From the sequence record PZ445554.1: a stretch of 64,000 nucleotides of DNA; one strand, given 5' to 3'. A program made the position numbers and the translations under genes. The notes beneath the pieces were generated by a model. The model saw only the letters and a list, made by a program, of their open reading frames with translations, was not told the DNA's origin and searched no databases. Positions 1-64,000 of the stretch are shown here, piece by piece (positions within the stretch are counted from its first letter, which is position 1; each line of letters opens with the position of its first letter). The stretch is from a phage.

Positions 1-375
1 TCCATTTTCATCTAAAAGTTTTAACATGAAGTCTTTATCTTCTTCCATATCAGAAGTAATTTCGCGAGCTTTACGAGTTGCTCGTTTTTTCAGCAGTTCC
101 GGAGCGTTTTCCTGTGCGTATAAAGTTGCTGCATTTGAAATAATATCCTGAGCTTCACCTGTAATGATTAATCCATCACCAGATTTCTCCACCAGGCCTT
201 TTTTAATCAATACCCCAATATTACTATTAACTACTGCGTTACCTAAATCTGGATGCACCTCACGAACTTCTGCAGCTGTAATGAAATCTTTCTTAGCAAT
301 GGTAATTAAAATCGCAGCAGTTTTTTCATTCAGAACATCGTTAGAAGCTTTGATGATGTAAGTTACTTTAGACAT
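1..375 (-). CDS. motA: MotA middle-promoter transcription activator, N-terminal part (gene continues past window start)
   Basis: Reverse complement of 361-375 is ATGTCTAAAGTAACT (MSKVT), continuing YIIKASNDVLNEKTAAILIT; matches recalled T4 MotA N-terminus; GGAG Shine-Dalgarno upstream. Confidence 0.85.
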   Translation of the reverse strand, partial: MSKVTYIIKASNDVLNEKTAAILITIAKKDFITAAEVREVHPDLGNAVVNSNIGVLIKKGLVEKSGDGLIITGEAQDIISNAATLYAQENAPELLKKRATRKAREITSDMEEDKDFMLKLLDENG

Positions 376-414
376 TTTCTAATCTCCGTAATTCTGTATC
401 AGTAGTTGATAGTT

Positions 415-446
415 GTATAGTACCACAGTATGCTTTGGTTGTAAAC
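415..446 (-). promoter_or_regulatory. T4-type early promoter upstream of motA (-35 GTTTAC, extended -10 TGGTACTAT, conserved leader)
   Basis: Minus-strand reading GTTTACAACCAAAGCATACTGTGGTACTATACAACTATCAACTACTGATACAG; same cassette recurs elsewhere in window. Confidence 0.55.
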
Positions 447-474
447 CGTTTTGTGAAAAAATTTTTAAAATAAA

Positions 475-494
475 AAGGGAGAGCCGAGGCTCTC
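475..494 (-). terminator. Stem-loop GGGAGAGCC-loop-GGCTCTCCC, likely terminator or RNA-stabilising hairpin after gene 52 operon
   Basis: Perfect 8 bp GC-rich inverted repeat with 4 nt loop followed by A/T run. Confidence 0.5.
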
Positions 495-501
495 CCTAAA
501 A

Positions 502-651
502 TTACTGCATGACTGTGATAACTGTCATGATAACACGTTGAATTCCGAACGCAAGAAGACCTCCTGCTACGGCTGGAACAACGCCTAAACCCGTCAGTAA
601 AATGCTACCAGATACTAATGCAGCGCTTGTAATACCAATGAATGGACTCAT
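502..651 (-). CDS. Small hydrophobic protein (49 aa), not in ORF track (<60 aa)
   Basis: ATG overlaps gene 52 stop (ATGA); translation MSPFIGITSAALVSGSILLTGLGVVPAVAGG... ends TAA at 502. Confidence 0.4.
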   Translation of the reverse strand: MSPFIGITSAALVSGSILLTGLGVVPAVAGGLLAFGIQRVIMTVITVMQ

Positions 652-1976
652 TTGATTTCCTCTAAATCTTTGGTGTATTCGGTAACTACATCAGTAGTTT
701 TCCAATATTCGTTTTCTTCTTTTTTAGCTTTAGCTTCTTCAGCAAGTTTCTTTGCTTCGTCGGAAGTCATATGAAAAATATTCATTCCAACTAGTTTATC
801 AACATAAGAAGAATACATATCAATTTTAGAAAGTTCTTCGGTCAGTTCTTTACGAGTTTTACCCTGTACAACAATTTCACCTGAAATTACTTTCTTAATG
901 AAATGTGCCTTGGCAAAAGCTAAACGAAAAGCTGACTCAGTTTCTTTAATTTTGTTATCAATTCGTTTTTGGACATAAGTTTTACGAACTTCAACGAAGT
1001 CTTTAATTAAATCAACCACGTTATCGTAAACTTGTAGTTTTCCTTTCTCATTAATAACCGTAATATTCTGAGAACGACGCTCAATCAACCCGAAGTCTTT
1101 CATAATTTTTGCATGGCGTTCTTCTTCGTTATCGCTCAAAGAGTATTCTTTGCGGAATTTAACTTTGAAGCCAAAGCCATGCTCACCACAAGCATCATCC
1201 CATGTAATGAAGCCTTTATCTTCAAGCGGGTCTAAGATTTTACTCACATAAGTTTCACGATCATACTTATATGGAATCTCAGTGATATGCATTTGAGTTC
1301 GTGAAGTAAACTTGTATGTTCCACGAATTTCATATTGCCCATCAATTTCAACGACTTCACCACGAAATTCTGGGAATTCTACCTTCGGTTTAGTTACTTT
1401 CTTTCCTTGAAGAGCTTGCAGTACAGCTTTCTTGACAGAAGAAACACTATGAGGAAGAATGTAAGTTGCATAACCAGTTGCAATACCGGAAACACCATTA
1501 AGAAGAACGGTAGGAATAATAGGCAAATAGAAAGCAGGCGGAATGTGTTCTTTATCTTGATGTACTGGAGCATATTCAGTATCTTTATATACGTTATAGA
1601 AATTTTTACTTACACGAGCAAAAATATAACGACTTGCCGCTGCCTTTTGGACAGTACGAGAACCGAAGTTTCCTTGACCATCTAACAGAGGAAAGTTATT
1701 ATTCCAAGTGTTAGCCATCAAAGCGCCTGCGTCTTGTGCAGAGTTTTCGCCATGGTGATATCCGAGGTCCGCTACACCACCTGCAATAGAAGCGAGTTTG
1801 TGAAACTTATCTTTATTTCCTCGTGCCAAATCAAGAGCTCGAGCAATAACAAATCGTTGAACTGGCTTAAATCCATCAATCATATTTGGGATAGCACGAT
1901 TTTCAACCGTGTACATAGCATAAGCCAATGCTTCATTATCAATGATACTTTTTAAATCGCGATTATTCAGTTGCAT
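648..1976 (-). CDS. 52: DNA topoisomerase II medium subunit gp52
   Basis: ORF track 442 aa; ATG at 1974-1976 (rev); length and N-terminus MQLNNRDLKSIIDNEALAYAMY match recalled T4 gp52. Confidence 0.9.
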   Translation of the reverse strand: MQLNNRDLKSIIDNEALAYAMYTVENRAIPNMIDGFKPVQRFVIARALDLARGNKDKFHKLASIAGGVADLGYHHGENSAQDAGALMANTWNNNFPLLDGQGNFGSRTVQKAAASRYIFARVSKNFYNVYKDTEYAPVHQDKEHIPPAFYLPIIPTVLLNGVSGIATGYATYILPHSVSSVKKAVLQALQGKKVTKPKVEFPEFRGEVVEIDGQYEIRGTYKFTSRTQMHITEIPYKYDRETYVSKILDPLEDKGFITWDDACGEHGFGFKVKFRKEYSLSDNEEERHAKIMKDFGLIERRSQNITVINEKGKLQVYDNVVDLIKDFVEVRKTYVQKRIDNKIKETESAFRLAFAKAHFIKKVISGEIVVQGKTRKELTEELSKIDMYSSYVDKLVGMNIFHMTSDEAKKLAEEAKAKKEENEYWKTTDVVTEYTKDLEEIK

Positions 1977-1980
1977 AAAT

Positions 1981-2121
1981 TTACCATACTAGTGAATGTA
2001 GTGCCATAATAACATCAGAAATGAAAAGCACGACTTGAATTAATCCGAACATTACTCCATAATATAGTGCTATTAATAAAATAGCAAGGGCTAATGAATA
2101 GCCCAAGATTTTCTTAATCAT
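1981..2121 (-). CDS. Small membrane protein (46 aa), syntenic with T4 52.1
   Basis: ATG overlaps ac stop; translation MIKKILGYSLALAILLIALYYGVMFGLIQVVLFISDVIMALHSLVW; stop 5 nt before gene 52 ATG. Confidence 0.4.
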   Translation of the reverse strand: MIKKILGYSLALAILLIALYYGVMFGLIQVVLFISDVIMALHSLVW

Positions 2122-2269
2122 TAGATAACAGCACAAATGTTAAATATGCACACATACCCTGGGCTAAAGCCTGCGAAAACACACTACTGGCATCGATACA
2201 GATAGTTAAAACACATGCTACTATCCAACAAATAAATGAAATAACTCCTAATAATTTTGCGATATTCAT
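2114..2269 (-). CDS. ac: Acriflavine-sensitivity membrane protein Ac (51 aa)
   Basis: AGGAG Shine-Dalgarno then ATG; 51 codons MNIAKLLGVISFICWIVACVLTICIDASSVFSQALAQGMCAYLTFVLLSND; size and position match T4 ac. Confidence 0.6.
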   Translation of the reverse strand: MNIAKLLGVISFICWIVACVLTICIDASSVFSQALAQGMCAYLTFVLLSND

Positions 2270-2279
2270 AGTATTCTCC

Positions 2280-2366
2280 TCAACTATTTTTAAAACCTAA
2301 AATACCAAAGTTTTTAAGATTGTCACGATAGAACTGCATCACATGTTCGTTATGGAAATTACTCAT
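2280..2366 (-). CDS. stp: Stp-like peptide (28 aa)
   Basis: Translation [28 protein letters not shown]; N-terminal 14 aa match recalled T4 Stp; ATG overlaps ndd stop (TAATG). Confidence 0.6.
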
Positions 2367-2824
2367 TAATATGCCTGCAAAACAAATTTAAAGTTATCAG
2401 CCAACATACGGTTCATTTCTTCAAGTGTTTGATACTCAGAATGATGATTACGAGTAAACGCCAAAGCTAACTGACCTTTACCAAATCCTGTCGTCAGAGG
2501 TTTCATCTTAGAAGCAGGCAGATAAAATACTGTGTATGGAACATTGTTATTTGCAATAGTACGCGCAAGCTGAGACCGACGCTGACGAATATGACTTAGA
2601 ACCGCACTGAATCCTTGCTTAGAACGCTGATTACCTACATAAAATCGTGCAGACACGCACGGATTACTAAATGGACGACCATCTAATTTACTCACTAAAA
2701 AGTAAAATCCAGGTTTAGATAAAATATCTTTATGCGGAGTTCCCAAAAACCACTCACCGCCCTTGATTGTACCAATAACAGTAGCGCCTGCATTATTCAG
2801 ATCAGTAACAGTCATATATTTCAT
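2366..2824 (-). CDS. ndd: Nucleoid disruption protein Ndd
   Basis: ORF track 168 aa ORF; true start at internal ATG ([16 protein letters not shown]) preceded by GAGGAAA Shine-Dalgarno, giving 152 aa as in T4 Ndd. Confidence 0.8.
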
Positions 2825-2884
2825 ATTAATTTCCTCTAAATTATTTTCTACTCCAAGGCCGCATGGATACACACGGCCATTAAA

Positions 2885-3100
2885 TTAATCGTCGCAGTCG
2901 ACGCTCAATTCCCAGAATTCTTCTACGGTATAAGTTTCAGTATCATTTTCAATACAGAAACGTTCATTACTATTGTTTGCTAAAGTAGCATTAACTGTCA
3001 TTTTTTCGCTAGTGCTCTTAAGAGGTGAAATACGAATTAACTGATCACCGTTATCTAAACAAAAAATTTCACCAACTTTTACATCTTTAAAACTTTTCAT
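2885..3100 (-). CDS. Hypothetical protein (71 aa), ndd-denB interval
   Basis: ORF track; ATG at 3098-3100 (rev); GAGGTGA Shine-Dalgarno. Confidence 0.55.
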   Translation of the reverse strand: MKSFKDVKVGEIFCLDNGDQLIRISPLKSTSEKMTVNATLANNSNERFCIENDTETYTVEEFWELSVDCDD

Positions 3101-3108
3101 AATTCACC

Positions 3109-3219
3109 TCAAGGAGTATAAAATCCAAACGCAGTTGTTGACCATCCCATCCAATATGGAAAATTTGCACCAATGTAAAACATAAGAATATAAAACCAAC
3201 CGCTCAGCAAATTCATCAT
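3109..3219 (-). CDS. Small hydrophobic peptide (36 aa)
   Basis: ATG overlaps upstream stop (ATGA); MMNLLSGWFYILMFYIGANFPYWMGWSTTAFGFYTP. Confidence 0.3.
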   Translation of the reverse strand: MMNLLSGWFYILMFYIGANFPYWMGWSTTAFGFYTP

Positions 3220-3413
3220 TTTACACCATTCCAAATTGTTTCAACCACGGATTTTAAACCATTTTGATGAATATCAATTCCGACTACTGTCATCAAATAG
3301 ATTCCAACTACAACTGAACCTAAGGCAAAAATCAGCATGAAAATGAATAAAGCCGGAAAAATATTATCGAAAAACCATTCAATAAATGTAAAAGCACTGC
3401 GTTTACGCTTCAT
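3216..3413 (-). CDS. Small membrane protein (65 aa)
   Basis: ORF track 3216..3434; start trimmed to ATG at 3413 preceded by GAGGAAA; hydrophobic core. Confidence 0.5.
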   Translation of the reverse strand: MKRKRSAFTFIEWFFDNIFPALFIFMLIFALGSVVVGIYLMTVVGIDIHQNGLKSVVETIWNGVK

Positions 3414-3420
3414 ATTTTCC

Positions 3421-3533
3421 TCACATAAATCCAAAGTAAACGTTTAATACATCAATCATTAAAACGATTGGGAATATACTCAAAACTACTAGTATTATAA
3501 CTACATTCCATATAGCTTTAATAATCTTTTTCA
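3421..3533 (-). CDS. Small membrane protein (37 aa)
   Basis: ORF track 3421..3630 N-terminus is a translated promoter leader; real ATG at 3533 after GGAGG; MKKIIKAIWNVVIILVVLSIFPIVLMIDVLNVYFGFM. Confidence 0.4.
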
Positions 3534-3560
3534 TTTTCTGTTCCTCCGTAGTTGATAGGG

Positions 3561-3592
3561 TAATAGTACCACGGAAGAACAGTCTTGTAAAC
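3561..3592 (-). promoter_or_regulatory. T4-type early promoter
   Basis: Minus-strand GTTTACAAGACTGTTCTTCCGTGGTACTATTACC...GGAGGAACAG leader. Confidence 0.5.
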
Positions 3593-3598
3593 AACTTT

Positions 3599-3697
3599 TT
3601 AAAAATATTCGTAATAAATGTGAATACCAACTACTACCGCTGAAACCTGTGCAACCCACCACGCACAAGCAATAAGTACAGAATTCAAAATTTTCAT
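3599..3697 (-). CDS. Small hydrophobic peptide (32 aa)
   Basis: ATG with GAGG Shine-Dalgarno; MKILNSVLIACAWWVAQVSAVVVGIHIYYEYF. Confidence 0.3.
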   Translation of the reverse strand: MKILNSVLIACAWWVAQVSAVVVGIHIYYEYF

Positions 3698-3780
3698 AAT
3701 AACCTCATCACAAAAGTAAATGTTAAACAAATTAATGGAATACTAATTAACCAAACAAAACACCACCATAATGAACTCAT
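3694..3780 (-). CDS. Small hydrophobic peptide (28 aa)
   Basis: ATGA overlap with upstream ORF; MSSLWWCFVWLISIPLICLTFTFVMRLL. Confidence 0.3.
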   Translation of the reverse strand: MSSLWWCFVWLISIPLICLTFTFVMRLL

Positions 3781-4040
3781 AGTTCAATCTCAGCGATTTT
3801 CATTTCATTATTGTTAATAGCATTTTTAAGACTATCCGAAAGAATTACATTCCAGTGGTCATTCATATGACCATTAACTAAGCGTGTAATTTCTTCGGGA
3901 GTTGAAAAATAAGGCGTATCAGACTCCCAATGCGATAATCCTAAGCGAGTATAAATCATGCCTTCATCATCGCTAGAATATTCAACTGACACAAACTCAT
4001 CAGTTATTTTATGTTTAGCGTAATAAAATTTAAATTTCAT
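3777..4040 (-). CDS. Hypothetical protein (87 aa)
   Basis: ORF track 3777..4139; N-terminal 33 codons are the translated promoter leader; real ATG at 4040 after GGAGAG. Confidence 0.55.
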   Translation of the reverse strand: MKFKFYYAKHKITDEFVSVEYSSDDEGMIYTRLGLSHWESDTPYFSTPEEITRLVNGHMNDHWNVILSDSLKNAINNNEMKIAEIEL

Positions 4041-4073
4041 TTTACTCTCCAAATCCGTATCAGTTGATAGTTG

Positions 4074-4104
4074 TATAGTACCACGGTCCTTGTGGTATGT
4101 AAAC
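4074..4104 (-). promoter_or_regulatory. T4-type early promoter with conserved leader
   Basis: Minus-strand GTTTACATACCACAAGGACCGTGGTACTATACAACTATCAACTGATACGGATTTGGAGAG. Confidence 0.55.
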
Positions 4105-4120
4105 CATTTTGTGAAATTTT

Positions 4121-4678
4121 TTAAATGGAAAGATACCATCCGCTGTAGTTGCTTTTTCTTACAACCTTACGAAGGTCTTCTCTATCACCGATGAACTTCG
4201 GAGTGTATTGGATGACACCTGGATGAATTTCTTTAGTGTTGAATATAATTATACAGTCAGCGACTTGATGATTTAGAATGGGCCCTAGATTTATTCCAGA
4301 ACCATATGGATACTCTCCGCTGCATCCTGTTGTCACCGAAATCCAACGTGAGTCAGTTTGATGTGTCTTAACTTCTACACGAAGCCCGCAGTATCTTGGA
4401 TGCGCCAATACATCCCATGCATATGTGTACGGATCATCGACATCTTCTTGACCTTTGTTAACATACCCGCTCAGCCAATCTGCTACAAAAAACTCTGCGT
4501 ACACAGCGATACGGCATCTTTCGATAACTTCTGCCTTATCCTGATTTGGGTTTTGTTTTAAAGAGTATCTTGCAGTATCAACAATTTTGACCTTCATTTC
4601 ACTAGTCAAGTCACTGTTCGATAGGGTAAATGTCGGAATCTGAAATAGTCTCTGTAACCCCGGATTCGTTTTCTGCAT
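4121..4678 (-). CDS. denB: Endonuclease IV DenB
   Basis: ORF track 185 aa (same length as T4 DenB); AAGGAAAG Shine-Dalgarno; adjacent to rIIB region as in T4. Confidence 0.7.
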   Translation of the reverse strand: MQKTNPGLQRLFQIPTFTLSNSDLTSEMKVKIVDTARYSLKQNPNQDKAEVIERCRIAVYAEFFVADWLSGYVNKGQEDVDDPYTYAWDVLAHPRYCGLRVEVKTHQTDSRWISVTTGCSGEYPYGSGINLGPILNHQVADCIIIFNTKEIHPGVIQYTPKFIGDREDLRKVVRKSNYSGWYLSI

Positions 4679-4940
4679 TTAAACTTTCCTTTTTACCACT
4701 AAGATAAGCGTTATACACTTTAAGAGTACCATAGTAAATTCGATCATTTTCATCTAAAGAATTACGATCAAGTTCATCGAGATTCTTTTTGTCCATGACT
4801 ATAACATCATTGCAGTAAAGAACTCCAAGTTTTTCATGCCCAAACTCGAATTTATTGCAGTACACAATATTAGCGTAATGATTACCATGTAGAGAAATTT
4901 CTTTTATGTCGGTGTCACCGATATTCATACAATAAATCAT
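4611..4940 (-). CDS. Hypothetical protein (109 aa)
   Basis: ORF track; ATG at 4938-4940 (rev); 3-prime end overlaps denB start by 68 nt. Confidence 0.5.
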   Translation of the reverse strand: MIYCMNIGDTDIKEISLHGNHYANIVYCNKFEFGHEKLGVLYCNDVIVMDKKNLDELDRNSLDENDRIYYGTLKVYNAYLSGKKESLNAENESGVTETISDSDIYPIEQ

Positions 4941-4957
4941 AATTTACCTTAAAACAA

Positions 4958-4973
4958 AAGGGCCGAAGCCCTT
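4958..4973 (-). terminator. UUCG-tetraloop hairpin (AAGGGC-CGAA-GCCCTT on plus strand)
   Basis: Inverted repeat with CGAA loop, read as C(UUCG)G in the minus-strand transcript. Confidence 0.5.
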
Positions 4974-4976
4974 ATT

Positions 4977-5171
4977 TTATTTGAATTGTTCAATTCTTTT
5001 CTCTAAACAGTCAGCATAAGATTTCATTGAGATAAACTGCGAAAGTAACAGTTCTTGCTCAACTGCACTAACTGTTAGAAACTTTGCGCTTTCTAAAAAT
5101 TTGCTCAGTGCATTAATTTTGAGCATTAATTGATCGTATTCTTCTTTTACTCGTGCTTGATAACCTAACAT
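4977..5171 (-). CDS. Hypothetical protein (64 aa)
   Basis: ORF track; ATG at 5169-5171 (rev). Confidence 0.5.
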   Translation of the reverse strand: MLGYQARVKEEYDQLMLKINALSKFLESAKFLTVSAVEQELLLSQFISMKSYADCLEKRIEQFK

Positions 5172-5185
5172 AATTTTCCTTAGTT

Positions 5186-5201
5186 AAGGGCCGAAGCCCT
5201 T
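5186..5201 (-). terminator. UUCG-tetraloop hairpin at 3-prime end of rIIB
   Basis: AAGGGCCGAAGCCCTT inverted repeat. Confidence 0.5.
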
Positions 5202-6138
5202 ATTTAAATTGTTCAGTAACGTCTTCAACTACTTCGTATTGACAGGTACGCATTTTAGCATCGTTGTAATCAATCGGAATTGATACTACATCACGCGGAT
5301 GTACTTTAACTTTTACAACTCGGCTGGTTGAACTGCCAAAGTGACGAATATAAGATTTAGAACACACATGCAGACCACGAGAACAAGTTTGTGTATCATC
5401 GTCATTCACACGAGTACGTGGCATTTTAACTACTTTACCCGGACTGTTATCAAAGGTGTTTGAGTGACAGTCAAAGTAATTGCTGCGAACTACTTTCCAA
5501 GCATAGAAGTAGCCATCTTCTGTAATTTCAATATCGTTTGCTACCAAGAAATCAAAGAGTCGAGATACTGCTTTTTGGCTTGGGTTTTCCAGCAGATTTT
5601 CCAAGAACGGAAAATAAAATTCAAAGTTTTCGCCTTTTTCCATCGAGTCAAGAATACGATCAACCAAACCAGACCGCAATTCAATATTTTGATAGAACAA
5701 GCTTCCACCTTCAATTCGAACATCGCCGGAAATATATTTTTCAACAGCGCGACGAACATTAATTTTTTGTGCCGCTTCTTCCAACTTATCCGCTACAAGC
5801 AGATTAAGAATTTCCTGGAAGTTTGAATGAGTATTAGGAGTTGCGTTATAAGTTACACCGTCAACAGTAATTGAAATGAATTTTTTAGATGCATTCCAAA
5901 TAATGTCAGATTTAGCAACTGGAGCAATAACTGCATCGCTATTAACTTTAACTGTAATATCACCGCTAATAGTAACTTTAGGGCGTTTAGCTTCTTCAGC
6001 ATTTTTCAAAACACGACGGATTGTGTCAACCGATACATCCTTCCAATAAGCTAATTCCTGCTGAGTGTAATTACCACTTGAATACAGTTTAACAATTTCA
6101 GCTTGTTCGTTTTTGGTCAGGCATTTAATATTGTACAT
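5200..6138 (-). CDS. rIIB: rIIB protein
   Basis: ORF track 312 aa; N-terminus MYNIKCLTKNEQAEIVKLYSS and length match recalled T4 rIIB; directly downstream of rIIA. Confidence 0.9.
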   Translation of the reverse strand: MYNIKCLTKNEQAEIVKLYSSGNYTQQELAYWKDVSVDTIRRVLKNAEEAKRPKVTISGDITVKVNSDAVIAPVAKSDIIWNASKKFISITVDGVTYNATPNTHSNFQEILNLLVADKLEEAAQKINVRRAVEKYISGDVRIEGGSLFYQNIELRSGLVDRILDSMEKGENFEFYFPFLENLLENPSQKAVSRLFDFLVANDIEITEDGYFYAWKVVRSNYFDCHSNTFDNSPGKVVKMPRTRVNDDDTQTCSRGLHVCSKSYIRHFGSSTSRVVKVKVHPRDVVSIPIDYNDAKMRTCQYEVVEDVTEQFK

Positions 6139-6149
6139 AATTTTCCTTA

Positions 6150-8327
6150 TTAGGCCGCAAGGGCCTTCATAGTTTTAGCGATTTGAGAAACTTCATCATC
6201 ACTTAAAGAGTTGCGATATCCGATGAAGTCGGAAACAATACGGAATTTCTTGGTAAACTCAGCAACCATTTTATCACTGTTTTTTGAAGCATTATTTGAT
6301 AATACATCAAAAAGATTAGTTACTGTCCAGATGTCATGACCGATGGTATCTTTTCCACCATTAAAATATACACCGCGCAATGAACTAACTATATTAGCGA
6401 GTCGTGTATATTCTTCAGAAACTTCATCTGTACTGAAGTACTTCATCATAAAATCTAGTTCAGGATACTTGATAATTTTATCAATATATCGTTGAGCTGA
6501 ACTTGAATAACCTACGTACTTATCATAATCTACATCATCAAAAGCATCTACATATAAATCACGCAGAGTTTCAAAAATACATTGGCACTGACCGAGTTCT
6601 TTTACCTTTTTCTGCAAAAGCGGACGAATAACATAAAACTCATTAATGCCAATAAGATTAGCCATACGAATCAAAATATTCATAGATGGATGACAAAGAG
6701 ATGTAGTACCATCCATAGAGAAAATATCAGAACGATGCATATACGCTACATAACCAGTAATTTCATCTGCTTCTGATGTGAGCGTAAATAGTTCCTCTTT
6801 TTCCCAGCGCCCGTCTTTAATTTCAAACTTAAATGCTGTAGCAGCTTTAGGACGAGGAGCTTTACTTTTAACTACCTTTGGAATATAACTTTTTACTAAA
6901 GCTTCAATTTCTGACAAATAATGAATGTTAACTTCATCACTTTCAAACATCGCCATAATGTCAGGAAGTAAATCAATCTGCGATTCTACTTCTGGGTTAA
7001 TAAACAGAAGGCGTTCGTTATGATGAATATTCAAAGTGTTATTAAATTCACTATCATCTAATGCATGCGCTAATCCACGGACAATATTAACACGATTTTT
7101 AATATTGTCAATAACGATATTAATTTTTGTTGTATTAATACCAAACAGACGATAACTTGATGCAACGGCTGAAGTTTCATGACTTTGCTTAATGCGTTTC
7201 AGTCGAGGGTCAAGATTTACTTCATACACAACTCCTGCATTGCATAACTTACTGTCAGGTTCAAACATGCTTTGCATCTTTTTATATGACAGATTTTTAG
7301 TCGTGAATTTGACTGAATTACTAATCATATAATCTCGAGCAGAATATCCCATCTTCATCAATTCACGATATGTGTGACGAGGAGATGTAGATTCTTTAAA
7401 TCGTTTTACATCTTCATTAAATGCTTTCTCACTGAGTTCTTTAACTCGTTCAATAATATTTTTACGAGTACGATCATCTAGTGAAAGAGCTTCGCGTGAT
7501 GGAGCAATATCAAGCGAACCCATTGGAAACTTAATGTAATTCACTTCATTACGAATGCTTAGCCAGTTACGGTCTTTAATAACACCATCGATAGGATAAA
7601 CAATACCGCCATAGATAGCATATAATCCACCACGATCAGGCCAGTATCTTTCTGGATTTACGCCGTAATAATCATCAAAATCCGGAAAATAATCAATTTC
7701 GCGGTCAAGACCATTAATGATAGCCAAATCTTTGAATGGTCGCATGATATAAGAAACTTCATAAGCAAAGTTTCTAAAGTCTTTTTCTTCAACTGGAACT
7801 ACGATTTCAATACCAGTTTTATCATCTGGACCCATTTCTTTTACGAATGTAGGTTTAATCTGTGGACCATCACCATCCATGTAAGCTACATAACCACGAA
7901 TTTCACCTTTATGATACGAAGTAATACTAAATGTATCAGTATAACTAAATGGAGATTTAGAACCTAAACCAAATCCGCCAATAAAGTCATTAGATTCAGC
8001 CTTAGATGAACTGAAGTATGAATTATACAGACCAGGAGAATTATCATCACCTTGAATATCAAAATCACTCATACCCGGACCAAAATCTCGGCAAACAAAT
8101 CGCGGGTCTAATCGTCCTGGAACTTGAATGATAAATTTTTCAGGATTTCCATTGAGAGCATGGGCATCAATCATGTTAGTAATCAATTCACGGACTACTG
8201 CGCGAATCTTGTTTGTATACAAATCAGATGACAGAATTTTAAATACTTTAGGAGATGCTGTGATGCTAAATGCTTTTGATTTAGAACCATTACCAAGAAT
8301 TGTTTCTTTTTCAGTGGTGATAATCAT
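6150..8327 (-). CDS. rIIA: rIIA protein
   Basis: ORF track 725 aa; N-terminus [20 protein letters not shown] and length match recalled T4 rIIA. Confidence 0.9.
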
Positions 8328-8337
8328 AATTTCCTCA

Positions 8338-8541
8338 TTAATTCATATTACGTTTAATAACTTCGGCAACTTCTAGTAGTTCATCTTTAGTTGCGGTGTC
8401 GGATTGAATTTTATCTCTAATATCCTTAAAGCGGTTTTTAAATTCTTCGGCTTCTCCCATATCGAAAAAGCGTTGAATGATTCTATATTCTCGATGAACT
8501 GCTTTATCAAAAAGTTCTAAATTTACTTTATATGATTTCAT
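8338..8541 (-). CDS. Hypothetical protein (67 aa), syntenic with T4 rIIA.1
   Basis: ORF track; ATG at 8539-8541 (rev). Confidence 0.6.
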
Positions 8542-8565
8542 TTCAATATCCTCATTTGCCCAATT

Positions 8566-8596
8566 AATTATACCACATCCTTGTGGTAAAGTAAAC
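8566..8596 (-). promoter_or_regulatory. T4-type early promoter (GTTTAC-N17-TGGTATAAT) with palindromic spacer CCACAAGGATGTGG
   Basis: Minus-strand GTTTACTTTACCACAAGGATGTGGTATAATTAATTGG; overlaps gene 39 stop. Confidence 0.55.
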
Positions 8597-10413
8597 TACT
8601 GACTCATCCATTCTTTACGAAGGTCAGCATTATCTCCCATGAGCATTTCAAAAAGCTCTTTCCAGTTCTCAGGAAGTTTAACAACATCATATACTGGATT
8701 TTGAATCATCTCACGATATTCAGATTTTTCCAAAGAGCCAAGTCCTTTAATATAACGGATGCTATGTTTAGGTAGAGCATCTTTGGCACTCTCATATTCA
8801 GCGACTGTATAAAACCATTCTTGTTTTTTACCGACCTGAGCGATGATTACAGGAGTTTTGACAAAGCGAATTCGTCCTTGCTCAAACAATTCTGGCCAAT
8901 TACTAAAAAATCCAAGCAGAGAAGGATAAATGCTTCCTAGACCATCATGGTCAGCATCAGTCATAATAGCGATATTGTGATAATTCAAGTTTTCAGCTTT
9001 TTCACCGAGAACTAATCCAGTGATTGCGCAAATATCAAATAGTTCTTTGTTTTTAAGCATATCTGCATAAGACATACCCCAACTGTTGAGAACTTTACCG
9101 CGCAATGGATAACCACCGTGAAGTTCTTTATCACGAACATCAATAAGATATCCGATAGCCGAATCACCCTCAGTTAAAAATAATGTAGTATCAGCATCTT
9201 TACCACAAAGATTCGCTTTGATATGTTTATGAACCTTAGCTTTAGAAGCCTTTTTAGCTGCTTTAGTTTCTGCTGCTTTTTCTGCCGCCAATTTACGAGC
9301 CAAAGCAGCTTCAATAATCGGCATTAGAATTGCTTCATTATTCAAAATAGCACGTGAAATCTTTTTAGCGTCAAGTTGAATATGACTACGAATTTCGCCA
9401 AATGGAGAAGTCAAACGCTCTTTAGTTTGAGAATCAAATCGCATGTTTTTCATATCACGAACAAACATAACGATAGTCAAACATTCTTTGACACGCGCTT
9501 TAGTCACATCAATTTTGAACTTACGTTTGATTTGTGGAATAAGGTCTTCACAAATATCATCCATAACACAGTCAATGTGATGGCCACCATTCTTAGTATG
9601 AATGTTATTGACGTATGTTAATTGACGAAAACCATCCGGTGAACGACCAACCGCAATAGAACAATTTTCTTGTTCTTGAACGATAGCATGTTCATCATAC
9701 TGTCGTGCATATTTCTTAAAATTGCCCTGAACCTTTTTACCATTAAAGGTAAATTGAATATCAGGATAAACTACCGCAAGTGTCTGGAGACGATCTAGTG
9801 TAATGTCAAGATAAACTTGGGACAGCTCATTAGTTTCAAATGACATAAAATCAGGAATGAAAGTAACACGAGTTCCTTTCCATTTTCCAGGAATATCTTC
9901 CCATGATTTATTTTCCATGCCGTTTGAACAACGAACTACAATATTATTTTGACCGTCACCAGTTTCACCGACAAACATCGCAGAAAAAATGTTTGTCAAA
10001 CTAGAACCAACGCCATTCATACCGCCAGTGACGCGTTCTTTATCATCACCAAAGTTACCACCTGCTTTTGGAATAGTCCATGCAGCAACTGGACCAGGAA
10101 TTTCTTCACCGGTAGGTGTTTTAACCATCGCTTGTGGAATACCGCGACCGTTATCTTCAACTGTTACCTGATTATTTTTAATGGTAACATTAATTTTATT
10201 TGCGAATTTAAACTTAGTACGAATACCTTCATCTACTGAGTTATCGATAATTTCATCAATAAGCTTAACAAGACCAGGTACATACTGAACACTTTCCCAT
10301 TTACCAAACAGAAAGCGCTCATGCATTTCATTAGCAGAAGAGCCAATGTACATGCCACTACGCTTTTTGATATGTTCAATATCGCTCAGAATTTTAATTT
10401 CATTCTTAATCAT
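8596..10413 (-). CDS. 39: DNA topoisomerase II large subunit gp39, single uninterrupted gene (605 aa)
   Basis: ORF track 606 aa from GTG; ATG one codon in (MIKNEIKILSD); GyrB-type ATPase motifs (EDNGRGIP); C-terminal region that T4 encodes in gene 60 is fused in frame. Confidence 0.9.
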   Translation of the reverse strand: MIKNEIKILSDIEHIKKRSGMYIGSSANEMHERFLFGKWESVQYVPGLVKLIDEIIDNSVDEGIRTKFKFANKINVTIKNNQVTVEDNGRGIPQAMVKTPTGEEIPGPVAAWTIPKAGGNFGDDKERVTGGMNGVGSSLTNIFSAMFVGETGDGQNNIVVRCSNGMENKSWEDIPGKWKGTRVTFIPDFMSFETNELSQVYLDITLDRLQTLAVVYPDIQFTFNGKKVQGNFKKYARQYDEHAIVQEQENCSIAVGRSPDGFRQLTYVNNIHTKNGGHHIDCVMDDICEDLIPQIKRKFKIDVTKARVKECLTIVMFVRDMKNMRFDSQTKERLTSPFGEIRSHIQLDAKKISRAILNNEAILMPIIEAALARKLAAEKAAETKAAKKASKAKVHKHIKANLCGKDADTTLFLTEGDSAIGYLIDVRDKELHGGYPLRGKVLNSWGMSYADMLKNKELFDICAITGLVLGEKAENLNYHNIAIMTDADHDGLGSIYPSLLGFFSNWPELFEQGRIRFVKTPVIIAQVGKKQEWFYTVAEYESAKDALPKHSIRYIKGLGSLEKSEYREMIQNPVYDVVKLPENWKELFEMLMGDNADLRKEWMSQ

Positions 10414-10440
10414 CACTTATCCTCGTTTGGTTTCGGGAAT

Positions 10441-10466
10441 ATTATACTCCGGTAATCATAAAGCTA
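10441..10466 (-). promoter_or_regulatory. Possible middle promoter for gene 39 (MotA-box-like TAGCTTTA, 12 nt, TATAAT)
   Basis: Minus-strand TTTAGCTTTATGATTACCGGAGTATAAT. Confidence 0.35.
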
Positions 10467-10483
10467 AAGGCCCGAAGGCCTTT
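10466..10483 (-). terminator. UUCG-tetraloop hairpin (AAAGGCC-CGAA-GGCCTTT)
   Basis: Perfect inverted repeat directly after stop of upstream gene. Confidence 0.5.
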
Positions 10484-10743
10484 TATTTAAAACGAATAGT
10501 TGAATCCTTAAAGAACAGCCCAGAACATACTGTTCCTTCTACTTTCTGCCCAGTAGGTCCAATAGCACGAAATCCAGTATGTTGGAAATCATTTTCAGAA
10601 CAACCAAACCAATTATATCCAGTGATTTCAATATTAGTAAAACCACTTGAAGATAAAACTTTGGTTGCATTATCAGCATCAGTACATCCTGCTAAAGACA
10701 CTGCTAATACTAATGCCGCGATAGAACGATTAATATATTTCAT
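10483..10743 (-). CDS. Putative lipoprotein (86 aa)
   Basis: ORF track 10483..10752 (GTG); ATG at 10743; signal peptide with lipobox LAGC (MKYINRSIAALVLAVSLAGCTD). Confidence 0.55.
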   Translation of the reverse strand: MKYINRSIAALVLAVSLAGCTDADNATKVLSSSGFTNIEITGYNWFGCSENDFQHTGFRAIGPTGQKVEGTVCSGLFFKDSTIRFK

Positions 10744-10748
10744 AATTT

Positions 10749-11120
10749 TCACTTAAATTTAATGGCTTGAAGAAGACTAATAATTCTCAAGCGACTTCCT
10801 TCATCTTTAACTGTAAAAGAAAGAGGGTCACCAGATTTCATAGTGATAGTGCATTCAAAAGCAAAACCTTCGGGAACTTCTTCGAAGAAGTCAAATTCTT
10901 CATCATAAATTAGAACATTACTCTGAAAACTGTGAAGAATTTTTCCGTCATTTCCAGATGCTGTACTAATCATTGTAACATTATTACCTTTCATATCTTC
11001 AACGATAAATTCGCTTGTAGATATTACAGCATTAATAGAACCATTCCTATAAATAGCAGAAAATAGATATTTCTTTTCTTCACCTTCGCGAATGCGATAT
11101 TTCTTACCGATTTTAAACAT
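10749..11120 (-). CDS. Hypothetical protein (123 aa)
   Basis: ORF track; ATG at 11118-11120 (rev). Confidence 0.55.
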   Translation of the reverse strand: MFKIGKKYRIREGEEKKYLFSAIYRNGSINAVISTSEFIVEDMKGNNVTMISTASGNDGKILHSFQSNVLIYDEEFDFFEEVPEGFAFECTITMKSGDPLSFTVKDEGSRLRIISLLQAIKFK

Positions 11121-11122
11121 AA

Positions 11123-11299
11123 TTACCCTTTAAGTAAGTCGTAAAATCCGCCATTCACATGCTTAGGGGCAGAGACTAACCGAATAGCAATCCGATGACA
11201 ATCAGGACATACATCAGTATCTCTTTCAGAAATTTTCTTGATTTTTTCGTATTCTTTTGCGCAGTCTTTTGATTGACATTTATAATCATAAAGCGGCAT
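11123..11299 (-). CDS. Small zinc-ribbon protein (58 aa), not in ORF track
   Basis: AAGGAA Shine-Dalgarno then ATG; MPLYDYKCQSKDCAKEYEKIKKISERDTDVCPDCHRIAIRL; CxxC...CxxC spacing. Confidence 0.5.
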   Translation of the reverse strand: MPLYDYKCQSKDCAKEYEKIKKISERDTDVCPDCHRIAIRLVSAPKHVNGGFYDLLKG

Positions 11300-11301
11300 A
11301 A

Positions 11302-11715
11302 TTATTCCTTAAAGTGAGCTTTCAACATCTGATACAAGGACCATGCCTGTTCATCATTTTCAATAGTAACTTTCATTACAGGGAATTTAGATTGATCAGT
11401 TATCGGTGCAGATTCTTCCTGCTCTTCAGCTGCCTGGTATGGATTTTCAACTTCATTAAAGAATTCAGCTTCATTCGATGAAAGCCAAATAAAATCTTCA
11501 TCCAAAATATCTTTACCAGAAGATAGTACTAAATTTCCAGCAAATGACATAATTTTAATAGGACGCCCAAGAGCATCCACATCTAAAATTTTAAAAGGAT
11601 GCATACCTAAACGGCGTGCATAGATTCCGTTATCAGTATGGTCTTTAATAAAATTTTCTTGAGCTTGTTTATTTTTAAATTGATACCATTTATTAACTTC
11701 AAATCTAATAGCCAT
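11302..11715 (-). CDS. Hypothetical protein (137 aa); position corresponds to T4 goF (tentative)
   Basis: ORF track; ATG at 11713-11715 (rev). Confidence 0.6.
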
Positions 11716-11933
11716 TAATAAATTTCCTTCCAGTAAGTTGTGCCATCTTCAGTGATTTCACGGAATACACCATAAATTGGTTGTTTATCACCGACTTTCT
11801 CATATACATAAACCGAAGTCAAGTGAGTAAACTTGATAGTGTGTTCCTTTTGAACTACTACCAAATCTGGATCGAATAATACATCTTCAAATTCATCATT
11901 AGTGCAATTCTGAACAATTTTACGTTTCATCAT
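11715..11933 (-). CDS. Hypothetical protein (72 aa); position corresponds to T4 cef (tentative)
   Basis: ORF track; ATG at 11931-11933 (rev). Confidence 0.55.
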
Positions 11934-12033
11934 AATTTCCTCATTAATTGAACATTGGAGCGATGCGTTTCAGAAGAGTATCAGCGCACCTTTAACGAAT
12001 TATCCATTTTATTCTTCAAGTTGTTTTCTGTAT

Positions 12034-12072
12034 CAGTAGTTGATATTGATATAGTACCATAATCAACTACTG
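12034..12072 (-). repeat. 11 bp inverted repeat (CAGTAGTTGAT ... ATCAACTACTG) flanking a promoter-like TGGTACTATA box
   Basis: Read directly from sequence between motB and upstream ORF. Confidence 0.5.
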
Positions 12073-12104
12073 ATGTATATAGTTTTATGAAAAAATTTTA
12101 AACT

Positions 12105-12596
12105 TTATGCATAGCGAGCTTTGCTGTAGTGTTTAATCCAACTTTCAGGAATGACTTTGTATGTTCCTAAAAATACCGCGTTGTATAACTTAACGCCATC
12201 TTCTACCCATTGATCAGTAATGTATGCACACATAGCGCGAGTACGCTGAGGAAGTGGTTGTCCACCTTCGGTAAATTCAAACTCATAAGGAGCAATGAAC
12301 TTGATAGCTTGACCAAGTTTCCACTTAAAGTCTACACCTACATGCGAAGTATCAATCGTTTCAATTCCTTTAGCAGGAACAGCTTTCAAAAACGCAGGCT
12401 CAAGAAATTTCCATCGAACATAACCAAACTGGGGCTTAGACATTCCATCTTTAGCAATGATACGTACTTTTACTTCAGAATCTTCATCTTTAACACCGTG
12501 TTTAAGCTGAATGCTTACAACTTCGACCAATTTTCCTGCTGCTTTAGAACGGGATTTATCAGATACACGAGCAATTTCACCGATATTAATATTCAT
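12105..12596 (-). CDS. motB: MotB-like protein (163 aa)
   Basis: ORF track; ATG at 12594-12596; length and position match recalled T4 MotB; paralogous C-terminal domain shared with next gene. Confidence 0.55.
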   Translation of the reverse strand: MNINIGEIARVSDKSRSKAAGKLVEVVSIQLKHGVKDEDSEVKVRIIAKDGMSKPQFGYVRWKFLEPAFLKAVPAKGIETIDTSHVGVDFKWKLGQAIKFIAPYEFEFTEGGQPLPQRTRAMCAYITDQWVEDGVKLYNAVFLGTYKVIPESWIKHYSKARYA

Positions 12597-12640
12597 AATT
12601 ATCTCTCACTTGTTAAAAAGATTTTATACTCCACAGGACC

Positions 12641-12670
12641 ATTATACTCTGGTCCCAAGAGTTTGTAAAC
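12641..12670 (-). promoter_or_regulatory. T4-type early promoter (GTTTACA-N18-TATAAT)
   Basis: Minus-strand GTTTACAAACTCTTGGGACCAGAGTATAATGG. Confidence 0.5.
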
Positions 12671-13173
12671 TAGCTTACACGAACATTAATCACTGCGCTA
12701 CGAGGAACTACAGAGTATTCTCCAGCATGAACTACGTTCAGAAGTTCAACGCCATCTTCAATCCACTGGTCAGTTACCCAACCACCGACCGGATTCGCGA
12801 ATGGACGACGAATGTAAACCGCCTTACACAACAAATCAGTCGGGTCTTCAATTTTTTCAACTGGTGCCACATACATAGAAACTAAATCCATATCAATATG
12901 GAATTTTTCCTGTTCTTCTTTTTCAATTTCTGTCAATAGACTAAAATCTTTTTCATAAATAATAAGCGATGACACCATTCCATAATAGTTTCTAATTTCA
13001 ATATACATCATGCCGATAAGAATTCCGCTATTAACACTAATAACAATAAAAGGATATCCGCCAGTTAAAGCAAGAAGTTCACAAAACTTATTATGAGCTG
13101 TATTAGACAGTACCGGAAAATTCTTAATTTCATCAAATTTTTTCAATTGATAAACAGCATTATTTTTAATCAT
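12670..13173 (-). CDS. Hypothetical protein (167 aa), MotB paralog
   Basis: ORF track; C-terminus VTDQWIEDGVELLNVVHAGEYSVVP parallels motB ITDQWVEDGVKLYNAVFLGTYKVIP. Confidence 0.6.
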   Translation of the reverse strand: MIKNNAVYQLKKFDEIKNFPVLSNTAHNKFCELLALTGGYPFIVISVNSGILIGMMYIEIRNYYGMVSSLIIYEKDFSLLTEIEKEEQEKFHIDMDLVSMYVAPVEKIEDPTDLLCKAVYIRRPFANPVGGWVTDQWIEDGVELLNVVHAGEYSVVPRSAVINVRVS

Positions 13174-13183
13174 AATTTTCTCT

Positions 13184-13684
13184 TTAATCTAAGGTAATAA
13201 AGCCTTTTAATTCGGCATGCGATTTGCGGAACATTACTTGATGTCCGCCAATGATAACTTGGTCATCTGGTACTTCGTATACAGCAAGATAAAATCCTTT
13301 CGAAGCTAATTCTTCACGCTCTTCTCGTATGAACCATCTCATCATATCATATTCGCTAGCGAAAGCAAAATGATAAAGAGCTATAAACCATCCTGGAATA
13401 TGATATTCTACTCCAACATAATCTTTCTTGAACTTAGTATTAATTACTATATTAGCGTTTTTAACTAATAGTTTATCTTCGTGTGGTAAAGGAATTCTTT
13501 TATTATTATCGCTATGATGCATAAAATTAGGTCTGTCATAACCTACGTGTAATAGCCACTCTTCGCTCCATGAATCTATTATACTCCTGTACGGCGTTAT
13601 TTGAACACAAAGATTTCGACGTATTGTTATAGCATCTTCATAATTAAGAATACTAAACGATGATTCAACACGATAAATTTTCAT
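13184..13684 (-). CDS. Hypothetical protein (166 aa)
   Basis: ORF track 13184..13723; start moved to ATG at 13684 after GAGGATAA. Confidence 0.55.
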   Translation of the reverse strand: MKIYRVESSFSILNYEDAITIRRNLCVQITPYRSIIDSWSEEWLLHVGYDRPNFMHHSDNNKRIPLPHEDKLLVKNANIVINTKFKKDYVGVEYHIPGWFIALYHFAFASEYDMMRWFIREEREELASKGFYLAVYEVPDDQVIIGGHQVMFRKSHAELKGFITLD

Positions 13685-13709
13685 TTTATTATCCTCAGTA
13701 GCTATGGTG

Positions 13710-13741
13710 TTATAATACCACAACTAACCGAGGAAGTAAAC
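13710..13741 (-). promoter_or_regulatory. T4-type early promoter
   Basis: Minus-strand GTTTACTTCCTCGGTTAGTTGTGGTATTATAAC. Confidence 0.5.
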
Positions 13742-13747
13742 AACTTT

Positions 13748-14431
13748 TTATCGTTTTGTTGGAAGAGATAGAGGATCGCAATCTTCCTCTGATGGAGCAT
13801 CTTCAAGACCCATAGCATATCGCAAAGCGTACTTCATCATCAGGATGTCTTTCGCACAGTCATGAATAGAATCATGTGCAACGAATCCATCTAAAGTTCC
13901 CTTTGGAAGAGGACATGTGGTCATATCACGAACAAGCAGAAGTGCTTCAATTCTGGTACGAATATCACGCTGATTCCAGAATTTACATGGTTCTAACTTA
14001 AATGTGTCAAGCTCATTCTCAGATACACCATTAAGGCGTTGAATATCACGAATGAGATCGACTAAAATTGGAAAATCAAACGACATTCCACGACACCAAC
14101 CTTGAGATTTCCAAGGATCGATATTATGCGCATTGATATAATCATTAAATTTTGCAATACCATCGATGGTGCTTACATCTTCATCTGATGGTGCAATATT
14201 TTTTCGAGCTTCAGGGGATTGATTCTTCCACCATTCGATAGTACTTTTAGTAAAAAGACGATGTCCTTTTTGGCTTTTTAAATCAAATTTGATTTTAATG
14301 CCACGTGAAACTAATTCATCAAATGTTTCAACGACTTCTGGATTAGGGTCAAAAGCAATTACAGCTAAATCAATAACAGCTGCCTTTTCGCCGCTTCCCA
14401 TTGTTTCAAAATCTATAATAAAATCAAACAT
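13748..14431 (-). CDS. dexA: Exonuclease A (DexA), DEDD-type 3-5 exonuclease
   Basis: ORF track 227 aa; N-terminal FDFETMG exonuclease motif; length matches T4 DexA. Confidence 0.85.
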   Translation of the reverse strand: MFDFIIDFETMGSGEKAAVIDLAVIAFDPNPEVVETFDELVSRGIKIKFDLKSQKGHRLFTKSTIEWWKNQSPEARKNIAPSDEDVSTIDGIAKFNDYINAHNIDPWKSQGWCRGMSFDFPILVDLIRDIQRLNGVSENELDTFKLEPCKFWNQRDIRTRIEALLLVRDMTTCPLPKGTLDGFVAHDSIHDCAKDILMMKYALRYAMGLEDAPSEEDCDPLSLPTKR

Positions 14432-14673
14432 TAAATTTTCCTTGCTAAATCGCGAATTTGACCTACAGTATAGTCTTGAATATAAACTTTATTAATAGGC
14501 TCATCAATAAATTTTGCCATAGATTCAATGTCTTTTTGTATCTCTTCAAGACTGTATACTATCTTTGAAGCTTTTTCGCGAATAGTAATATTTTCAGGAC
14601 CCGGATTTTCTTCAATGACAGCTTTAACATTTGTCATAAGAGATTTAAACTGGTACCAACTCAATTCAATCAT
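14431..14673 (-). CDS. Hypothetical small helical protein (80 aa)
   Basis: ORF track; ATG at 14671-14673; stop overlaps dexA start. Confidence 0.55.
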   Translation of the reverse strand: MIELSWYQFKSLMTNVKAVIEENPGPENITIREKASKIVYSLEEIQKDIESMAKFIDEPINKVYIQDYTVGQIRDLARKI

Positions 14674-14911
14674 TAATAATCGCCTTATAAAGATAGCTAA
14701 TTTCGCCTAAAATATAATCATTGATTGTAACAGTTTTCACTTCACCACAAAAGAATTCTAACGCAATTAAATCTCGTTCAATTTCTTCTAATTGAAGCCT
14801 CAACTTACTAGATTCTATTTTTACAGTTTCACGATTTTTGCTATAAGCAATTTCATAAATTTCGCTTACTTTATCTTGAAGAAGATAAAACTGATCTTTA
14901 GTTATTTCCAC
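14666..14911 (-). CDS. Hypothetical small protein (about 81 aa), non-ATG start
   Basis: ORF track 14666..14926 has no ATG; candidate GTG start after GAGGAAG. Confidence 0.4.
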   Translation of the reverse strand: MEITKDQFYLLQDKVSEIYEIAYSKNRETVKIESSKLRLQLEEIERDLIALEFFCGEVKTVTINDYILGEISYLYKAIIND

Positions 14912-15158
14912 GAATAGCTTCCTCAAATTTAATCAGTAATTTACAAACACTTTCATCTAGTGTAATTACCGTATCTGTATTACTGTGATATGATTGTTTT
15001 TCAATTCGTTTAATTGCTAATATAGTATCACTTATAAGATAAAGCTTATGAAGGAGCTCAGCTCCTGTTACCATAACATTAAGATTATCTTGCTTATTAG
15101 TATGCTTCCTTATACCATCTATTAGACGATTTAAATATTTTGAATTGATGTTAATCAT
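14898..15158 (-). CDS. Hypothetical protein (86 aa)
   Basis: ORF track; ATG at 15156-15158. Confidence 0.55.
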   Translation of the reverse strand: MININSKYLNRLIDGIRKHTNKQDNLNVMVTGAELLHKLYLISDTILAIKRIEKQSYHSNTDTVITLDESVCKLLIKFEEAIRGNN

Positions 15159-15164
15159 ATATCC

Positions 15165-16484
15165 TCACACATAAAATACATCATAACGACCACGAGTAAC
15201 ACCAACATAAAGAAGTTGTTGAGCCAATTCAGCATCTGCATAATGAATACAAGGCGTATAAATGAAAGCACGGTCTACAGACATGCCCTGTGCTTTATGG
15301 AATGTTGATGCAGGAAGTGCTTTCACTTTACTAAACTGTGATTTAGCATCCCAAAAATCACTCCATGGAGCTTTTCCGCCTTTGTTCCAATTTTTATAAG
15401 TTTCTGCCGTTTTACCTAAAAATAGGTTAAACTTATACAGTTCTTCATCAGATGAAATTATTTTAATCTTTTCACGATAATATTCATCATCGCCATAAGT
15501 TTCTACTGTTAAATCCCAGTGACGAATTAGATATTCTCCAGGAACACCACGAGCTTTAACAAAGGTTGATGTATACTCTGCTTCTATAATACGAACTAAT
15601 TGTCCGTTGTTAAAAATAATTTCTGACACAGGCTTTCCATCAATTTTATATGTTTTAATTAATGGTTCCTGCATTACAATAATTTCACCGACAATAAAAT
15701 CTTTATCAGTTTCAAAAATCTTTTTACGAATAATGCTATTTAACTTATCAACAGATTTATTCGTAAATGCCATTACGCGATTTTCAAACAAATCATCTAG
15801 AGATTTGACGATTGAAAAATAATTTACCATAAAATCGCGTAAAGCGGTATCACCAGTAAATCCACGTACTCCATGCCCGTCAACAACTTTATCATAAATC
15901 CACTTACCGCTACGAACGTCAGTAGCTACATCAATAATAGGAGCATTACTGCGTTTAACTTCAGTGAGTTCACACTGATAAAAATCTTTATGTGTAAAGA
16001 ATGGACTGATATAAGCAGTATTTTCTCCTGGGTCAACAGGTCTAATTTGCTTATTATCACCTATTCCAATTATAGTACACCACGGCGGGATAGTTGAAAG
16101 CAGAATTTTAAATAGCTTTCTATCATACATTGACACTTCGTCGCAGATTAATACCCTGCATTTAGCTAAATCTGGTACTTCCTTCTGCTCGAAGAGGACA
16201 TTTTCTTCATATGTTACTGGGTTAATTTTAAGAATACTATGAATAGTACTCGCTTCTTTCCCTGATAGTTTTGAAAGAATCTTTTTAGCCGCATGCGTAG
16301 GAGCTGCTAAAATAATACCAGTTTCACCCGTAGATATTAAAGCTTCAATGATGAACTTAGTAAGAGTAGTCTTACCAGTACCGGCAGGTCCATTAATAGT
16401 TACATGGTGTTTCTTTTCTTTAATAGCCTTCATAACAATGTTAAAGGCATTTTTCTGGCCTTCGGTCAAATCATCAAATGTCAT
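15165..16484 (-). CDS. dda: Dda DNA helicase (SF1)
   Basis: ORF track 439 aa; Walker A GPAGTGKTT; length equals T4 Dda. Confidence 0.9.
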   Translation of the reverse strand: MTFDDLTEGQKNAFNIVMKAIKEKKHHVTINGPAGTGKTTLTKFIIEALISTGETGIILAAPTHAAKKILSKLSGKEASTIHSILKINPVTYEENVLFEQKEVPDLAKCRVLICDEVSMYDRKLFKILLSTIPPWCTIIGIGDNKQIRPVDPGENTAYISPFFTHKDFYQCELTEVKRSNAPIIDVATDVRSGKWIYDKVVDGHGVRGFTGDTALRDFMVNYFSIVKSLDDLFENRVMAFTNKSVDKLNSIIRKKIFETDKDFIVGEIIVMQEPLIKTYKIDGKPVSEIIFNNGQLVRIIEAEYTSTFVKARGVPGEYLIRHWDLTVETYGDDEYYREKIKIISSDEELYKFNLFLGKTAETYKNWNKGGKAPWSDFWDAKSQFSKVKALPASTFHKAQGMSVDRAFIYTPCIHYADAELAQQLLYVGVTRGRYDVFYV

Positions 16485-16792
16485 CGTAAATTCCCTGCAA
16501 TTGGTATACTAACAATACGCCCAGTATCTAAAATTCGCTGATATAATCTTTGCGTGTCTACGTCAGGCTTAACATGTTTAACTTCTATTTTATTAAACCA
16601 AAATTTACGTGGAGTCTCAACTAATCTTGGAATTCCCTTACCTAAAGCTAGTCGATACTGCTCTTTAAGAGTAGTAAATACTTTATCAGCAATATTCCAT
16701 TCAAAAAATACAGCAGGACGATGTTCATCAAGTGGAACTGGCGCTGTAAATCCGTCTTTGTCTCGGTAAACTATCGCATATACATAAACCAT
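16481..16792 (-). CDS. Hypothetical protein (103 aa)
   Basis: ORF track; stop overlaps dda ATG. Confidence 0.6.
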   Translation of the reverse strand: MVYVYAIVYRDKDGFTAPVPLDEHRPAVFFEWNIADKVFTTLKEQYRLALGKGIPRLVETPRKFWFNKIEVKHVKPDVDTQRLYQRILDTGRIVSIPIAGNLR

Positions 16793-16793
16793 A

Positions 16794-17540
16794 TTATCCT
16801 CGGATAAGTTTAAAAATTGAACAATTTAGCGGGTATCCTCTTTTCAGTTTAAGTTTATCAATAAAAGACAAGTTTTGATACCGCTCTACACCTTGAATAA
16901 TTTTATCACACATATCATATTGCATTTCTGCTTCTGACAACTTTTTCACAATTTTCCAATCCGAGCCTTTAAGAAGAACGTTCAATTTAACAACTTCAGC
17001 GCCTTCTGCTATACGAGAACCATCAATACGAGCTTTAAGTGCTATAATCCTCAGCTTAATGTCAGAGGTCTGTTTTGATTTAGAAAGCTGAGAAATGTGC
17101 TCAATTCGGTTTTCACGTTTTTTCTGTATAGCTTTAATTTGATTATAAGTCTTTTTGATTTTAGCCCATTTCTTTTCATCTAAATTTAGTTTATGAACTT
17201 TTTTCGCAGATGAACGACCAATTCGCAAAGCAAATAAATCCCGTTTTTCAATCAACTCTTCTAAAGTATAATCAGAACGAAATGTATTATACTTTTTCTT
17301 TACTGCAATAACATTCCCTTTAATGTATCCAACGTTATTATCAAAACGTTCTAATGATAATTTCTCTCCTTCAATACGATTATCAAAAGGTTCTCCCGAG
17401 TAAGCACAAACTTTTTGATCTAAAATGTTCTTAATGTAATTGAAGTCTAAGTTAAAATCTTTAGAACGTCTTTTTGCAGATGCCTGAGTATGCTCTAGAC
17501 GACGTTTAATTTTACGAATTTGGTTATTAGACAGCTTCAT
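16794..17540 (-). CDS. Hypothetical basic protein (248 aa); position corresponds to T4 srd (tentative)
   Basis: ORF track; ATG at 17538-17540; Lys/Arg-rich. Confidence 0.6.
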   Translation of the reverse strand: MKLSNNQIRKIKRRLEHTQASAKRRSKDFNLDFNYIKNILDQKVCAYSGEPFDNRIEGEKLSLERFDNNVGYIKGNVIAVKKKYNTFRSDYTLEELIEKRDLFALRIGRSSAKKVHKLNLDEKKWAKIKKTYNQIKAIQKKRENRIEHISQLSKSKQTSDIKLRIIALKARIDGSRIAEGAEVVKLNVLLKGSDWKIVKKLSEAEMQYDMCDKIIQGVERYQNLSFIDKLKLKRGYPLNCSIFKLIRG

Positions 17541-17574
17541 ATTTTTCTCACATCTTACGGACGGTTAACTACTT

Positions 17575-17606
17575 ATACTATAACATTTTTACCTTAACTT
17601 GTAAAC
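17575..17606 (-). promoter_or_regulatory. T4-type early promoter
   Basis: Minus-strand GTTTACAAGTTAAGGTAAAAATGTTATAGTAT. Confidence 0.5.
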
Positions 17607-17663
17607 AACTTTATGTAAAAATGCTTTAAAACTTTCATGGTATAATGAATCTAAGTCCTTCCA

Positions 17664-18266
17664 TTATAGATTAAATCCTTCAAAATCAAGAGTATAGATA
17701 GTATATGTTGAATACTTTTTGTACTCATATCTATCTGCAATTCTAAATACACTTCCAGCTGGTATCATTACTTCTTGTTCATCTGAAACTAATTCCATAT
17801 TACGATAACGATGACTATCCGGAAACTTAAAGTTTGGATTGTATTCTTTACAGCGTAGAGCTTTTATAGCATACTCCTGAAAATTGAATACCATAGGAGC
17901 TTTGAATTCAAAAATAACTTGTGTGTTATATTCTAAACCAGAAGCAAAATGTAGAGCTATATTTTTATCATATGAAGCTGATACGACTTTATCAAATGTA
18001 ATAATATCAATTCCTTGATTTAATACTTGTTTAGTCTCAGCTGGAACACCTCTCCAAAGAGGTTTATCGTTTGGTTCCAAACGAGATTTGATTATTTCAT
18101 TTAACCAAGTATGGTCATCTGGCTTATTAGTAATACAATGAATTAAAAGTTCAATTTCAGATAAATTAAACCCTTCAGAAAGTAATTCTTCACGAATAGA
18201 AGCACGCACCGATGCATCCATTGATTTTATTTTAAAATCTTTTAGTTGCATTACTGAGTATTTCAT
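17664..18266 (-). CDS. modA: ADP-ribosyltransferase ModA
   Basis: ORF track 200 aa; R (PLWRG), S-x-S (VVSASY) and E-x-E (EQEV) elements; tandem paralog of modB. Confidence 0.8.
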   Translation of the reverse strand: MKYSVMQLKDFKIKSMDASVRASIREELLSEGFNLSEIELLIHCITNKPDDHTWLNEIIKSRLEPNDKPLWRGVPAETKQVLNQGIDIITFDKVVSASYDKNIALHFASGLEYNTQVIFEFKAPMVFNFQEYAIKALRCKEYNPNFKFPDSHRYRNMELVSDEQEVMIPAGSVFRIADRYEYKKYSTYTIYTLDFEGFNL

Positions 18267-18886
18267 TCAACTACCTCAATATCATAAACTTTAAATGTTC
18301 CAAATGAATCGTGTAATTTTTCTTTTGAAATAGAAGTTATTCTATACTTTCCAATTGGAATCATCCATTCTTGTTCACGCACAATCATCATTAAGTTATC
18401 AGTACGCTCTGAATCTAATCCATCAGTATCTTCATACGTGTACTTAAACTCAGTATTAGGAGAAGAAAGTATAATATCGCTGATATGGTCAGAATAATTA
18501 AAAGCTTTATTAGTTTTTAAGCGAAGTATTATTTTAGTAAAATATTCAGCGTAAGAAAAAGAACATGCTGTGAGCAAACTAGTAGTAAATGAATCTACTC
18601 TATTCGTTGAAAACACTTCTCCAACTTGTAAATCTTTAATAAGTTCTTCTGTTGATTTTGATATACCACGATATAACTGATAAGGTGATTTAGTTAAATG
18701 CTTTTTAATGATTTTATTCAACTGCCTATGAAGAGCTTCATTCTTTTTGGCTTCCATACATTGCCAAAGAACTGACTGCTCAAAGTCAGTAAATTTTTCA
18801 CAGACCTTTTTATACATATCATATTGAAAATCAACGCTTTCAGCTTTTATAGATAACTGTTCAACATCTGCAAGATTAATAATCAT
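18263..18886 (-). CDS. modB: ADP-ribosyltransferase ModB
   Basis: ORF track 207 aa; paralogous to modA; stop overlaps modA start. Confidence 0.8.
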   Translation of the reverse strand: MIINLADVEQLSIKAESVDFQYDMYKKVCEKFTDFEQSVLWQCMEAKKNEALHRQLNKIIKKHLTKSPYQLYRGISKSTEELIKDLQVGEVFSTNRVDSFTTSLLTACSFSYAEYFTKIILRLKTNKAFNYSDHISDIILSSPNTEFKYTYEDTDGLDSERTDNLMMIVREQEWMIPIGKYRITSISKEKLHDSFGTFKVYDIEVVE

Positions 18887-18910
18887 GATAGCCTCCGTAT
18901 ACTTCAGAAG

Positions 18911-18942
18911 CTATCATATCATCGTTAGAAAGGAAAGTAAAC
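18911..18942 (-). promoter_or_regulatory. T4-type early promoter
   Basis: Minus-strand GTTTACTTTCCTTTCTAACGATGATATGATAG. Confidence 0.5.
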
Positions 18943-18953
18943 AACTTTTTGAA

Positions 18954-19136
18954 TTATTTTGCCCAGGGAGCCCAAGGCGGAGGGTCAAGATGGTATGAAG
19001 CTAGTTCTTCTAGAAGAGCATCTGGGGCTTCAATTCCATAATTCTGTAATACTATACGGTACTCTTTCTTATAATCACTGGAATCATTCTGGTTATTCGT
19101 AGAATGATTATCTTCTAACATCTCAAATAAATCCAT
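18954..19136 (-). CDS. Hypothetical protein (60 aa)
   Basis: ORF track; ATG at 19134-19136. Confidence 0.5.
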   Translation of the reverse strand: MDLFEMLEDNHSTNNQNDSSDYKKEYRIVLQNYGIEAPDALLEELASYHLDPPPWAPWAK

Positions 19137-19144
19137 ATTAATTC

Positions 19145-19627
19145 CTAGCGATAAAAACCAAAATAACGATTAGCTTCAACAATCTTTCTTTCTTCTTCGG
19201 ACATTCTCCAGCGTAGTCCAACATCAAAATGAGCCCAGACCATCTTAACAAATGCATTTATATCTTTAATATCTTCAATAATGAATGTTTTACTTTTAGA
19301 ATGTTGACCTGCTAAATTAAGTGCTAATTTAACGTTATCATCTTCAAACAGGTCAAAAAGACCATATTCATGAGCTCTTTTATAGCCTTTAATAGTTAAA
19401 GCTTCAGAAGAAGAAAACGGTGAATCAGTATTCTGCAAAATATCTTCAGTATGCTTTATAATTAGAATAACATTTTCTGGATATTTTCTTTCTTGTATAT
19501 CTTTAATTAAAAAATCCGGATTTTCTGCTAAAGGAATAATTAATGAGCATTTTTTACCAAGAGTATTTACTGATTTACCTTCTTTAGACATGAATTCTAC
19601 TGAATAATGTTTTGCTACTTCAATCAT
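19145..19627 (-). CDS. Hypothetical protein (160 aa); position corresponds to T4 mrh (tentative)
   Basis: ORF track; ATG at 19625-19627. Confidence 0.6.
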
Positions 19628-19784
19628 GTGATTTCCTTTTGCCTACTAATGGACCATCGGGAATTTTGTTTTCCTGGATATATTTCTCATTTTCTTCCAT
19701 CATTTTACTGCCAATTTTAAGAAGCAAATCCAGTGCTTCATTTGCTTTTGCTTTAGCCTCTTCTAACGTTATATCTTTGTTCAT
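19620..19784 (-). CDS. Small acidic protein (54 aa), not in ORF track
   Basis: ATGA overlap with upstream ORF; [31 protein letters not shown]. Confidence 0.35.
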
Positions 19785-19984
19785 GATTTATCACCATAGA
19801 TGTCTCTCATCAATTTAAGCGCTGAGCGTTCTAATTTCTTTTCTTTCTCAGCACTAATCATTGATTTCATCCATTCTTCCGATTCGTTCTGCATTTCTTT
19901 ATTTGCTTGTTCAACCCAACCATCATCAATATACATTGAGTTTGGTCTATTGAACCATTCAAGAATCTTCTTGAGAGCTTTCAT
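19781..19984 (-). CDS. Hypothetical protein (67 aa)
   Basis: ORF track; ATG at 19982-19984. Confidence 0.5.
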
Positions 19985-20444
19985 TTATTTTACCTAAAAC
20001 AATAGTAGGAGCATCGTCAAATTTATGAATTTTTAGCAAATTTGGATTTAAATTATTCCATAAAGAGGTAATAAAATATGATAGCGCACTTTCGTCCGTA
20101 ATTATAAATTTATTTCCTTTATCTATTTTCCAATCATATATTGAATCATATGAATAGAAGGATAACGGTTTATTATTATAATATGCTTCAGCAACATCAA
20201 TATAGTTAGATTTAGTAAATGCTTGAATTGCCATAAATGGAGAATTTTGTACAGTTTCAATAATTCCGATCTTTTTAAGTTTTATTTCAACATCTTCTGG
20301 AATTGGCATTGAAATAAAATCTTCTACTAGATACATGTTATTGTCATATCTTTTATCAATCATTACTGCTACGGTAATTGGAACATCCTTGACAAACGCC
20401 ATACTAATACTATTGATAGACATTTCAAACAAAATTGCTTCCAT
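19959..20444 (-). CDS. Hypothetical protein (161 aa)
   Basis: ORF track 19959..20456 (TTG); ATG at 20444 after GAGGAAAA. Confidence 0.55.
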
Positions 20445-20452
20445 AATTTTCC

Positions 20453-20794
20453 TCAATCACAAGATGTAGATGAACAACTAGAATCACAAGAACTTCCACA
20501 TGAATCGCCCGTCCATACATGAACAGGAACATTAGTATCATATGAATCAGAACTAGACTGTGTTTTCTGTGTGTTAGATGATGCAGTAGGTGTTGACCAG
20601 CGCCAAGGATTTTTATAATATTCTTGGGCTTCTTCATAAGTCATAGTAACTGCTTCTACTGTTCCATCTCCCATATAAACATATTCAACTACAGTTAAAG
20701 GGAGATAGTCATTTGAAATAGGAACTACACCTTCTCCAGGAGTCGTAGAGAAAAAATCCGTAAAGAAACTTTTAAACCAATTAAAGATAAACAT
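20453..20794 (-). CDS. Hypothetical protein (113 aa) with Cys/Ser-rich C-terminal tail
   Basis: ORF track; C-terminus [18 protein letters not shown]. Confidence 0.55.
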
Positions 20795-21000
20795 TACAAA
20801 AAGCCTCTTTTGAATTCAACTTGTTTATCGCCATAATCATATCGAATTTCTGCATTAAATTCAACAGAACCATCTGCGTACATCATAAATGAATGAACAA
20901 CAACTTCTGTAGACCATGGTTGCAGTTCATATTTCTTCATTACATGCCGTGAAATGATAATATCTAAATCTTCATTTGGTTTAATCCAACGATTTAACAT
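20794..21000 (-). CDS. Hypothetical protein (68 aa)
   Basis: ORF track; ATG at 20998-21000. Confidence 0.5.
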   Translation of the reverse strand: MLNRWIKPNEDLDIIISRHVMKKYELQPWSTEVVVHSFMMYADGSVEFNAEIRYDYGDKQVEFKRGFL

Positions 21001-21026
21001 AATGCTCTCCTCTATAAGATAATTCT

Positions 21027-21056
21027 ATTATACCATACTCATTTTGGAAAGTAAAC
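21027..21056 (-). promoter_or_regulatory. T4-type early promoter (GTTTAC-N17-GTATAAT)
   Basis: Minus-strand GTTTACTTTCCAAAATGAGTATGGTATAATAG. Confidence 0.55.
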
Positions 21057-21072
21057 CGGTAAAATGAAAAAA

Positions 21073-21090
21073 GGACTCCCGAAGGAGTCC
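21073..21090 (-). terminator. UUCG-tetraloop hairpin (GGACTCC-CGAA-GGAGTCC) after soc
   Basis: Perfect 7 bp inverted repeat 9 nt downstream of soc stop. Confidence 0.55.
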
Positions 21091-21098
21091 TTGAATTA

Positions 21099-21335
21099 TT
21101 AACCACCTATTTCTGTTGGCGTAAACATTGCAGCATTCTTAGTTTTCCAGTCAGCTGCATCAGAAACTACAGTAGAATATGCCGCCTTTTCAGAAGGAAA
21201 GGTCTGATAATGAGAATCTGCAATACGATGCTCGTTAGAATAGATTTCAAACGGAACAGAAACTTCCATACCTTTAACTTCTTTGCCTTCACCCGCTGGA
21301 TGAGTAAAGGTCTTGATGTTAACGAAACCACCCAT
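21099..21335 (-). CDS. soc: Small outer capsid protein Soc (78 aa)
   Basis: ORF track; YVNIKTF... HYQTFPSEKAAYSTV motifs as recalled for Soc; preceded by late promoter. Confidence 0.85.
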   Translation of the reverse strand: MGGFVNIKTFTHPAGEGKEVKGMEVSVPFEIYSNEHRIADSHYQTFPSEKAAYSTVVSDAADWKTKNAAMFTPTEIGG

Positions 21336-21366
21336 AATAAACTCCTTTATTGTTTAATTACAGGTG

Positions 21367-21374
21367 TATTTATA
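21367..21374 (-). promoter_or_regulatory. T4 late promoter TATAAATA for soc
   Basis: Plus-strand tatttata; minus-strand TATAAATA about 30 nt upstream of soc ATG. Confidence 0.6.
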
Positions 21375-21548
21375 TCAGTCTTCAATGAAAACTTGTGCCA
21401 GGAATTCGTGTTCATCTTGAATTTGTTTATATAAAGCCATTACAGCATTTATATTAGAGCTATCTACTTTAAGTTGATAAGCATACCACTCGTGTAAATT
21501 AATTAAAGCTTTTTGACGTCTAATAAATTCTTCTTTGGATATTTTCAT
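21375..21548 (-). CDS. Hypothetical protein (57 aa), not in ORF track
   Basis: ATGA overlap with upstream ORF; MKISKEEFIRRQKALINLHEWYAYQLKVDSS. Confidence 0.45.
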   Translation of the reverse strand: MKISKEEFIRRQKALINLHEWYAYQLKVDSSNINAVMALYKQIQDEHEFLAQVFIED

Positions 21549-21745
21549 TTTGAATGCTCTATAATTAATTTTAAGGCTTTTTCACTGACAAAAATTTCAT
21601 CAGGACCTTCTTCTACAACCCAATCAACCATACGAAGCTGATTAGATAAGAGCTCGTATGTGAGCTCTTTGTCATAATTTTTAAATAGCTGGTCAATACG
21701 TTTCTTGCGGGCTTTCTTAAGCTGGCGTTTATTTAAACGAGCCAT
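21545..21745 (-). CDS. Hypothetical basic protein (66 aa)
   Basis: ORF track 21545..21748 (TTG); ATG at 21745 overlapping gene 56 stop. Confidence 0.5.
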   Translation of the reverse strand: MARLNKRQLKKARKKRIDQLFKNYDKELTYELLSNQLRMVDWVVEEGPDEIFVSEKALKLIIEHSK

Positions 21746-22263
21746 CAATAACCTCGGTCTTGACGAGCGAAATTTTCAGCATTTTTCAGATAATAAAGTT
21801 TAAAGATTTCTTCAGCTGACATTCCAAGAGCAATGAATTTATTCATGAAAAAGTGAAATTGGTCAATCAGTTCAAATTTAATTTCAAGCTGATCTTCGGG
21901 AGATAAATCTTGAATTTTCTTGGATTGCATTTCAGAATAACGTTTCTTCCAAGGTTTCCATACGGCAGAAGCTTCTTTTTCACCATTACTCATACCACCA
22001 AGAGAAGTATATAGCTCGCGAGTTTCATCTGCGATATAATCGTCTTGGTTTCGCAGCCAAGCAAGAACTTCTCCTGCAGTTTCAAGTGAATCAGGATGAC
22101 GATTTGTTTCTGGTTTATCATTAGCCAAACGAATCTGTAAATGCCGCTGCATATCAAGCATAACCTGCAGTGGGTCAATATTGTGCATAATATTCTCAGC
22201 ATATGCACGAGTTGCTTTATCAACACCTTCGATCAAATGAGCACATTCATTAAAGTGAGCCAT
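21745..22263 (-). CDS. 56: dCTPase-dUTPase gp56 (MazG-like)
   Basis: ORF track 21745..22371; start at internal ATG (MAHFNECAHLIEGVDKA) after AAAGGA, giving 172 aa as recalled for T4 gp56. Confidence 0.85.
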   Translation of the reverse strand: MAHFNECAHLIEGVDKATRAYAENIMHNIDPLQVMLDMQRHLQIRLANDKPETNRHPDSLETAGEVLAWLRNQDDYIADETRELYTSLGGMSNGEKEASAVWKPWKKRYSEMQSKKIQDLSPEDQLEIKFELIDQFHFFMNKFIALGMSAEEIFKLYYLKNAENFARQDRGY

Positions 22264-22336
22264 TATTTTTCCTTTCAATTCATGGATTAATAGATTAATT
22301 ATACAATAAATATATAAAGCAATAAGGAGGATATAT

Positions 22337-22537
22337 ATGGTACAAAAATTAATGGCACTTGTTAATGCCATAAAAGGTAATAAAAAACGTATAGCTTTTA
22401 CTATTTCTGCTATGGTAGGAATTTTACTCTGGAACTTTATTCTATCACCTGTTGCAATTGCACATGGTATTAATATTCCAGTAGTTACTCTTGATACATT
22501 CGTAGATTTAGCATTTGCTTTAGTTGGGTTAATTTAA
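22337..22537 (+). CDS. Small hydrophobic protein (66 aa) on plus strand in the 56-61 interval
   Basis: ORF track; strong AGGAGG Shine-Dalgarno 7 nt before ATG; two hydrophobic segments; converges on gene 61 3-prime end. Confidence 0.45.
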   Translation: MVQKLMALVNAIKGNKKRIAFTISAMVGILLWNFILSPVAIAHGINIPVVTLDTFVDLAFALVGLI

Positions 22538-23562
22538 ATCTTGGCATATTTAGATAGCCGCATTTTAGCCATTAACCCCTGGGCAATATTATTTTTCATA
22601 TATTCCATAATTTGTTCAGGGGTTGCACCTTCCTTTCTAATCATATCATTAACATCTTTTGATTTCCAGGGAGATTTATCCCAAAACATAACCCTTTCTC
22701 CTGCATCAACTAATTTAGTCATTCGCTTAATAGTGTCAGGATGACGAGGTTCATTATCTAAAACCCACACGCGTCTATCTTTAAATGGAACAATTTCTAG
22801 GTCTAATTGACCACCCGTAATAGCTATACCATTTTCAATAAAAAGTGAATCTATAGGTCCTTCTAGAACATATACATCACCATCTTTAACTCGTTCGACT
22901 CCATAGATTTTTGTTGCCTCAGGATAAGCTTTGATGGTGATATATTTTTGAGGAGCATCTTTCTTTAATGCACGTCCTTGAAAAGACTCAGCTTTTCCAT
23001 TAGCATTATAAATTGGAATAACAAGACGAGGCTCAGGTATTTCCTTTTTATATGTTCCTGGTGCTATGCTATTAACTAATTTAGGCCATTCAGTTGTAAA
23101 CCAAAGATATTTCCATTTATCCTTTGGAATACAACGAGCTTTTACGTATTTTATAATTGGATGGTCTTCCGCCAGTTTATCTAATCTAACACATGACGGA
23201 AGAGATTTAATTATTTTCTTCTCAGGTTGTTTAGGAAGTTCTTTAGGTTTTTCTACTGGACGACTTTTACCTTTTTCTTTTCTTATTTCAAAGATATACT
23301 CACGATATAAATCAGGTTCAAACTCCTTTAAATATATTCCGATTGGTGCATGATAGTTACAGTTATAACAATGAATATTTCCTTCATTATTATCACCATA
23401 ATACCATCCACGAGCTTTATTCTGGTCGGTTTTTGAATCTCCACAAACAGGGCATCTAAACCGTAATTTAAAAGTTGAACTATTATTTACTTGTGTGAAT
23501 TTAGGTAAATGAGCTAATGCACGGTATGCAAACTCATTATCAATCCAAGGTATTGATGACAT
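22534..23562 (-). CDS. 61: DNA primase gp61
   Basis: ORF track 342 aa; zinc ribbon CPVCGDSK...CYNC; N-terminus MSSIPWIDNEFAYRALAHL matches recalled T4 gp61. Confidence 0.9.
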   Translation of the reverse strand: MSSIPWIDNEFAYRALAHLPKFTQVNNSSTFKLRFRCPVCGDSKTDQNKARGWYYGDNNEGNIHCYNCNYHAPIGIYLKEFEPDLYREYIFEIRKEKGKSRPVEKPKELPKQPEKKIIKSLPSCVRLDKLAEDHPIIKYVKARCIPKDKWKYLWFTTEWPKLVNSIAPGTYKKEIPEPRLVIPIYNANGKAESFQGRALKKDAPQKYITIKAYPEATKIYGVERVKDGDVYVLEGPIDSLFIENGIAITGGQLDLEIVPFKDRRVWVLDNEPRHPDTIKRMTKLVDAGERVMFWDKSPWKSKDVNDMIRKEGATPEQIMEYMKNNIAQGLMAKMRLSKYAKI

Positions 23563-23564
23563 TT

Positions 23565-23729
23565 TTACTCTTCTTTTTCTTTAGATTCCTCTTTTTTCTT
23601 TTTAGGAATCTGTTCAGGACCTTTATTTACTACAGCGCCTGATGTTGTTCCAGTAGAGATATTTTCAGGACTACCACCTGAATCTCCAGCGACCATATCT
23701 TCTTTGATAAATTCTTTATATGTTTTCAT
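23565..23729 (-). CDS. Small acidic protein (54 aa), not in ORF track
   Basis: GAGG Shine-Dalgarno; MKTYKEFIKEDMVAGDSGGSPENIS. Confidence 0.45.
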   Translation of the reverse strand: MKTYKEFIKEDMVAGDSGGSPENISTGTTSGAVVNKGPEQIPKKKKEESKEKEE

Positions 23730-23730
23730 A

Positions 23731-24087
23731 TTAACCTCTATTCATAAAAGCATTAAAAATTTGGTCATCAATAGATGGTGCAGTAATATTTTCTGCATCA
23801 TTTAGCAAATCATTAATTTCATCAGATAGCATAACACATGTACCTTTATTTCCTGTAATTGTTACTGCGCAATTACGAACGTTTTCTTTATTAAATTTTA
23901 GGTTAATATTTTCGTAATGAAAATCCTTTAGTGCTGAATATATTTTTAAAATAAAATTATCTTTTACTATAATAAACCCAACCTCACTATTAAAACGTGG
24001 TTCATGGAAACTGTAATAAACCTTTTCATCTATAAAATCGTATGAAATTTTTTCCATTTTTAAATATGAAAATTCAGAACTATGCAT
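23731..24087 (-). CDS. Hypothetical protein (118 aa)
   Basis: ORF track; ATG at 24085-24087. Confidence 0.55.
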   Translation of the reverse strand: MHSSEFSYLKMEKISYDFIDEKVYYSFHEPRFNSEVGFIIVKDNFILKIYSALKDFHYENINLKFNKENVRNCAVTITGNKGTCVMLSDEINDLLNDAENITAPSIDDQIFNAFMNRG

Positions 24088-24099
24088 ACTAACCTCTAA

Positions 24100-24393
24100 T
24101 TACTCACCTACCACTTCAGCGATGATATTTTTGTTATTAAAGTTTTTATCGCAATACAGAACATAATTATACTGCATTACACCACCAGACTTAAGCTGTT
24201 TTTGCACTTCAGCTTTCATTTCAGGACGATCGCGCTCAACGATATTCATAATATCTGCTTCAATTTGGGTTTCAACCTCAGTCTGATCCGCAGTCATAGA
24301 CCATTCGCACAAATCTTTATCATAACCTGCCATAGCAGGCTGAGCAGCACAAGAAGCTAAAGCAAAAATTGTGGCAAAGATAAATTTTTTCAT
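24100..24393 (-). CDS. sp: Spackle (Sp) periplasmic protein, 97 aa with signal peptide
   Basis: ORF track; signal peptide MKKFIFATIFALASCAAQPAMA; length and position (61.3 slot) match recalled T4 Sp. Confidence 0.7.
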   Translation of the reverse strand: MKKFIFATIFALASCAAQPAMAGYDKDLCEWSMTADQTEVETQIEADIMNIVERDRPEMKAEVQKQLKSGGVMQYNYVLYCDKNFNNKNIIAEVVGE

Positions 24394-24419
24394 GATAATC
24401 TCCTCAGTAGTTTATGTTT

Positions 24420-24451
24420 ATATAGTATCTCAATTTCCAACAAAAGTAAAC
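24420..24451 (-). promoter_or_regulatory. T4-type early promoter
   Basis: Minus-strand GTTTACTTTTGTTGGAAATTGAGATACTATAT. Confidence 0.5.
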
Positions 24452-24453
24452 AG

Positions 24454-24750
24454 CTATTTTAAAACTTTTGCATAATCACATGTTACAAACTGTTTCTCTA
24501 GCTTGACGATTTTACGAAAGTATCTTTTGCATTGGCGAATCTGCCGCTTCGTAGGGCGAACAGCAAACTTAATAAATTCCACTCGACCAAATGGAGGACT
24601 TTCTTCTGCTGGAATATCTAGCACCAATTCCCACGTATCTGCAATAAGTGCTTTGAATTGTGTATTTTTCCTAACGTTATACGGAGTAGGTTTAAATAAA
24701 ACAATATGCATATTATCCTCGGCAATCCACTTCACACACTTTCTTGTCAT
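24454..24750 (-). CDS. Hypothetical protein (98 aa)
   Basis: ORF track 24454..24753 (TTG); ATG at 24750. Confidence 0.5.
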   Translation of the reverse strand: MTRKCVKWIAEDNMHIVLFKPTPYNVRKNTQFKALIADTWELVLDIPAEESPPFGRVEFIKFAVRPTKRQIRQCKRYFRKIVKLEKQFVTCDYAKVLK

Positions 24751-24895
24751 CAATGAAAGCTTTAACTAATGCTTTATTAACTTCAGCATACTGAGTAGTA
24801 GCCCATTGAACGTCATCTTTCATCATTGTGGTTTCTTTAGTAAACATGCTTTCATTCTTAAACCACCCCATAAAAACTACCTTTACCAATTCCAT
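24713..24895 (-). CDS. dmd: Dmd (discriminator of mRNA degradation) antitoxin-like protein, 60 aa
   Basis: ORF track; MELVKVVFMGWFKNESMFTKE... matches recalled T4 Dmd; immediately downstream of gene 41. Confidence 0.7.
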   Translation of the reverse strand: MELVKVVFMGWFKNESMFTKETTMMKDDVQWATTQYAEVNKALVKAFIDDKKVCEVDCRG

Positions 24896-24924
24896 AACAA
24901 TCTCCTCATTTAACCAACAAGACT

Positions 24925-24954
24925 ACTATACCATAGTCTTGTCAGCTTGTAAAC
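24925..24954 (-). promoter_or_regulatory. T4-type early promoter with palindromic spacer
   Basis: Minus-strand GTTTACAAGCTGACAAGACTATGGTATAGTAGTCTTG. Confidence 0.5.
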
Positions 24955-26381
24955 TAAAATTTTAATTCATTTGCCAAAGCATCTAACTGAGCTCGAGTCG
25001 ATTCGTTTCTTTGATAGCGATTCTGCTCAGCTTGTATCTGTTGTGAACCTGCTACCTCACTCACTTCAGTTGGAGTAGAATCTTGTTCAATTTCTACCCA
25101 TTTCTGATTTCCTTTTTGAACACCCATCAAAAACTTATTCCATTTATTCTTATCACCATATCGTGATTTGATTTGCTTAATAAGTTGTTGTTCAGCAGCT
25201 GCTAACTCCTCGGTTTCAATGACCGCAAGCATAAAATCAGCTGTTGCTGGAAGACCGGCAGATTCTGCAATATCGCTCATGTTAACATCAGAAGAATCCC
25301 AAGCTTGTTTACCAACCTGTGCTGCAGTCCAAAGAACAGTTTCGGTTTCAACAGCAAGAGCACGTAATTCCTCTGCAATGGCTTTAACAGTTGTGTAACT
25401 ATTTTCTGAGTAAACTCTAATGCGGCAAGATTTACAAATACCCAGATAGTCGACAATAATGATTGTTGGAACAAAATTCTTCTTGAGCTTTAATTCGTTT
25501 AAAAGCGATCGAAATGTATTAGCATCTGCTCCACCAGTAGGATACTGTTTAACTATTAAACGACCGAGAGTAGATTTCTCGCGCCATTTTTCCATTTTTC
25601 CTTTATACTCAGCGTAAGAAATATGCCCATCATCAATATCATCAAGAGAAACATCAAGCATATTAGCATCAATACGCTTAGCACAGACTTCTTCTGCCAT
25701 TTCCATGGAAATGTAAAGAACATTATGTCCGAGCTGCAAATAATCTGCTGCCAATGAACACAATCCTAATGACTTACCAACGTTAACTCCAGCCATTAAA
25801 ACGTTCAGTGTTCCAGTCTCAGCTCCGCCTTTAGTAATTTTGTTTAGAATTCTGAGTTTAAATGGAACCTTACGAGCTTTATTCATATAAGATAGCCAAC
25901 GTGCTTCGTAGTCATCCATCCAATCATGACCAACGTAACTATCAAATGAAATAGATAATGCCTGGCGCATGATGTCAGGAATAGCACCAACATCTGGCAT
26001 TTTCTTATTTCGTTTTTCCGGAGGAAGCTCAGCATTAGTTTGAATTTCGATTATTTTAGACGTAGCATTAAACATCGCCCTTTGCTGAACATATTTTTCT
26101 GTTTCTTTTACTAACCAACTGTGGTCTTCCGGAGAATCAGCCAGTTTTGAAATAAGTGTTTTTACACCAGAATATTCTGTTTCAGTAAATGAACTATTTT
26201 CTAATGCAACATTTAACGCATTAATAGATGGAACGCTATGATACTCATTGACATGAGATTTAATTAATTTGAATGTATTTTTAGCTGGACCACTTTCAAA
26301 ATATTCTGAATCCATATATGGCCAAACTTTTGAAAAATAAGCTTGATCAAATATGAGATGAGAAAGAATAATTTCTACCAC
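24954..26381 (-). CDS. 41: Replicative DNA helicase gp41 (DnaB-like)
   Basis: ORF track 475 aa; Walker A GVNVGKS; start codon appears to be GTG (cac at 26379-26381). Confidence 0.9.
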   Translation of the reverse strand: MVEIILSHLIFDQAYFSKVWPYMDSEYFESGPAKNTFKLIKSHVNEYHSVPSINALNVALENSSFTETEYSGVKTLISKLADSPEDHSWLVKETEKYVQQRAMFNATSKIIEIQTNAELPPEKRNKKMPDVGAIPDIMRQALSISFDSYVGHDWMDDYEARWLSYMNKARKVPFKLRILNKITKGGAETGTLNVLMAGVNVGKSLGLCSLAADYLQLGHNVLYISMEMAEEVCAKRIDANMLDVSLDDIDDGHISYAEYKGKMEKWREKSTLGRLIVKQYPTGGADANTFRSLLNELKLKKNFVPTIIIVDYLGICKSCRIRVYSENSYTTVKAIAEELRALAVETETVLWTAAQVGKQAWDSSDVNMSDIAESAGLPATADFMLAVIETEELAAAEQQLIKQIKSRYGDKNKWNKFLMGVQKGNQKWVEIEQDSTPTEVSEVAGSQQIQAEQNRYQRNESTRAQLDALANELKF

Positions 26382-26390
26382 ACTTACTCC

Positions 26391-26735
26391 TTAAAAGAAT
26401 TTAAATTTTTTCTTTGACCTTTTATTAAATGCATCTTGTAGTTGCATTGTAATACATTTTTCTACATGAGGAGCTAACTCAGCTTTTCTTTCTTGGTCAA
26501 GAACAGCAAAGTCCATTACAACCTTTCCATCAACCCAATCCAGTTTAGTTACATACACTATATGTGTAGAACCATCTTCTAGTTTAATGACAATCTCCTG
26601 GATAACATTTTCCATAGCGGATTTAATTATCTTAAGAGACTCATTAAAAAGACGTTCTTTTCTTTCTTCTTCCCCCTCCGAAGAGGGGGATTCATCGATA
26701 ATTTCTAGATCTAAATCTAAATCATCTTTATTCAT
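26391..26735 (-). CDS. 40: gp40-like protein
   Basis: ORF track 26391..26753 (GTG); first in-frame ATG at 26735; position between uvsX and 41 as in T4; start uncertain. Confidence 0.55.
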   Translation of the reverse strand: MNKDDLDLDLEIIDESPSSEGEEERKERLFNESLKIIKSAMENVIQEIVIKLEDGSTHIVYVTKLDWVDGKVVMDFAVLDQERKAELAPHVEKCITMQLQDAFNKRSKKKFKFF

Positions 26736-27909
26736 TAAATTCTTCCATATCACTTAACTGTTCGAGGTCAGTTTCTAAATCAGCAGCTGATTTACTTTTA
26801 CTTTCTGGAGATTTAAATTTTTCAACCTTTGAGTTAATCAATTCATCAACTTCAGCTTCAACAATTTCATTACTATCAATAGCACCTAACTGATAAGCAC
26901 GTTTAATAGCATCTCGGAATGGTTGATGCTTAAATAAAGGACCCCAGAATGTAGTGCAATTGGTATCTTTTGCACGCCAAGATTTTTCTTCGCGAATCAT
27001 CTCGCCGGTTTCTTCATCAAGAAATTCACGAGCATACCAGCCATTTTTAGGTTTTACCACGAATCCTAATTCTAGAGCCATATCTAACAATCCAGAATAA
27101 GGATCGATACCACCGTCAAATTTAACATCAATAAAGAATTTACTTTTTTCTTTAACGGTACGAGATTTTTCTACATTTAGAACAAATTGATACCCCTGAA
27201 GATCGGAACCATCTTTAATCTGGCGCTTACCGATAATGAATACAGTATCAGCCGAATACATTACGCCTGTACCACCTGTCATCACGGTTTTACTAAACAT
27301 TTCAATTGTTTCAATTGTATGGTTAACCGCAACACATGGAATATTTTTAATGCTAAAATAAGGAGTAACAATACGGAATAATGACTTCAGTGATTTAGCA
27401 CGAGTCATATCTGCCACAGATTTTTCATTCAAGGCATCTTCAGTTTCTTTCTTGGAAGCCATATTACCAATTGAGTCGATGAATACAATAACTTTTTCAC
27501 CGCGCTCAATAGCTTCAAGCTGGTTCACCATATCAATTTTCAGCTGTTCAACTGACTGGATTGGCGTATGAATTACTCGTTCCGGGTCAACTCCCATGGA
27601 TCGCAAATAAGCTGGAGTAATACCAAATTCGCTATCATAGAATAGACAAACCGCGTCAGAATATTTGTTCAAATACGCTGCAACCATAGTCAAAGACATA
27701 TTTGATTTAAAGTGTTTAGAAGGACCTGCGAAAATAGTTAAACCAGACTGCATACCGCCATCAATCGCACCAGAAATAGCGATATTAAGCATTGGGATTT
27801 TTGTACGGATTACATCCTTTTCATTAAAGAATTTAGATGTAGTCAGTTCAGCAGTCATTTTAGAAGTGGAAGCTTTAATCAAACGGGATTTTAAATCTGC
27901 AATAGACAT
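26728..27909 (-). CDS. uvsX: UvsX recombinase (RecA-like)
   Basis: ORF track 393 aa; RecA-fold motifs; N-terminus M..DLKSRLIKASTSK as recalled for UvsX. Confidence 0.9.
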   Translation of the reverse strand: MSIADLKSRLIKASTSKMTAELTTSKFFNEKDVIRTKIPMLNIAISGAIDGGMQSGLTIFAGPSKHFKSNMSLTMVAAYLNKYSDAVCLFYDSEFGITPAYLRSMGVDPERVIHTPIQSVEQLKIDMVNQLEAIERGEKVIVFIDSIGNMASKKETEDALNEKSVADMTRAKSLKSLFRIVTPYFSIKNIPCVAVNHTIETIEMFSKTVMTGGTGVMYSADTVFIIGKRQIKDGSDLQGYQFVLNVEKSRTVKEKSKFFIDVKFDGGIDPYSGLLDMALELGFVVKPKNGWYAREFLDEETGEMIREEKSWRAKDTNCTTFWGPLFKHQPFRDAIKRAYQLGAIDSNEIVEAEVDELINSKVEKFKSPESKSKSAADLETDLEQLSDMEEFNE

Positions 27910-27986
27910 TCATTTTTTCCATAGGCATCATTATATTTTCCTCACTGGTTAAAGATAGAGTAATTATAACACAATAAATTTAGGCA

Positions 27987-28829
27987 TTAATCAACTGCTA
28001 TTGGATGAATAGCATTAAACTTATGAAATGCTTCTGATTTTTCTTTACGCGAAACACACATGCGAAGAACCTTTAGTGGTTCATCTTCTTCACCCAACGA
28101 TTTTCGTTTTTCAATATTAGAAGTTTTCCAACGAGCTTGCTCTGGAAACTCTCTATTGATTTGCTCAAGCGCTCTATTATGTTTAGAATTACTACGAATT
28201 GAACTGCACCCGCCAGGAGCTTGTGCTTTTCCAGATACAACCAGATATTTGAACAAGGCCAAATGCGGATAACCTTGATTAATTAAATTGAGAAATGCAT
28301 ACATATCTTCGCATAAATCAATTTTTCCATACCCAATTTGTTCTGTGGTAAGTTTTCCGAGGTCATACCATGTATTCGTGAATCCGTATGAATTTTCACG
28401 ATAATTACCCCAAGATGAAGTAATTTTAAAAATAGGTAGACGAGCATGGCCATGATAATACCCGCAATCCATGGCATCTTCAACGTATTGAATCAATTCA
28501 TAGAACTGTTCACGAGTCAATTGATTGACTTTATCTGCGCAGCGCCGATCATCTCTCTTTCGCATTGAACTCATACGAATAGTAGTATCATCGTCAATCA
28601 TCCAGATTCGTTGACCTGCATACATATCAGTAATTGCTTTACGAGTTCCAGCAATTCCGTTGACATCATCAGGAATAGTTATAATTTTAGCTCTAGACCC
28701 ATAGGCATCATAATAAGCTTTTTCTTCGTGTTCACGCACTACAATATGCGGTTCATAATCAGTCGGAAACATATCAAGGGCAGAAACTGCCCCTACACGT
28801 TGATAGCTTGGAATTACGAATTGAATCAT
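27987..28829 (-). CDS. Putative glycosyltransferase (DxD motif) at the beta-gt locus; candidate beta-glucosyl-HMC alpha-glucosyltransferase
   Basis: ORF track 27987..28835 (GTG); ATG at 28829 overlapping gene 42 stop (ATGA); IWMIDDDTT DxD motif; not similar to recalled T4 beta-gt. Confidence 0.6.
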   Translation of the reverse strand: MIQFVIPSYQRVGAVSALDMFPTDYEPHIVVREHEEKAYYDAYGSRAKIITIPDDVNGIAGTRKAITDMYAGQRIWMIDDDTTIRMSSMRKRDDRRCADKVNQLTREQFYELIQYVEDAMDCGYYHGHARLPIFKITSSWGNYRENSYGFTNTWYDLGKLTTEQIGYGKIDLCEDMYAFLNLINQGYPHLALFKYLVVSGKAQAPGGCSSIRSNSKHNRALEQINREFPEQARWKTSNIEKRKSLGEEDEPLKVLRMCVSRKEKSEAFHKFNAIHPIAVD

Positions 28830-29566
28830 TTCCACTCACCATTATAATCTTTTTTCACAATATGAGTTTCGCCAGTATTCCACCAATGATCAACCAAGTA
28901 AAAATGACGAGAATATACATGAAGACTTCCAACATTCCATATAATAGAACCTGCTTTATACTGACGAGTTGAATCGCCTGCATTCAAATCAGATACTAAT
29001 TTATCTAATACGTATTTTTGCCATGCATAATCATTACGGAATCCGAAGACCACATCATTTGAGCGCATGCTTACTACTGCATTGACTTTCTTATCACGAA
29101 TCAGGTACTGTACTGTATTAGTACACATGAAATCTGACATACCATCTTTATTGTAGTCAAATTGCATGGATGGACGAGTATAAATCATGATACCACGTCG
29201 AGAATCAGGATTTTGACCAAGTTCAGCTAAACACATATCATACTGAGCATAGTTATCTTCTGACCAGATAGCCCAACCATAATTCGAGTTAATTTCGCCT
29301 TTAGAAGATGCTACCTGCTGCCAAATCTTTGGTGTTTCACCTGGAATATCTTTAACAAACAAGCTCTTAGATTTATACCATTCAAGTTCACGCTGAATGT
29401 ATTCATCATTAAGAGCGCCAAAAATAAACGGTTCATCTGCTACAAATGATGCGCCAATAATTTCAATAGTTTTAACGCCAGTTTTATCAACTACGAAATC
29501 TTTTTCTTTTAATGCAAGCCCCAAATGAAGACGGATTTCTTCAACTGTCATAGAGTCACTAATCAT
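28826..29566 (-). CDS. 42: dCMP hydroxymethylase gp42
   Basis: ORF track 246 aa, same length as T4 gp42; thymidylate-synthase-like fold motifs. Confidence 0.9.
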   Translation of the reverse strand: MISDSMTVEEIRLHLGLALKEKDFVVDKTGVKTIEIIGASFVADEPFIFGALNDEYIQRELEWYKSKSLFVKDIPGETPKIWQQVASSKGEINSNYGWAIWSEDNYAQYDMCLAELGQNPDSRRGIMIYTRPSMQFDYNKDGMSDFMCTNTVQYLIRDKKVNAVVSMRSNDVVFGFRNDYAWQKYVLDKLVSDLNAGDSTRQYKAGSIIWNVGSLHVYSRHFYLVDHWWNTGETHIVKKDYNGEWK

Positions 29567-29573
29567 TTAAACC

Positions 29574-29723
29574 TCAATTGATACATTCATATTTAACTTG
29601 TAACAGTAATAAACCCCAACCTAAAATAATAGTTGGAATCATAAGAGGAACCGTTACACTATAGTATATACTTATTATAACCATCAAGATTAAAAGCAAC
29701 ACTGCTATAATTTTGCTTTTCAT
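29574..29723 (-). CDS. Small membrane protein (49 aa), not in ORF track
   Basis: ATGA overlap with imm stop; MKSKIIAVLLLILMVIISIYYSVTVPLMIP. Confidence 0.4.
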   Translation of the reverse strand: MKSKIIAVLLLILMVIISIYYSVTVPLMIPTIILGWGLLLLQVKYECIN

Positions 29724-29971
29724 TCCTTCTCTCTGATGATAATTACCTGATTTGGCTGTGCAGACTTTTTAGTTTCACCTGCAATTGACCAAATAAATGT
29801 AATAAACCAACCAATAATTGACCAGTTAAACAGTAAAGACGTGAAAAATATTCCTACTGTCGATTTTGACCCACGCATCAAGGCGATAAACCATGGAAGC
29901 ATGTATATAATAATAGCCAACACACCTGAAACTAAAACCATAAAAATTGAACCTGCTACTAAAGTTTCCAT
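29720..29971 (-). CDS. imm: Immunity to superinfection protein Imm
   Basis: ORF track 83 aa; two transmembrane segments; length and position match T4 Imm. Confidence 0.8.
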   Translation of the reverse strand: METLVAGSIFMVLVSGVLAIIIYMLPWFIALMRGSKSTVGIFFTSLLFNWSIIGWFITFIWSIAGETKKSAQPNQVIIIREKE

Positions 29972-29978
29972 GTTTTCC

Positions 29979-30359
29979 TCACTTAGTCAAATTTTTTACG
30001 CATGAATTATAAGAATTCACTACATACTCCATCGGAGCATTTTTACCGGTACGCCATTGGTAATTATTAGCCCAATTTGCCCAAATTTCAGCACAGTAGT
30101 TTTCAATTTTTTCTTCGCGTGTAATTACATCCGAATTACGATATGCTTGAGCAGATTCATCTGGACGAATAGCTTCGTCAAAATTCGCCTGCATTTGTTC
30201 TACTGTTTGCTTTGGAGCTTCTTTATAACACTTGACATTAGGATTATAAAACTTGCTTGAACAGTTTACAATTTTTCCTACATCAGACTGATTTACTACC
30301 GGTCCTTGAGCTACACAACCAGTAAGACCTAATGCAATAACCAAAATAGCGATTTTCAT
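29979..30359 (-). CDS. Putative lipoprotein (126 aa)
   Basis: ORF track 29979..30371 (TTG in leader); ATG at 30359 after GGAGAATGAA; lipobox LTGC. Confidence 0.55.
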   Translation of the reverse strand: MKIAILVIALGLTGCVAQGPVVNQSDVGKIVNCSSKFYNPNVKCYKEAPKQTVEQMQANFDEAIRPDESAQAYRNSDVITREEKIENYCAEIWANWANNYQWRTGKNAPMEYVVNSYNSCVKNLTK

Positions 30360-30393
30360 TTCATTCTCCAAATCCGTATCAGTTGATAGTTGT

Positions 30394-30423
30394 ATAGTAC
30401 CATGGAAGAACAGGGATGTAAAC
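30394..30423 (-). promoter_or_regulatory. T4-type early promoter with conserved leader
   Basis: Minus-strand GTTTACATCCCTGTTCTTCCATGGTACTATACAACTATCAACTGATACGGATTTGGAGAATG. Confidence 0.55.
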
Positions 30424-30511
30424 AGTTTTGTGAAAAAATTTTTAGTGAATTCAAAGGGTCCAGAATCATCTGTTTTTCATAAGTATAGATTTATATTACT
30501 TGTATGAAAAG

Positions 30512-30527
30512 GGGACCCGGAGGTCCC
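30512..30527 (-). terminator. Hairpin GGGACC-CGGA-GGTCCC after gene 43
   Basis: Perfect 6 bp GC-rich inverted repeat 14 nt downstream of gene 43 stop. Confidence 0.5.
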
Positions 30528-30540
30528 TAGATTTATTCTA

Positions 30541-33237
30541 TCAGCCAAACAGGAAGTCTAACGAAGCTTTTTCCTCATAGTCCATACCTGCCGATTCACA
30601 CATACCCGCAAGCGGTTTAACAAACGATTTTTGGAACAAAGTTGAGTAGTCAATCCAAGATAGTACATCAGAACGAATTTCTTTTGGAAGTTCTGTACCC
30701 GATGGCCAAGCAATGCACTTGTCACCAAATGGATTTCCTTCACGTAATGGAAGAACCATTACTTTATTTCCATCCAAAATTGGAGCTACACCTAGACCAC
30801 TAACAGCTCGACGATAAGTTAGCACACCGCGAATATGGAACGGGCATTTAAATCCTGGCCAACCTTTATCATCATATTTCGCTATATCGTTCGCAGTTTT
30901 TACTTCAGCAATAACTTTATAGTCGAGTTGACGATATTCTTTCTCGAAGTTCTTGTAATATTCTTGGACAGACTCTTCACCTTCCTGAAGAATACGACGA
31001 ATACTTTCTTCGAGAGCTTCTTGCACTGCTTTTGGTGTTGAACTCTGCTGAGTTTCCATACCCATGATTTTTAGATGCGGTTCAGCAAATCGCTTATCTT
31101 CCATATCATAAACGTTCAGAGCATAACGTTTTTTCGCTTTCCAAAATCCACCAACGCCCTTTGAACCAAGCGGAGGGCAAGAAATAGCTTCACGGTCCAT
31201 ATGCATCAGATGCTCGCGGTTATTCATATAATCACATAACTCACGATATGCAACATCAATCATAGGTTCCATCTTTTTCTTACCAAACTGATTCATAAAT
31301 TCAACTAAATCGTTCTGCTCTTTGAATCGGTCAAGACCAACTTTTTCAATAACTTTATCTACACAAACATATACCGAATCAGTATCACCTGCTGCGATGA
31401 AATCTTCACCATTAGTTCCGCATACTTTATTCAGATATTCATTAATTTTACGAGCAATCCACTGAATACCGACTTGGCCGAAAATTGTGATAGCAGTAGC
31501 ATTTCGCAAATCATAGTAACGGAAATGAATATTACCAAGAGCACCATAAAGACTGTTAATGAGAATTTTACGGTTCAGCTGATTTGTGTTAGCAAGTGTA
31601 GCTGCTTTTTCACATTCCTCGATCAGACTATTGAGAACAGATTCAGTATAATTCGATAGTTCATTTAAGAAATCATCACTGAACTTAACATATCGTTCAA
31701 CTTCTGGTTTAGTTGAACAAGACCCTGCGCCTTTCATAATAATCTTTTTAATAGCTTCGGCATTCATTTCTTCAGCGAACATTTTCTTTTTCCAGTCTTT
31801 ACGCTGGAAAAATACTTTAGCGATTTCCTTTGGAATGATACCTTCTTGATGCTTATCATACATCCATCCATTCGGAGAACAAGAATATTCATCACTCGGT
31901 TTAGGAGCTGTTCCTGCGATATATTCATGAATTGGATGAACTTTAAACTGCCCACGAATAGTCTCAGGACTAATGTTAACCTGACGAATAATGCTCGGAT
32001 ACAGAGACGTCAAGTCAAAACTCATAATATATCGACGAGCAATTGGTTTAGGTTCAAACACAAATGCACCCGGAAAACTCTGTTTAACGTGCGAACCTTG
32101 TTGAGGAATAACCTTGTGTTCACCTTTCAATGAGTTAAAAATAATAGCATCCCAAGTTTTAATAGGACTCATTACACCAGAAAAAGGCATTTTAGCGTAA
32201 TAAGACATACTTAAAACTAGATCGATAAACCCGCGAATTTTATCAATTGCTTGAACTGATTCTACGTCAATGATGTTATAACTAATGTATCGTTGATGAT
32301 TAGTCTCACGAAGTTTATTAATAGGACCGTCGTACGGTAATTTACCTTTTTTGGTTTCATGCTGAGCAACTGATTCCAAAGAGAATGACGGCAAATTAGT
32401 AAATGCGAATTTCTTATACAAATCTAAATAATCAAGAATAGATACGCCATCAATAGAATAAATTTCTTTGCTACCGTACATATTTTGAATTAGTTTAGAT
32501 TTTACTCGACCGATTGGAGAGAAGCGTTTCATACTGCGTTCACCTAGAATCATTTTAACACGATTCATGATATATGGAACGTCAAATCCCTCAATATTCC
32601 AACCAGTAAAAATAGCAGGTCGTTTCTGTTCCCAGAGATTGATATATTCCATGAGCATATCACGCTCATTATCAAATGGCATATAAATTACTCGGTCAAG
32701 AATTTCTTGAGGAACTTCATCACCACCTTCACAGTCAAGCTTAGCAGCTAACTTTGCATCCCATTTTGATACTGAACCGTACATTGAATTCAAAAGGTCG
32801 AAAACATAAAAACGATCGTCAATTGAATCGTAATGAGTGATAGCATCAATTTCATATTCTGCTTTCATTGGGTCAGGAAATTTATCACCAGTAACCTCAA
32901 TGTCACAGTTAGCTACACGAACAAATTTTCGGTCATAAACAATTTCTGAACCATACGTATCACTGATATAAGCGAGTTTAAAATCGTTCATACCGAGAGC
33001 TTCGAGACCGATGTCTTCCATTCGCTTCATCCAATCTCGAGCATCTTTCATTGATGGAAATTTTTGAGGAGCGCAGTTTTTACCATAGATGTCTTTGTAT
33101 TTTGACTCTTCCTTACAATGCCTAAACATAGTTGGAAGATATTCTACTTCACGAGTACGTTCCTTTCCGTTTTCATCAATATAACGTTCAACAATGTTAT
33201 TTCCGACTGTTTCGATAGAGATATAAAATTCTTTCAT
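30541..33237 (-). CDS. 43: DNA polymerase gp43 (family B, with 3-5 exonuclease)
   Basis: ORF track 898 aa; exo motif CDIEVTG, polymerase motif AAGDTDSVYV; length equals T4 gp43. Confidence 0.95.
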   Translation of the reverse strand: MKEFYISIETVGNNIVERYIDENGKERTREVEYLPTMFRHCKEESKYKDIYGKNCAPQKFPSMKDARDWMKRMEDIGLEALGMNDFKLAYISDTYGSEIVYDRKFVRVANCDIEVTGDKFPDPMKAEYEIDAITHYDSIDDRFYVFDLLNSMYGSVSKWDAKLAAKLDCEGGDEVPQEILDRVIYMPFDNERDMLMEYINLWEQKRPAIFTGWNIEGFDVPYIMNRVKMILGERSMKRFSPIGRVKSKLIQNMYGSKEIYSIDGVSILDYLDLYKKFAFTNLPSFSLESVAQHETKKGKLPYDGPINKLRETNHQRYISYNIIDVESVQAIDKIRGFIDLVLSMSYYAKMPFSGVMSPIKTWDAIIFNSLKGEHKVIPQQGSHVKQSFPGAFVFEPKPIARRYIMSFDLTSLYPSIIRQVNISPETIRGQFKVHPIHEYIAGTAPKPSDEYSCSPNGWMYDKHQEGIIPKEIAKVFFQRKDWKKKMFAEEMNAEAIKKIIMKGAGSCSTKPEVERYVKFSDDFLNELSNYTESVLNSLIEECEKAATLANTNQLNRKILINSLYGALGNIHFRYYDLRNATAITIFGQVGIQWIARKINEYLNKVCGTNGEDFIAAGDTDSVYVCVDKVIEKVGLDRFKEQNDLVEFMNQFGKKKMEPMIDVAYRELCDYMNNREHLMHMDREAISCPPLGSKGVGGFWKAKKRYALNVYDMEDKRFAEPHLKIMGMETQQSSTPKAVQEALEESIRRILQEGEESVQEYYKNFEKEYRQLDYKVIAEVKTANDIAKYDDKGWPGFKCPFHIRGVLTYRRAVSGLGVAPILDGNKVMVLPLREGNPFGDKCIAWPSGTELPKEIRSDVLSWIDYSTLFQKSFVKPLAGMCESAGMDYEEKASLDFLFG

Positions 33238-33295
33238 AGATATTCCTTAGTTTATAGCCCGAGTTATTAGGCTCTTGATATATTATACTCCAATT

Positions 33296-33315
33296 AAGGG
33301 GGCCGAAGCCCCTTG
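33296..33315 (-). terminator. UUCG-tetraloop hairpin after regA
   Basis: AAGGGGGCCGAAGCCCCTT; a GAGTATAAT -10-like box lies just downstream (33282-33290) before gene 43. Confidence 0.5.
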
Positions 33316-33316
33316 C

Positions 33317-33685
33317 TTAATTACCAATCGTATATTTAGGAACGAGTTTCCATTCATGTTTTTGTTTAAAAGAAATAACTCGGAAGTTATTAGTTAAATC
33401 TTTCATAAAAGTTCTTTGACCGGGAACGATTTCAATCAGTCCCCAATCTTCTAATAGCCATGCAATCGAATCACGACGAACTTCATCTTCTTCTGTCATT
33501 TCAACTTGGCGACCATCCATACGAAGCATTTCTTTAAAATGAACGATATAGTATAGTCCTTTTTTCTGAAGAATATGACAGGACTGATACAGAACTTTAT
33601 CTTTATTATTAGCAATTCCCATACGAGTCAAAGTTTCTTTTACTTTCAGAAAATCTTCAGGTTTTTTAAGAGTAATTTCAATCAT
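33317..33685 (-). CDS. regA: Translational repressor RegA
   Basis: ORF track 122 aa; length and position (between 62 and 43) match T4 RegA. Confidence 0.85.
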   Translation of the reverse strand: MIEITLKKPEDFLKVKETLTRMGIANNKDKVLYQSCHILQKKGLYYIVHFKEMLRMDGRQVEMTEEDEVRRDSIAWLLEDWGLIEIVPGQRTFMKDLTNNFRVISFKQKHEWKLVPKYTIGN

Positions 33686-33686
33686 T

Positions 33687-34250
33687 TTACCATTCCAATG
33701 CTAGTTTTTTGAGTTGTTTCTGTTCTTTTACGTTCTTAGTCACTTCTTTCAAAAAATCATCCGTGACTAAACCTTTTAGTTCTTTTAATACTAAAGGAAG
33801 TTTTCCATTTTTAGTAAGAATTGATTTATAGTTAATTGCATCATTTGTATTAACTTGATACCGCTTAGCAAGTAACTTAATAATCAATACTTCGGTGGAA
33901 TCTTCAACCAGTTTTGCCCATTTACCATATCTTTTACCACGAGGAACTGCAGCCATTAGATAATTAAAATGAGCTTCATCACTTAATCCAGAACCAATTA
34001 AATTCATAGCATATACAGCTGGCATGCACTCTGGAAATTGTGATAATGCATTTTCAACCATGAATTTTGAATAATCTTTTTGAGCAATAGAGCATTTAGT
34101 TTTATTATTAATAGCTCCAATTATTTCAAAAAATTCATTTTCAGCTTTTTCTTTAAAAGAATCAGCAGCGGATTGGACAGCTGTCCAATCTTTTGAATAC
34201 CAAGCAATCTGATGCTCGTTTAATTGAATATCATCTTCAAATAAGCTCAT
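33687..34250 (-). CDS. 62: Clamp-loader subunit gp62
   Basis: ORF track 187 aa; position downstream of gene 44. Confidence 0.85.
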
Positions 34251-34251
34251 A

Positions 34252-35211
34252 TCACTTCCACTGCATTTCGCACGCTAATTGAATGAAAAGATATGCTAAA
34301 TGTAATTCCGTATTAGCCGCAATTCCATGATACTGATTATTTTCACCAACAATTTCATACATACGAATAATACTTTGCGGAGTTACACGTGAATAGATTT
34401 CTTCGGCAAGTTTACCCACGAACCACGAATAATCAGCTGCATATTTTGGTGCTAAAGCTCTGAGTTGTTTAACATCTTTATTTTTGAGAGACTCAAGAAC
34501 ATCATCAATAGCACCACGATCGTTAGTAACCAGTGATAAAATACCAGCATCCAAAACACCTTTAGATGAATAACTATCGAGCTCGCCAATAGTTTTACGA
34601 AAATCAGGAAAATTCTTTTTAACCAAAGCTGCTACAACTTTCATATCAGTTATAGCAATTCCTTCATGCTTACAGATTTCAGTCAATCGACGAATCATCT
34701 GCTTCATCATTTCAATTTTATCTTCATCGGTCGGTTGACCGAATGTAATAACTCGACAGCGTGACTGAAGTGGTTTAATAATACCATCAATATTGTTAGC
34801 AGTAATAATAATACTACAGTTTGAACTATAAGCTTCCATAAAGGAACGAAGATGTCGCTGAGACTCTGCTAACCCTGAGCGGTCAAATTCATCAATAACG
34901 ATTACTTTTTGACGACCATCAAATGAAGCGGCGCTGGCAAAATTAGTCAAAGGACCACGAACGAAATCAATTTTACAATCTGACCCATTCACAAACATCA
35001 TATCAGCATTTACATCATGACACAATGCTTTTGCTACAGTTGTTTTACCTGTTCCTGGAGAAGGAGAATGAAGAATAATATGTGGAATCTTACCTTTACT
35101 TGTAATAGATTTAAAGGTTTCTTTATCAAAGGCGGGAAGAATACACTCATCGATAGTAGATGGACGATATTTCTGTTCAAGAATGTGTTCTTTTTCATTT
35201 ACGGTAATCAT
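34252..35211 (-). CDS. 44: Clamp-loader AAA+ subunit gp44
   Basis: ORF track 34252..35226; ATG at 35211 after GAGGAAA gives 319 aa ([17 protein letters not shown]); Walker A SPGTGKTT. Confidence 0.9.
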
Positions 35212-35245
35212 AATTTCCTCATTCAAGTTTTAGTGTAAATTATAA

Positions 35246-35259
35246 AGGGCCGAAGCCCT
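35246..35259 (-). terminator. UUCG-tetraloop hairpin between genes 45 and 44
   Basis: AGGGCCGAAGCCCT inverted repeat. Confidence 0.5.
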
Positions 35260-35262
35260 CTA

Positions 35263-35949
35263 TTAAAAATCGTGGGTAGAATCAGCTTCAAGAGCTACTA
35301 CATAATTCGCATGTTCACCTTCAAATTTAGCAGCACCTTGTTTACCTTTTGCCCAAAGCAGAAGTTTATAATTTCCTGGTTGCATTTTCATATTTGCCAT
35401 ATTGATAATGAAATTAAATGTATTTTCACCATCATAATCACCAAGAGTCAAAGAATATTTAACACGAGTCAGAGCAGAATCTTCTACTTTATTAAAACCG
35501 TTAATTACGATTTTACCTTCTTTTACCGTGATAGCAATTGTATCAATTTGCAGACCACGAGATACACGCAACAGTTGTTGAAGGTCTTCAGCTTTAATTT
35601 CAGTAACAACAGATGCTACCGGGAATGGAATTGGTTTATTAGGAGCAACTACTGTACTCGGATCGGCTGCTGGCCAAAAAATTGTTGAGCGGGCATCAGC
35701 AATTTTAATATTTCCATCTTCTGACTGGGAAATTTCTGCATCATCATTAACTAGAGACAGAATACCGAGAAAACCATTCAAATCGTAAATTGCTACATCA
35801 AAGTCAATAACGTCAGAAATATTTGCTTCCGCATAAGTTGTACCATTAACTGCACGAGTCATAATAAATTGACCTGATTTAAGCATAATACCAGAGTTAA
35901 TAGTAGCGAAATTTTTAAGCAGAGCAGTAGTATCTTTAGACAGTTTCAT
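35263..35949 (-). CDS. 45: Sliding clamp gp45
   Basis: ORF track 228 aa; length and position match T4 gp45. Confidence 0.9.
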   Translation of the reverse strand: MKLSKDTTALLKNFATINSGIMLKSGQFIMTRAVNGTTYAEANISDVIDFDVAIYDLNGFLGILSLVNDDAEISQSEDGNIKIADARSTIFWPAADPSTVVAPNKPIPFPVASVVTEIKAEDLQQLLRVSRGLQIDTIAITVKEGKIVINGFNKVEDSALTRVKYSLTLGDYDGENTFNFIINMANMKMQPGNYKLLLWAKGKQGAAKFEGEHANYVVALEADSTHDF

Positions 35950-35978
35950 GTAATTTCCTTCAATTCAAATGAGATTTA

Positions 35979-36004
35979 ATTTTATAACTAATTTAATAAA
36001 GCAA
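35979..36004 (-). promoter_or_regulatory. Middle (MotA-dependent) promoter for gene 45: MotA box TTGCTTTA, 12 nt, TAAAAT
   Basis: Minus-strand TTGCTTTATTAAATTAGTTATAAAAT upstream of gene 45 ATG. Confidence 0.55.
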
Positions 36005-36394
36005 TTAACGATTAAAATCAGCCGCAATTGTTTCCGCAACAATTTGTGCAGCAACAATTAGACGTTCATCTGCATTACCGCAATAATCATCTTCAAGGCG
36101 TTCACCACATGAAGTCATAATAAATTTAGCACCAGCGTTTAGGGATTCTATAGTATGTTTGCGCATTAGTTCAATCCATTTATTACTTACTTCACGATCG
36201 ATAGCTTCATAATACGCATGACGAGCAGGTGCAGATTTAATTTTGTTCTGAATAACTTCCATTGCGTTATCAGAAAGAGACAAAACCCATGCTCGACGAA
36301 TTTTATTTTGGTTTTGTGGATTTGATTCAGAACGCACGTGTTTTGGCTGAATATCTTTTACATCAACAGTATAATTCACAGTAATTTTAGTCAT
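36005..36394 (-). CDS. rpbA: RNA polymerase-binding protein RpbA
   Basis: ORF track 129 aa; length and position match T4 RpbA. Confidence 0.7.
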
Positions 36395-36403
36395 AATACA
36401 CCT

Positions 36404-36592
36404 TTAGTCATAATAATCAGTAACAGTCCAAGCTTCATTTCTATTGGACATTATTTTTGTATATTCTGCTTTAAATGCATTCTTAAGCATAGATTCAGTA
36501 ACTATATGCTCTTCATTAGAAAAATTATTTCTCAGAATATATCGTTTTATTTCAGGAATAGTTAATAGATGCTGTCCAGTTGAATATTCCAT
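36404..36592 (-). CDS. Hypothetical protein (62 aa)
   Basis: ORF track; ATG at 36590-36592 after GGAGG. Confidence 0.5.
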   Translation of the reverse strand: MEYSTGQHLLTIPEIKRYILRNNFSNEEHIVTESMLKNAFKAEYTKIMSNRNEAWTVTDYYD

Positions 36593-36608
36593 GTTTTTCC
36601 TCCATAGA

Positions 36609-36633
36609 GATTATACTCTAATAAATTAAAGCA
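36609..36633 (-). promoter_or_regulatory. Middle-type promoter (ATGCTTTA, 11 nt, TATAAT)
   Basis: Minus-strand TTATGCTTTAATTTATTAGAGTATAATCTC. Confidence 0.45.
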
Positions 36634-36647
36634 TAATCTCTTATAAA

Positions 36648-38330
36648 TTAAACCATTACAGTAAATCGACCAACTTTCTTCATTTGAAGATGCTGACCGT
36701 ATTCTTGCGGGTCATGGTCTTTATGCGAAATTATAAAAACATTAGTGTTTTTCATTGAATTTATAATATTAGCTACACCTTTAATACCTTCGGCATCAAA
36801 TGACCCATCAAACACTTCATCGAGTATTAATGTACTAATACTAACACCAGATACAATAGAAGCAATATCACGCCAAGTAAATAAAAGAGCAATATCAATT
36901 CGCGCTTTTTCACCTTCACTAAATGAAGCATAACTAAAATCTTCGCGACCACGGGATTTAATTGTCTCATTAAATTCTTCATCTAATGTAAACACATAAT
37001 CCGCTTCCATTATTTTAAGATAATGGTTAATCTGCTTATTAAATAATGGAATGTACTTTTTAATAATAGCACCTTTAATACCAGAATCTTTGAGCATATC
37101 AGTCAAAATTCCTCGGTGGTATTTTTCCATTACTAAATTAGTTTTTGTCTTAACAATTTTATCAAGTTCTTCTTGAAGCAGTGCTATTTCATCAGCATGG
37201 TCAATAAACTCAGAAGATGCTTTTTCTATAGCCGCTTTAACCTTTTTAGCTTTATCTACTGCTGCGATCAGAGATTGCTTTTTATTGCGAATATCATTTG
37301 CCAACGACTGCTGGGTTTTAATATTATCTCGGTATTCATCAACAAGAACTTTTAAATTATCACGGTGTGTTGAAAGCTGTTCAAACGAATGCGTACATTC
37401 AGAAACTTTATCTTTAATTTTAGAAACAACTTTATCACCGGAACTTAATTGTGACAAACAGGTTGGACATAATCCACCTTCGTGATACATATTAATGACT
37501 TTATTATACGAGTCAATTTTTGATTTAATTAAAACTGCTTCTTGACCGATTTTATTAAATGCATCAGTCGGGTCTTCATCTAAAACAATATTAACTAATC
37601 TTTCATTAGCTTCTTCTATTTCAGATTTTAGCGTTCTAGCTTCTTTTGCCAAATCATCATACATATTTTGTAGACGCGTAAGGTTGTCACCCGTTAATTT
37701 TTTCTGGCGTTCAACGTTATCATTATATATTTTAATTTGTTGGATAATACTATCTTTTTTAACATCAAGCACTTGGTTTTGTGAATTTAATTCGCGTATT
37801 AGTGCTTTATTAAGCTTATCCATTTCAGCTAATGTTCCTACCTCGAGCAGGTCTTCCACAAGCTTTCTTCGCGCAGGGGTCGACAAACCCATGAAAGGGG
37901 TATACCCTGCTGTACCAAGGACAACAATCTGCTTGAAACTGGCATATGACATTCCGATAAGCTGTTCAAATTCTGCTTGGAAATCTTTACTACTGGCAGA
38001 TTCATTAAGACGTGTACCGTTAACGGTGATTTCGAAAACGTTTGGTTTTTGTCCTCTTTTGATATAGTACTTTTTCTCATCATATTCCATCCACAGTTCA
38101 ACTAAAAGTTCTTTCTTATTTGTGCTGTTTATTAATTGGCCTTTCTTTACATCACGAAATGGCTTGCCAAAAAGCCCAAATGTGATGGCTTCTAGCATAG
38201 TAGACTTACCACCGCCATTTCGTCCAGTAATAAGAGTTTTTTGAACCTTATCTAATTGAATGTCAATAGGATTTCCACCTACTGACATTATATTTTGATA
38301 CCTAACTCGGTTTAGTTTAAAATTCTTCAC
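36648..38330 (-). CDS. 46: Recombination nuclease subunit gp46 (Rad50/SbcC-like ATPase)
   Basis: ORF track 560 aa; Walker A GRNGGGKST; coiled-coil middle; apparent GTG start after AGGAA. Confidence 0.85.
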   Translation of the reverse strand: MKNFKLNRVRYQNIMSVGGNPIDIQLDKVQKTLITGRNGGGKSTMLEAITFGLFGKPFRDVKKGQLINSTNKKELLVELWMEYDEKKYYIKRGQKPNVFEITVNGTRLNESASSKDFQAEFEQLIGMSYASFKQIVVLGTAGYTPFMGLSTPARRKLVEDLLEVGTLAEMDKLNKALIRELNSQNQVLDVKKDSIIQQIKIYNDNVERQKKLTGDNLTRLQNMYDDLAKEARTLKSEIEEANERLVNIVLDEDPTDAFNKIGQEAVLIKSKIDSYNKVINMYHEGGLCPTCLSQLSSGDKVVSKIKDKVSECTHSFEQLSTHRDNLKVLVDEYRDNIKTQQSLANDIRNKKQSLIAAVDKAKKVKAAIEKASSEFIDHADEIALLQEELDKIVKTKTNLVMEKYHRGILTDMLKDSGIKGAIIKKYIPLFNKQINHYLKIMEADYVFTLDEEFNETIKSRGREDFSYASFSEGEKARIDIALLFTWRDIASIVSGVSISTLILDEVFDGSFDAEGIKGVANIINSMKNTNVFIISHKDHDPQEYGQHLQMKKVGRFTVMV

Positions 38331-38590
38331 AAAAGATTCCTTTTAATGTATCTTTTAGACCATTCTATCATATCATCATAATCTAAAAAGTATTCATCAA
38401 ATTCAGCCATGCAAACAACACCTTGTGCTGCTTTTGATGTGATATAAATTATTCCAACATATCTAGAATCTTCTTCGGTATAATCAATATTTGCTATGAA
38501 TTCATCATTAATGTCAAATGTCGAAAACTTCACAGTATGCATCCTTAATACAAGATACAGCCATATCTCGTAATGATTTAGGGGTGTCAT
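38327..38590 (-). CDS. Hypothetical protein (87 aa); start uncertain
   Basis: ORF track; overlaps upstream ORF by 77 nt, alternative ATG at 38542. Confidence 0.5.
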   Translation of the reverse strand: MTPLNHYEIWLYLVLRMHTVKFSTFDINDEFIANIDYTEEDSRYVGIIYITSKAAQGVVCMAEFDEYFLDYDDMIEWSKRYIKRNLL

Positions 38591-38777
38591 TATCTAAAAT
38601 GTTGAAGTTAAAAGATACAGCCCAGTCAGTGCAGACCGTAACCTTTTTAATACAATTATCTTCAACTTCTAGTGGTTCAAACCAGTATTCAATAATTTCT
38701 TTATGACCAATATCATCTTTTACTTCGCATTCAAAATGCTGACTCATCATAACATTTTTAAATTCATCAAAAGTCAT
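38514..38777 (-). CDS. Hypothetical protein (87 aa)
   Basis: ORF track; ATG overlaps gene 47 stop. Confidence 0.5.
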   Translation of the reverse strand: MTFDEFKNVMMSQHFECEVKDDIGHKEIIEYWFEPLEVEDNCIKKVTVCTDWAVSFNFNILDNDTPKSLRDMAVSCIKDAYCEVFDI

Positions 38778-39793
38778 TGTGTTGCCTCTACATATAGCTG
38801 ATTTGCATATTGAATAAGTGCTTCACGATCAGAATCAGTGATGTCTGGAATTGCATTAATATACTCTTCCATTAATGTCTGAAGCGATTGAACTTCAACT
38901 TCTTCACTGTCATCTGACTCGACAGAGTTATCAATCTTTGACACAACTCGTAATGAATGCACAACTTTTTCTAGTTCAGATTCGAATTTCGTCAGATTTT
39001 TGTCTACTTCAGTTACTATAACACGTACTGATAGATTTGTAAAATCTTTATAGTCAATTTTTCCTTTAAATGGATAATGAATTCTACGATGCCAGGTAGT
39101 ATTGTTTGGAATAAATTCCATTCGTTCTGTTTCTGTATCAAACATCCAGAACCCACGAGGGTCATTCTCGTCACCTGCTGTTAGTGTCCATGGTGTCCCA
39201 ATATATCTGACGTTTGCAGCCTCAGAAATAGTATGGAAGTGACCAGACCACACTTCTTTATAAGTCTTAAGGAAATCAGGTTCAAGACCGTGAGATTTCA
39301 TTCCTTTATAAAAATAAAATCCATTCAGTTCCCAGTGACCAACACAAAAAGAAGCAGATGAAGTTTTGATGTGTTCAAGAATTTCACCAGTATTTTCTTC
39401 GCACATCCAAGGAATTAAATCAATCAAACACCCGTCAAAATCTACTGTAGTAGGCTTATCATATACTTTAACATTAGGATATTTAGCCAAAAGCTCAGTA
39501 GAGGCATTTGGATGCATTACATTTTTGTAGTGGAGATCGTGATTTCCTACAATAGTATGTAATGTGATTCCAGCGTCATCAAGCATTTGAACTATTTCAC
39601 GGGCAAACTCCATAGTTTTATGTGTGATTGCTTTTCGCACATCAAAAATATCACCATATTGAATCCATACAGTAATTCCATTTTTCTTAGAATATTCTAT
39701 CGCTTGCTTAATTCCATCAATTTGAATACCGCGAATCCACTCATCATCAGCTTTAACGCCTAAATGCCAATCACCCAAGTTTAGTATTTTCAT
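38774..39793 (-). CDS. 47: Recombination nuclease subunit gp47 (Mre11/SbcD-like)
   Basis: ORF track 339 aa; phosphoesterase motifs LGDWHLG, GNHD. Confidence 0.9.
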   Translation of the reverse strand: MKILNLGDWHLGVKADDEWIRGIQIDGIKQAIEYSKKNGITVWIQYGDIFDVRKAITHKTMEFAREIVQMLDDAGITLHTIVGNHDLHYKNVMHPNASTELLAKYPNVKVYDKPTTVDFDGCLIDLIPWMCEENTGEILEHIKTSSASFCVGHWELNGFYFYKGMKSHGLEPDFLKTYKEVWSGHFHTISEAANVRYIGTPWTLTAGDENDPRGFWMFDTETERMEFIPNNTTWHRRIHYPFKGKIDYKDFTNLSVRVIVTEVDKNLTKFESELEKVVHSLRVVSKIDNSVESDDSEEVEVQSLQTLMEEYINAIPDITDSDREALIQYANQLYVEATQ

Positions 39794-40394
39794 GGTGTCT
39801 TTTCCATCCTAATTTAGCTGCTTTTGAAACCAGTTCTTTAATTTTTCCTTTTGTCCATTCAGGACCAGGAGGTTCATGACATAACATTTGCTTAACTCCG
39901 TTATTATACCATTTTTTACCTTTATTATGTGATGAAGCTTTAAATTTATTTGACCTTCCTTTTGCATAACCTTCTGGAATATAAGGCAAAAAGGCAGATT
40001 TTCCTGTTAATGGATCATGTGAATGTATATTTCCTTTACAATTATGAGAACCATATAATGGATGATTTTGTCCTTTATTATCTCTTCCAAATGAACCTTT
40101 TGGAGCAGCATATGACATATTAAAGAATAATGGATTTTTAACTGCATCATGCAATCGTTGATAATATAACTCGCATTTAATAGCTTCTTCACGCGTATCA
40201 AATTCAGCTAAAATGCATGAATCAAATAAGTGAGGATTATCTGAAAGCTCTTTATTATAAATTTTCTTATACTTTTTAGATAAAACTGAACCATGATATC
40301 CAGCTAAATGCCTATCTAAAGACGTAGATCCAATATAAAAAGGAGGAAGTTTATCTCCACTATATATTGTTAAATAAGTTATATATTTTTTCAT
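39771..40394 (-). CDS. GIY-YIG family homing endonuclease-like protein (207 aa)
   Basis: ORF track; N-terminus YLTIYSGDKLPPFYIGST (GIY...YIG) with downstream conserved Glu; basic C-terminal region; overlaps gene 47 start by 23 nt. Confidence 0.65.
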   Translation of the reverse strand: MKKYITYLTIYSGDKLPPFYIGSTSLDRHLAGYHGSVLSKKYKKIYNKELSDNPHLFDSCILAEFDTREEAIKCELYYQRLHDAVKNPLFFNMSYAAPKGSFGRDNKGQNHPLYGSHNCKGNIHSHDPLTGKSAFLPYIPEGYAKGRSNKFKASSHNKGKKWYNNGVKQMLCHEPPGPEWTKGKIKELVSKAAKLGWKRHHENTKLG

Positions 40395-40531
40395 ATATCA
40401 AGAACCGTCATTGAAATGCAAAATAAAATTATTGAAATAAATCCATCTGGAGTGCTAAAGAACCCAATCCAACATGCTCTAGTGAATAGATAAAATGCAA
40501 GAAAAAGTATCACATATCCAAGAAATATCAT
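40391..40531 (-). CDS. Small membrane protein (46 aa), not in ORF track
   Basis: GGAG Shine-Dalgarno; MIFLGYVILFLAFYLFTRACWIGFFSTPDGFISIILF. Confidence 0.35.
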   Translation of the reverse strand: MIFLGYVILFLAFYLFTRACWIGFFSTPDGFISIILFCISMTVLDI

Positions 40532-40555
40532 TATATCAAACTCCGTATAAAGCTA

Positions 40556-40573
40556 AAGGGCCGAAGCCCTTTA
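40556..40573 (-). terminator. UUCG-tetraloop hairpin overlapping a-gt stop
   Basis: AAAGGGCCGAAGCCCTTT perfect inverted repeat. Confidence 0.5.
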
Positions 40574-41773
40574 TTTTGTAATAATGTCAAACTGTTCTTT
40601 AAAGCAGAAGCTTGAATCTTGATGCTGATACAAAAATTCATATGCTTTTTCTCGCTCACGGTCATAAAGAGCTCGGTCAGATGACAGTTCTTTAATACGT
40701 TCAAATGTTGATTCCATGTCATTTTCATCAAACCAAATGATACCGCTATCATGCGAGGTCAAAGGAGTATTATCAACACGGAATTTTAAATTTTCGCCAG
40801 TAGATTTCCAAAATACCGGAATTGTTCCACATGCACCAAGCTCGAGATGAGTATATTCTAAAGAACGTTGTAGATATTTTTTATCCAACTTACTCAACTG
40901 ATAACCAAAACCGGATTTACTCATGCGTTCAAGCATTTCGCTATTTACATAACGGTCAAGAATTTGCGTTGGCAAATTAGGAGCAATTTTAATTTGGTCT
41001 ACTTGATGAAGACGATAATACTCGTATGGAATTCCTTTTTCTTTAATAGGAATGAACGCTGGAGAACGTTCCAGACCTTCCATAATAGTACTTAGTCCTG
41101 CAGGTTTAAGATGTTTTTCGTGAAAATCAAACATCTGATAAAAACCTTTCCATGTAGTCGTACGACCAATCCAACGATTGATATTCATGTTAATTTCAGA
41201 AACATCTTTCCAGTAGGTTGACCGAACCTTCGCAATATCCATAGGAGGCTGAAAGTTATATACTGTCGGCGCTTCTTCAATATCATCAAATAAAGAAACT
41301 GTTTCAGGATACCACTCTTTCATCAGAACTTTATTAAAATCACCATTATCAGAATGACTAAAAATAACATCAGCTCGACGAACAGTTTCTTCTAATCCCA
41401 AATTTCGGCGCAAAGAAAGAGAAGAGTGGTCATGTTGATAAACTACAACACGAACCGAAGGTTTAATGTTATCAATAATTTTTTTATAGTTATTAATAGT
41501 GTCTTCTTCAACTGAAGTAGCAGGAACTGAATTGATAATTAGAATATCACAATCATTTACCAGCTTAAGTGTTTTATCGTATTCTTTTGCCAATAAAACC
41601 GGAATTGAAAATGATTTATAATCATGTGCACAGTTACGAGTAAATGATTTATCTTTAGCATAAACCAAAGTTACTTCATGACCATTTTTAATAAACCAAT
41701 CACGTTGCTCAAGAGAAAATTTAGTTACACCACAACCTTCAAGACCCCGAGCCATAAAAATACATACTTTCAT
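40571..41773 (-). CDS. a-gt: Alpha-glucosyltransferase
   Basis: ORF track 400 aa; N-terminus M.ICIFMARGLEGCGVTKFSLEQRDWFIKNGHEV matches recalled T4 a-gt. Confidence 0.85.
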   Translation of the reverse strand: MKVCIFMARGLEGCGVTKFSLEQRDWFIKNGHEVTLVYAKDKSFTRNCAHDYKSFSIPVLLAKEYDKTLKLVNDCDILIINSVPATSVEEDTINNYKKIIDNIKPSVRVVVYQHDHSSLSLRRNLGLEETVRRADVIFSHSDNGDFNKVLMKEWYPETVSLFDDIEEAPTVYNFQPPMDIAKVRSTYWKDVSEINMNINRWIGRTTTWKGFYQMFDFHEKHLKPAGLSTIMEGLERSPAFIPIKEKGIPYEYYRLHQVDQIKIAPNLPTQILDRYVNSEMLERMSKSGFGYQLSKLDKKYLQRSLEYTHLELGACGTIPVFWKSTGENLKFRVDNTPLTSHDSGIIWFDENDMESTFERIKELSSDRALYDREREKAYEFLYQHQDSSFCFKEQFDIITK

Positions 41774-41797
41774 TTAATATCCTCTTTGTTTTGGTTT

Positions 41798-41822
41798 ATT
41801 TTACCAAAAATTTATAAAGCAA
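41798..41822 (-). promoter_or_regulatory. Middle (MotA-dependent) promoter for a-gt: TTGCTTTA, 11 nt, TAAAAT
   Basis: Minus-strand TTGCTTTATAAATTTTTGGTAAAAT. Confidence 0.45.
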
Positions 41823-41824
41823 TA

Positions 41825-41842
41825 TAGGAGCCGAAGCTCCTA
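41825..41842 (-). terminator. UUCG-tetraloop hairpin (TAGGAGC-CGAA-GCTCCTA)
   Basis: Inverted repeat following a small ORF stop. Confidence 0.45.
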
Positions 41843-41956
41843 TCCACATAATACGCCATACAGAGGCTCGTTAGAACTTTTAAATTTTATGCGCTTATAT
41901 GTTATAGTTCCTTCTGCTTTAGCTTTATCATGAGACTCTTTAAAGCGTCTCATCAT
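41840..41956 (-). CDS. Small basic protein (38 aa), not in ORF track
   Basis: AAGAGGAAA Shine-Dalgarno; MMRRFKESHDKAKAEGTITYKRIKF. Confidence 0.3.
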   Translation of the reverse strand: MMRRFKESHDKAKAEGTITYKRIKFKSSNEPLYGVLCG

Positions 41957-42016
41957 TTCCTCTTTAGAGGAACGAATTTTATTATAATCTATTTCAGAAG
42001 TCTGGGTGTTCATCTT

Positions 42017-42220
42017 TCATAACTGCCACCATTTTTTAACTTGATAAGAATCAACCCACACTTTCATATTAGGGTCTGCTCTTACAATAGGAGGATTAAC
42101 TTCTTTAATTGAACTATCATGGTATTCTTTTTCAGAAATTTTCACACAAAGATGACCATTCAAAGATTCAGTAAATCCTGCATTAATTTTAAGACGCTTG
42201 AATTTTACGTGTGTAAGCAT
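42017..42220 (-). CDS. Hypothetical protein (67 aa)
   Basis: ORF track 42017..42223 (TTG); ATG at 42220. Confidence 0.45.
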   Translation of the reverse strand: MLTHVKFKRLKINAGFTESLNGHLCVKISEKEYHDSSIKEVNPPIVRADPNMKVWVDSYQVKKWWQL

Positions 42221-42506
42221 CAATCATATCCTCAATCTGCGATCTAGTAGTCTTCCAAAGAATACTAATGAGTTCATCGTTATATGGCTGTTTTAGAATA
42301 TCCCGACTTTTCTTGATAGCATATTCGTATTGAGCAAAATTATTATTTTCAGCTGCAATCTGAGCGTGCTTATAAAGACGATTCAGTTCGCGTTTGTTTT
42401 TATGCAATAACTTATTTGCTTTTCTTTCTGCTTCAAGACGGTTCTTTTCTTCAATAGAAGAAATAAGCTTTTCCACTTCATCATTAATTTCGGGTTTATC
42501 AGTCAT
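42189..42506 (-). CDS. Hypothetical coiled-coil protein (105 aa)
   Basis: ORF track; ATG at 42504-42506. Confidence 0.5.
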   Translation of the reverse strand: MTDKPEINDEVEKLISSIEEKNRLEAERKANKLLHKNKRELNRLYKHAQIAAENNNFAQYEYAIKKSRDILKQPYNDELISILWKTTRSQIEDMIDAYTRKIQAS

Positions 42507-42507
42507 A

Positions 42508-42753
42508 TTATTTCTCTAATATAAAATAAAAATCATCATCTGTTAAATGATACCGATAGTTTAATTCTACACCATTAGATTTAAAAGCGGTATCATACGG
42601 ATTTTCTGGATCAATATCAATGTCAAGAGCTAAAACCTCCCTGAGATACATTTTAAGTAAATAGGGAATAGCTTCAACTTCAGGTATTTCTTCCAAGAAT
42701 CCGGAGAGGTTAATCGTTAGCCTCATATAAAAAATCCAAACTAGGAGAATCAT
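42508..42753 (-). CDS. Hypothetical protein (81 aa)
   Basis: ORF track; ATG at 42751-42753. Confidence 0.5.
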
Positions 42754-43267
42754 CTACAACACTTTTCTTTTCAGCCCCCGGTGTTCTATAGGTTGATTCT
42801 TCGTAATGCGTCATTTTATCGTAGATGTCTTGAATAAAAGTTTCATCTACTAACGCAACCATATCGTCGTCACGGCTGTCATAGACATTGTGAACGAAGT
42901 AACTATATTTCTTTGCAACTTCCTTACGTTCCTTTTTAATACGTTGGACGAATGCATTAAAACAAGCTTGAGTTATATATGCATGTGGGTTTTTATATTT
43001 CGTTTCATCAAAATTATGAAGCCCCTTAATAGAAGCTTCTATACCATCTGCAATCATTTCTTGTTTCCAAGATTGGGTGTATCCTGAAAAGTTGAAACGT
43101 TTAGATAAGCCTTCTGCAATAAGCATAATGGCTAATCCGATAGTATCATTCTGACGAACTACTTTATTTGGGTCTTTATTATTTGCTAATTCTGTTTTCC
43201 AATCAATAATAGCTTGTAAAAGCTCTTTATTGTTTACGTAATTATATTTAGGCTTAGTTTCTGACAT
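42710..43267 (-). CDS. 55: Late-transcription sigma factor gp55
   Basis: ORF track 42710..43273 (GTG); ATG at 43267 gives 185 aa starting [23 protein letters not shown] as recalled for T4 gp55. Confidence 0.85.
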
Positions 43268-43345
43268 TTTCACCTCTTAGCTCAATTCATAGATCTATTA
43301 TATCATAATATTTGAAGATCTATCTTAAAGCATAGAGAATATCAG

Positions 43346-43615
43346 TTATCTAAGTAAGCAGTATGCTTGGAACACTTTCTCCATCATCTTTTTAAATTCA
43401 TGAATATCTATATAATGACTAGTTAGATCAGCATGATATAAAAAGTCTAAAAACTTTTCATGTGTACTAACATATTCACTTTCATTTAATTCAGAAACAT
43501 GACTTTCCCAATATCCAACACCAGTCTTATTTGGGAAAAATGAAATTTTCATGTATTGGTCAACATAGAAAATGCCATAATTTTCAATAGTAATAGAAAT
43601 ATTAATAAATTTCAT
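43346..43615 (-). CDS. Hypothetical protein (89 aa)
   Basis: ORF track; ATG confirmed. Confidence 0.5.
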   Translation of the reverse strand: MKFINISITIENYGIFYVDQYMKISFFPNKTGVGYWESHVSELNESEYVSTHEKFLDFLYHADLTSHYIDIHEFKKMMEKVFQAYCLLR

Positions 43616-43833
43616 ACATTCATCAACTTAGCCGCTTCAAGAGCTGCATCTAGTGAATCAAATTGATCAACATATTCAATCAATTCGCCGTAATTGGCAT
43701 ATAACCACCATTGGCTAAATTCATACTCAAGGATGAATCCGTTTCCTTCAATTTGAGTTAAACCAATGCCATTTGTATTTACTTCATATCCGGCAAGACG
43801 CAAATCGTTAATAAGAGCTTCGTTCATATTCAT
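43612..43833 (-). CDS. Hypothetical protein (73 aa)
   Basis: ORF track; ATG confirmed. Confidence 0.5.
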   Translation of the reverse strand: MNMNEALINDLRLAGYEVNTNGIGLTQIEGNGFILEYEFSQWWLYANYGELIEYVDQFDSLDAALEAAKLMNV

Positions 43834-44156
43834 ACCTTAGCAATTTTCAGGTCTGCAAATTTTTTCTTGCGTTGATTTTTCATGCGACGAATAGTTTTAT
43901 CGGAAATTTCATGCTTTTGATAAGCTTTAGATTCTACGCCAAAAGCTTTAACATCAAATTCCGACAAGATATATTGAACCAGCAATTCACGGACAGTATT
44001 ACGTCCAATCTTCTGATCATTCTGTTTCATCGTCTGATGAAGCTCTTTTTCCCATTTATCCAAAATTTGAGGAGTTACAATATCGCCTTTTTCTAGCAAA
44101 GAAACTACTTTATCATATGCGTAAGAATTAATGACGTTTTTAATTTGAATAGTCAT
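43830..44156 (-). CDS. Hypothetical protein (108 aa)
   Basis: ORF track; ATG confirmed. Confidence 0.5.
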   Translation of the reverse strand: MTIQIKNVINSYAYDKVVSLLEKGDIVTPQILDKWEKELHQTMKQNDQKIGRNTVRELLVQYILSEFDVKAFGVESKAYQKHEISDKTIRRMKNQRKKKFADLKIAKV

Positions 44157-44194
44157 ACATTATCCTCAATTACGTTAAAATTTTATTATCCAAA

Positions 44195-44210
44195 AAGGGC
44201 CGAAGCCCTT
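44195..44210 (-). terminator. UUCG-tetraloop hairpin
   Basis: AAGGGCCGAAGCCCTT. Confidence 0.5.
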
Positions 44211-44409
44211 AGCTAAACTTTTTGGCACCCTTCCAGCCTTCGTACATCATTGCGACTGACAATGACAAAGCTCCTTCACATGCTGCATACTTATTATTCC
44301 AGAACCAATTTAGAAAAACTTCATCCTCAATACCATTGTGTTTCATGTTCTGGAAAAATTTGGCGCGTTCTTCAGCAATTCGCTGCGATAATTTAGATTC
44401 AGGATTCAT
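44209..44409 (-). CDS. Hypothetical protein (66 aa)
   Basis: ORF track; ATG at 44407-44409. Confidence 0.5.
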   Translation of the reverse strand: MNPESKLSQRIAEERAKFFQNMKHNGIEDEVFLNWFWNNKYAACEGALSLSVAMMYEGWKGAKKFS

Positions 44410-44541
44410 TTAAATTTCCCAATTACCATTTTCATCAATAAATTTAATCCAGTCATTTACTGACCACTTAGTTGTATCGCCTTTTGGAGTAGCATTTAAA
44501 GTATATAGCCCTTGCTTAAAAAGCATTCGTTTGATATTCAT
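44410..44541 (-). CDS. Hypothetical small protein (43 aa)
   Basis: ORF track 44410..44625 (TTG); likely start at ATG 44541 after GAGGAAAAT. Confidence 0.45.
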   Translation of the reverse strand: MNIKRMLFKQGLYTLNATPKGDTTKWSVNDWIKFIDENGNWEI

Positions 44542-44548
44542 ATTTTCC

Positions 44549-44842
44549 TCAGCTGTAACGATAACACTCGTTTGATTTACGTTTAGCAACTCGTTGAGAA
44601 GTATTATAATCAAAATCATCGTCAATGTAAACTGATTTTTTCAACTTTCTTACTTCACCGCGTAATTGACGATTTAACTCATCTTTAACTTCTGAATCAA
44701 TACCTTTCATTCTACGCCATTTATCTGAGCGAAAAATGTTTTCAACCATATCTTTATGACTTACACCATCAGGAGCTTTACGCTTTCCGAAATAGTCATA
44801 ATCACGAACTTTCAAGTCTTTACGACGATACGTTTTACCCAT
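44549..44842 (-). CDS. Hypothetical basic protein (97 aa)
   Basis: ORF track 44549..44881 (GTG); ATG at 44842 after AAGGAA. Confidence 0.5.
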   Translation of the reverse strand: MGKTYRRKDLKVRDYDYFGKRKAPDGVSHKDMVENIFRSDKWRRMKGIDSEVKDELNRQLRGEVRKLKKSVYIDDDFDYNTSQRVAKRKSNECYRYS

Positions 44843-45017
44843 GGAGTTTAATTTCCTTAGCAACTGAACTAAATGCAGCACGATCGCAAATCATGCGTTT
44901 ATGTAACTTGAGTATAATATAGCAAACTTCAAAACTATTTACATGAGTAACACGAACAGCATTACCATTAATGAGATAATACTGTCCCTTTTTAATTTCT
45001 TTATCAACTACAACCAT
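44835..45017 (-). CDS. Hypothetical protein (60 aa)
   Basis: ORF track; ATG at 45015-45017. Confidence 0.5.
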   Translation of the reverse strand: MVVVDKEIKKGQYYLINGNAVRVTHVNSFEVCYIILKLHKRMICDRAAFSSVAKEIKLHG

Positions 45018-45047
45018 ATCAATTCCTCAAAGGTAATTCATATGTTA

Positions 45048-45078
45048 ATAATACCATGGTTTGAACTTGTTGTAAACA
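45048..45078 (-). promoter_or_regulatory. T4-type early promoter
   Basis: Minus-strand GTTTACAACAAGTTCAAACCATGGTATTATTAAC. Confidence 0.5.
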
Positions 45079-45158
45079 ACTTTGTGAAAAATATTTTAGG
45101 GAATGATAAGAAAGGAACGATAGCTTAGAATGGTAATATACAGAATGTGAGAAAGAAA

Positions 45159-45171
45159 GGCCCAGAGGGCC
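45159..45171 (-). terminator. Hairpin GGCCC-AGA-GGGCC downstream of nrdH-like gene
   Basis: Short GC inverted repeat. Confidence 0.4.
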
Positions 45172-45175
45172 CGTC

Positions 45176-45499
45176 TTAATCTTCTATGATATCTCTATCA
45201 TATCCAAGTGAAATGAGAGTTTCTTTGAAGTGTTTAATGTTCTTTTGTCTAGAATCATTAATGAAAATGACTGGATAACGAATGTTAAGAGATGTGAATC
45301 CAGCGCGTTTAGCAAGAGATACAATCAGTGGACGATCATACTCAATCTTACCATTATTTGTAAGAACTTTATAGAAAGTAAAAGGAGCATTGAGCTCCTT
45401 TAGAAGTTTTGTAACTGATTGACATCCAGGACAACGACCTACTTCATCTGGAATTCCATAGACTTCAATCTTATTCTTTAAGTTCGAGTTTTGTTCCAC
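45176..45499 (-). CDS. nrdH: NrdH-like glutaredoxin (CPGC active site); start uncertain, no in-frame ATG
   Basis: ORF track 45176..45628; N-terminal 43 codons are a shadow of the overlapping ORF; candidate GTG start at 45499 after AAGGAA; IEVYGIPDEVGRCPGCQ. Confidence 0.5.
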   Translation of the reverse strand: MEQNSNLKNKIEVYGIPDEVGRCPGCQSVTKLLKELNAPFTFYKVLTNNGKIEYDRPLIVSLAKRAGFTSLNIRYPVIFINDSRQKNIKHFKETLISLGYDRDIIED

Positions 45500-45734
45500 G
45501 AGAAATAATTCCTTGGTAAGCCCAATAAGGAGGATTAACAGAATCCTCGTCAGAGTTTTCTTCAGGAAAATAAACCTGGATAACAAATCCAGATGCATCA
45601 AAGGTAAAATAAACCGTAGGCAGTTCACCTAACAATTCGGCACGAGCATTAATTTCTTCGAGATCTCGTTCACGTCCAGCCCAAAAACTAGGATTTAGAC
45701 TACATTCGTAAAAATAATAGTCATTACCGAACAT
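45471..45734 (-). CDS. Hypothetical protein (87 aa)
   Basis: ORF track 45471..45761 (GTG); ATG at 45734 after GGAAGGG. Confidence 0.5.
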   Translation of the reverse strand: MFGNDYYFYECSLNPSFWAGRERDLEEINARAELLGELPTVYFTFDASGFVIQVYFPEENSDEDSVNPPYWAYQGIISRGTKLELKE

Positions 45735-45784
45735 GTCAAAACCCTTCCAACTCTCTACCACATACCGCTCAAAACTAATTATAA

Positions 45785-46000
45785 TTAAGCCTTTTTATCA
45801 AGAACAGAATTCAGCTTGTTAGTAATTTTATCCAGACGCTCATTGAACTCACTAGAAGATAAGCCCTTTTCTGGAGAAATCAAACTAATCACGAAAAATA
45901 TAGCAATAAAAGGAATAAGGAAAATAGCTCCAACTGCCATAAACAGAAAGAATGTTACAGTTGTAAGAAAATCAGCTAAACCTTTACGAAATTTATACAT
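45785..46000 (-). CDS. Small membrane protein (71 aa)
   Basis: ORF track; two hydrophobic segments. Confidence 0.5.
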   Translation of the reverse strand: MYKFRKGLADFLTTVTFFLFMAVGAIFLIPFIAIFFVISLISPEKGLSSSEFNERLDKITNKLNSVLDKKA

Positions 46001-46115
46001 ATTTTACCCTTAATTAATTAACCAAGCATTGATAAGCACTAAACTATATTGGGAATAAAATTCTGGACCAAAATGAAAAATCATATCATTTATAGTATCC
46101 ATAATATAATTCAAT

Positions 46116-46586
46116 TTAATCATGTTTCCACACCCCATCGGTATTTGACCAAAGCCGCTGATTATCTGATCCTCGCCACAGCTTTTTAGTCGGAAGATTT
46201 TTCTCATACTTCCCATCAATAATAACATCAACATATTTAAGCATTTCTAGTTGTTTAATATCTTCAAACTTATATCCTGTCCACAACCAAATGCTTTTAT
46301 TGGGATAAAGATTTTTTACTGTTTGAACGATGCAATGAATAACATCTCGGTTATCAGGATAGAGAGGGTCTCCTCCAGTTATAGTTAATCCTTCTATATA
46401 ATCATTATTCAAACATTCAATTAATTGTTCTAGTGTTTCACCAGTGAATGGAATACCATTTCTAGCATTCCATGTTGATTTATTATAACACCCTTCACAT
46501 TTATGCAAACAACCTGTAACGAAAAGAACGACCCTGCAACCAGGGCCATTCACAAAATCACAAGGATAAAATCTATCATAATTCAT
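46116..46586 (-). CDS. nrdG: Anaerobic ribonucleotide reductase activating protein NrdG (radical SAM)
   Basis: ORF track 156 aa; CxxxCxxC cluster GCLHKCEGC; overlaps nrdD stop. Confidence 0.9.
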   Translation of the reverse strand: MNYDRFYPCDFVNGPGCRVVLFVTGCLHKCEGCYNKSTWNARNGIPFTGETLEQLIECLNNDYIEGLTITGGDPLYPDNRDVIHCIVQTVKNLYPNKSIWLWTGYKFEDIKQLEMLKYVDVIIDGKYEKNLPTKKLWRGSDNQRLWSNTDGVWKHD

Positions 46587-48400
46587 TGATGCTTAACCCT
46601 ATGCATGATTTCTTTATTTTTACCGAGATTAAATCCGCGTTCGTTAGGATTTCCCAAATAACCACATGTTCTTCTTATTGTGTTCATCTTTTTAGGATCA
46701 GTTTCTCCACAAATAGAACAAACAAATCCGTTTTCAGTAGGAGTCATTTCATGGGTACTTCCGCATGTAAAACATTTATCTACCGGCATGTTAACACCAA
46801 AATAATCTAAATGTTGTGCAGCATAATCCCATACGGCCTCAAGACCCTTTAAGTTATTTTTCATATCAGGAAGTTCAACATAAGAAATGTGACCACCTGT
46901 CGCAATGAAATGATATGGCGCTTCACGAGAAATCTTTTCAAACGGAGTAATATTTTCTTCTACTGAGACATGGAAACTGTTAGTGTACCAGCCTTTATCG
47001 GTAACATCTTTTACGCTTCCATATTTTTCTGTATCGAGTTTACAGAAGCGATAACAAAGGTTTTCAGCAGGAGTCGAATATAAACTAAAAGCAAATCCGG
47101 TTCTTTCAGTCCACTGTTTAAGATGAGCATTCATTTTAGTTAAAATTTCTCGTCCAATATCACGACCGACAAGAATATTCAATTCGTGAATACCAATGTA
47201 TCCTAAAGACACTGAACTTCTACCGTTTTTAAATAACTCAATTATGTCGTCATCAGGTTTAAGACGAACCCCAAATGCACCTTCTTGGTAAAGAATAGGA
47301 GCAACAGTAGCTTTAACTCCTTTTAAGGAACTAATTCTACACATCAAAGCTTCAAAACATAAATCCATTCGTTCATTGAATAATTCAACAAATTTCTGTT
47401 CATTGAACTGTGTTCCAATATAAGAATCTAACGCGATGCGAGGAAGATTCAATGTTACAACACCAAGATTATTACGTCCATCAAGAATTTCATTGCCAGT
47501 CGAATCTTTCCATACGCTCAAGAAACTACGGCAACCCATTGGAGAAACAGGAACAGATGAACCAGTGATAGCTTTATTATTCTTAGCTGAAATAATATCA
47601 GGATACATTCTTTTGCTTGCACACTCTAGAGCAAGCTGCTTAATATCATAGTTCGGATCGTCTTTATAAAGATTAACACCTTCTTCAACGAACATAACAA
47701 GCTTAGGGAAAATAGGAGTTATCCCATCACGACCAAGACCTTTAATACGATTTTTCAGAATTGCTTTCTGAATCATTCGTTCAGTCCAGTCAGTTCCCGT
47801 ACCAAATGTAATTGTTACAAAAGGAGTCTGTCCGTTTGAACTAAAGAGAGTATTTACTTCATATTCATAAGCTTGGAATGCATCGTATACGTCTTTTTCT
47901 GTTTTAGATTGAGCATAATTCAACGCATCAGCGATTTGCCATTTTTCTGCATCCTCAATATGTTTTGCATAGGTGCGTTTAACATAAGGAGAAAGTACTT
48001 TATCTACATTCGCAAAAGTCGTTCCGCCGTATTGGTGAGAAGCAACCTGTGCAGTAATTTGTGCCATAATTGCAGTAGCAACGCCAATTGATTTAGGAGT
48101 TTCAATCTGTGCATTACCAAGCTTAAATCCGTTCTCAAGCATTCCTTTTAAATCTACTAAACAGCAATTAGTAAATGGAAGAGCAGGGGAATAATCAATA
48201 TCATGGAAATGAATAATTCCGCTTTCATGCGCTTTCATAATAAAAGACGGGACCATATTTTTGGCAATGTGTTTAGACACAATACCAGCCATAAGGTCCC
48301 GTTGAGTTGGAAAAACACGAGAATCTTTATTAGCATTCTCGTTTAAAAGGTCTTTATTAGTTTTATGAATCAATCCTTCAATTTCTTTTTCAATTGTCAT
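46583..48400 (-). CDS. nrdD: Anaerobic ribonucleotide reductase NrdD, uninterrupted (605 aa)
   Basis: ORF track 605 aa; C-terminal glycyl-radical motif RRTCGYLG and zinc ribbon CFTCGS...CSICG. Confidence 0.9.
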   Translation of the reverse strand: MTIEKEIEGLIHKTNKDLLNENANKDSRVFPTQRDLMAGIVSKHIAKNMVPSFIMKAHESGIIHFHDIDYSPALPFTNCCLVDLKGMLENGFKLGNAQIETPKSIGVATAIMAQITAQVASHQYGGTTFANVDKVLSPYVKRTYAKHIEDAEKWQIADALNYAQSKTEKDVYDAFQAYEYEVNTLFSSNGQTPFVTITFGTGTDWTERMIQKAILKNRIKGLGRDGITPIFPKLVMFVEEGVNLYKDDPNYDIKQLALECASKRMYPDIISAKNNKAITGSSVPVSPMGCRSFLSVWKDSTGNEILDGRNNLGVVTLNLPRIALDSYIGTQFNEQKFVELFNERMDLCFEALMCRISSLKGVKATVAPILYQEGAFGVRLKPDDDIIELFKNGRSSVSLGYIGIHELNILVGRDIGREILTKMNAHLKQWTERTGFAFSLYSTPAENLCYRFCKLDTEKYGSVKDVTDKGWYTNSFHVSVEENITPFEKISREAPYHFIATGGHISYVELPDMKNNLKGLEAVWDYAAQHLDYFGVNMPVDKCFTCGSTHEMTPTENGFVCSICGETDPKKMNTIRRTCGYLGNPNERGFNLGKNKEIMHRVKHQ

Positions 48401-48870
48401 TTTAAACTCTTTCTAAGCTGCTTCTTAAATGAAGCTATTAACTGTGTTTTGGTGTCAGATTCATTATATTCAAATCCTCTTTGAAGCATCTCGGCCATCA
48501 TTTCCTCTTTTCCTAAACGAGAAAATTCCTTTGATTTATCTCCAACAAAGTTAGGGTGAATATTATTTTGGGTGTAATCGGATTTTAAATAAGTAAGTAA
48601 ATTTTCTAACCATTCAAGATAATCAACACCTTGTCCCTTTAAGCCAGAACGATTAAATTTGTGCTTCATTTGACCTTCTGCGGCATTGCAGAGATTACAA
48701 AGCAATCCACGTACCTTTCCTGCTTTTGGTCCATTTAATTCATGGTCATGATCAAGATGATTAGCTTGAACATCAGGATTTAGTTCTCGTTGGCAAATTA
48801 AGCATTTACCGTTTTGTGCATTATAAAATTTCTGTTTTTCTTCTTTGTATAATTTGCCAGTCAATAACAT
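48397..48870 (-). CDS. 49: Endonuclease VII gp49 (Holliday junction resolvase)
   Basis: ORF track 157 aa, same length as T4 gp49; Cys-rich zinc-binding N-terminus, His-rich core. Confidence 0.85.
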   Translation of the reverse strand: MLLTGKLYKEEKQKFYNAQNGKCLICQRELNPDVQANHLDHDHELNGPKAGKVRGLLCNLCNAAEGQMKHKFNRSGLKGQGVDYLEWLENLLTYLKSDYTQNNIHPNFVGDKSKEFSRLGKEEMMAEMLQRGFEYNESDTKTQLIASFKKQLRKSLK

Positions 48871-48912
48871 AATAAAACCCTTACCTTAAATAGATAAGGG
48901 TATTTATTATTT

Positions 48913-49089
48913 TTAAGTATTGTAAAACATTCGATGCAATCGTTTATACTGTCGAATCATCTTTTTAGTAGGACGAGAATAGGTTCCTACGCAAGTGGTC
49001 ATATGAGGGTCCGTAGAATGTCCTTTAATAAAAAGTTTCCAAACCTTACCGCCATTTAACTTTTCAGTATAAACCAATTCGGTTTTCAT
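48913..49089 (-). CDS. Small protein (58 aa) whose last 15 codons duplicate the C-terminus of the upstream pin-like gene
   Basis: ATG at 49087-49089 (rev); MKTELVYTEKLNGGKVWKLFIKGHSTDPHMTTCVGTYSRPTKKMIRQYKRLHRMFYNT. Confidence 0.45.
   Translation of the reverse strand: MKTELVYTEKLNGGKVWKLFIKGHSTDPHMTTCVGTYSRPTKKMIRQYKRLHRMFYNT
48915..48960 (-). repeat. Direct repeat copy 1 (about 46 bp), 3-prime gene-end module
   Basis: aagtattgtaaaacattcgatgcaatcgtttatactgtcgaatcat, about 87 percent identical to copy at 49132-49177. Confidence 0.7.
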
Positions 49090-49129
49090 TAAAATGCCTT
49101 GTCAGAAAAAGAATTTTGAGTTTTTTTTT

Positions 49130-49615
49130 TCAAGTATTATAAAACATTTGATGCAATCGCTTATATTGCCGAATCATTTGGTCAGAAAAAGAATTTTGAG
49201 TTTCAAGCCATTCAATATATTCTGCCGCAGCTTGCATCAGGTTACCTTCATAATCATCAATATCTTTTTTCAATGCCACTTTAGCTAATGCATATGAAAT
49301 ACGTTCACCTTGAAAAGCGGCTTTAGGCTTCTGAACATCTTGGCTAGTTCTCTCTACAACTTCCTCGATTTCACCATTTTCAACGGATTCAGTATTCCAC
49401 AAACACCAATACGTAATTGGCTTATCATAGATGTTAATAATCTTTCCGTCGGAAAGTTCAATTTCAATAATTCCAGTGTCAGGCTCTATATCATCTTCAC
49501 ATTCTTTTGCAAGTTCACGAACTTTAAAGACAGTACCTGCACTAAGTTCCGGCCAGTAATTACATAGCCCTGTATCAACACGATTAATTCTAAACCACTT
49601 ATCTACTGTAATCAT
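49130..49615 (-). CDS. Hypothetical protein (161 aa); size and position correspond to T4 pin (tentative)
   Basis: ORF track 49130..49633 (TTG); ATG at 49615 gives 161 aa. Confidence 0.55.
   Translation of the reverse strand: MITVDKWFRINRVDTGLCNYWPELSAGTVFKVRELAKECEDDIEPDTGIIEIELSDGKIINIYDKPITYWCLWNTESVENGEIEEVVERTSQDVQKPKAAFQGERISYALAKVALKKDIDDYEGNLMQAAAEYIEWLETQNSFSDQMIRQYKRLHQMFYNT
49132..49177 (-). repeat. Direct repeat copy 2 (3-prime end of pin-like gene)
   Basis: aagtattataaaacatttgatgcaatcgcttatattgccgaatcat; flanking gtcagaaaaagaattttgagttt also occurs twice (49101-49123, 49181-49203). Confidence 0.7.
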
Positions 49616-49753
49616 GTCCCATCTCCATATCAATTAAGTCATTTATCGTTGGTTCATTATATACTGTTTCTTCATCAGTGTAAACCGGTTCTTCCGGCTC
49701 TGGCTCTACAGTTTCCCATCTAGCCGCCCACCAAGGTTTTATAGCGTAATCCA
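49598..49753 (-). CDS. Small acidic protein (51 aa), not in ORF track
   Basis: MDYAIKPWWAARWETVEPEPEEPVYTDEE; overlaps neighbours at both ends. Confidence 0.35.
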
Positions 49754-50059
49754 TTCTCGTACTGTCTGAGTTACTACACGTTCTCGAAGCTCAACCAGTT
49801 CAACGGTAGGAACTGCATAATACCAGTCAGAATGGTAAGAACCTGAGCGAGATTCATTTACAGCCACATGTACATTATGTTTTGGACTAAAATAAACACA
49901 CTGACGATATTGGCATTTACCATCTTGCACCCAGTCTTCTATTTCGATAGGTTTAAGATAGTCGGAAAAATCGAAATCATAGTTTTCCGAAAATGCATCA
50001 TGGTCTTCGATGATTTCACTCAGAACTGCATCAACATCTAATTTATTTTCAATAGTCAT
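49739..50059 (-). CDS. Hypothetical protein (106 aa)
   Basis: ORF track; ATG at 50057-50059. Confidence 0.5.
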   Translation of the reverse strand: MTIENKLDVDAVLSEIIEDHDAFSENYDFDFSDYLKPIEIEDWVQDGKCQYRQCVYFSPKHNVHVAVNESRSGSYHSDWYYAVPTVELVELRERVVTQTVREWITL

Positions 50060-50070
50060 TTTTTCACCAA

Positions 50071-50241
50071 TTAATTTCGCAATTTATTAAGTTCTTCATA
50101 ATCAATCCAGGATTCTAATCCTGATGGCAAATCAGATTCAATTTCCCACAGAAGTTCTTCAATTTTATGAAGACGATCTAATTCTTCAGCTGGAATAGTA
50201 ACCATTGATGGAGCTCTTGATACACTAATATCGTAAATCAT
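50071..50241 (-). CDS. Hypothetical protein (56 aa)
   Basis: ORF track 50071..50280 (GTG); ATG at 50241. Confidence 0.45.
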   Translation of the reverse strand: MIYDISVSRAPSMVTIPAEELDRLHKIEELLWEIESDLPSGLESWIDYEELNKLRN

Positions 50242-50243
50242 AT

Positions 50244-50459
50244 TTACCCCAGTTTGACCATACAATCGCCGTATTTCCACTTAGAAATAGACTTTTCGCC
50301 GTTAGAATAATAAACTTCGAGTTTAGCACGATTATTTTTAATTTGAATAACCTTGGCTGTCATTAAAGTTCCATACCCATAGTAAACTGCAACTTCATCA
50401 CCTACATATACCGCGCTTCCGCGGTAATCATGGATATAATCAGTTCCTTCGAGCATCAT
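50244..50459 (-). CDS. Hypothetical protein (71 aa)
   Basis: ORF track; ATG at 50457-50459. Confidence 0.5.
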   Translation of the reverse strand: MMLEGTDYIHDYRGSAVYVGDEVAVYYGYGTLMTAKVIQIKNNRAKLEVYYSNGEKSISKWKYGDCMVKLG

Positions 50460-50719
50460 TTAAAGTATTCCCGCAATTGGTCAAATCCACCAATATGACT
50501 TCCATCAGGAGCAAATACCTGAGGCATTGTCAAGCCAATTTGAGTATCACGACCTAGTTTAGTCAGAAGCTCAGCAATTTTCTCATCGTCAAAAACACCT
50601 TTTTCCGGCATAATGTTGATAAACTCAAACGGCTGTTTCTTCACGGTCAAAAGACGTTTTGCATTATCGCAATACACACATTTATGGATGTTGCTATCAT
50701 AACCATATACTTTAAACAT
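50456..50719 (-). CDS. nrdC: Glutaredoxin/thioredoxin NrdC
   Basis: ORF track 87 aa; CVYC active site; sequence MFKVYGYDSNIHKCVYCDNAKRLL matches recalled T4 NrdC. Confidence 0.85.
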   Translation of the reverse strand: MFKVYGYDSNIHKCVYCDNAKRLLTVKKQPFEFINIMPEKGVFDDEKIAELLTKLGRDTQIGLTMPQVFAPDGSHIGGFDQLREYFK

Positions 50720-50720
50720 A

Positions 50721-50963
50721 TTATTCCTTAATTCCTAGTACTTGTTTAAAAGTCTCGTCGTAATCAAGACTTTGACCCGTTTGTTCTTTATGTTTGTATA
50801 TAATATCACTTACTTCTGATAGCATATTTTTATATGAACGAGTTAAAGCAGATTTAAGCACGCTGTATCTATCAGGAAATTTACCGTGTTCATTATAATA
50901 AGCTATTGCTAATTCACGGACTGCCTTTTCGGCAGTCTCCATATATTCTTTACGCTTGGTCAT
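50721..50963 (-). CDS. Hypothetical protein (80 aa)
   Basis: ORF track 50721..50978 (TTG); ATG at 50963. Confidence 0.5.
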
Positions 50964-51264
50964 TTTCTTCTCGGTCAAATCGGTGTTTACAATGGCGACA
51001 TTTATAACGAAGATTATTAGTCTGCCAATGGACTAATTGCACCTGTTCAGTTCCACATTCAGGGCAATTAGGAACGTTTTTAGAAGCACGTTCGCGGCGT
51101 TCAACCATGACCATTACAGAATCCCAATTAATAGGGCTGCTATAATCATCACAACCATGAATCTTTCCACGCATTTCCAGATCGTCTTCTTCACCAGCCA
51201 TAATAATTTTAATTAGACTAGAATTACTTGAAGCTGCAATGTCTTCTAATAGACGCTTTTTCAT
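50950..51264 (-). CDS. Hypothetical zinc-ribbon protein (104 aa)
   Basis: ORF track; CPECG...CRHCKH. Confidence 0.5.
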
Positions 51265-52190
51265 TTCAATACCTCAATAGCATTACGTAAACCATTTGCT
51301 TTTGCATTAAGAGCTTTTAACAATTTGGTGTGTTCTTCAATTTGGGCTTCAACTTCAATCAAACGAGCATTGAGATATTCACGTTCTTCGCTCAAGTTAT
51401 CAACCTTTTCTACTTTAGGTTCTTTTACAACTGGCTTATACGTATTAGGGTTCTTCAGTTTAATTAGAATGCGTGAACTGTATAACATTGAACCATTATC
51501 TTCGGTTTCATCATGCATTTCTACTACGTCCATGATTTTTAACATCATGCGAAGTTTATAAGACAACGAACGAATAGTTTTGTTGTGCTTATTAATTTCT
51601 CTAGCTGTCATGGTGCCGAGATTACGTGAGTAATAATAAGGAACCTGGATATTAATTAATACTGATGAACCACCTGGCTTGTGTGTTACTTCATCAGCAA
51701 TAACCCAGTCCTTAACATGAACTGTATTTGTACGGTCATCGCCCATGGTAAACAGTTTGCGAGCATGCTTAAAAAGCATATTCACTTGAGTATTGAATTG
51801 ACAAGCAAATTTATCAGCAAATTTAGTTTCAGGAATGGTAGATAACCAATCAGCCAAATGGGTCTTTTTAACATCGTTAATAATAGTAAATTCAACCAAA
51901 TCGGTTATAGATGTCGCAGATTTAATGAAGCTCGGCTTCATAAAGTTTTTAATGTTATCGCGAGCTACAGTAGAAGATAACATACGAGAACGTTTAAACC
52001 ATTCAAGCAAATTGCCTAACGAATGAGAATAAGCGTTTTGAGTATCTTTACAGATATGATTTTCCTGGCCAACATATTGAAGGAAATCACGAAGAATATT
52101 ATTGATTACTGCTCTGTGCCCGATCTGATAATTACGGTGTTTAGTAATAAGACTGTCAAAATAATCAATATAATGTTTACGAGTTTTCAT
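51261..52190 (-). CDS. Hypothetical protein with C-terminal coiled coil (309 aa), paralog family member 1
   Basis: ORF track; C-terminal heptad-like segment [42 protein letters not shown]. Confidence 0.6.
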   Translation of the reverse strand: MKTRKHYIDYFDSLITKHRNYQIGHRAVINNILRDFLQYVGQENHICKDTQNAYSHSLGNLLEWFKRSRMLSSTVARDNIKNFMKPSFIKSATSITDLVEFTIINDVKKTHLADWLSTIPETKFADKFACQFNTQVNMLFKHARKLFTMGDDRTNTVHVKDWVIADEVTHKPGGSSVLINIQVPYYYSRNLGTMTAREINKHNKTIRSLSYKLRMMLKIMDVVEMHDETEDNGSMLYSSRILIKLKNPNTYKPVVKEPKVEKVDNLSEEREYLNARLIEVEAQIEEHTKLLKALNAKANGLRNAIEVLK

Positions 52191-52242
52191 GTTCTTCTCA
52201 CTTGGTTAATGGTTTATACTCCGAGCCATCCTTGGCTTTAAA

Positions 52243-53244
52243 TTACTTAATTAACTGTAAAGCTTGTTCAAGACGATCCAGGCGATTAACAGATTCTTCC
52301 CAAATCCTTTTAGCCTGCTCATATTCTTTCTGTGCTTTATTAGAAATTTCTAGAACTTCTTTATAAGCTTTTTCTAGTGCAATAACTTCTGGACGAATTT
52401 CTATCGGTTCAGGTGAATCGTCAAGACATTCCATTAGTTCCTCAAGGGTAGTTTCTTCTTTAGGAGTATTCACAATTTCATCACATTTTTGTTGGTAAAT
52501 TTCTTTATCAGTCGGTGAGTACGCACACTTTACTTCACGAAGACTAACTACAATTTTATATCCTTCCCAACCGCATATATTCTTAAAAGGATAAGTATGA
52601 ATATTTTCTACTGTTTCCATACAAAGTAATGCAGTCTCTAACTGACGAGTTATATCACTAGCAATTGAGAAAAATTTATTAATGTTCTTTTGATTAGCTT
52701 CTGGTGTAAAAAATTCATAATTCACAAAAATAGCTACTTTATTTTTATCAAGTTCATATTCTTTTATGATAATCATATCAGAAGCCAAAGGATGAATTTG
52801 ACGATAATCGCCATAGCATAATTTAGAAGCTGATTTCAAAATTTGCTTCTTGAAAAGTCTAAAATTACTAACCCAACGACGAGTAAAAATATTCTCAGGG
52901 TCTTCTTTAATATTAAGATGATAAGAATTAACATCACCGAACCAATTGTATCCTACTACATCTTTAGTTCGTTTAATTTCTTTCCCAAATTTACTAAGAA
53001 TATCTTGATTAACTAAATATGAAAGAAGACGAGACCCTTTAAAGGTTTCCTTAATATCATCTTTATCTGCACGACTAGAAATTTTATGAACTTCATGAAT
53101 AAATTTGCTGGAAGAAACAATACTTGCATCAGTATTATTGAGCCATTGATTGATAATGGAAATAACGCTATTCTGACTAGACATAGGTTTAACTTTATCA
53201 TCAATAACGCTATTGAATGATTTGATATATTCGTTACGAGTCAT
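52243..53244 (-). CDS. Hypothetical protein with C-terminal coiled coil (333 aa), paralog family member 2
   Basis: ORF track 52243..53295; N-terminal 17 codons are translated promoter; ATG at 53244 after GAGGAG. Confidence 0.6.
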   Translation of the reverse strand: MTRNEYIKSFNSVIDDKVKPMSSQNSVISIINQWLNNTDASIVSSSKFIHEVHKISSRADKDDIKETFKGSRLLSYLVNQDILSKFGKEIKRTKDVVGYNWFGDVNSYHLNIKEDPENIFTRRWVSNFRLFKKQILKSASKLCYGDYRQIHPLASDMIIIKEYELDKNKVAIFVNYEFFTPEANQKNINKFFSIASDITRQLETALLCMETVENIHTYPFKNICGWEGYKIVVSLREVKCAYSPTDKEIYQQKCDEIVNTPKEETTLEELMECLDDSPEPIEIRPEVIALEKAYKEVLEISNKAQKEYEQAKRIWEESVNRLDRLEQALQLIK

Positions 53245-53271
53245 ATTAATCTCCTCAGTAGAAAGTAAGAA

Positions 53272-53303
53272 CATTATACCACATCCTTGTGGCAAAGTAA
53301 ACT
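53272..53303 (-). promoter_or_regulatory. T4-type early promoter, near-identical to the rIIA.1 promoter (palindromic spacer CCACAAGGATGTGG)
   Basis: Minus-strand GTTTACTTTGCCACAAGGATGTGGTATAATG. Confidence 0.5.
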
Positions 53304-54321
53304 AGTTCAGTGCATTTAGTGCATTATTCAGTTTAGAACGTTGCTTTGCCAGATTTTGAACCCTTGACTGAGCTTGTTCTAACACCTTTTCAGCTTCTAG
53401 CACTTCATTGGTCGCTTTAACGAGTTCATCATCTACTGCCTTGATAGACTTCTCAATCGCATCCGCGTGCCATTTTTCAACGGGTTTAAGACTCGGATTT
53501 TCAACAGGAAGAAAATTCACTTTATTGAATTTCCATGCATCTTTATTACCTGAACTATACATCCAAAATTTAGGATCGTTTGATGAGTAATTAGATAAAT
53601 TTAAGTTATCTTGCACTTCTTGCTTTTTCTCTTGCGGGACTTCGTCCTTTCTCAAAAAATCGTATTTAAATGAAACGACCATATCAAGTTCATATGTTGT
53701 TGTATGTTCCCAATTTCGCTCAAAACGAGGTAAAATCTTAGAATGAACAGCGGCAACAACATCCATATACTTAAATGCTTCTGTCAACTGCGATTTAAGG
53801 CATTCACAAATTGAAAGAGAATTTTTTGTATTAGGTTTAAAGCTAATTCGCGCAGTTCTATTATTTTCTTTTAATGGTCTTACTTCCATCTGAAGAGTAT
53901 AACCATCAAATTTCAGGTTCTTTAAGTTAATGTCAGAACCTTTTAATCGACTAGCCGTCGACAAAATTTGCTTTAATTGTTTACGGAATAGAGCAATAAA
54001 TCTCCATTCAATACGATAATGATTTGGATTGAAAAATCCAGATGATAAATCGACCTTACTCTGACCAACACCTTGAACAAATAGAGGATTTTTATAATCA
54101 ATAGTTTTACAGAAATCGGTGAGCTGCTCACGAGCAGTCATTTGTGTAATATACCCCGCTTTACTAAAATGACGTAATAATTCACTGCTATTTAGATATT
54201 TAAAGTGAATAGCACGATTAACTTTATCAGGGTCTAAATTATTTTCACACAAAAATGTCATAACATTACGAGTATCGCTGCCAGTACGAACCATATCTTC
54301 AATTTGAGAACGAGTTTTCAT
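53302..54321 (-). CDS. Hypothetical protein with C-terminal coiled coil (339 aa), paralog family member 3
   Basis: ORF track; shares architecture with 52243..53244. Confidence 0.6.
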   Translation of the reverse strand: MKTRSQIEDMVRTGSDTRNVMTFLCENNLDPDKVNRAIHFKYLNSSELLRHFSKAGYITQMTAREQLTDFCKTIDYKNPLFVQGVGQSKVDLSSGFFNPNHYRIEWRFIALFRKQLKQILSTASRLKGSDINLKNLKFDGYTLQMEVRPLKENNRTARISFKPNTKNSLSICECLKSQLTEAFKYMDVVAAVHSKILPRFERNWEHTTTYELDMVVSFKYDFLRKDEVPQEKKQEVQDNLNLSNYSSNDPKFWMYSSGNKDAWKFNKVNFLPVENPSLKPVEKWHADAIEKSIKAVDDELVKATNEVLEAEKVLEQAQSRVQNLAKQRSKLNNALNALN

Positions 54322-54329
54322 GGTGTTCC

Positions 54330-55217
54330 TTAAGATTTAAGTAAATCAACAATTTTAATTAACTTTTCACGCTCAGATTTAGCTTTACTACTCAGTCCAG
54401 ATAGTCTGAAAATTTCATCATCATATTGTTGAATAGAAATATTCAGCTCTTCAATCTGTTTATTAAAATAATCAATTTGTTCAGAATGTTTTTCGTTACT
54501 ACGAAATGGTACAGGTTTTGTAGGCAATTTAGTTGAATTGGATTCATCCGGGCGATAAATTAAAATACAACTTGAACCAATCGGACATTTAGCACCAGAT
54601 GAATATTCTAACGTTCCAGCTTCTTTTAAAACTTCAAAAGCTAAACAGAGATGATGCCCCATATTGACATAATCTGTAGAGCGAGCTCTGATATAATAAT
54701 CATCGCCGCGAATACTAAATTTAAAGCATTTAAGGTCTTCTGTATTATTGGTCTTAAAAATCATTTGTTTATCTAGACCTTTAGCTAATCGAGCGCCTAA
54801 TGCTAATAATCGTCGTTGATTTTCCCACAAATCCGCAATCATTTGATCGAATGATAATTTCGGCATTAGTCGACCATAAAGGTCATATCCTTTATTATAA
54901 TTGCGAAGGATTTCACTCGCATTAATACGAGACAACGCTCCAATTTTATTAAGGGCTTTCATGATGCGATTAGATAAACCCATTCCAGACCCGTTTGTTC
55001 GTTGTAAATGTTTATCTAATCCAAACCCAATATCAACTTTAAATTTATCTAAAATTTCAGCATGAACATCTCTGTCAATAACATTCAAATCCAAAGTTGG
55101 GTTAAATCTATGAAAAAATTTATCTGGCTCTCCACGACGAAGTACAGTCCATTCATTTAATTTTTTATTAACTAAAGATTTAATTACTGCGTTGACATTA
55201 TTAATTACTACTGACAT
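54330..55217 (-). CDS. Hypothetical protein with C-terminal coiled coil (295 aa), paralog family member 4
   Basis: ORF track 54330..55232 (TTG); ATG at 55217 after GAGGAAAAT. Confidence 0.6.
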   Translation of the reverse strand: MSVVINNVNAVIKSLVNKKLNEWTVLRRGEPDKFFHRFNPTLDLNVIDRDVHAEILDKFKVDIGFGLDKHLQRTNGSGMGLSNRIMKALNKIGALSRINASEILRNYNKGYDLYGRLMPKLSFDQMIADLWENQRRLLALGARLAKGLDKQMIFKTNNTEDLKCFKFSIRGDDYYIRARSTDYVNMGHHLCLAFEVLKEAGTLEYSSGAKCPIGSSCILIYRPDESNSTKLPTKPVPFRSNEKHSEQIDYFNKQIEELNISIQQYDDEIFRLSGLSSKAKSEREKLIKIVDLLKS

Positions 55218-55228
55218 ATTTTCCTCAC

Positions 55229-55633
55229 TCAATTTTCAATTTTACTAAATACACAGAATATGATGGAAAAGACTATATAAGCACCGCATACAGATTGAAC
55301 TAATACCATTCCAAAGAACCAAACAATATTATCAAACAGTGTCTGTTTTACGTCGAAAGGACGTAAACTTACAGTAATATTATCACCTTTTTCTATTGAA
55401 GAATACATCTCTGGTGAAATATATTCGCTAAATCTATAACCGTCTTTGAGTTCATATACGGCAATAAACGATAAACTAGACCCCTTTCCTTGAGTTCCTG
55501 TAAGGGTATTAACTACAGTAACATCATAATCTTTATAATGCATATAATCATTAATTGCGTAATAACCATATGCAACTACTACACATAAACAGCATATCAA
55601 TAAATTCAATCTTTTAATTATCAACTGTTTCAT
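55229..55633 (-). CDS. Membrane protein (134 aa)
   Basis: ORF track; N- and C-terminal hydrophobic segments. Confidence 0.55.
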   Translation of the reverse strand: MKQLIIKRLNLLICCLCVVVAYGYYAINDYMHYKDYDVTVVNTLTGTQGKGSSLSFIAVYELKDGYRFSEYISPEMYSSIEKGDNITVSLRPFDVKQTLFDNIVWFFGMVLVQSVCGAYIVFSIIFCVFSKIEN

Positions 55634-55691
55634 AATAATAATCTCAATTAAAAGGGCTTAGAACCATTATACCATCCTTGGTATAAAGCGG

Positions 55692-56219
55692 TTATGCGAG
55701 TACCGTCTTTAACCGTTCTTCAAACTTCCGAAGAGTATTTTGGCGTTCAGCTCTTTGCTTTTTGTAAGTTTCAATACGCTCTGAAATGAGATTGTATCGT
55801 TCATTTACTGATTCTTTCATAAAATCAGGAATTTCACGAGAAGCTTTAATCTCGTCAAATTTATCAATAACAGCTTGCTCTTCAGCAATTAAGTTATCAT
55901 ACATCAAAATATCTTTCTTGATGAACTCAATATCTTCTTGAGTTACACGAGATAATTTAGATGCTTTATCCTTTTTGTACTGTTCGTTAGTATCACGAGA
56001 CCAGTGTAATGTACGATTTTTATTCGTATTCTTGTAAATTTCTACAATACCAATCTCATCGATAATAACGATCCAATTCCAACGGGATTTGTAAATTTGT
56101 CCTCCATCAACCGTGATTTCACCTCCGATTGAGATGTCATTAAAGAACTTGCTTTGTGCTTCAGATTTAAATTTACCATCGTTGTAATTTACCAGGTTGA
56201 AAATATCTTTAGCGTTCAT
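55692..56219 (-). CDS. Hypothetical protein with C-terminal coiled coil (175 aa)
   Basis: ORF track; ATG after conserved leader GGAGGAACACAAA. Confidence 0.55.
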   Translation of the reverse strand: MNAKDIFNLVNYNDGKFKSEAQSKFFNDISIGGEITVDGGQIYKSRWNWIVIIDEIGIVEIYKNTNKNRTLHWSRDTNEQYKKDKASKLSRVTQEDIEFIKKDILMYDNLIAEEQAVIDKFDEIKASREIPDFMKESVNERYNLISERIETYKKQRAERQNTLRKFEERLKTVLA

Positions 56220-56246
56220 TTTGTGTTCCTCCGTAGTTGATAGTTG

Positions 56247-56277
56247 TATAGTACCACAGAGGAACAGTCTTGTAAAC
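56247..56277 (-). promoter_or_regulatory. T4-type early promoter with conserved leader
   Basis: Minus-strand GTTTACAAGACTGTTCCTCTGTGGTACTATACAACTATCAACTACGGAGG. Confidence 0.55.
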
Positions 56278-56279
56278 CA

Positions 56280-56594
56280 CTAAAAGAAACTTCTTTCACA
56301 ATTTTTTCCACTGAACCACGCGCTCACTGCTTTCTTAGTCTCAGGAGCAGTGTTATCCATAAACCATTCAAAGGCAGCCTTTTTATGATTCTGGAGGGCT
56401 TCTCGGGCTTTAATCTGCTCACGGTCTATTAACACTAACATATGAGCCTTTCTTGTCACCAAGGGCTTCTTATGATTCTTGGAGTATTCCCAGTCATTTG
56501 TCCAACGCATTGTCGTTGCGAACTGATGAACCGCGTCTTTAATTTTAGTTTCGTAAATTTCACGAGCCTTTGAGTATAACATCACTACCTCCAT
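56280..56594 (-). CDS. Hypothetical protein (104 aa)
   Basis: ORF track; ATG after GGAGG. Confidence 0.5.
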   Translation of the reverse strand: MEVVMLYSKAREIYETKIKDAVHQFATTMRWTNDWEYSKNHKKPLVTRKAHMLVLIDREQIKAREALQNHKKAAFEWFMDNTAPETKKAVSAWFSGKNCERSFF

Positions 56595-56683
56595 TTACCA
56601 GTTTAATTCTAATCATCTTTTTGATGGCAGTCCATATAATCTATTTCTGAACTGCCTTTTTGTCATAGAAGGCCTCTTATGAA

Positions 56684-57652
56684 TTATTTCAGAAGAGTAA
56701 CCTCAGCAATTTCTTCCCAACCGTTTTTGTCGGTCATAATAAAGTCAGCAAGATAAAGTGCAGTACGCAGTGAAACATTGCGTAAACGATTAACATTGAC
56801 TTTCATCCATGATAATGCTTTATAAGTTTCTTCATCAGAAAGACCGCGCTTTTGCATCATGTCAGTTGAAAGAATAACATCTTCAACCCTGACCATAATT
56901 TCTTCATTAGTGTGAACACCCAAATCCAAATAAACTGAGCGGGACACTAATGCTTGTAAATGTGGAGCAAGTTTAGTACCACGGTCTAATTCGCGGTCAA
57001 TATCAACGTTTGTGATAAAAACAATTGTTCCTTTAAATTCAAACTCACGGTCAATGCCTTTTTCTTCTAAGTAAGAAGATGCAGTACTCCAGCAGACTTT
57101 ACGGGTCTCTCCAGTGTCCAGAGCAGCTTTCAGAAGATTAAGAATGTCCATATCAGAGAAAACATCCACATCATCAATCAAAAGGACAGAATTCTCTTCA
57201 CGATTATTCCAAAGCTGCTCATAAAGACCGATACCAGAGATTTTACCATTAATGCTTTTATACTCAATGTATCCAATATCATTTGCTTTATTTAAAGCTT
57301 TATCTAAAGAATACGTTTTACCAATACCCGCCGCACCAGAGATAATTAATGAACGAATGTTTCCGTTAATAATACCATTCGTCATCATTCCCATAACATT
57401 AAATCTTTTATTAATGCGGGTTTTCATATCTTCATATGATTCTTTAACTTCTTCAACTTTTACGCCATCATATGAAATGTCTGATTTGTAAACCCAAACA
57501 CCGCGACGTTTACCGTCAATTTCAACAAAAACTTTACCATCTCCTTGTGCATCTACCGGAGCATTATCTGGGAACCATTCGCCTAAGAGCTCAAAAGTTC
57601 CAGAGATTTCTTTACCGAAGTAGATACCCTTATTGATAGTTACAGTTTTCAT
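56684..57652 (-). CDS. P-loop NTPase (AAA-like ATPase), unknown function
   Basis: ORF track 56684..57664; ATG at 57652 after conserved leader; Walker A GAAGIGKT, Walker B VLLIDDVD. Confidence 0.65.
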   Translation of the reverse strand: MKTVTINKGIYFGKEISGTFELLGEWFPDNAPVDAQGDGKVFVEIDGKRRGVWVYKSDISYDGVKVEEVKESYEDMKTRINKRFNVMGMMTNGIINGNIRSLIISGAAGIGKTYSLDKALNKANDIGYIEYKSINGKISGIGLYEQLWNNREENSVLLIDDVDVFSDMDILNLLKAALDTGETRKVCWSTASSYLEEKGIDREFEFKGTIVFITNVDIDRELDRGTKLAPHLQALVSRSVYLDLGVHTNEEIMVRVEDVILSTDMMQKRGLSDEETYKALSWMKVNVNRLRNVSLRTALYLADFIMTDKNGWEEIAEVTLLK

Positions 57653-57685
57653 TTTATTCTCCAAATCCGTATCAGTTGATAGTTG

Positions 57686-57716
57686 TATAGTACCATAAAG
57701 CTTTATGCTTGTAAAC
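57686..57716 (-). promoter_or_regulatory. T4-type early promoter with conserved leader
   Basis: Minus-strand GTTTACAAGCATAAAGCTTTATGGTACTATACAACTATCAACTGATACGGATTTGGAG. Confidence 0.55.
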
Positions 57717-57746
57717 CGTTTTGTGAAAAATTTTTGAAATAAAAAA

Positions 57747-57764
57747 GGGAGCCCGAAGGCTCCC
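57747..57764 (-). terminator. UUCG-tetraloop hairpin (GGGAGCC-CGAA-GGCTCCC)
   Basis: Perfect 7 bp inverted repeat directly after upstream gene stop. Confidence 0.5.
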
Positions 57765-57766
57765 TA

Positions 57767-58780
57767 TCATTTATAATAACTTCGGTGGTTTTCAAGATAG
57801 ACCTTCTCAAGGAAGTCATCCCAGAAACCCATGTCTACTTTTTGCTGCATACCGTTCTTAGAAGCTTCAGTAGATGCTGCTTCTACTTGATCGACCACAT
57901 CTTCCAAAAACTCTTGAACTGTTTTAAATGGATGCTTACCCAACTTCACGTCGAGAATAAATGGAGCATCTTGGAGTGGATAAACCAAGTCACCGGTTTT
58001 GTAAATTTCCAATAGTTGAAGTCCACCACGACAAGCATGGCTCAGAGCTTTCCAGTCAATACCTTCATTGGCTTCGGCCTTACGAGCACGTTCACCATAT
58101 TCAGCATCTAATTTGTTCAGTGACTGCTTAAGCTCAATAAGAGAAAGAGTTGTCTGATATTTACGACCCAACACAGTGTAGAACGTTTGTGGGCCTGTTT
58201 TCTCATGATTATAGAACACCCATTCACAGAATTCGTTTTCTGGAAGACGATGCTTAATATCTTCAACTTTAGTACGACGCTGCTTAATGGAACCGTCTTC
58301 TTGGTAATCAACCCATTGCTCAGGGATTTGATTAACTACTTTCAATACATCACGTAATGCAGCCAAACGAGAACCCTTGACACCGTATTTAGAAGCTTGC
58401 TTACGGACATATCCTAAATAGGATTTCATGTTAGTCGTATAAAAACGAGAACGGTTGTCTTGAATAAACTTCCACACGTCAGGCAAATCAGATTTAACCA
58501 CTAGCTCAGGTGGAGTGTGAAGCATATCCAATGCTACAGTTTCACCATCTGCTGCTAATTTAAAGAAATATTTAAGACTGTATAGTTCATGGTCAATATC
58601 ATCTTTAGTGTTTTTAGATGATGTGTTGTTAGTGTTTTTACTCATGTGCTCTTTGACATTTCCGATAAGAATATCGCGAGCAGGAGGAACAAAGATTTCT
58701 TTAAAATCTATATCAGATTCTGGGGTAGAAGTTCCATAAAGATGACTACCAAAATAGCTTTTCATTACTGTTTTCATCAT
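57767..58780 (-). CDS. Protein with Pol-beta-type nucleotidyltransferase signature (337 aa), unknown function
   Basis: ORF track; N-terminal GSHLYGTSTPESDIDF fits hG[GS]x9-13Dh[DE]h; family assignment inferred. Confidence 0.6.
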   Translation of the reverse strand: MMKTVMKSYFGSHLYGTSTPESDIDFKEIFVPPARDILIGNVKEHMSKNTNNTSSKNTKDDIDHELYSLKYFFKLAADGETVALDMLHTPPELVVKSDLPDVWKFIQDNRSRFYTTNMKSYLGYVRKQASKYGVKGSRLAALRDVLKVVNQIPEQWVDYQEDGSIKQRRTKVEDIKHRLPENEFCEWVFYNHEKTGPQTFYTVLGRKYQTTLSLIELKQSLNKLDAEYGERARKAEANEGIDWKALSHACRGGLQLLEIYKTGDLVYPLQDAPFILDVKLGKHPFKTVQEFLEDVVDQVEAASTEASKNGMQQKVDMGFWDDFLEKVYLENHRSYYK

Positions 58781-59238
58781 TCAGCCTTATATTCAATAAC
58801 AGGACATACTTTAGCTTTACGAGCTTTTAAAAATTCAACGATAACCGATTTCTTGGGTTGAATAGGAGGTAAACCTTTATACGCCCTATCAATATTTTCT
58901 ACGTGTAAAGCATAATCCTTTTTCCATTTATAATCTTTATATTTTTCACGCAAATGTGCAGGAATAACAAATGAACCAATAATAAGTAAAACAACCAAAA
59001 GCGCAAGTATAAATGCCGATGGAAGAAGAGTCCATAAACTACCAAAAATAAGCCAGCGCTGTAAACTTTCTGCACAAATAATTGTTAGCCCTACGAGTAT
59101 AGCACACCCAAAAATAGAAACGAAAAATGTAGGGATAACAATAGACCAAAAATATGCGCATAGTGTCTTAGGTCGTTGCCATTCATCGTTAAACAATTTG
59201 AATAATTTATAATGCCAAGAGTTTTCATTAATAATCAT
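58777..59238 (-). CDS. Multi-pass membrane protein (153 aa)
   Basis: ORF track; several hydrophobic segments; ATGA overlap with upstream gene. Confidence 0.55.
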   Translation of the reverse strand: MIINENSWHYKLFKLFNDEWQRPKTLCAYFWSIVIPTFFVSIFGCAILVGLTIICAESLQRWLIFGSLWTLLPSAFILALLVVLLIIGSFVIPAHLREKYKDYKWKKDYALHVENIDRAYKGLPPIQPKKSVIVEFLKARKAKVCPVIEYKAE

Positions 59239-59240
59239 AA

Positions 59241-59762
59241 TTATCCTTTCATTGAAGGTGTAACAGTTGTTAAATACTTAATCATAGCTTCAGCTTCTGA
59301 TTTTGATAATGAAATTTCTCCATTGTTTTGACGAATAGAAATAAAATCCGGATGACGGTCACCACCAGCTTTTAAAACACACATATAAGTATCAACTTCG
59401 CCTTCAATATTTGAAATGATTGAAGCAGTTCCACATGAATGCGGTTTTTGATAAATCAATACAGCTTTTCTTCCGCCATTTGACTGCTCATAGGCTTTTA
59501 ATACATCAAGCAAATCAGTTCTTTTATCAATAGCTAAAATGTTATTTTCATCTTCAATGTTAAATCCTTCAGATACTTCATAAAGCGTTACCCATAAATC
59601 ACCAATGTCAATAACAGCATTTACTTTTCCACGGCTTTCAAGAGTATGACAAATTTTCTTGATTTCGTCATAACTCATTTTAATAATATCATCTCCTTGA
59701 CTAAGGAAGATGTCATTTTTAAATTCAACACGAATTAAACCACTTCCACTTGAAATAAACAT
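59241..59762 (-). CDS. Hypothetical protein (173 aa), tandem paralog A
   Basis: ORF track; C-terminus SKSEAEAMIKYLTTVTPSM parallels next gene. Confidence 0.55.
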   Translation of the reverse strand: MFISSGSGLIRVEFKNDIFLSQGDDIIKMSYDEIKKICHTLESRGKVNAVIDIGDLWVTLYEVSEGFNIEDENNILAIDKRTDLLDVLKAYEQSNGGRKAVLIYQKPHSCGTASIISNIEGEVDTYMCVLKAGGDRHPDFISIRQNNGEISLSKSEAEAMIKYLTTVTPSMKG

Positions 59763-59768
59763 ATTTCC

Positions 59769-60314
59769 TCACTTTGAAATCATAGTTGGAATAACAGAAT
59801 CAAGATAAGTCTTTAACGCAATAGCTTCATCTTTGTTTAATGTAATGATATGTGATCGAAAATCGTCAATTTGACGAATAGATACTACATCTCCCTCTTC
59901 ATAGCATTTTGACACATTTAAAATAGTTTCATCATTCTGATTATAGGAGTTAGTAATAATAGCATTGCAATTTTTGAGCCATTTTAAACTATGTTTTCTT
60001 TCATTAGAATAATAAAAATATTTAATCTTAGCTATAAAACTATCCCAATGGATAACTGATAAACACATTGACTCACTTTTAATATTAAATCCTGGGCATG
60101 AAGAATAAAAATGAATTTTGTGCTCATCATTGATGCTTACTATTTTATCAGTATAAGGATATTCAATTTGGGTTAAATGAATAATTTCACTAGGTGTAAA
60201 ATACAGCATATCGTCTTCTTGCGTCAAACGATACATATTATTTACTTTTTCTATAGCCAATTCACCAAAAAGTGGACTAACTTCTAATACTAATCGTTTC
60301 GCCTCGCTCATCAT
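59769..60314 (-). CDS. Hypothetical protein (181 aa), tandem paralog B
   Basis: ORF track; C-terminus NKDEAIALKTYLDSVIPTM. Confidence 0.55.
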   Translation of the reverse strand: MMSEAKRLVLEVSPLFGELAIEKVNNMYRLTQEDDMLYFTPSEIIHLTQIEYPYTDKIVSINDEHKIHFYSSCPGFNIKSESMCLSVIHWDSFIAKIKYFYYSNERKHSLKWLKNCNAIITNSYNQNDETILNVSKCYEEGDVVSIRQIDDFRSHIITLNKDEAIALKTYLDSVIPTMISK

Positions 60315-60418
60315 TACATACTCCTTTGAATCATATCAATAATATTGTTCACCAGATTATAGGTAAACAAAGGATAATTATATTGAATCATCACATACAC
60401 AACAAACAAAATTTTCAT
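60314..60418 (-). CDS. Small hydrophobic peptide (34 aa), not in ORF track
   Basis: GAGGAGAAGAGA then ATG; MKILFVVYVMIQYNYPLFTYNLVNNIIDMIQRSM. Confidence 0.3.
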   Translation of the reverse strand: MKILFVVYVMIQYNYPLFTYNLVNNIIDMIQRSM

Positions 60419-60447
60419 TCTCTTCTCCTCAGCAGTTGACAAGATTA

Positions 60448-60476
60448 CTATACCATAACCTTGCCAACTTGTAAAC
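60448..60476 (-). promoter_or_regulatory. T4-type early promoter
   Basis: Minus-strand GTTTACAAGTTGGCAAGGTTATGGTATAGTAATC. Confidence 0.5.
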
Positions 60477-60478
60477 CA

Positions 60479-60652
60479 TTAAATGACGTTTTCGATAAAA
60501 TTCTGAAGCTTTGTATGAGCATCAACCATGATTTTCATTTCTTCTTTGGCGAAAGCTATACCTCTTTCCCGAGAAGAACATTCATAGTCAGAAACTGCAT
60601 TAGCGTATTCTTCAATTAGCTTCATTAAAAACATCTGCTTTTCAGTTTTCAT
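60479..60652 (-). CDS. Hypothetical protein (57 aa), not in ORF track
   Basis: GGTGGA Shine-Dalgarno; MKTEKQMFLMKLIEEYANAVSDYECSSRERG. Confidence 0.4.
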   Translation of the reverse strand: MKTEKQMFLMKLIEEYANAVSDYECSSRERGIAFAKEEMKIMVDAHTKLQNFIENVI

Positions 60653-60836
60653 TATTCCACCTAATCATTTCAAGATATTGAACTAACTTAGCTTTAGATT
60701 TATCCAAATCCTTTTTAGCTGCTTCTATACCGTCGTATGAATATCCTTCACAATGCTCAACTGCTAATTGATATGAATCTATTTCAATATCACGTGCTAA
60801 TTTAATGATTTTTTCAAACTGTTCGCGTGTTAGCAT
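60642..60836 (-). CDS. Small helical protein (64 aa)
   Basis: ORF track; ATG confirmed. Confidence 0.5.
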   Translation of the reverse strand: MLTREQFEKIIKLARDIEIDSYQLAVEHCEGYSYDGIEAAKKDLDKSKAKLVQYLEMIRWNNEN

Positions 60837-60838
60837 AC

Positions 60839-61042
60839 TTAAACTCTCGTATTATGATCGATAATTTCATCAAGAAACATATCTAACGCTTCTACAGCAT
60901 TATTAACTTTATCTTCAAGTTCTTCAATACCTTTATTTGCAATGCCTGACGAAAACCAAGCAAAGTCACTAAGTTCCTCATCTGCTTTACGAATTAAAGC
61001 TACCAATTCCTTAATTTTATCCGCTTGTTCGATACTAATCAT
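60839..61042 (-). CDS. Small helical protein (67 aa)
   Basis: ORF track 60839..61078 (GTG); ATG at 61042 (TAATG overlap). Confidence 0.45.
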   Translation of the reverse strand: MISIEQADKIKELVALIRKADEELSDFAWFSSGIANKGIEELEDKVNNAVEALDMFLDEIIDHNTRV

Positions 61043-61230
61043 TATTCTACCACATATGAAAGAGAGAATATTGCACACGCCATGTGAGTTGCAACTTCAT
61101 CACACATATTATAACGTTTCTTAAGAAGTTCTACAAGTTCTTCACTAGTAACTTCATCCATGTCGACGAAAAAATCACCATTAATGATGACGTAGATATT
61201 TCCTTCTTGATTGAGTGCTTCAATTTTCAT
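61042..61230 (-). CDS. Small protein (62 aa)
   Basis: ORF track 61042..61275; first 15 codons are translated leader; ATG at 61230 after AGAGGAG. Confidence 0.5.
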
Positions 61231-61256
61231 GATGTTCTCCTCTTTATCTGATAGTT

Positions 61257-61288
61257 GTATAGTACCACAACTCAAACGGAAAGTAAAC
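61257..61288 (-). promoter_or_regulatory. T4-type early promoter with conserved leader
   Basis: Minus-strand GTTTACTTTCCGTTTGAGTTGTGGTACTATACAACTATCAGATAAAGAGGAG. Confidence 0.55.
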
Positions 61289-61303
61289 CGGTAAAATGAA
61301 AAA

Positions 61304-61321
61304 AGTCTCCCGAAGGAGACT
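61304..61321 (-). terminator. UUCG-tetraloop hairpin (GTCTCC-CGAA-GGAGAC)
   Basis: Perfect inverted repeat after stop of 61326..61712. Confidence 0.5.
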
Positions 61322-61325
61322 AATG

Positions 61326-61712
61326 TTATTCGAGGGAAAGAAGATACTTACTCTGGTAAAACATTCCAGTAATATCATCTATCGTGCTTTGAATGGCTGG
61401 AGGCATTTCTTTATAAATGCTGTTAGATTGGTCTAGTATACGATCAATCATTTTAATTGTGTCGGTAGGAAGTTTACTGGCATTTGGAATTGAAGGTGTG
61501 TATTTTCTACCAGAATACCCCAAATATTGCTCACCAAATTTATCAATCAAATCTGGCAACTCGGAGAAAATAAAATCGTATGCTTTGTGTCTAGCATAAC
61601 TTTTAGTTTCAAAATGCGCAGAATGAAAATAAGCTTGTGCAGCCATTAATAAACCTAAGTATTCATCTGCCTTTGAAGGTTTTCCACTTTGTGAAAAGTC
61701 GCTGAATTTCAT
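61326..61712 (-). CDS. Hypothetical protein (128 aa), downstream of rI
   Basis: ORF track; ATGA overlap with rI stop. Confidence 0.55.
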
Positions 61713-62002
61713 TCAGTCTCCAATTTAATATTCATAATTCTAGCGTATGATTGTGCCATCTCCGCGCCTCGTTCTATACATTCAAAATCAGAAGAGCACG
61801 GGTCATTTTTATAGGTCGTTCTCATAAAACTATAGAATTGTTCAGACGATTCTACGCTTTTATTTTCAAAAAGCATATAAACGTGTCTAATACCAGATTC
61901 CATAAATTTATCAAAATGAGGATCGACATTCGCTTCAATCGGTGGAGATAAAGCAAACGCTAATCCTAGCATGGCAAATAGTGCCGTTGCTTTTAAGGCC
62001 AT
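61709..62002 (-). CDS. rI: Lysis-inhibition regulator RI
   Basis: ORF track 97 aa; signal-anchor MALKATALFAMLGLAFALSPPIEA; sequence matches recalled T4 RI. Confidence 0.85.
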   Translation of the reverse strand: MALKATALFAMLGLAFALSPPIEANVDPHFDKFMESGIRHVYMLFENKSVESSEQFYSFMRTTYKNDPCSSDFECIERGAEMAQSYARIMNIKLETE

Positions 62003-62014
62003 AAAGGCCTCCTA

Positions 62015-62227
62015 TCATTTTTGTCCTGTATTTACTTTATGCCGATGCACGGCCTTAACTTTATCAAGGTATTTTTCAAAATTTCGCAATCTAGTATAGT
62101 CTGCCGGAGATTGATTGAGTGATACTTCTCGACGCAAAGCTGAAATAACATTTCCAACTTCCCTACGAATTTCATCTAATTGAAGCACAGTAAGATTGCG
62201 AAGTTGCTTTTCAGTTAATTGTAGCAT
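62015..62227 (-). CDS. Hypothetical protein (70 aa)
   Basis: ORF track; ATG 25 nt downstream of a TATAAATA box. Confidence 0.5.
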
Positions 62228-62252
62228 ATATACCCCTTTAGTTAGATAAACC

Positions 62253-62260
62253 TATTTATA
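62253..62260 (-). promoter_or_regulatory. T4 late promoter TATAAATA upstream of rI region
   Basis: Plus-strand tatttata (coordinates +/-1). Confidence 0.5.
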
Positions 62261-62269
62261 ACTTTTGCA

Positions 62270-62851
62270 CTAACCGAGCTTTTTAGTTAATTCATTCCAA
62301 TGTTTTCTACACAAGGAAACATAAATTTCATCGCCAATACAGATTTGATTACCCTCTTTAACTGGTGTTCCATCTTCCATTAATCGAGCTGTCATAATCG
62401 CTTTTTTACCACAATGACAAACTGCTTTTAGTTCAATAAGTTTATCTGCAATCGCCAAAAGTTCTTTAGAACCTTCAAACAATTTTCCAGCGAAATCAGT
62501 CCTTAGCCCATAAGCCATAACAGGAACATTATATGTATCAACAATTCGACTTAATTGATGCACTTGTTCAGTTTTTAAAAACTGAGCTTCATCTACAAAT
62601 ACGCAATGAATATCTTTTTGTGCTTCAGCCCATTTATAGAACTCAAAAATATCCATATCATCTGTAATAATATTCGCTTCCTGCTTAATTCCAATGCGAG
62701 AAACGACTTCACAGACAGAATCGCGAGTATCAATAGCAGGCTTAAGAACTAATACACTCATTCCACGTTCTTTATAATTATGTGCAGCAGTCAAAAGAGA
62801 AGCAGATTTTCCAGCATTCATTGCTGCATAAGTAAAAATTAAACTCGCCAT
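62270..62851 (-). CDS. tk: Thymidine kinase
   Basis: ORF track 193 aa; P-loop AAMNAGKS; length equals T4 Tk. Confidence 0.9.
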   Translation of the reverse strand: MASLIFTYAAMNAGKSASLLTAAHNYKERGMSVLVLKPAIDTRDSVCEVVSRIGIKQEANIITDDMDIFEFYKWAEAQKDIHCVFVDEAQFLKTEQVHQLSRIVDTYNVPVMAYGLRTDFAGKLFEGSKELLAIADKLIELKAVCHCGKKAIMTARLMEDGTPVKEGNQICIGDEIYVSLCRKHWNELTKKLG

Positions 62852-62852
62852 C

Positions 62853-63041
62853 TTAGTCCTTAGTTAAATTTTCTAAATATGTTTCTAAATCATTTTCAGC
62901 TTTATCGATAGATTTTACTAATTCGTAATATGTTTCGGCATCTCCATATTCAGAAGATATTTCAAAAGACAAATCCTTTTCTAAACTAATAATTTCACCA
63001 ACTAAAAATAATATTTCGTTCTTTTGTTCGCGAGTAATCAT
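62853..63041 (-). CDS. Small helical protein (62 aa)
   Basis: ORF track; paralogous to next ORF (S.EQK..LF.L..E). Confidence 0.5.
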   Translation of the reverse strand: MITREQKNEILFLVGEIISLEKDLSFEISSEYGDAETYYELVKSIDKAENDLETYLENLTKD

Positions 63042-63223
63042 AAGGAATTTATATAATTAATAAGTTCTTGTTCTTTATTATCGAATTCTTTAGAAAGTTC
63101 TTCGTACTCGTTTGCACTAAAAGGACCGCATTCATTACAAACTTTTTCCAATTCGCTATTTTTATCCATAACTTCGTGGATAAGAGAAAAGAGTTTGTCT
63201 TTTTGTTCTTTGCTTAGGCTCAT
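63038..63223 (-). CDS. Small helical protein (61 aa)
   Basis: ORF track; CNECG motif. Confidence 0.5.
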   Translation of the reverse strand: MSLSKEQKDKLFSLIHEVMDKNSELEKVCNECGPFSANEYEELSKEFDNKEQELINYINSL

Positions 63224-63393
63224 ATATTAATTTCCAGAAGTTTTAAAATAATTCGCTTTTGCTTAAATATTTCCATAGTTAAATGATCAGTATCTTTTTG
63301 ACCAATTCCAATGGCAAAACCTTTATTAGCAGCGAGTTCAATTAAATTATCAAGTTCACGTAACACTTCGTACTGTAACTCAGAACTATTCAT
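63220..63393 (-). CDS. Hypothetical protein (57 aa), not in ORF track
   Basis: ATGA overlaps at both ends; MNSSELQYEVLRELDNLIELAANKGFAIGIGQKD. Confidence 0.4.
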   Translation of the reverse strand: MNSSELQYEVLRELDNLIELAANKGFAIGIGQKDTDHLTMEIFKQKRIILKLLEINI

Positions 63394-63602
63394 TTCGGTT
63401 TACCTTCTTTAACGAAATCTGGATAAGGATAAAATCCCGAATAAAATCCTTCACCTTTATGATTGATGCATCCTTTATTAGAACAATAGCACCAATAATC
63501 GAAATCACAAGCCATTTCATCGTTGCATAAAGCAAAAACAACCGGCCACTTACACTTTTCACAATGGGCATTTTTAAGAATACTAGTTTGGCTCATAACC
63601 AT
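63390..63602 (-). CDS. Cys-rich small protein (70 aa), possible zinc binding
   Basis: ORF track; 8 Cys in CEKCKW...CNDEMACDFDYWCYCSNKGC. Confidence 0.5.
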   Translation of the reverse strand: MVMSQTSILKNAHCEKCKWPVVFALCNDEMACDFDYWCYCSNKGCINHKGEGFYSGFYPYPDFVKEGKPK

Positions 63603-63805
63603 GTCACCTTTAAGCAGTATTCTTCTACATGCTGTTTACGACCTTTCTTATCAATAAAGGTATATTCAACGAATGTTCCAATGTAGTCTTTATCTACATC
63701 ATGTGGACTATTAATTGGACATTTAGTACGGCAAATGCGTTCCCATTGACGAATAATTACTGCCTTATTCTTTGGGTCATACGGATGTGGATAATGTATA
63801 TTCAT
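63593..63805 (-). CDS. Hypothetical protein (70 aa)
   Basis: ORF track 63593..63820 (TTG); ATG at 63805. Confidence 0.5.
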   Translation of the reverse strand: MNIHYPHPYDPKNKAVIIRQWERICRTKCPINSPHDVDKDYIGTFVEYTFIDKKGRKQHVEEYCLKVTWL

Positions 63806-64000
63806 AATAACGGTTCCCAATCAACAATCACAATTTCTAATTTAGAGGAATATGTATCTAAAATCCCCTCAATAATATCCCAGTTCCCTTTACCTATGCC
63901 TGCACCAATCCTAGGCATATAGATTGTAGGTTTAATCAGTTTATTTTCACCAAACTCATTTAATTCTAACATACAATTCATTAAAGCGGAATACTCAAAA
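63802..64000 (-). CDS. Hypothetical protein, C-terminal part (5-prime end beyond window)
   Basis: Open frame from window end to TGA at 63802-63804; ...KPTIYMPRIGAGIGKGNWDIIEGILDTYSSKLEIVIVDWEPLL. Confidence 0.45.
   Translation of the reverse strand, partial: FEYSALMNCMLELNEFGENKLIKPTIYMPRIGAGIGKGNWDIIEGILDTYSSKLEIVIVDWEPLL

Follow-up and report, generated by a model that had tools for sequence, protein, structure and literature searches.

What is the open reading frame (ORF) that lies next to gene 47 in a T4-like phage, at a point where T4 itself has no gene, and how did it come to be there? The window analysed here is a stretch of 64,000 nucleotides of phage DNA (sequence record PZ445554.1). 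It derives from a T4-like phage (Tequatrovirus), and the 3.1 kb surrounding the ORF shares 98–99% identity with many T-even genomes of Escherichia and Shigella. The chief variable, selfish component of a T-even genome is its set of homing endonuclease genes, which influence both marker exclusion and mosaicism when phages co-infect. The reading that we favour, with a probability of roughly 80%, is that the ORF encodes a phage Seg-type free-standing homing endonuclease, predicted from sequence and model to combine a GIY-YIG domain, a NUMOD3-like linker and two SegE-like repeats, and that it spreads by intronless homing. The locus comprises the following features.

39771–40394, minus strand: seg-like ORF, 207 amino acids, ATG to TGA, with a GIY-YIG domain, a NUMOD3-like linker and a basic C-terminal region predicted to bind DNA.
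40083–40394, minus strand: GIY-YIG nuclease domain (amino acids 1–104), assigned from the alignment of 51 homologues, Pfam PF01541 (residues 4–84) and a predicted secondary structure of beta-beta-alpha-alpha-beta-alpha.
Amino acids ~105–118 of the seg-like ORF, minus strand: NUMOD3-like linker.
39774–40082, minus strand: basic C-terminal half (amino acids 105–207), with two beta-hairpin repeats, a helix at 186–196 and a disordered tail at 196–207.
39794–40394, minus strand: 601-nt insertion relative to T4, from the pairwise alignment of the window with T4.
39785, 39784, 39779 and 39776, minus strand: four synonymous substitutions in gene 47 codons 3–6, a candidate recognition or cleavage-immunity site.
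38774–39793, minus strand: gene 47, SbcD/Mre11-like recombination nuclease subunit.
40391–40531, minus strand: gene 47.1 homologue, 46 amino acids, predicted membrane protein (phrog_6693, E 1.5e-31).
40571–41773, minus strand: a-gt.

The minus-strand order is thus a-gt, the 47.1 homologue, the seg-like ORF and gene 47. That the ORF exists as originally predicted, with its 207 codons on the minus strand, is borne out, and on sequence grounds it is not a chance ORF, because it has 169 homologues at E ≤ 1e-3 in a large protein database and matches a PHROG family at 1e-93. It had been placed between gene 47 and a-gt, which is correct for the interval but not for the neighbour on the a-gt side, which is gene 47.1. 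The predicted 23-nt overlap was found exactly: the last 23 nt of the ORF (39771–39793) are shared with the start of gene 47, so that its TGA lies 23 nt inside that gene. At the other end, its ATG overlaps the stop codon of 47.1 in an ATGA arrangement. In T4 it is gene 47 whose ATG overlaps the 47.1 stop (GATATATGAAAAT); in the window the same context starts the seg-like ORF (GATATATGAAAAAAT), and gene 47 is preceded by a GACACC-ATGAAAAT context.

Alignment with T4 resolves the difference into a clean insertion. The 601 nt lie exactly between T4 genes 47.1 and 47, T4 being without the gene, and are bounded by a 7-nt direct repeat, ATGAAAA, which forms the first 7 nt of both the seg-like ORF and gene 47. 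Upstream, the 323 nt at 40395–40717, comprising the end of a-gt, a terminator hairpin and all of 47.1, are 100% identical to T4, as is the DNA of the 47.1 homologue itself; downstream, most of gene 47 diverges from T4 by 1–2%. No T4 late promoter (TATAAATA) was found within about 18 kb, and sigma-70-like sites are no commoner than in shuffled sequences. Hairpin- or late-promoter-controlled expression is described for some T4 endonuclease genes. Such control was considered for the seg-like ORF and dropped, there being no late promoter and no regulatory hairpin: around the starts of the ORF and of gene 47 no significant RNA structure was detected, with z scores of +0.5 to +1.6 indicating folding weaker than in shuffles. 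Judging from the sequence, the gene lacks a dedicated promoter and is most likely expressed from the a-gt/47.1/47 transcripts, its translation being coupled to that of 47.1.

Comparison of the 47 to a-gt interval across relatives shows that the gene is patchily distributed. A 59-nt probe for the empty T4-type junction (coverage ≥80%) matches ~444 phage records, nearly all at 100% identity, while a 62-nt probe for the filled junction matches 68 records in the phage genome collection, a share of ~13% of Tequatrovirus records, or about one in eight. A tblastn search with the protein returned 69 records at ≥90% identity. Occupied junctions are spread over several ICTV species, among them teqdroes, fps90, gizh and knp5. 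The site is empty in T4, T2, RB51, RB55, wV7 and slur02, and in all six Tequatrovirus contigs from IMG/VR; the gene is therefore far from universal at this locus, being absent from T4, T2 and most relatives. Carriers include phages of the BASEL collection, which are readily available. The ORF is free-standing and sits at a fixed site that is occupied in some close relatives and vacant in others, as is characteristic of Seg-type genes.

The identity of the encoded protein is less easily read from its sequence than from its fold. Pfam PF01541 (GIY-YIG) matches residues 4–84 with an E-value of 5.8e-4 and 20.6 bits, below the curated gathering score of 22.6, and is found in 15 of the 51 family members at E ≤ 0.01 (best E 2.4e-5). 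Since the score falls just under the curated cut-off, the sequence evidence is borderline and the motif alone is insufficient for a GIY-YIG call. The peptide YLTIYSGDKLPPFYIGST, on which a GIY-(N10)-YIG signature had been claimed, is indeed present and contains a degenerate form of the motif. However, profile alignment to SegE places the ‘GIY’ tyrosine at Y7 (T-Y-L; on SegE Y6) and not at Y11, and the spacing from Y7 to YIG (Y20-I21-G22) is 12 residues and not the canonical 10. Across the 51 homologues Y33, G35, S39, L56, F57, A71, E75 and N92 are invariant, and Y7, T9, Y11, G13, Y20, I21, G22, S23, K40, Y42 and R68 show ≥90% conservation; the motif set of the domain also includes G32-Y33-x-G35-S36. 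The downstream conserved glutamate of the original prediction is thereby confirmed as the invariant E75. Together with N92 it forms the pair of metal-binding Glu and downstream Asn (E75 and N90 in I-TevI), whose aligned counterparts in SegA–E are the invariant E67 and N83, and the residues of catalytic type are intact. The candidate for the catalytic arginine, R27 in I-TevI, is the R28 column, which holds R here; most homologues have K or R in that column, and some have Q, N or E. Since the reportedly active SegA–E of T4 have no invariant arginine either, we do not read the loose column as loss of function or as an argument for inactivity, the active-site chemistry being predicted from sequence. 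Nuclease activity has been reported for SegA and for SegC–E. It has also been reported for SegB (PMC2330249).

An AlphaFold2 model built from the 51-sequence alignment has a mean pLDDT of 84.7, rising above 94 over residues 1–100. Its topology, beta(4–11), beta(19–25), alpha, alpha(40–52), beta(57–65) and alpha(68–81), describes the GIY-YIG alpha/beta fold, a three-stranded sheet flanked by helices. The three best PDB matches in Foldseek are all the I-TevI catalytic domain (probability 0.96–0.99, target TM 0.56–0.59). Searching the predicted viral structures of BFVD gave 79 matches at E ≤ 1e-3, and the named ones among the matches listed are GIY-YIG, Seg-like, NUMOD or other endonucleases. On the model, amino acids 1–104 are thus a GIY-YIG nuclease fold. 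Sequence searches of PDB chains, with the single protein and with the 51-sequence profile, found no nuclease and did not reach I-TevI; with hhalign, the I-TevI sequence by itself could be aligned over no more than a NUMOD3-like stretch, and an NCBIfam search of the protein returned noise only. Because the sequence and profile searches fail to reach I-TevI, the homology with that enzyme rests on fold and not on sequence.

Profile comparison places the family more closely. The T4 seg and intron endonuclease sequences were taken from the T4 record, and hhalign of the 51-member family against T4 SegA–E gave a probability of 97.3% (E 2.5e-11) over 196 columns that include the C-terminal repeats; against SegG it gave 95.8% (E 6.5e-9). 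In the first of these alignments G32-Y33-x-G35-S36 falls on the Seg signature DGY.GSG, and Y20-I21-G22 on Y17-I18-G19 of SegE. As the fold search, profile comparison and motif conservation agree, we assign the protein, on sequence and model, to the Seg-type free-standing GIY-YIG endonucleases with a SegE-like architecture, at ~20% identity to any T4 Seg protein. The original call of a GIY-YIG homing-endonuclease-like gene is therefore supported from three directions.

The C-terminal half is as basic as had been expected of a His/Lys-rich tail, residues 105–207 having a pI of 9.9 with 19 K+R and 8 H. DNA binding is predicted for amino acids ~119–196, which contain two repeats, GNIHSHDPLTGKSAFLPYIPEGYAKGR and GKKWYNNGVKQMLCHEPPGPEWTKGK, modelled as beta-hairpins with the pattern W.NNG...GW.KG(R/K). 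By hhalign these align with two W.NNG...P.GW.KGR repeats in SegE and with one in SegB. The last residues, 196–207, are modelled as disordered with a pLDDT below 50. Many of the more distant members among the 169 homologues keep the N-terminal ~115 residues and have a different C-terminal half with NUMOD3 repeats.

The insertion is accompanied by a small and sharply bounded change in gene 47. Codons 3–6 read ATT TTA AAT TTA in T4 and ATA CTA AAC TTG in the window, which amounts to four changes within 10 nt, all of them synonymous for gp47. All five filled loci fetched, the window included, are recoded and all ten T4-type empty loci are not, and no filled site with T4-type codons occurs among the matches listed. 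A further nine records match the filled probe solely over its gene 47 portion (at 100% in the seven listed). In the four that were fetched, SHFML-26, BCPEco_001, UGKSEcP1 and Ec_YwIITB1, 47.1 runs straight into gene 47 in the T4 manner, but codons 3–6 are of the seg type. Three allele classes therefore exist: empty T4-type (~435), filled recoded (68) and empty recoded (~9 records). With the 68 filled sites taken as all recoded and set against 9 recoded among 444 empties, and with relatedness ignored, Fisher’s test gives p ~2e-75. Across gene 47 and 600 nt upstream in 19 Tequatrovirus loci, only these four sites track the insertion. A longer haplotype linked to the gene was sought across gene 47 and the a-gt side of the same loci and none was found; extended co-conversion was accordingly dropped as an account of the locus, the linkage being limited to four sites and the remainder mosaic.

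The linked recoding has several readings, of which target-site immunity or a donor-derived flank is on sequence grounds the probable one. The T4-type gene 47 start is common to Mosigvirus PNJ-9 and to a T4-like contig from outside Tequatrovirus (L017), and the recoded version shares its first 15 nt with a Dhakavirus-type contig without seg (L026); for this reason the recoded stretch looks as if it was imported along with the gene. Being synonymous for gp47, tightly clustered, completely linked and recurrent in a second genus, recoded codons 3–6 are the best candidate in the sequence for the carrier’s self-protection. The linkage may also be plain hitch-hiking of donor sequence. The same four changes alter the end of the Seg protein, from ...ENFKFR to ...ENTKLG (T, L and G for F, F and R), and the linkage may instead reflect this altered disordered tail. 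As for the recoded empty sites, they may have arisen by precise deletion across the 7-nt repeat, or they may be resistant alleles that existed beforehand.

Homologues at the same position in other genera suggest that the association is not particular to Tequatrovirus. In Dhakavirus and Jiaodavirus rare homologues of 60–69% identity occupy the same spot: KP185 at 69%, and IME08, QL01 and vB_EcoM_005 at 60–63%, all of the same family, immediately upstream of gene 47 and rare within their genus. Dhakavirus QL01 has a 205-aa homologue (60% identity) directly upstream of gene 47 with a 14-nt overlap, where JS98-type relatives carry 47.1, and its gene 47 codons 3–6 are synonymously recoded, reading ATT CTT AAT ACG against ATA TTA AAC ACA in those relatives. 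At the same place vB_EcoM_005 has a homologue of 251 aa. In the Klebsiella Jiaodavirus KP185 the homologue overlaps gene 47 by 17 nt and is covered by only 4 of the 143 related records; over its first ~360 nt, KP185 gene 47 is 72–88% identical to JD18, compared with 93–97% further in, save for one 60-nt block at 77%. The phage vB_KpnM_GF has the KP185-type gene 47 (99%) without seg, and is the counterpart of the recoded empty class. Like the gene in the window, these same-locus homologues are associated with diverged 5′ ends of gene 47. Unlike it, some have additional C-terminal extensions (251–311 aa), and the homologues are 31–40% diverged. They probably differ in sequence specificity.

The anatomy of the locus matches the intronless homing described for T4 seg genes (PMC2988022, PMC2330249), and by this analogy we infer cleavage, target position, immunity and homing as follows. 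The element sits ahead of the conserved gene 47, which probably contains the target. On mixed infection with a T4-like phage having an empty 47.1/47 junction, the enzyme would bind and cut close to where gene 47 begins. Repair of the break by the phage recombination machinery, with the seg-carrying genome as template, would then bring in the 601-nt gene together with a short gene 47 flank (intronless homing with co-conversion). The carrier genome would be spared, probably through the four synonymous changes in codons 3–6. On insertion, seg would have taken over the ATGA translational-coupling context that gene 47 uses in T4 and given gene 47 a new upstream sequence. A bolder version, which we offer tentatively and think somewhat likelier to fail than to hold in its entirety, is that a Seg subfamily has specialised on the first codons of gene 47 in at least three Tevenvirinae genera. 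Codons 3–6 would then be its recognition or cleavage site and their synonymous recoding the immunity determinant, while the ~9 empty recoded genomes (for example SHFML-26 and UGKSEcP1) would be resistant alleles left after precise loss via the ATGAAAA repeat, and the translational coupling of gene 47 would have been hijacked. If so, the three allele classes would represent a complete natural snapshot of the cycle of invasion, loss and resistance of a homing gene. In any event these natural classes make the cut site and the protection of carriers directly testable with existing phages.

Existing annotation points to a different nuclease altogether. The best PHROG family, phrog_10820 (E 1e-93), is labelled ‘HNH endonuclease’, as the gene is in many RefSeq records, with a weaker match to a ‘homing endonuclease’ PHROG family. 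We give an HNH identity practically no credence, and it is refuted by the fold and profile results: no HNH family in Pfam matches at E ≤ 1, where GIY-YIG alone is found, the fold matches include GIY-YIG structures only and no HNH structure, and the homology is to SegA–E and SegG. The label in PHROGs and RefSeq is wrong, and its correction matters insofar as the mis-annotation has been propagated. Labels of the correct type have been used by some submitters, ‘putative homing endonuclease’ for Bas42 and ‘homing endonuclease’ for both the 69% homologue in KP185 and Killian.

If the protein is a Seg-type nuclease, it might still be a decaying or already inactive one, an intact ORF whose product has lost its cleavage activity and which persists as a passenger between 47.1 and 47. 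Four full-length copies differ by 0–3 synonymous and 2–4 non-synonymous changes (A144 of the window’s copy is V in the other three), so non-synonymous differences equal or exceed synonymous ones as decay would predict, but the counts are too small to gauge selection. The copies in ESh34 and ERS-1 are split into two or three tblastn pieces, which may denote frameshifts or sequencing errors. A shorter copy in Shigella phage KNP5 was considered as a decayed gene and rejected, the apparent deletion being an assembly gap of 99 N. Empty sites with a seg-type flank exist, as expected under loss, and there is no strictly conserved arginine. Against this, most of the 68 records have an intact ORF whose protein is ≥97% identical, and core residues are invariant down to homologues of ~35% identity in several genera; since they are conserved across genera, the alignments show long-term constraint on the core. 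We consider decay improbable. Less probable still is a nuclease co-opted for the benefit of the phage, whether by excluding competing T-even genomes, by boosting recombination or amplification at the 46/47 locus or by attacking host or parasite DNA. Such a role has precedents, in that T4 Seg and mob endonucleases contribute to the partial exclusion of T2 (PMC2993671) and SegB has recently been reported to promote amplification of anti-defence loci (PMC13096335). The position of the gene in a recombination-nuclease operon, translationally linked to 47.1 and 47, is in keeping with it. However, the sequence holds nothing that separates co-option from plain selfish homing, the gene is present in only ~13% of relatives, and marker exclusion follows from homing itself and is no mechanism in its own right. 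A selfish Seg-type homing endonuclease therefore remains our preferred reading.

Among known enzymes, the closest to the seg protein are T4 SegE in architecture and SegG in the catalytic domain, while the best structural match is I-TevI. Like T4 SegA–E it has, in the catalytic domain, the Glu, the Asn and the Seg-specific YIG...GY.GS motif, and like them it is encoded by a free-standing ORF amid conserved genes with a patchy distribution; with SegE in particular it shares the two C-terminal W.NNG...P.GW.KG(R/K) repeats. It differs from SegA–E in an identity of only ~19–20%, and in the absence of the invariant G.HS histidine and of the second Gly of GSG, replaced here by T24 and V37. Compared with SegE, it has two extra residues in the loop of the GIY hairpin and is encoded at a different locus, 47.1/47, by a gene that T4 lacks. 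The I-TevI loop is likewise shorter by two residues. I-TevI, the endonuclease of the td intron (1LN0 and 1MK0 for its catalytic domain), is linked to the seg protein by fold, that domain being undetectable by sequence. I-TevI is intron-encoded. The seg protein has neither a zinc finger nor a helix-turn-helix module, and the counterpart of R27 is uncertain. A literature search of incomplete coverage turned up no earlier account of a seg gene beside gene 47 and no seg letter name for it, and the gene has never been studied because it is absent from T4. Of the individual T4 proteins, SegG matches the catalytic domain best, with 31% identity over 98 columns, and the two have in common the PP.YIGS and E..YQ....NP.FFN.. 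stretches, although their C-terminal regions and loci are different. For SegG, genetic and biochemical evidence has been reported for cleavage at a distance and co-conversion. Set beside these enzymes, the protein encoded upstream of gene 47 is an uncharacterised addition to the Seg homing endonucleases, outside the set of T4 seg genes and yet of the kind to be expected in a T-even genome.

The GIY-YIG endonuclease encoded by seg has paralogues elsewhere in phage genomes, retrieved by tblastn with the seg protein, whose N-terminal ~115 residues are 55–67% identical to it and whose C-terminal halves differ. Examples at other loci are:

HX01, 100706-101071
vB_EcoM_G2285, 5791-6156
Klebsiella phage Mexia, 5808-6149

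The combination of a common N-terminal region with divergent C-terminal halves at other positions suggests, from sequence comparison, that a single catalytic module has been shuffled onto different DNA-binding modules. The seg protein, although of the GIY-YIG type, is systematically annotated as 'HNH endonuclease' (RefSeq NC_054933, NC_054911 and NC_054919 among others; phrog_10820), a naming for which the PHROG label is apparently the source.

Some seg copies look damaged. The seemingly short copy in Shigella phage KNP5 (locus L043, NC_055713) has a run of 99 N, an assembly gap within the gene, and so gives no evidence for decay. The copies of ESh34 and ERS-1, which appear split in tblastn, may be frameshifted or mis-sequenced. 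In Klebsiella phage KP185 an additional ~240 nt, missing from JD18, separate the seg homologue from a-gt (locus L044, 1258-1497).

Features of the window around the insertion:

40532-40570, minus strand, MotA-type middle promoter-like sequence, identical in T4
about 40718-40860, within a-gt, recombination breakpoint, where identity relative to T4 switches
41840-42013, 57-aa ORF beyond a-gt

Identity to T4 over the whole of a-gt (40571-41773) is only 91%, whereas the final ~150 nt of the gene, its terminator and 47.1 are 100% identical, a switch that places a recombination breakpoint a few hundred nucleotides from the seg insertion. Past the a-gt terminator hairpin and overlapping the 47.1 start codon, the sequence AGCTTTA-N12-TATAAT was spotted by eye and resembles a MotA-type middle promoter, with a MotA box and a -10 element.

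The 46.1/46 junction is a second variable endonuclease site of the 46-47 operon. An annotated homing endonuclease gene lies there in T2 (locus L038, 2986-3059) and SHFML-26 (L034, 2964-3037), and in BCPEco_001 the site is occupied by an unnamed ORF (L035, 2964-3037); in both the window and T4 the junction is without any gene. On the far side of a-gt, the interval up to a-gt.2 contains mobB in T4, a gene for an HNH homing endonuclease (NC_000866, 37885-38679), and no mobB-like gene is present in the window between a-gt and the 57-aa ORF (41774-41839). The window phage and T4 therefore differ reciprocally in the endonuclease genes that flank a-gt.

Follow-up and report, generated by a model that had tools for sequence, protein, structure and literature searches.

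Two neighbouring genes of a T4-like phage, pin and a 58-aa ORF (hereafter ORF58), end in nearly the same 15 codons, which raises the question of which gene the shared tail belongs to and how the other came to carry it. The genes lie on the minus strand of a 64-kb stretch of phage DNA (the window), in the order nrdC ... 49.2, 49.1, pin, ORF58, gene 49 (endonuclease VII) and nrdD; all features described below are on this strand. The interval 48700-49700 matches 701 phage records in BLAST (top identity 98.7%), and the closely matching records are Tequatrovirus (T4-like). The window pin gene (PinA, host Lon protease inhibitor; 49130..49615) is a 161-aa allele whose product is 99% identical to annotated Pin proteins; the 167-aa TTG ORF of the mechanical ORF list is really this gene, with its start at ATG 49615. 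ORF58 follows at 48913..49089, and a conserved terminator-like hairpin (48877..48901) stands directly upstream of gene 49 (CDS 48397-48870). The context of this hairpin is identical across all allele classes and genera, and it was taken as the right-hand anchor of the locus.

A sequence-only reading of the window had pointed out the shared tail and a 23-bp element present twice, and a repeat search found both. The element GTCAGAAAAAGAATTTTGAGTTT is an exact 23-nt direct repeat at the positions given there, 49181-49203 (first copy, R1) and 49101-49123 (second copy, R2), with a spacing of 80 bp; it has two matches in the 64-kb window even with 3 mismatches allowed and none in 100 shuffles. The gene ends belong to a 57-nt repeat (48904-48960 and 49121-49177, 86% identical, tail-to-tail spacing 217 bp), whose coding part of 15 codons plus stop is identical at 42/48 nt (87.5%) between the copy in pin (T1, 49130-49177, peptide MIRQYKRLHQMFYNT and TGA) and the copy in ORF58 (T2, 48913-48960, peptide MIRQYKRLHRMFYNT and TAA), the two peptides being those first reported. 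The tails had been placed correctly, with ends that need a small correction: the 15 codons occupy 49133-49177 and 48916-48960, and the ranges first given each took in one base of the stop codon. The number of chance pairs expected in the window for the 42/48 match is about 1e-8. Chance similarity, or a sequencing or assembly artefact, has nothing in its favour except the A/T-rich composition of the region and is of negligible probability given this figure and the shuffles; more than 100 phage genome records, sequenced independently, have this same layout, which rules out an assembly artefact. Neither 49101-49203 nor 48913-48960 contains a site resembling a promoter or a terminator, the sole hairpin being the gene 49 leader at 48877-48901, and the repeat search found no inverted repeats in the region. 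Nothing in these searches points to a role of the repeats themselves. What they do offer is a substrate on which more deletions can occur: recombination between the 23-mers would give back a short pin plus ORF58, while recombination between the tails would give the T4 type.

The profile matches divide the window Pin into two parts. Pfam PF10465 (Inhibitor_I24) matches with E = 7e-46 and 155.9 bits, which exceeds the gathering score (cutoff 27) and places the protein in this family, and the alignment covers Pin residues 4-140 only, equivalent to profile positions 2-134 of 136. Residues 146-161 matched no Pin family and instead match phrog_3272, the family of ORF58, at positions 43-58 (E = 1e-3). 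Over the domain the protein is about 90% identical to T4 Pin, which binds and inhibits the Lon protease of Escherichia coli according to a passage of PMC8835725 that cites Hilliard et al. (1998); as a member of the T4 PinA family, the window Pin is a predicted Lon inhibitor. The gene and its position are those of T4 pin (PF10465, MEROPS inhibitor family I24), with no difference in kind. In the other genera that were read, Pin ends in RFADKAF, RFSDEAF or EYLERRLS, in every case without the tail, and Pin without residues 147-161 is also found in about a quarter of the Tequatrovirus records. A PDB sequence search gave no match for Pin and no PinA structure. The AlphaFold model of Pin has a mean pLDDT of 59, falling below 50 over residues 140-161, and is too poor to place the packing of the tail.

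In ORF58, by comparison, the tail is part of the family profile. The protein belongs to Pfam DUF7279 (PF23945; E = 3e-17, 62.7 bits, cutoff 24.5), with residues 7-56 covering profile positions 1-53 of 53, tail included, and it matches phrog_3272 with E = 3e-34; set beside other members of this group of small Tevenvirinae proteins, such as RB32 ORF078c and RB69 ORF087c-like, it is a full-length member. Among 10 homologues there is little or no variation in the basic/aromatic motif of the C-terminal helix, I/L-R-x-x-K-R-x-H/N-R-x-F. AlphaFold models ORF58 (mean pLDDT 82) as three beta strands followed by one C-terminal helix at residues 42-56, so that the shared 15 residues (ORF58 44-58) fall nearly all inside the predicted helix. 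By tblastn, DUF7279 homologues with the motif RPTK(K/R)-(M/L)IR-x-(Y/F)KR-x-HR-x-F(Y) are present in 358 phage records. Their genes lie directly upstream of gene 49 in most of the loci read, among them those from Tequatrovirus, Gaprivervirus, Dhakavirus and Mosigvirus, and the tail motif is kept in the Gaprivervirus phages RZ and VR20 (...KKMIRQFKRLHRSFY...), Dhakavirus JS98 and Mosigvirus LH01 (...KRMIRQYKRFHRDFYNVY). Gelderlandvirus S16 keeps it as well (...RLIRRYKRINRLFNF) in a gene that follows a 49.1 homologue and has no adjacent PinA gene, and so does a DUF7279 paralogue located upstream of pin in a Mosigvirus-like contig (...RQLRKAKRSHRNFYREY). Functional clues to ORF58 are scarce: Pfam and PHROGs return only DUF7279 and phrog_3272, both of unknown function, and NCBIfam returns nothing; a profile search of 1.84 billion representative proteins gave 9 matches only, all of them short T4-like ORFs or weak repeats, and a word-indexed protein search gave 10 matches. 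A PDB sequence search had no match for DUF7279, Foldseek of the ORF58 model against the PDB gave nothing better than E = 0.27, and our literature search found nothing on DUF7279.

DUF7279 keeps the tail across these genera while their Pin proteins end without it, and we therefore take the tail to be native to DUF7279 and secondary in Pin; homology of the Pin tail to the DUF7279 C-terminus is also seen at the DNA level, where it agrees at 46/48 nt with the tail of ORF58 in NBG2, a short-pin phage. The comparison with T4, T6, RB-phage and other genomes consequently reverses the direction implied by the sequence-only reading, which had asked whether the 58-aa ORF was an insertion: ORF58 with its tail is the older component, conserved in five Tevenvirinae genera, and T4 and T6 have lost it. 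An insertion history would have a mobile or foreign ORF58 enter an originally 161-aa pin, split off and capture its C-terminus, and leave repeats resembling target-site duplications. The reference phage T4 does have a long pin and no ORF58, and in short-pin alleles ORF58 falls exactly between the 23-mer and the tail, as such a history would have it. Against these two points, tailed ORF58 homologues sit at the locus in the genera read even where pin ends differently or is absent, the DUF7279 profile takes in the tail and the PinA profile does not, the paralogue upstream of pin bears the same tail motif, and ORF58 matches DUF7279 only in Pfam, PHROGs and NCBIfam, with no endonuclease, integrase or transposase domain. 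We regard the insertion history as largely refuted and very improbable. A homing endonuclease or other self-mobile gene was considered separately and rejected, as ORF58 has no mobility domain and the gene is present at the locus in four other genera.

To place the window among its relatives, junctions were read directly in 23 Tequatrovirus loci and in the window, and they fall into four alleles. The first, with a 920-bp interval, has a short pin plus ORF58 (NBG2, EP01 and F25); its 148-aa pin ends in TCTGAC CGA GCA TTT TAATG, the stop overlapping the start of ORF58, and this is the layout found in other genera. The second (T4, T6 and Sf21; 783 bp) has only a fused pin of 161 aa, in which TCTGAC C(G/A)A is followed by ATGATT and the rest of the ORF58 tail, and it has no ORF58. 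The third, found in the window, RB32, RB33, U115 and SG1 (995-1001 bp), carries the fused pin, its stop, an A-run, the second 23-mer, a leader a(a/g)g(g/a)catttta and an intact ORF58. The fourth (ime09 and KAW1E185; 751 bp) has only the 148-aa pin, without ORF58 and without the tail; its junction TTTTAAT/ACTTGA corresponds to a deletion between TTTTAAT and TTTTACAAT. An IMG/VR anchor-pattern search returned 4 loci only, and allele frequencies were therefore taken from INPHARED BLAST tables. The resulting counts are rough, being extrapolated from an evenly spaced sample of BLAST rows together with identity bands, with no full census: about 60-70 public Tequatrovirus records would have short pin plus ORF58, about 245 the fused pin only, about 110-120 the fused pin plus ORF58, and about 70 the short pin only. 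ORF58 is at least 99% identical in 111 records and is frameshifted in phage MLP2.

The lengths of these alleles follow the repeats. The window interval is 1001 bp and that of the other records of its class 995-999 bp; T4 and T6 have 217 bp less than the window, exactly the tail-to-tail spacing, and short pin plus ORF58 has 76-80 bp less than the fused-plus-ORF58 class, close to the 80-bp spacing of the 23-mers (the A-run varies). The locus is thus a direct-repeat duplication/deletion polymorphism in which alleles differ by the repeat spacings. The suggestion of a recombination scar made from the sequence alone is borne out to this extent, since the repeats mark the junctions of the allele rearrangements that produce these differences of 217 bp and about 76-80 bp. 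Relative to short pin plus ORF58, the fused-only allele is missing exactly 137 bp, in frame, which are the last 8 nt of pin and ORF58 codons 1-43.

We propose, with a probability of roughly 75%, that two rearrangements, one after the other, in the T-even pin / DUF7279 / gene 49 interval left the duplicated gene end behind. Short pin plus ORF58 is the ancestral layout, because the same layout occurs in the outgroups. As these show, the starting state was a 148-aa pin ending in SFSD(R/K)AF, its stop overlapping the start of the 58-aa DUF7279 gene at TAATG, and the C-terminal helix of that gene read ...KKMIRQYKRLHRMFYNT. Comparison of the alleles shows the first rearrangement to be the 137-bp deletion. 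With the last 8 nt of pin and DUF7279 codons 1-43 gone, pin codon 146 continued in frame into DUF7279 codon 44, and the resulting 161-aa Pin is the one found in T4 and T6. No microhomology is seen at the ends of this deletion. T4 Pin is accordingly a chimera, Pin(1-146)::DUF7279(44-58), carrying the last 15 residues of its lost neighbour. Every Pin tail read differs from the NBG2 ORF58 tail at 2-3/48 nt and from the window ORF58 tail at 6-7/48 nt (for window T1, 2/48 from NBG2 and 6/48 from window T2), and because of these distances we infer that the fused allele derives from an NBG2-like short-pin allele.

The window retains the parts that a second rearrangement would have brought together. 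R1 (49181..49203) is native pin coding sequence, codons ...ETQNSFSD directly before the fusion point, and is present as one copy in each Tequatrovirus allele class sampled. In the alignment of allele classes it is followed by the junction codon CAA (Gln146; CGA in T4; 49178..49180), the final pin-derived codon, and then by T1 (49130..49177), so that the window pin, with its matches to both Pfam PF10465 and phrog_3272, consists of native residues 1-146 and a 15-residue tail of DUF7279 origin. A length-polymorphic run of ten As (49121..49130), from the last base of the pin stop through the first three bases of R2, forms the recombination joint. R2 (49101..49123) is a relic of the short-pin 3' end and now non-coding leader of ORF58; where pin is short, this sequence forms the end of the gene, immediately upstream of ORF58. 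The 11 nt aaggcatttta (49090..49100) are what remains of the last codons and stop of the short pin (K-A-F-stop; compare GAC AGG/CGA GCA TTT TAATG in short-pin alleles) and include AAGG, which resembles a Shine-Dalgarno motif, 7 nt ahead of the ORF58 ATG. In this allele ORF58 is therefore preceded by a relic of the pin 3' end, in place of an overlap with a live pin stop. A role of the A10 run in frameshifting or slippage during translation was considered and rejected: as the first A of the run is the third base of the pin TGA, the stop survives any slippage, and ORF58 has its own start.

Such an arrangement probably arose by out-of-register recombination between a fused and an unfused allele, with the crossover in the A-rich stretch after the pin stop (ACTTGAAA...) on one side and before the 23-mer of the unfused partner (GCTTGAAACTC...) on the other. 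The product would carry the fused pin, the A-run, 23+11 nt from the end of a short pin, which would serve as leader and ribosome-binding region, and an intact DUF7279 gene, and would therefore have two copies of the 23-mer and two of the tail. R2 and the 11-nt leader would keep the original translation-initiation context of ORF58. The heptamer CTTGAAA is common to the two crossover sequences, ACTTGAAA (tail end, stop and the As after it) and GCTTGAAACTC (in pin, directly ahead of the 23-mer), and the window joint is most simply explained by out-of-register recombination at this heptamer and subsequent slippage in the A-run. From a crossover there, an A3 joint would be expected; A6 is the length seen most often, which would point to slippage afterwards or to a less regular join. 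All 10 fused-plus-ORF58 genomes read, the window included, share one junction design: R2 always has AAAATTC with an F25-like leader A(A/G)G(G/A)CA, and R1 varies (AAAATTC, AAATTTC or ACACAAAA). The A-run is 5, 6 (in six phages) or 7 nt long in eight other phages of the class and 10 nt in the window. SG1 combines the duplicated junction with an EP01-type ORF58 body and shows homologous exchange at the locus, and the identity of at least 99% of ORF58 in 111 records is consistent with a young allele spread by homologous recombination.

The order of events within Tequatrovirus could also have been the opposite, with fused pin plus ORF58 as the older allele, the T4 type derived from it by a 217-bp deletion between the tails and the F25 type by an about 80-bp deletion between the 23-mers; the tail would still come from DUF7279. 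The length differences fit these repeat spacings (exactly for 217 bp, within A-run variation for the 23-mer unit), F25 has AAAATTC and the AGGGCA leader in common with the duplicated alleles and an ORF58 nearly identical to theirs, and the tails of the T4-type phages T6 and Sf21 are identical to T1 of several duplicated alleles. Three events would be needed from the outgroup-like state, however, against two for fusion first, and no T4-type allele read has a chimeric tail with the ORF58-type CGA codon. The NBG2/EP01-type short pin has a different codon after the 23-mer (CGA) and cannot derive from the duplicated allele, and while 111 records show hardly any variation in the ORF58 half of the duplicated allele, the short-pin alleles vary more (62 records in the 90-95% band). 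We think this order possible but clearly less probable than fusion followed by unequal recombination.

It may also be asked whether the tail is more than a passive scar. The sequence-only reading had mentioned a shared C-terminal peptide module, and this is right insofar as the helix at the end of the two proteins is the same; that it also does the same thing in both is somewhat disfavoured, since Pin often has no tail and all sampled Pin tails lack the arginine that is invariant in DUF7279. If the tail were a portable functional peptide, such as a docking helix for Lon or another common partner, selected in both proteins, the duplication would be adaptive. Several observations lean that way: the tail is open and full length in 17/17 pin copies read (10 duplicated, 7 T4-type), it lies almost entirely in the predicted helix, and pin and DUF7279 adjoin, with overlapping stop and start codons in several genera. 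A comparable fusion is present in another genus as well, on a single 6-kb Mosigvirus-type metagenomic contig encoding a 141-aa Pin that ends in EYLERR/FHRDFYNVY; compared with LH01, a deletion between two CGTTT pentamers, a microhomology, has joined pin to its DUF7279 neighbour, which contributes its last nine codons, probably an independent repeat of the same kind of event. On the other side stand the tail-less Pin of about 135 Tequatrovirus records (extrapolated) and of all other genera sampled, the approximately 70 records (extrapolated) without both ORF58 and tail, the frameshifted ORF58 of MLP2 and the pLDDT below 50 for the tail in the Pin model. Substitutions in the Pin tails weigh in the same direction, with Gln at the position of the DUF7279-invariant Arg53 in all tails read and variants M44K, R46Q and H52N at other conserved or invariant DUF7279 positions. 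Non-synonymous and synonymous changes number 4:1 in Pin tails and 0:3 in the ORF58 tails read as DNA, a difference based on few distinct substitutions and not significant (Fisher p = 0.14); one ORF58 cluster has the non-synonymous N57D. Taken together, we consider selection for a portable tail unlikely. Speculatively, the DUF7279 helix might be a transferable functional unit, Pin and DUF7279 might act together on host proteolysis, and the graft, made twice independently, might compensate for the loss of DUF7279, but we hold this to be similarly doubtful; if true, biochemistry on the 161-aa T4 PinA would describe a chimera that differs in its properties from the ancestral 148-aa inhibitor.

T4 PinA is not representative of its family, its last 15 residues being a graft from the neighbouring gene. 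This protein is the textbook phage Lon inhibitor and serves as a reagent in Lon biochemistry, and the natural 148-aa Pin, which is common, is an obvious truncation for mapping the Lon-binding surface. What is new here is that residues 147-161 of T4-type Pin fall outside the family domain and come from the adjacent DUF7279 gene; we found no paper that discusses the pin C-terminus or accounts for its likeness to the neighbouring ORF. The GenBank record of RB32 describes ORF078c as "similar to ... pin", so the resemblance had already been noticed, apparently with its cause left unexplained.

Among known systems, the closest setting is the modular shuffling mediated by PeSLs (promoter-early stem-loops) in the hyperplastic regions of T4-type phages (Arbiol et al., 2010, PMC2839356; Comeau et al., 2014, PMC4122927). 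The pin locus resembles it in its surroundings, small non-essential ORFs that form a variable stretch from nrdC to gene 49, where genes are gained and lost between close relatives via short repeats. PeSL cassettes consist of a promoter and a stem-loop, whereas the pin/ORF58 repeats are coding gene ends with neither a sigma-70-like promoter nor a hairpin, and one outcome here is a chimeric protein, unlike in PeSL exchange. A reading of the repeated units as PeSL regulatory cassettes was rejected, as they have no promoter and no stem-loop. The fusion is like other gene fusions by in-frame deletion, which belong to the general illegitimate recombination of phage genomes, in that two adjacent ORFs are joined in frame; the duplicated allele is like other direct-repeat-flanked duplication/deletion polymorphisms, in which short homologies flank the duplicated segments and allele sizes differ by about a repeat unit. 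Both pin and ORF58 are ordinary members of their families, PinA/I24 and DUF7279, and no new type of genetic element or mechanism is involved. The locus offers a clean example of T-even phages using short homologies to make chimeric proteins and to acquire or shed small ORFs, and compared with illegitimate and unequal recombination in general, it is a specific and well-resolved case, in which four alleles coexist and another genus has a second, independent fusion.

A short polymorphic cassette was found within pin at window positions 49250-49300 (Pin residues about 111-120), with the version ...K(V/S)ALKKDIDDYEGN in the window phage and ime09, and ...KLAAQENNDGYEGN in T4, RB32, and NBG2. The cassette version sorts independently of the C-terminal allele class (fused pin plus the 58-aa DUF7279 gene ORF58 in the window and RB32, short pin plus ORF58 in NBG2, fused pin only in T4, and short pin only in ime09), and this assortment indicates mosaic recombination at fine scale inside pin. 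At the recombination joint of the duplicated allele (fused pin plus ORF58), the window carries A10 (49121-49130), the longest run among the ten duplicated-allele sequences read (5-7 in the others); it is likely a hotspot for replication slippage and for sequencing error. ORF58 of phage MLP2 (positions 708-884 of its locus) has a 2-nt deletion, with GGAACCTTCTCG in place of GGAACCTATTCTCG, and its annotation gives an ORF of 40 aa; the gene is either a pseudogene or the product of a sequencing error.

Mosigvirus-like contigs contain a second DUF7279 paralogue directly upstream of pin; the Mosigvirus-like proteins P0046 and P0047 belong to the same observation, and P0046 (191 aa) is an in-frame fusion of the paralogue with the N-terminus of Pin. 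In the Logan SRR20302901 contig (pin/DUF7279 region at 1329-1926 of locus L020) the DUF7279 gene downstream of pin is deleted and its last 9 codons are now fused to pin. The PinA domain is split, and apparently permuted, in Dhakavirus and Gaprivervirus, where a 57-aa ORF matches positions 88-136 (the C-terminal part) of the I24 profile. In JS98 (429-904 of its locus) the next ORF, 100 aa long, covers the N-terminal part of the profile (positions 3-74); in VR20 (1063-1505) an 89-aa ORF gives a weak FeoA-like match and nothing else, and RZ has the 57-aa piece alone (1359-1532).

The nrdD gene (46583-48400, minus strand) is an uninterrupted ORF of 605 aa in the window. In the annotation of T4, nrdD consists of two joined pieces with the I-TevII group I intron; the window phage thus lacks the nrdD intron. 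A hairpin leader of gene 49, AATAAATACCCTTATCT(A/T)... (48871-48912), lies immediately 3' of the tail stop codon and is common to all alleles and genera; the T-run ahead of the gene 49 ATG differs in length by 1-2 nt among phages. This leader is the region of gene 49 reported to contain a late promoter and a hairpin that sequesters the RBS (Barth et al., 1988).

Follow-up and report, generated by a model that had tools for sequence, protein, structure and literature searches.

The nrdC.3-nrdC.6 locus

The DNA analyzed here, referred to as the window, is a 64,000-nucleotide stretch (sequence record PZ445554.1) from a Tequatrovirus phage. ORF calling identified four successive open reading frames on the minus strand across positions 51261-55217. 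Using the annotation of phage RB3, whose DNA is 96% identical to the window, we call these nrdC.3 (51261..52190, minus strand, 309 aa), nrdC.4 (52243..53244, minus strand, 333 aa), nrdC.5 (53302..54321, minus strand, 339 aa), and nrdC.6 (54330..55217, minus strand, 295 aa). A preliminary description made from the DNA letters had placed these genes in the T4 nrdC.3-nrdC.6 slots by count. This assignment is right because the four ORFs match RB3 nrdC.3, nrdC.4, nrdC.5, and nrdC.6. The product of nrdC.5 is the orthologue of T4 NrdC.5 (92.6% identical), and nrdC.4 is 92% identical to T4 nrdC.4. There are two alleles of nrdC.3 with only 61% identity, and the window carries the RB3-type allele rather than that of T4 and T6. 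For nrdC.4 we used the ATG preceded by the Shine-Dalgarno sequence GAGGAG and rejected a longer ORF with a TTG start that extends to 53295; the ATG of nrdC.6 is preceded by GAGGAA. An early-promoter-like site (53273..53301, minus strand) lies in the 57 nt that separate nrdC.5 from nrdC.4; it is comprised of TTTACT, a 17 nt spacer, and a TG-extended TATAAT, and is recognized by consensus match only, with 10 of 12 consensus positions and the extended -10.

Pfam and PHROGs file the four proteins under three separate families. NrdC.5 matched DUF7235 (PF23882) with 412 bits and an E-value of 2e-123 (gathering score 30 bits) and belongs to PHROG 2351; the Pfam search with this model found no match in nrdC.3, nrdC.4, or nrdC.6. 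Full-length matches to phrog_1435 were obtained with nrdC.3 (E 1e-116) and nrdC.4 (E 8e-167), which form one clade, and homologues of nrdC.4 carry PF26897. In the same way nrdC.6 matched phrog_2257 over its full length (E 9e-152) and its homologues carry PF26899. Apart from DUF7235, Pfam detected no enzyme or known domain in the four proteins, PADLOC returned nothing useful on their function, and a sequence search of the PDB matched designed helical repeats but no solved structure. Many GenBank records label these proteins as thioredoxin or glutaredoxin. We rejected this label, which is propagated from the name 'nrdC.x', since there is no such Pfam match and none of the four proteins contains a CxxC.

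Homology and common architecture of the four proteins

The preliminary description had read the four genes as tandem paralogs. This is true, but they are very divergent, with less than 25% identity to one another. By BLASTP, five of the six pairs of window proteins were not significant, the sole significant pair being nrdC.3 and nrdC.4 (E 7e-8, 24% identity across 270 aa). Comparison of the nrdC.3/4 family with the nrdC.5 family using hhalign gave an E-value of 2e-6 over 255 collinear columns. The link to nrdC.6 was not significant from window sequences or close orthologues alone and needed intermediates. With orthologue-enriched profiles lacking bridging sequences, nrdC.6 scored 22-28 against the other families compared with a shuffle maximum of 21-22, and its link to nrdC.3/4 is borderline on this basis. 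It emerged only when three bridges from an exhaustive representative search (P0233, P0234, and P0236) were added. An additional hhalign match of nrdC.3 to nrdC.5 (E 8e-11) was off-register and was rejected as spurious; it was caused by P0119, a natural nrdC.5::nrdC.3 deletion chimera that we removed from the nrdC.5 alignment.

The bridge set, FX, consists of single-copy X-type relatives from other T4-like genera and includes no sequence from the window. In profile-profile comparisons the full FX profiles matched nrdC.5 (E 2e-12), nrdC.3/4 (E 3e-8), and nrdC.6 (E 4e-17). We also made these comparisons with the C-terminal helix cut off, leaving the heads. In these, FX matched nrdC.5 (E 3e-6), nrdC.3/4 (E 9e-7), and nrdC.6 (E 2e-9), and nrdC.6 combined with FX matched nrdC.5 (E 2e-6) and nrdC.3/4 (E 3e-5), with scores of 41-68 versus 19 or less in column-shuffle controls. 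The preliminary description had made its claim depend on similarity beyond coiled-coil composition, and the heads alone have such similarity (E 3e-5 to 2e-9). When all 137 ORFs of the window were scanned with the FX profile, nrdC.6, nrdC.5, and nrdC.4 were the top three, and bridge proteins first fetched with an nrdC.6 profile score high enough to reach the gathering score of the Pfam DUF7235 model. MAFFT alignment placed the motifs collinearly over the whole length in all four families; the mid-protein match quoted earlier is part of one of these, R..L...A.RL..GD, which aligns in all four. Based on these sequence comparisons, we propose that nrdC.3-nrdC.6 and the single-copy X-type proteins belong to one superfamily. 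This would join three Pfam/PHROG families and single-copy genes of more distant T4-like genera, and no structure related to their fold has been solved.

Each of the four proteins has a globular head of approximately 220 residues, a disordered linker of variable length, and an amphipathic heptad helix of 40-55 residues. The AlphaFold2 models of nrdC.6 (mean pLDDT 78) and nrdC.5 (mean pLDDT 69.6, moderate confidence) have the same order of a helical subdomain, a beta-beta-alpha-beta-beta subdomain, the linker, and the C-terminal helix. Thus, for nrdC.5 and nrdC.6 structure prediction bears out the common architecture noticed in the sequence. The helical subdomain of the head contains the motif F-K-x-G-x-L-S...A...L..F in addition to R..L...A.RL..GD. 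In BFVD searches the two models matched an overlapping set of T4-like phage proteins of 300-370 aa, with proteins from PM2, fHe-Yen9-01, and Merlin in both lists. The nrdC.5 model had weak Foldseek matches (E 0.0035-0.024) to proteins of phage tail completion and to tail terminators, which are a lead at most and do not suffice for a decoy model. Three heads are strongly basic, those of nrdC.3, nrdC.5, and nrdC.6 (pI 9.4-9.6, net charge +9 to +12); the nrdC.4 head is not, and the tails are acidic. In Pfam, nrdC.3 also had a weak, sub-threshold match to an integrase SAM-like DNA-binding domain (E 0.039).

Hydrophobic residues fill 83-92% of the a/d positions over the final 42 residues of each of the four proteins, compared with 20-30% elsewhere (shuffle p ≤0.01). 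The heptad register counted from the C-terminus is identical in the four, and a conserved KLxxAhxxLK motif closes the helix. The C-terminal helices predicted by AlphaFold2 span residues 283-338 in nrdC.5 and residues 242-271 and 277-294 in nrdC.6, where the tail doubles back as a hairpin in the monomer model. The a/d statistics and predicted helices agree with the C-terminal heptad-like coiled coil of about 40 aa that had been noted in each protein, and suggest that the proteins may oligomerize via the tail. A coiled coil had also been noted at the end of 55692..56219 (minus strand, 175 aa), the gene nrdC.8. Its heptad end held up (p = 0.005), but not membership in the family; neither HMM nor hhalign comparisons detected homology to nrdC.3-nrdC.6. 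Judged by position and length, nrdC.8 is the orthologue of Bas37_0203, based on gene order and a length of 528 nt in supplementary file 3 of 10.1101/2025.11.20.689424. Neighboring proteins of 256-261 aa and 140 aa in Kanagawavirus and Mosugukvirus were likewise rejected as family members.

Distribution, copy number, and selection

The family is restricted to T4-like phages. Its most conserved and most widespread member, nrdC.6, occurs in 742 phage records. The locus adjoins nrdC.2 in the nrdC-to-nrdC.11 early region, in the same order, in six genera: Tequatrovirus with four copies, Mosigvirus, Dhakavirus, and Gaprivervirus with three, and Kanagawavirus and Mosugukvirus with one. Across all genomes examined the gene order c6-c5-c4-c3 is constant, and a scan of IMG/VR with the nrdC.6 alignment yielded only 13 loci, which agree with this order and with the copy numbers given above. 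Natural isolates have lost nrdC.3-5 (ACG-C40) or nrdC.4, and deletions also yield natural in-frame fusions of head and tail. These changes in copy number, deletions and fusions, and the two alleles of nrdC.3 are turnover typical of arms-race genes. Pairwise dN/dS values for nrdC.3-nrdC.6 ranged from 0.06-0.28, which is purifying selection overall and has no signal of gene-wide diversifying selection. Thus, nrdC.3-nrdC.6 are real, constrained genes.

Proposed counter-defense role and competing explanations

Several functions in this region have been shown by others. T4 nrdC.5 overcomes Dsr1-mediated defense; the T4 allele was tested, and a T4 deletion clone could again plate on Dsr1 cells when a plasmid supplied nrdC.5 by itself (PMC9391042). 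Among the surrounding genes, gp49.2 counters OLD (PMC13096335), nrdC.1 counters Septu, and Bas37_0203 is a reported Druantia III inhibitor (10.1101/2025.11.20.689424). The genes nrdC.1-6 can be deleted (PMC9825161) and nrdC.3-nrdC.6 all scored as non-essential on laboratory hosts (10.1101/2025.11.20.689424). The HIDEN-SEQ study names none of nrdC.3-nrdC.6 as conditionally essential on the clinical isolates tested, and the rows examined are not significant, such as Bas37_0201 with a log2FC of -0.73 and q of 0.8 (10.1101/2025.11.20.689424). The earlier idea that such paralogs diversify host interactions fits the anti-Dsr1 result and the flanking anti-OLD, anti-Septu, and anti-Druantia III genes. 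Known roles exist for only a handful among the roughly 130 uncharacterized accessory genes of T4. Because their paralog nrdC.5 disarms Dsr1, the 'hypothetical proteins' nrdC.3, nrdC.4, and nrdC.6 are good, specific candidates for counter-defense, a role we infer for each of them; they could be screened against cloned defense systems or natural E. coli isolates.

The explanation we favor, and consider somewhat probable, is that nrdC.3-nrdC.6 are a tandemly expanded counter-defense family whose target-binding heads have diverged while sitting on a common oligomerizing tail. On this view, a single early accessory gene, itself non-essential, gave rise to the four genes by tandem duplication long ago. 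Their proteins would be produced early in infection, and each head would bind and block a different host immune protein, the target pathway of nrdC.5 being the NAD-depleting sirtuin Dsr1. The conserved tail would then oligomerize the proteins, homo- or hetero-typically, which would add avidity where the targeted immune proteins form oligomers too. Direct binding is the mode of action suggested for the family; for nrdC.5 and Dsr1 it is a guess, because the anti-Dsr1 mechanism is unpublished. The HIDEN-SEQ result, the purifying dN/dS, and the basic heads of nrdC.3, nrdC.5, and nrdC.6, which could also serve nucleic-acid binding, are points against this counter-defense model, as are the moderate confidence of the nrdC.5 structure model and the borderline link of nrdC.6 to nrdC.3/4 when bridges are left out.

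We weighed this model against other explanations. The genes could be unrelated neighbors that resemble each other in coiled-coil composition and length. Although the mostly non-significant BLASTP pairs and the three database families fit this, we consider it very improbable, being already contradicted by the FX matches, the 137-ORF scan, and the heads-only comparisons, which lie far above both column-shuffle and reversed-sequence controls; the collinear motifs and the identical predicted domain order of nrdC.5 and nrdC.6 also argue against it. Another explanation makes all four proteins parts of a single hetero-oligomer, joined by their C-terminal helices and serving one shared process. We regard this as unlikely. 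In its favor, tail motif and register are conserved in all paralogs where the heads are less than 25% identical, and the genes are adjacent, co-oriented, and constant in order. However, genera vary from one to four copies, natural isolates lack nrdC.3-5 or nrdC.4, and plasmid nrdC.5 alone sufficed on Dsr1 cells; the single-copy genera show that some function can be served by one gene alone.

With about the same low probability, the proteins could be host-takeover or regulatory nucleic-acid binders, each pairing a basic helical head to a dimerizing coiled coil, with nrdC.5 affecting Dsr1 indirectly, for instance via changed expression or timing. The charge of three heads and the acidic tails are consistent with this, as are the location of the conserved G-x-L-S...A...L motif in a helical region and the integrase-like match of nrdC.3. 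Against it, no DNA- or RNA-binding family was significant in Pfam, the nrdC.4 head is not basic, the genes are wholly dispensable on laboratory hosts, and several proven direct anti-defense genes surround the array. It is also conceivable, though again doubtful, that the C-terminal helix is a common docking or bundling module, either gathering heads of different specificity into one multivalent 'anti-immunity hub' or tethering them all to a single partner from the host or the phage. If so, the array would be a modular system of swappable heads on a common tail, and the natural in-frame fusions made by deletion would be a source of new specificities.

Expansion to four genes in T-even coliphages together with differential loss, allele replacement, and deletions offers a compact example of accessory regions tracking immunity, with a bearing on selecting and engineering T4-like phages for therapy. 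Among the closest known systems is T4 NrdC.5 (DUF7235, PMC9391042), to which the products of nrdC.3, nrdC.4, and nrdC.6 are remote homologues with a common architecture; their heads have under 25% identity with it, and they do not match DUF7235. A second is DSAD1 of phage SPbeta, which inhibits DSR2 by binding its sensor region in competition with an activating phage structural protein (PMC10973363, PMC11087589). By description this resembles nrdC.5, both being phage proteins that block an NAD-depleting defense sirtuin, and by analogy we propose that nrdC.5 may act like DSAD1. The two differ in target, which is DSR2 for DSAD1 and Dsr1 for nrdC.5, and in the lineages of phage and host. We know of no coiled-coil tail in DSAD1. 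The T-even internal proteins are also small, clustered, dispensable accessory sets, each acting against a different defense and often lost or exchanged. However, they are packaged in the virion and have only an N-terminal targeting motif in common, unlike the putatively early, cytoplasmic nrdC.3-6 proteins with their common whole-length fold and C-terminal coiled coil.

Genes of the array and their annotation

The 5.3-kb stretch around the array shares 96-97% DNA identity with many Tequatrovirus (T4-like) genomes. In phage RB3 the matching ORFs are annotated as nrdC.3, nrdC.4, nrdC.5 and nrdC.6; nrdC, nrdC.1 and nrdC.2 flank them at one end and nrdC.7 to nrdC.11 at the other. This confirms the slots proposed for the four genes in the preliminary description. 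All four are on the minus strand: nrdC.3 (51261-52190, 309 aa), nrdC.4 (52243-53244, 333 aa), nrdC.5 (53302-54321, 339 aa), and nrdC.6 (54330-55217, 295 aa). Shine-Dalgarno sequences precede the ATG of nrdC.4 (GAGGAG) and nrdC.6 (GAGGAA), and directly upstream of nrdC.4 there is a sequence resembling a T4 early promoter (TTTACT, 17 nt, TG-extended TATAAT). Protein identity to T4 is 92% for nrdC.4, 92.6% for nrdC.5, 97% for nrdC.6, and 61% for nrdC.3, which is an alternative allele relative to T4. Many GenBank records label the products of nrdC.3 to nrdC.6 as thioredoxins and some as tail or baseplate proteins. None of the four contains a thioredoxin domain or CxxC motif, and we reject these labels as names propagated from the neighboring nrdC.

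Two features of the surrounding DNA were also seen. The window has a gap of just 90 nt between nrdC.9 and nrdC.10 (56594-56684), an interval that holds a homing-endonuclease-like gene in RB3 and T6 and an extra small ORF in RB3. Between nrdC.11 and nrdC.10 there is a strong terminator-like hairpin on the minus strand (57746-57765): an 8-bp stem containing six G-C pairs precedes a T run.

Common ancestry of nrdC.3 to nrdC.6

Using BLASTP, nrdC.3 and nrdC.4 matched each other (E 7e-8, 24% identity over 270 residues), and the remaining five of the six pairs had no significant similarity. PHROGs places nrdC.3 and nrdC.4 together in phrog_1435 with nrdC.5 and nrdC.6 each in its own family, and Pfam splits the genes likewise (PF26897, PF23882, which is DUF7235, and PF26899). 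An initial off-register profile match between nrdC.3 and nrdC.5 was discarded as an artifact of a chimeric homologue, P0119, in the profile. With P0119 taken out and the profiles extended by orthologues of Gaprivervirus, Dhakavirus, Mosigvirus, and T6, the nrdC.3/4 family gave a collinear alignment of 255 columns with the nrdC.5 family (E 2e-6), and nrdC.6 stayed at background level against the other families. When the coiled coil was removed to leave the globular head, the scores and column-shuffle maxima were 41.9 and 21 for nrdC.3/4 with nrdC.5, 28 and 22 for nrdC.5 with nrdC.6, and 22 and 21 for nrdC.3/4 with nrdC.6.

The nrdC.6 profile HMM, run exhaustively against 1.84 billion representative proteins, returned 14 matches in total, three of which (P0233, P0234, and P0236) are distant, full-length relatives that we combined into a bridge profile. 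The nearest relatives of this set come from Kanagawavirus (IME523, PEi20) and Mosugukvirus (PM2), in which the same locus, directly upstream of nrdC.2, carries one gene copy. The bridge profile matched nrdC.6 (E 4e-17 at full length, 2e-9 with heads only), nrdC.5 (2e-12 over 244 columns, 3e-6), and nrdC.3/4 (3e-8 over 241 columns, 9e-7). Joined with nrdC.6, it matched nrdC.5 (5.5e-9, 2e-6) and nrdC.3/4 (5.5e-7, 3e-5). No shuffle control of the heads-only comparisons scored above 19. Three further results agree with this link. Built without any sequence from the window and scanned against its 137 ORFs of at least 80 aa, the bridge profile ranked nrdC.6 (E 7e-16), nrdC.5 (1e-7), and nrdC.4 (6e-4) first to third, with the fourth-ranked ORF at E 0.33. 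Both P0234 and the IME523 protein reached the gathering score of the Pfam DUF7235 model. Finally, MAFFT aligned all families over their whole length with motifs in a common order: F-K-x-G-x-L-S...A...L..F, R..L...A.RL..GD, a P-x-P-V-like linker element, and a terminal KLxxAhxxLK. Thus, the four tandem genes are paralogs, as first described, and their similarity extends through the heads beyond coiled-coil composition; pairwise alignment recovers this for nrdC.3 and nrdC.4, and profiles with the bridge set recover it for all four.

The preliminary description had also named nrdC.8 (55692-56219) as ending in a coiled coil. Heptads are present at its C-terminus (p = 0.005), and no relationship to nrdC.3 to nrdC.6 was detectable by HMM and profile comparison.

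Architecture and turnover of the family

In the AlphaFold2 model of nrdC.6 (mean pLDDT 78), a helical part reaching about residue 150 is followed by a beta-beta-alpha-beta-beta subdomain (165-221), a linker modeled at low confidence (227-242), and two helices forming a hairpin (242-271 and 277-294). The nrdC.5 model (mean pLDDT 69.6) has the identical order of elements, with helices to residue 127, the beta-beta-alpha-beta-beta unit at 143-218, a disordered linker of 55 residues (225-280), and a single 56-residue helix (283-338). The structure predictions thus share a common domain order. The tails of all four proteins are acidic and show clear heptad periodicity, with one common register when counted from the C-terminus. 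Searching BFVD with both models returned only uncharacterized T4-like phage proteins of 300-370 aa (E 1e-8 to 5e-4), and proteins of PM2, fHe-Yen9-01, and Merlin were in both match lists.

The Yersinia phage protein, fHe-Yen9-01 gp111 (313 aa, 16382-17323 of its locus), matches both models structurally and the nrdC.5 HMM weakly (11.8 bits). It lies outside the usual slot, past the nrdC.10 homologue, and may be a displaced distant member of the family. Foldseek matches of the nrdC.5 beta subdomain to tail completion, tail terminator, and minor tail proteins (E 0.0035-0.024, probability at most 0.97) are too weak to interpret; we record them because defense sirtuins sense phage structural proteins.

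Comparison across T4-like genera showed one to four copies. There are four in Tequatrovirus, three in Mosigvirus (nrdC.3-like, RB69p097, which is DUF7235, and nrdC.6-like), three in Dhakavirus and Gaprivervirus (nrdC.4-, nrdC.5-, and nrdC.6-like), one in Kanagawavirus and Mosugukvirus, and one plus a possible distant second in Tegunavirus. The order nrdC.6-nrdC.5-nrdC.4(-nrdC.3) was invariant across the genomes examined. In the phage collection, 742 records contain nrdC.6, 654 nrdC.3, 582 nrdC.5, and 554 nrdC.4. Despite sharing only about 24% identity, the nrdC.3 and nrdC.4 lineages both have orthologues in another genus, a different one for each. This distribution could reflect either a four-copy ancestor with differential loss or modules moved between genera.

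Several arrays have contracted. In ACG-C40, nrdC.4 is wholly gone and nrdC.5 and nrdC.3 are mostly gone, leaving a 71-aa nrdC.5 remnant and the final 72 codons of nrdC.3 (4305-4716 of that locus). P0119 is a natural deletion chimera in which nrdC.5 residues 145-271 are joined to nrdC.3 residues 129-309 with loss of nrdC.4; in one IMG/VR genome, nrdC.4 is split. The nrdC.2-nrdC.3 segment (50950-52190) is a swapped allele module (dS >1 versus T6): in the window and RB3 it has 61-64% protein identity to T4 and T6 between flanking genes at 92-100%, and from these identities it looks like an allele-replacement mosaic. Pairwise dN/dS values of 0.06-0.28 mark the genes as constrained; constraint is somewhat weaker in nrdC.3, nrdC.4, and nrdC.5 than in nrdC, nrdC.10, or nrdC.11.

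C-terminal pieces alone are kept of nrdC.4 in phage Manna and of nrdC.6 in phage Pinarejo. In Shigella phage Sf25 (P0121), a tandem duplication of residues 176-258, an 83-residue repeat spanning the beta subdomain and linker, brings nrdC.6 to 378 aa.

A probable counter-defense role for the array

A host-interaction role, as first proposed, is borne out for nrdC.5. A T4 clone with compensatory deletions lost plating on ECOR17 and on MG1655 with ECOR17 dsr1, and expressing nrdC.5 alone restored it (Srikant et al., PMC9391042). The anti-Dsr1 function has thus been demonstrated by others for the T4 allele, to which nrdC.5 of the window is 92.6% identical. Dsr1 is a SIR2-domain NAD-depleting protein whose sensor recognizes major capsid proteins, as seen with other phages (PMC13581612). 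In the same neighborhood, gp49.2 inhibits OLD (PMC13096335) and nrdC.1 inhibits Septu (10.1101/2025.11.20.689424). By position and length (gene order and 528 nt in the authors' annotation table), nrdC.8 is the orthologue of Bas37_0203, a reported Druantia III inhibitor (10.1101/2025.11.20.689424, 2025 preprint). T4 tolerates deletion of nrdC.1-6 (PMC9825161), and nrdC.3 to nrdC.8 are non-essential by HIDEN-SEQ (10.1101/2025.11.20.689424).

We consider it probable that nrdC.3 to nrdC.6 are a tandemly expanded counter-defense family with diverged heads and a conserved coiled-coil oligomerizing tail. Each head would bind and recognize a different host immune protein and the tail would mediate oligomerization. 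Assembly of the four proteins into one hetero-oligomeric complex is unlikely given that copy number varies among genera, that natural deletions occur within the array, and that nrdC.5 alone rescues plating on Dsr1 cells. A basic head (pI 9.4-9.6), as in nrdC.3, nrdC.5, and nrdC.6, would suit nucleic-acid binding, and the nrdC.4 head is near neutral. It is similarly unlikely that the proteins are basic nucleic-acid-binding regulators acting on Dsr1 indirectly.

The initial observation was real and its interpretation essentially right. The genes have long been annotated, one has a published function, and the system is of a known kind. Our literature search found no paper treating nrdC.3 to nrdC.6 as one family. 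What is new is that three Pfam/PHROG families and the single-copy genes of other genera are united with the anti-Dsr1 protein in one superfamily, and this kinship makes nrdC.3, nrdC.4, and nrdC.6 directly testable anti-defense candidates.

Beyond the array, nrdC.10 (56684-57664) has weak matches to AAA/STAND-type NTPases and nrdC.11 (57767-58780) matches the RlaP nucleotidyltransferase family (E 2.5e-11). Judging from these matches, the two are possibly an enzyme pair adjoining the anti-defense genes.
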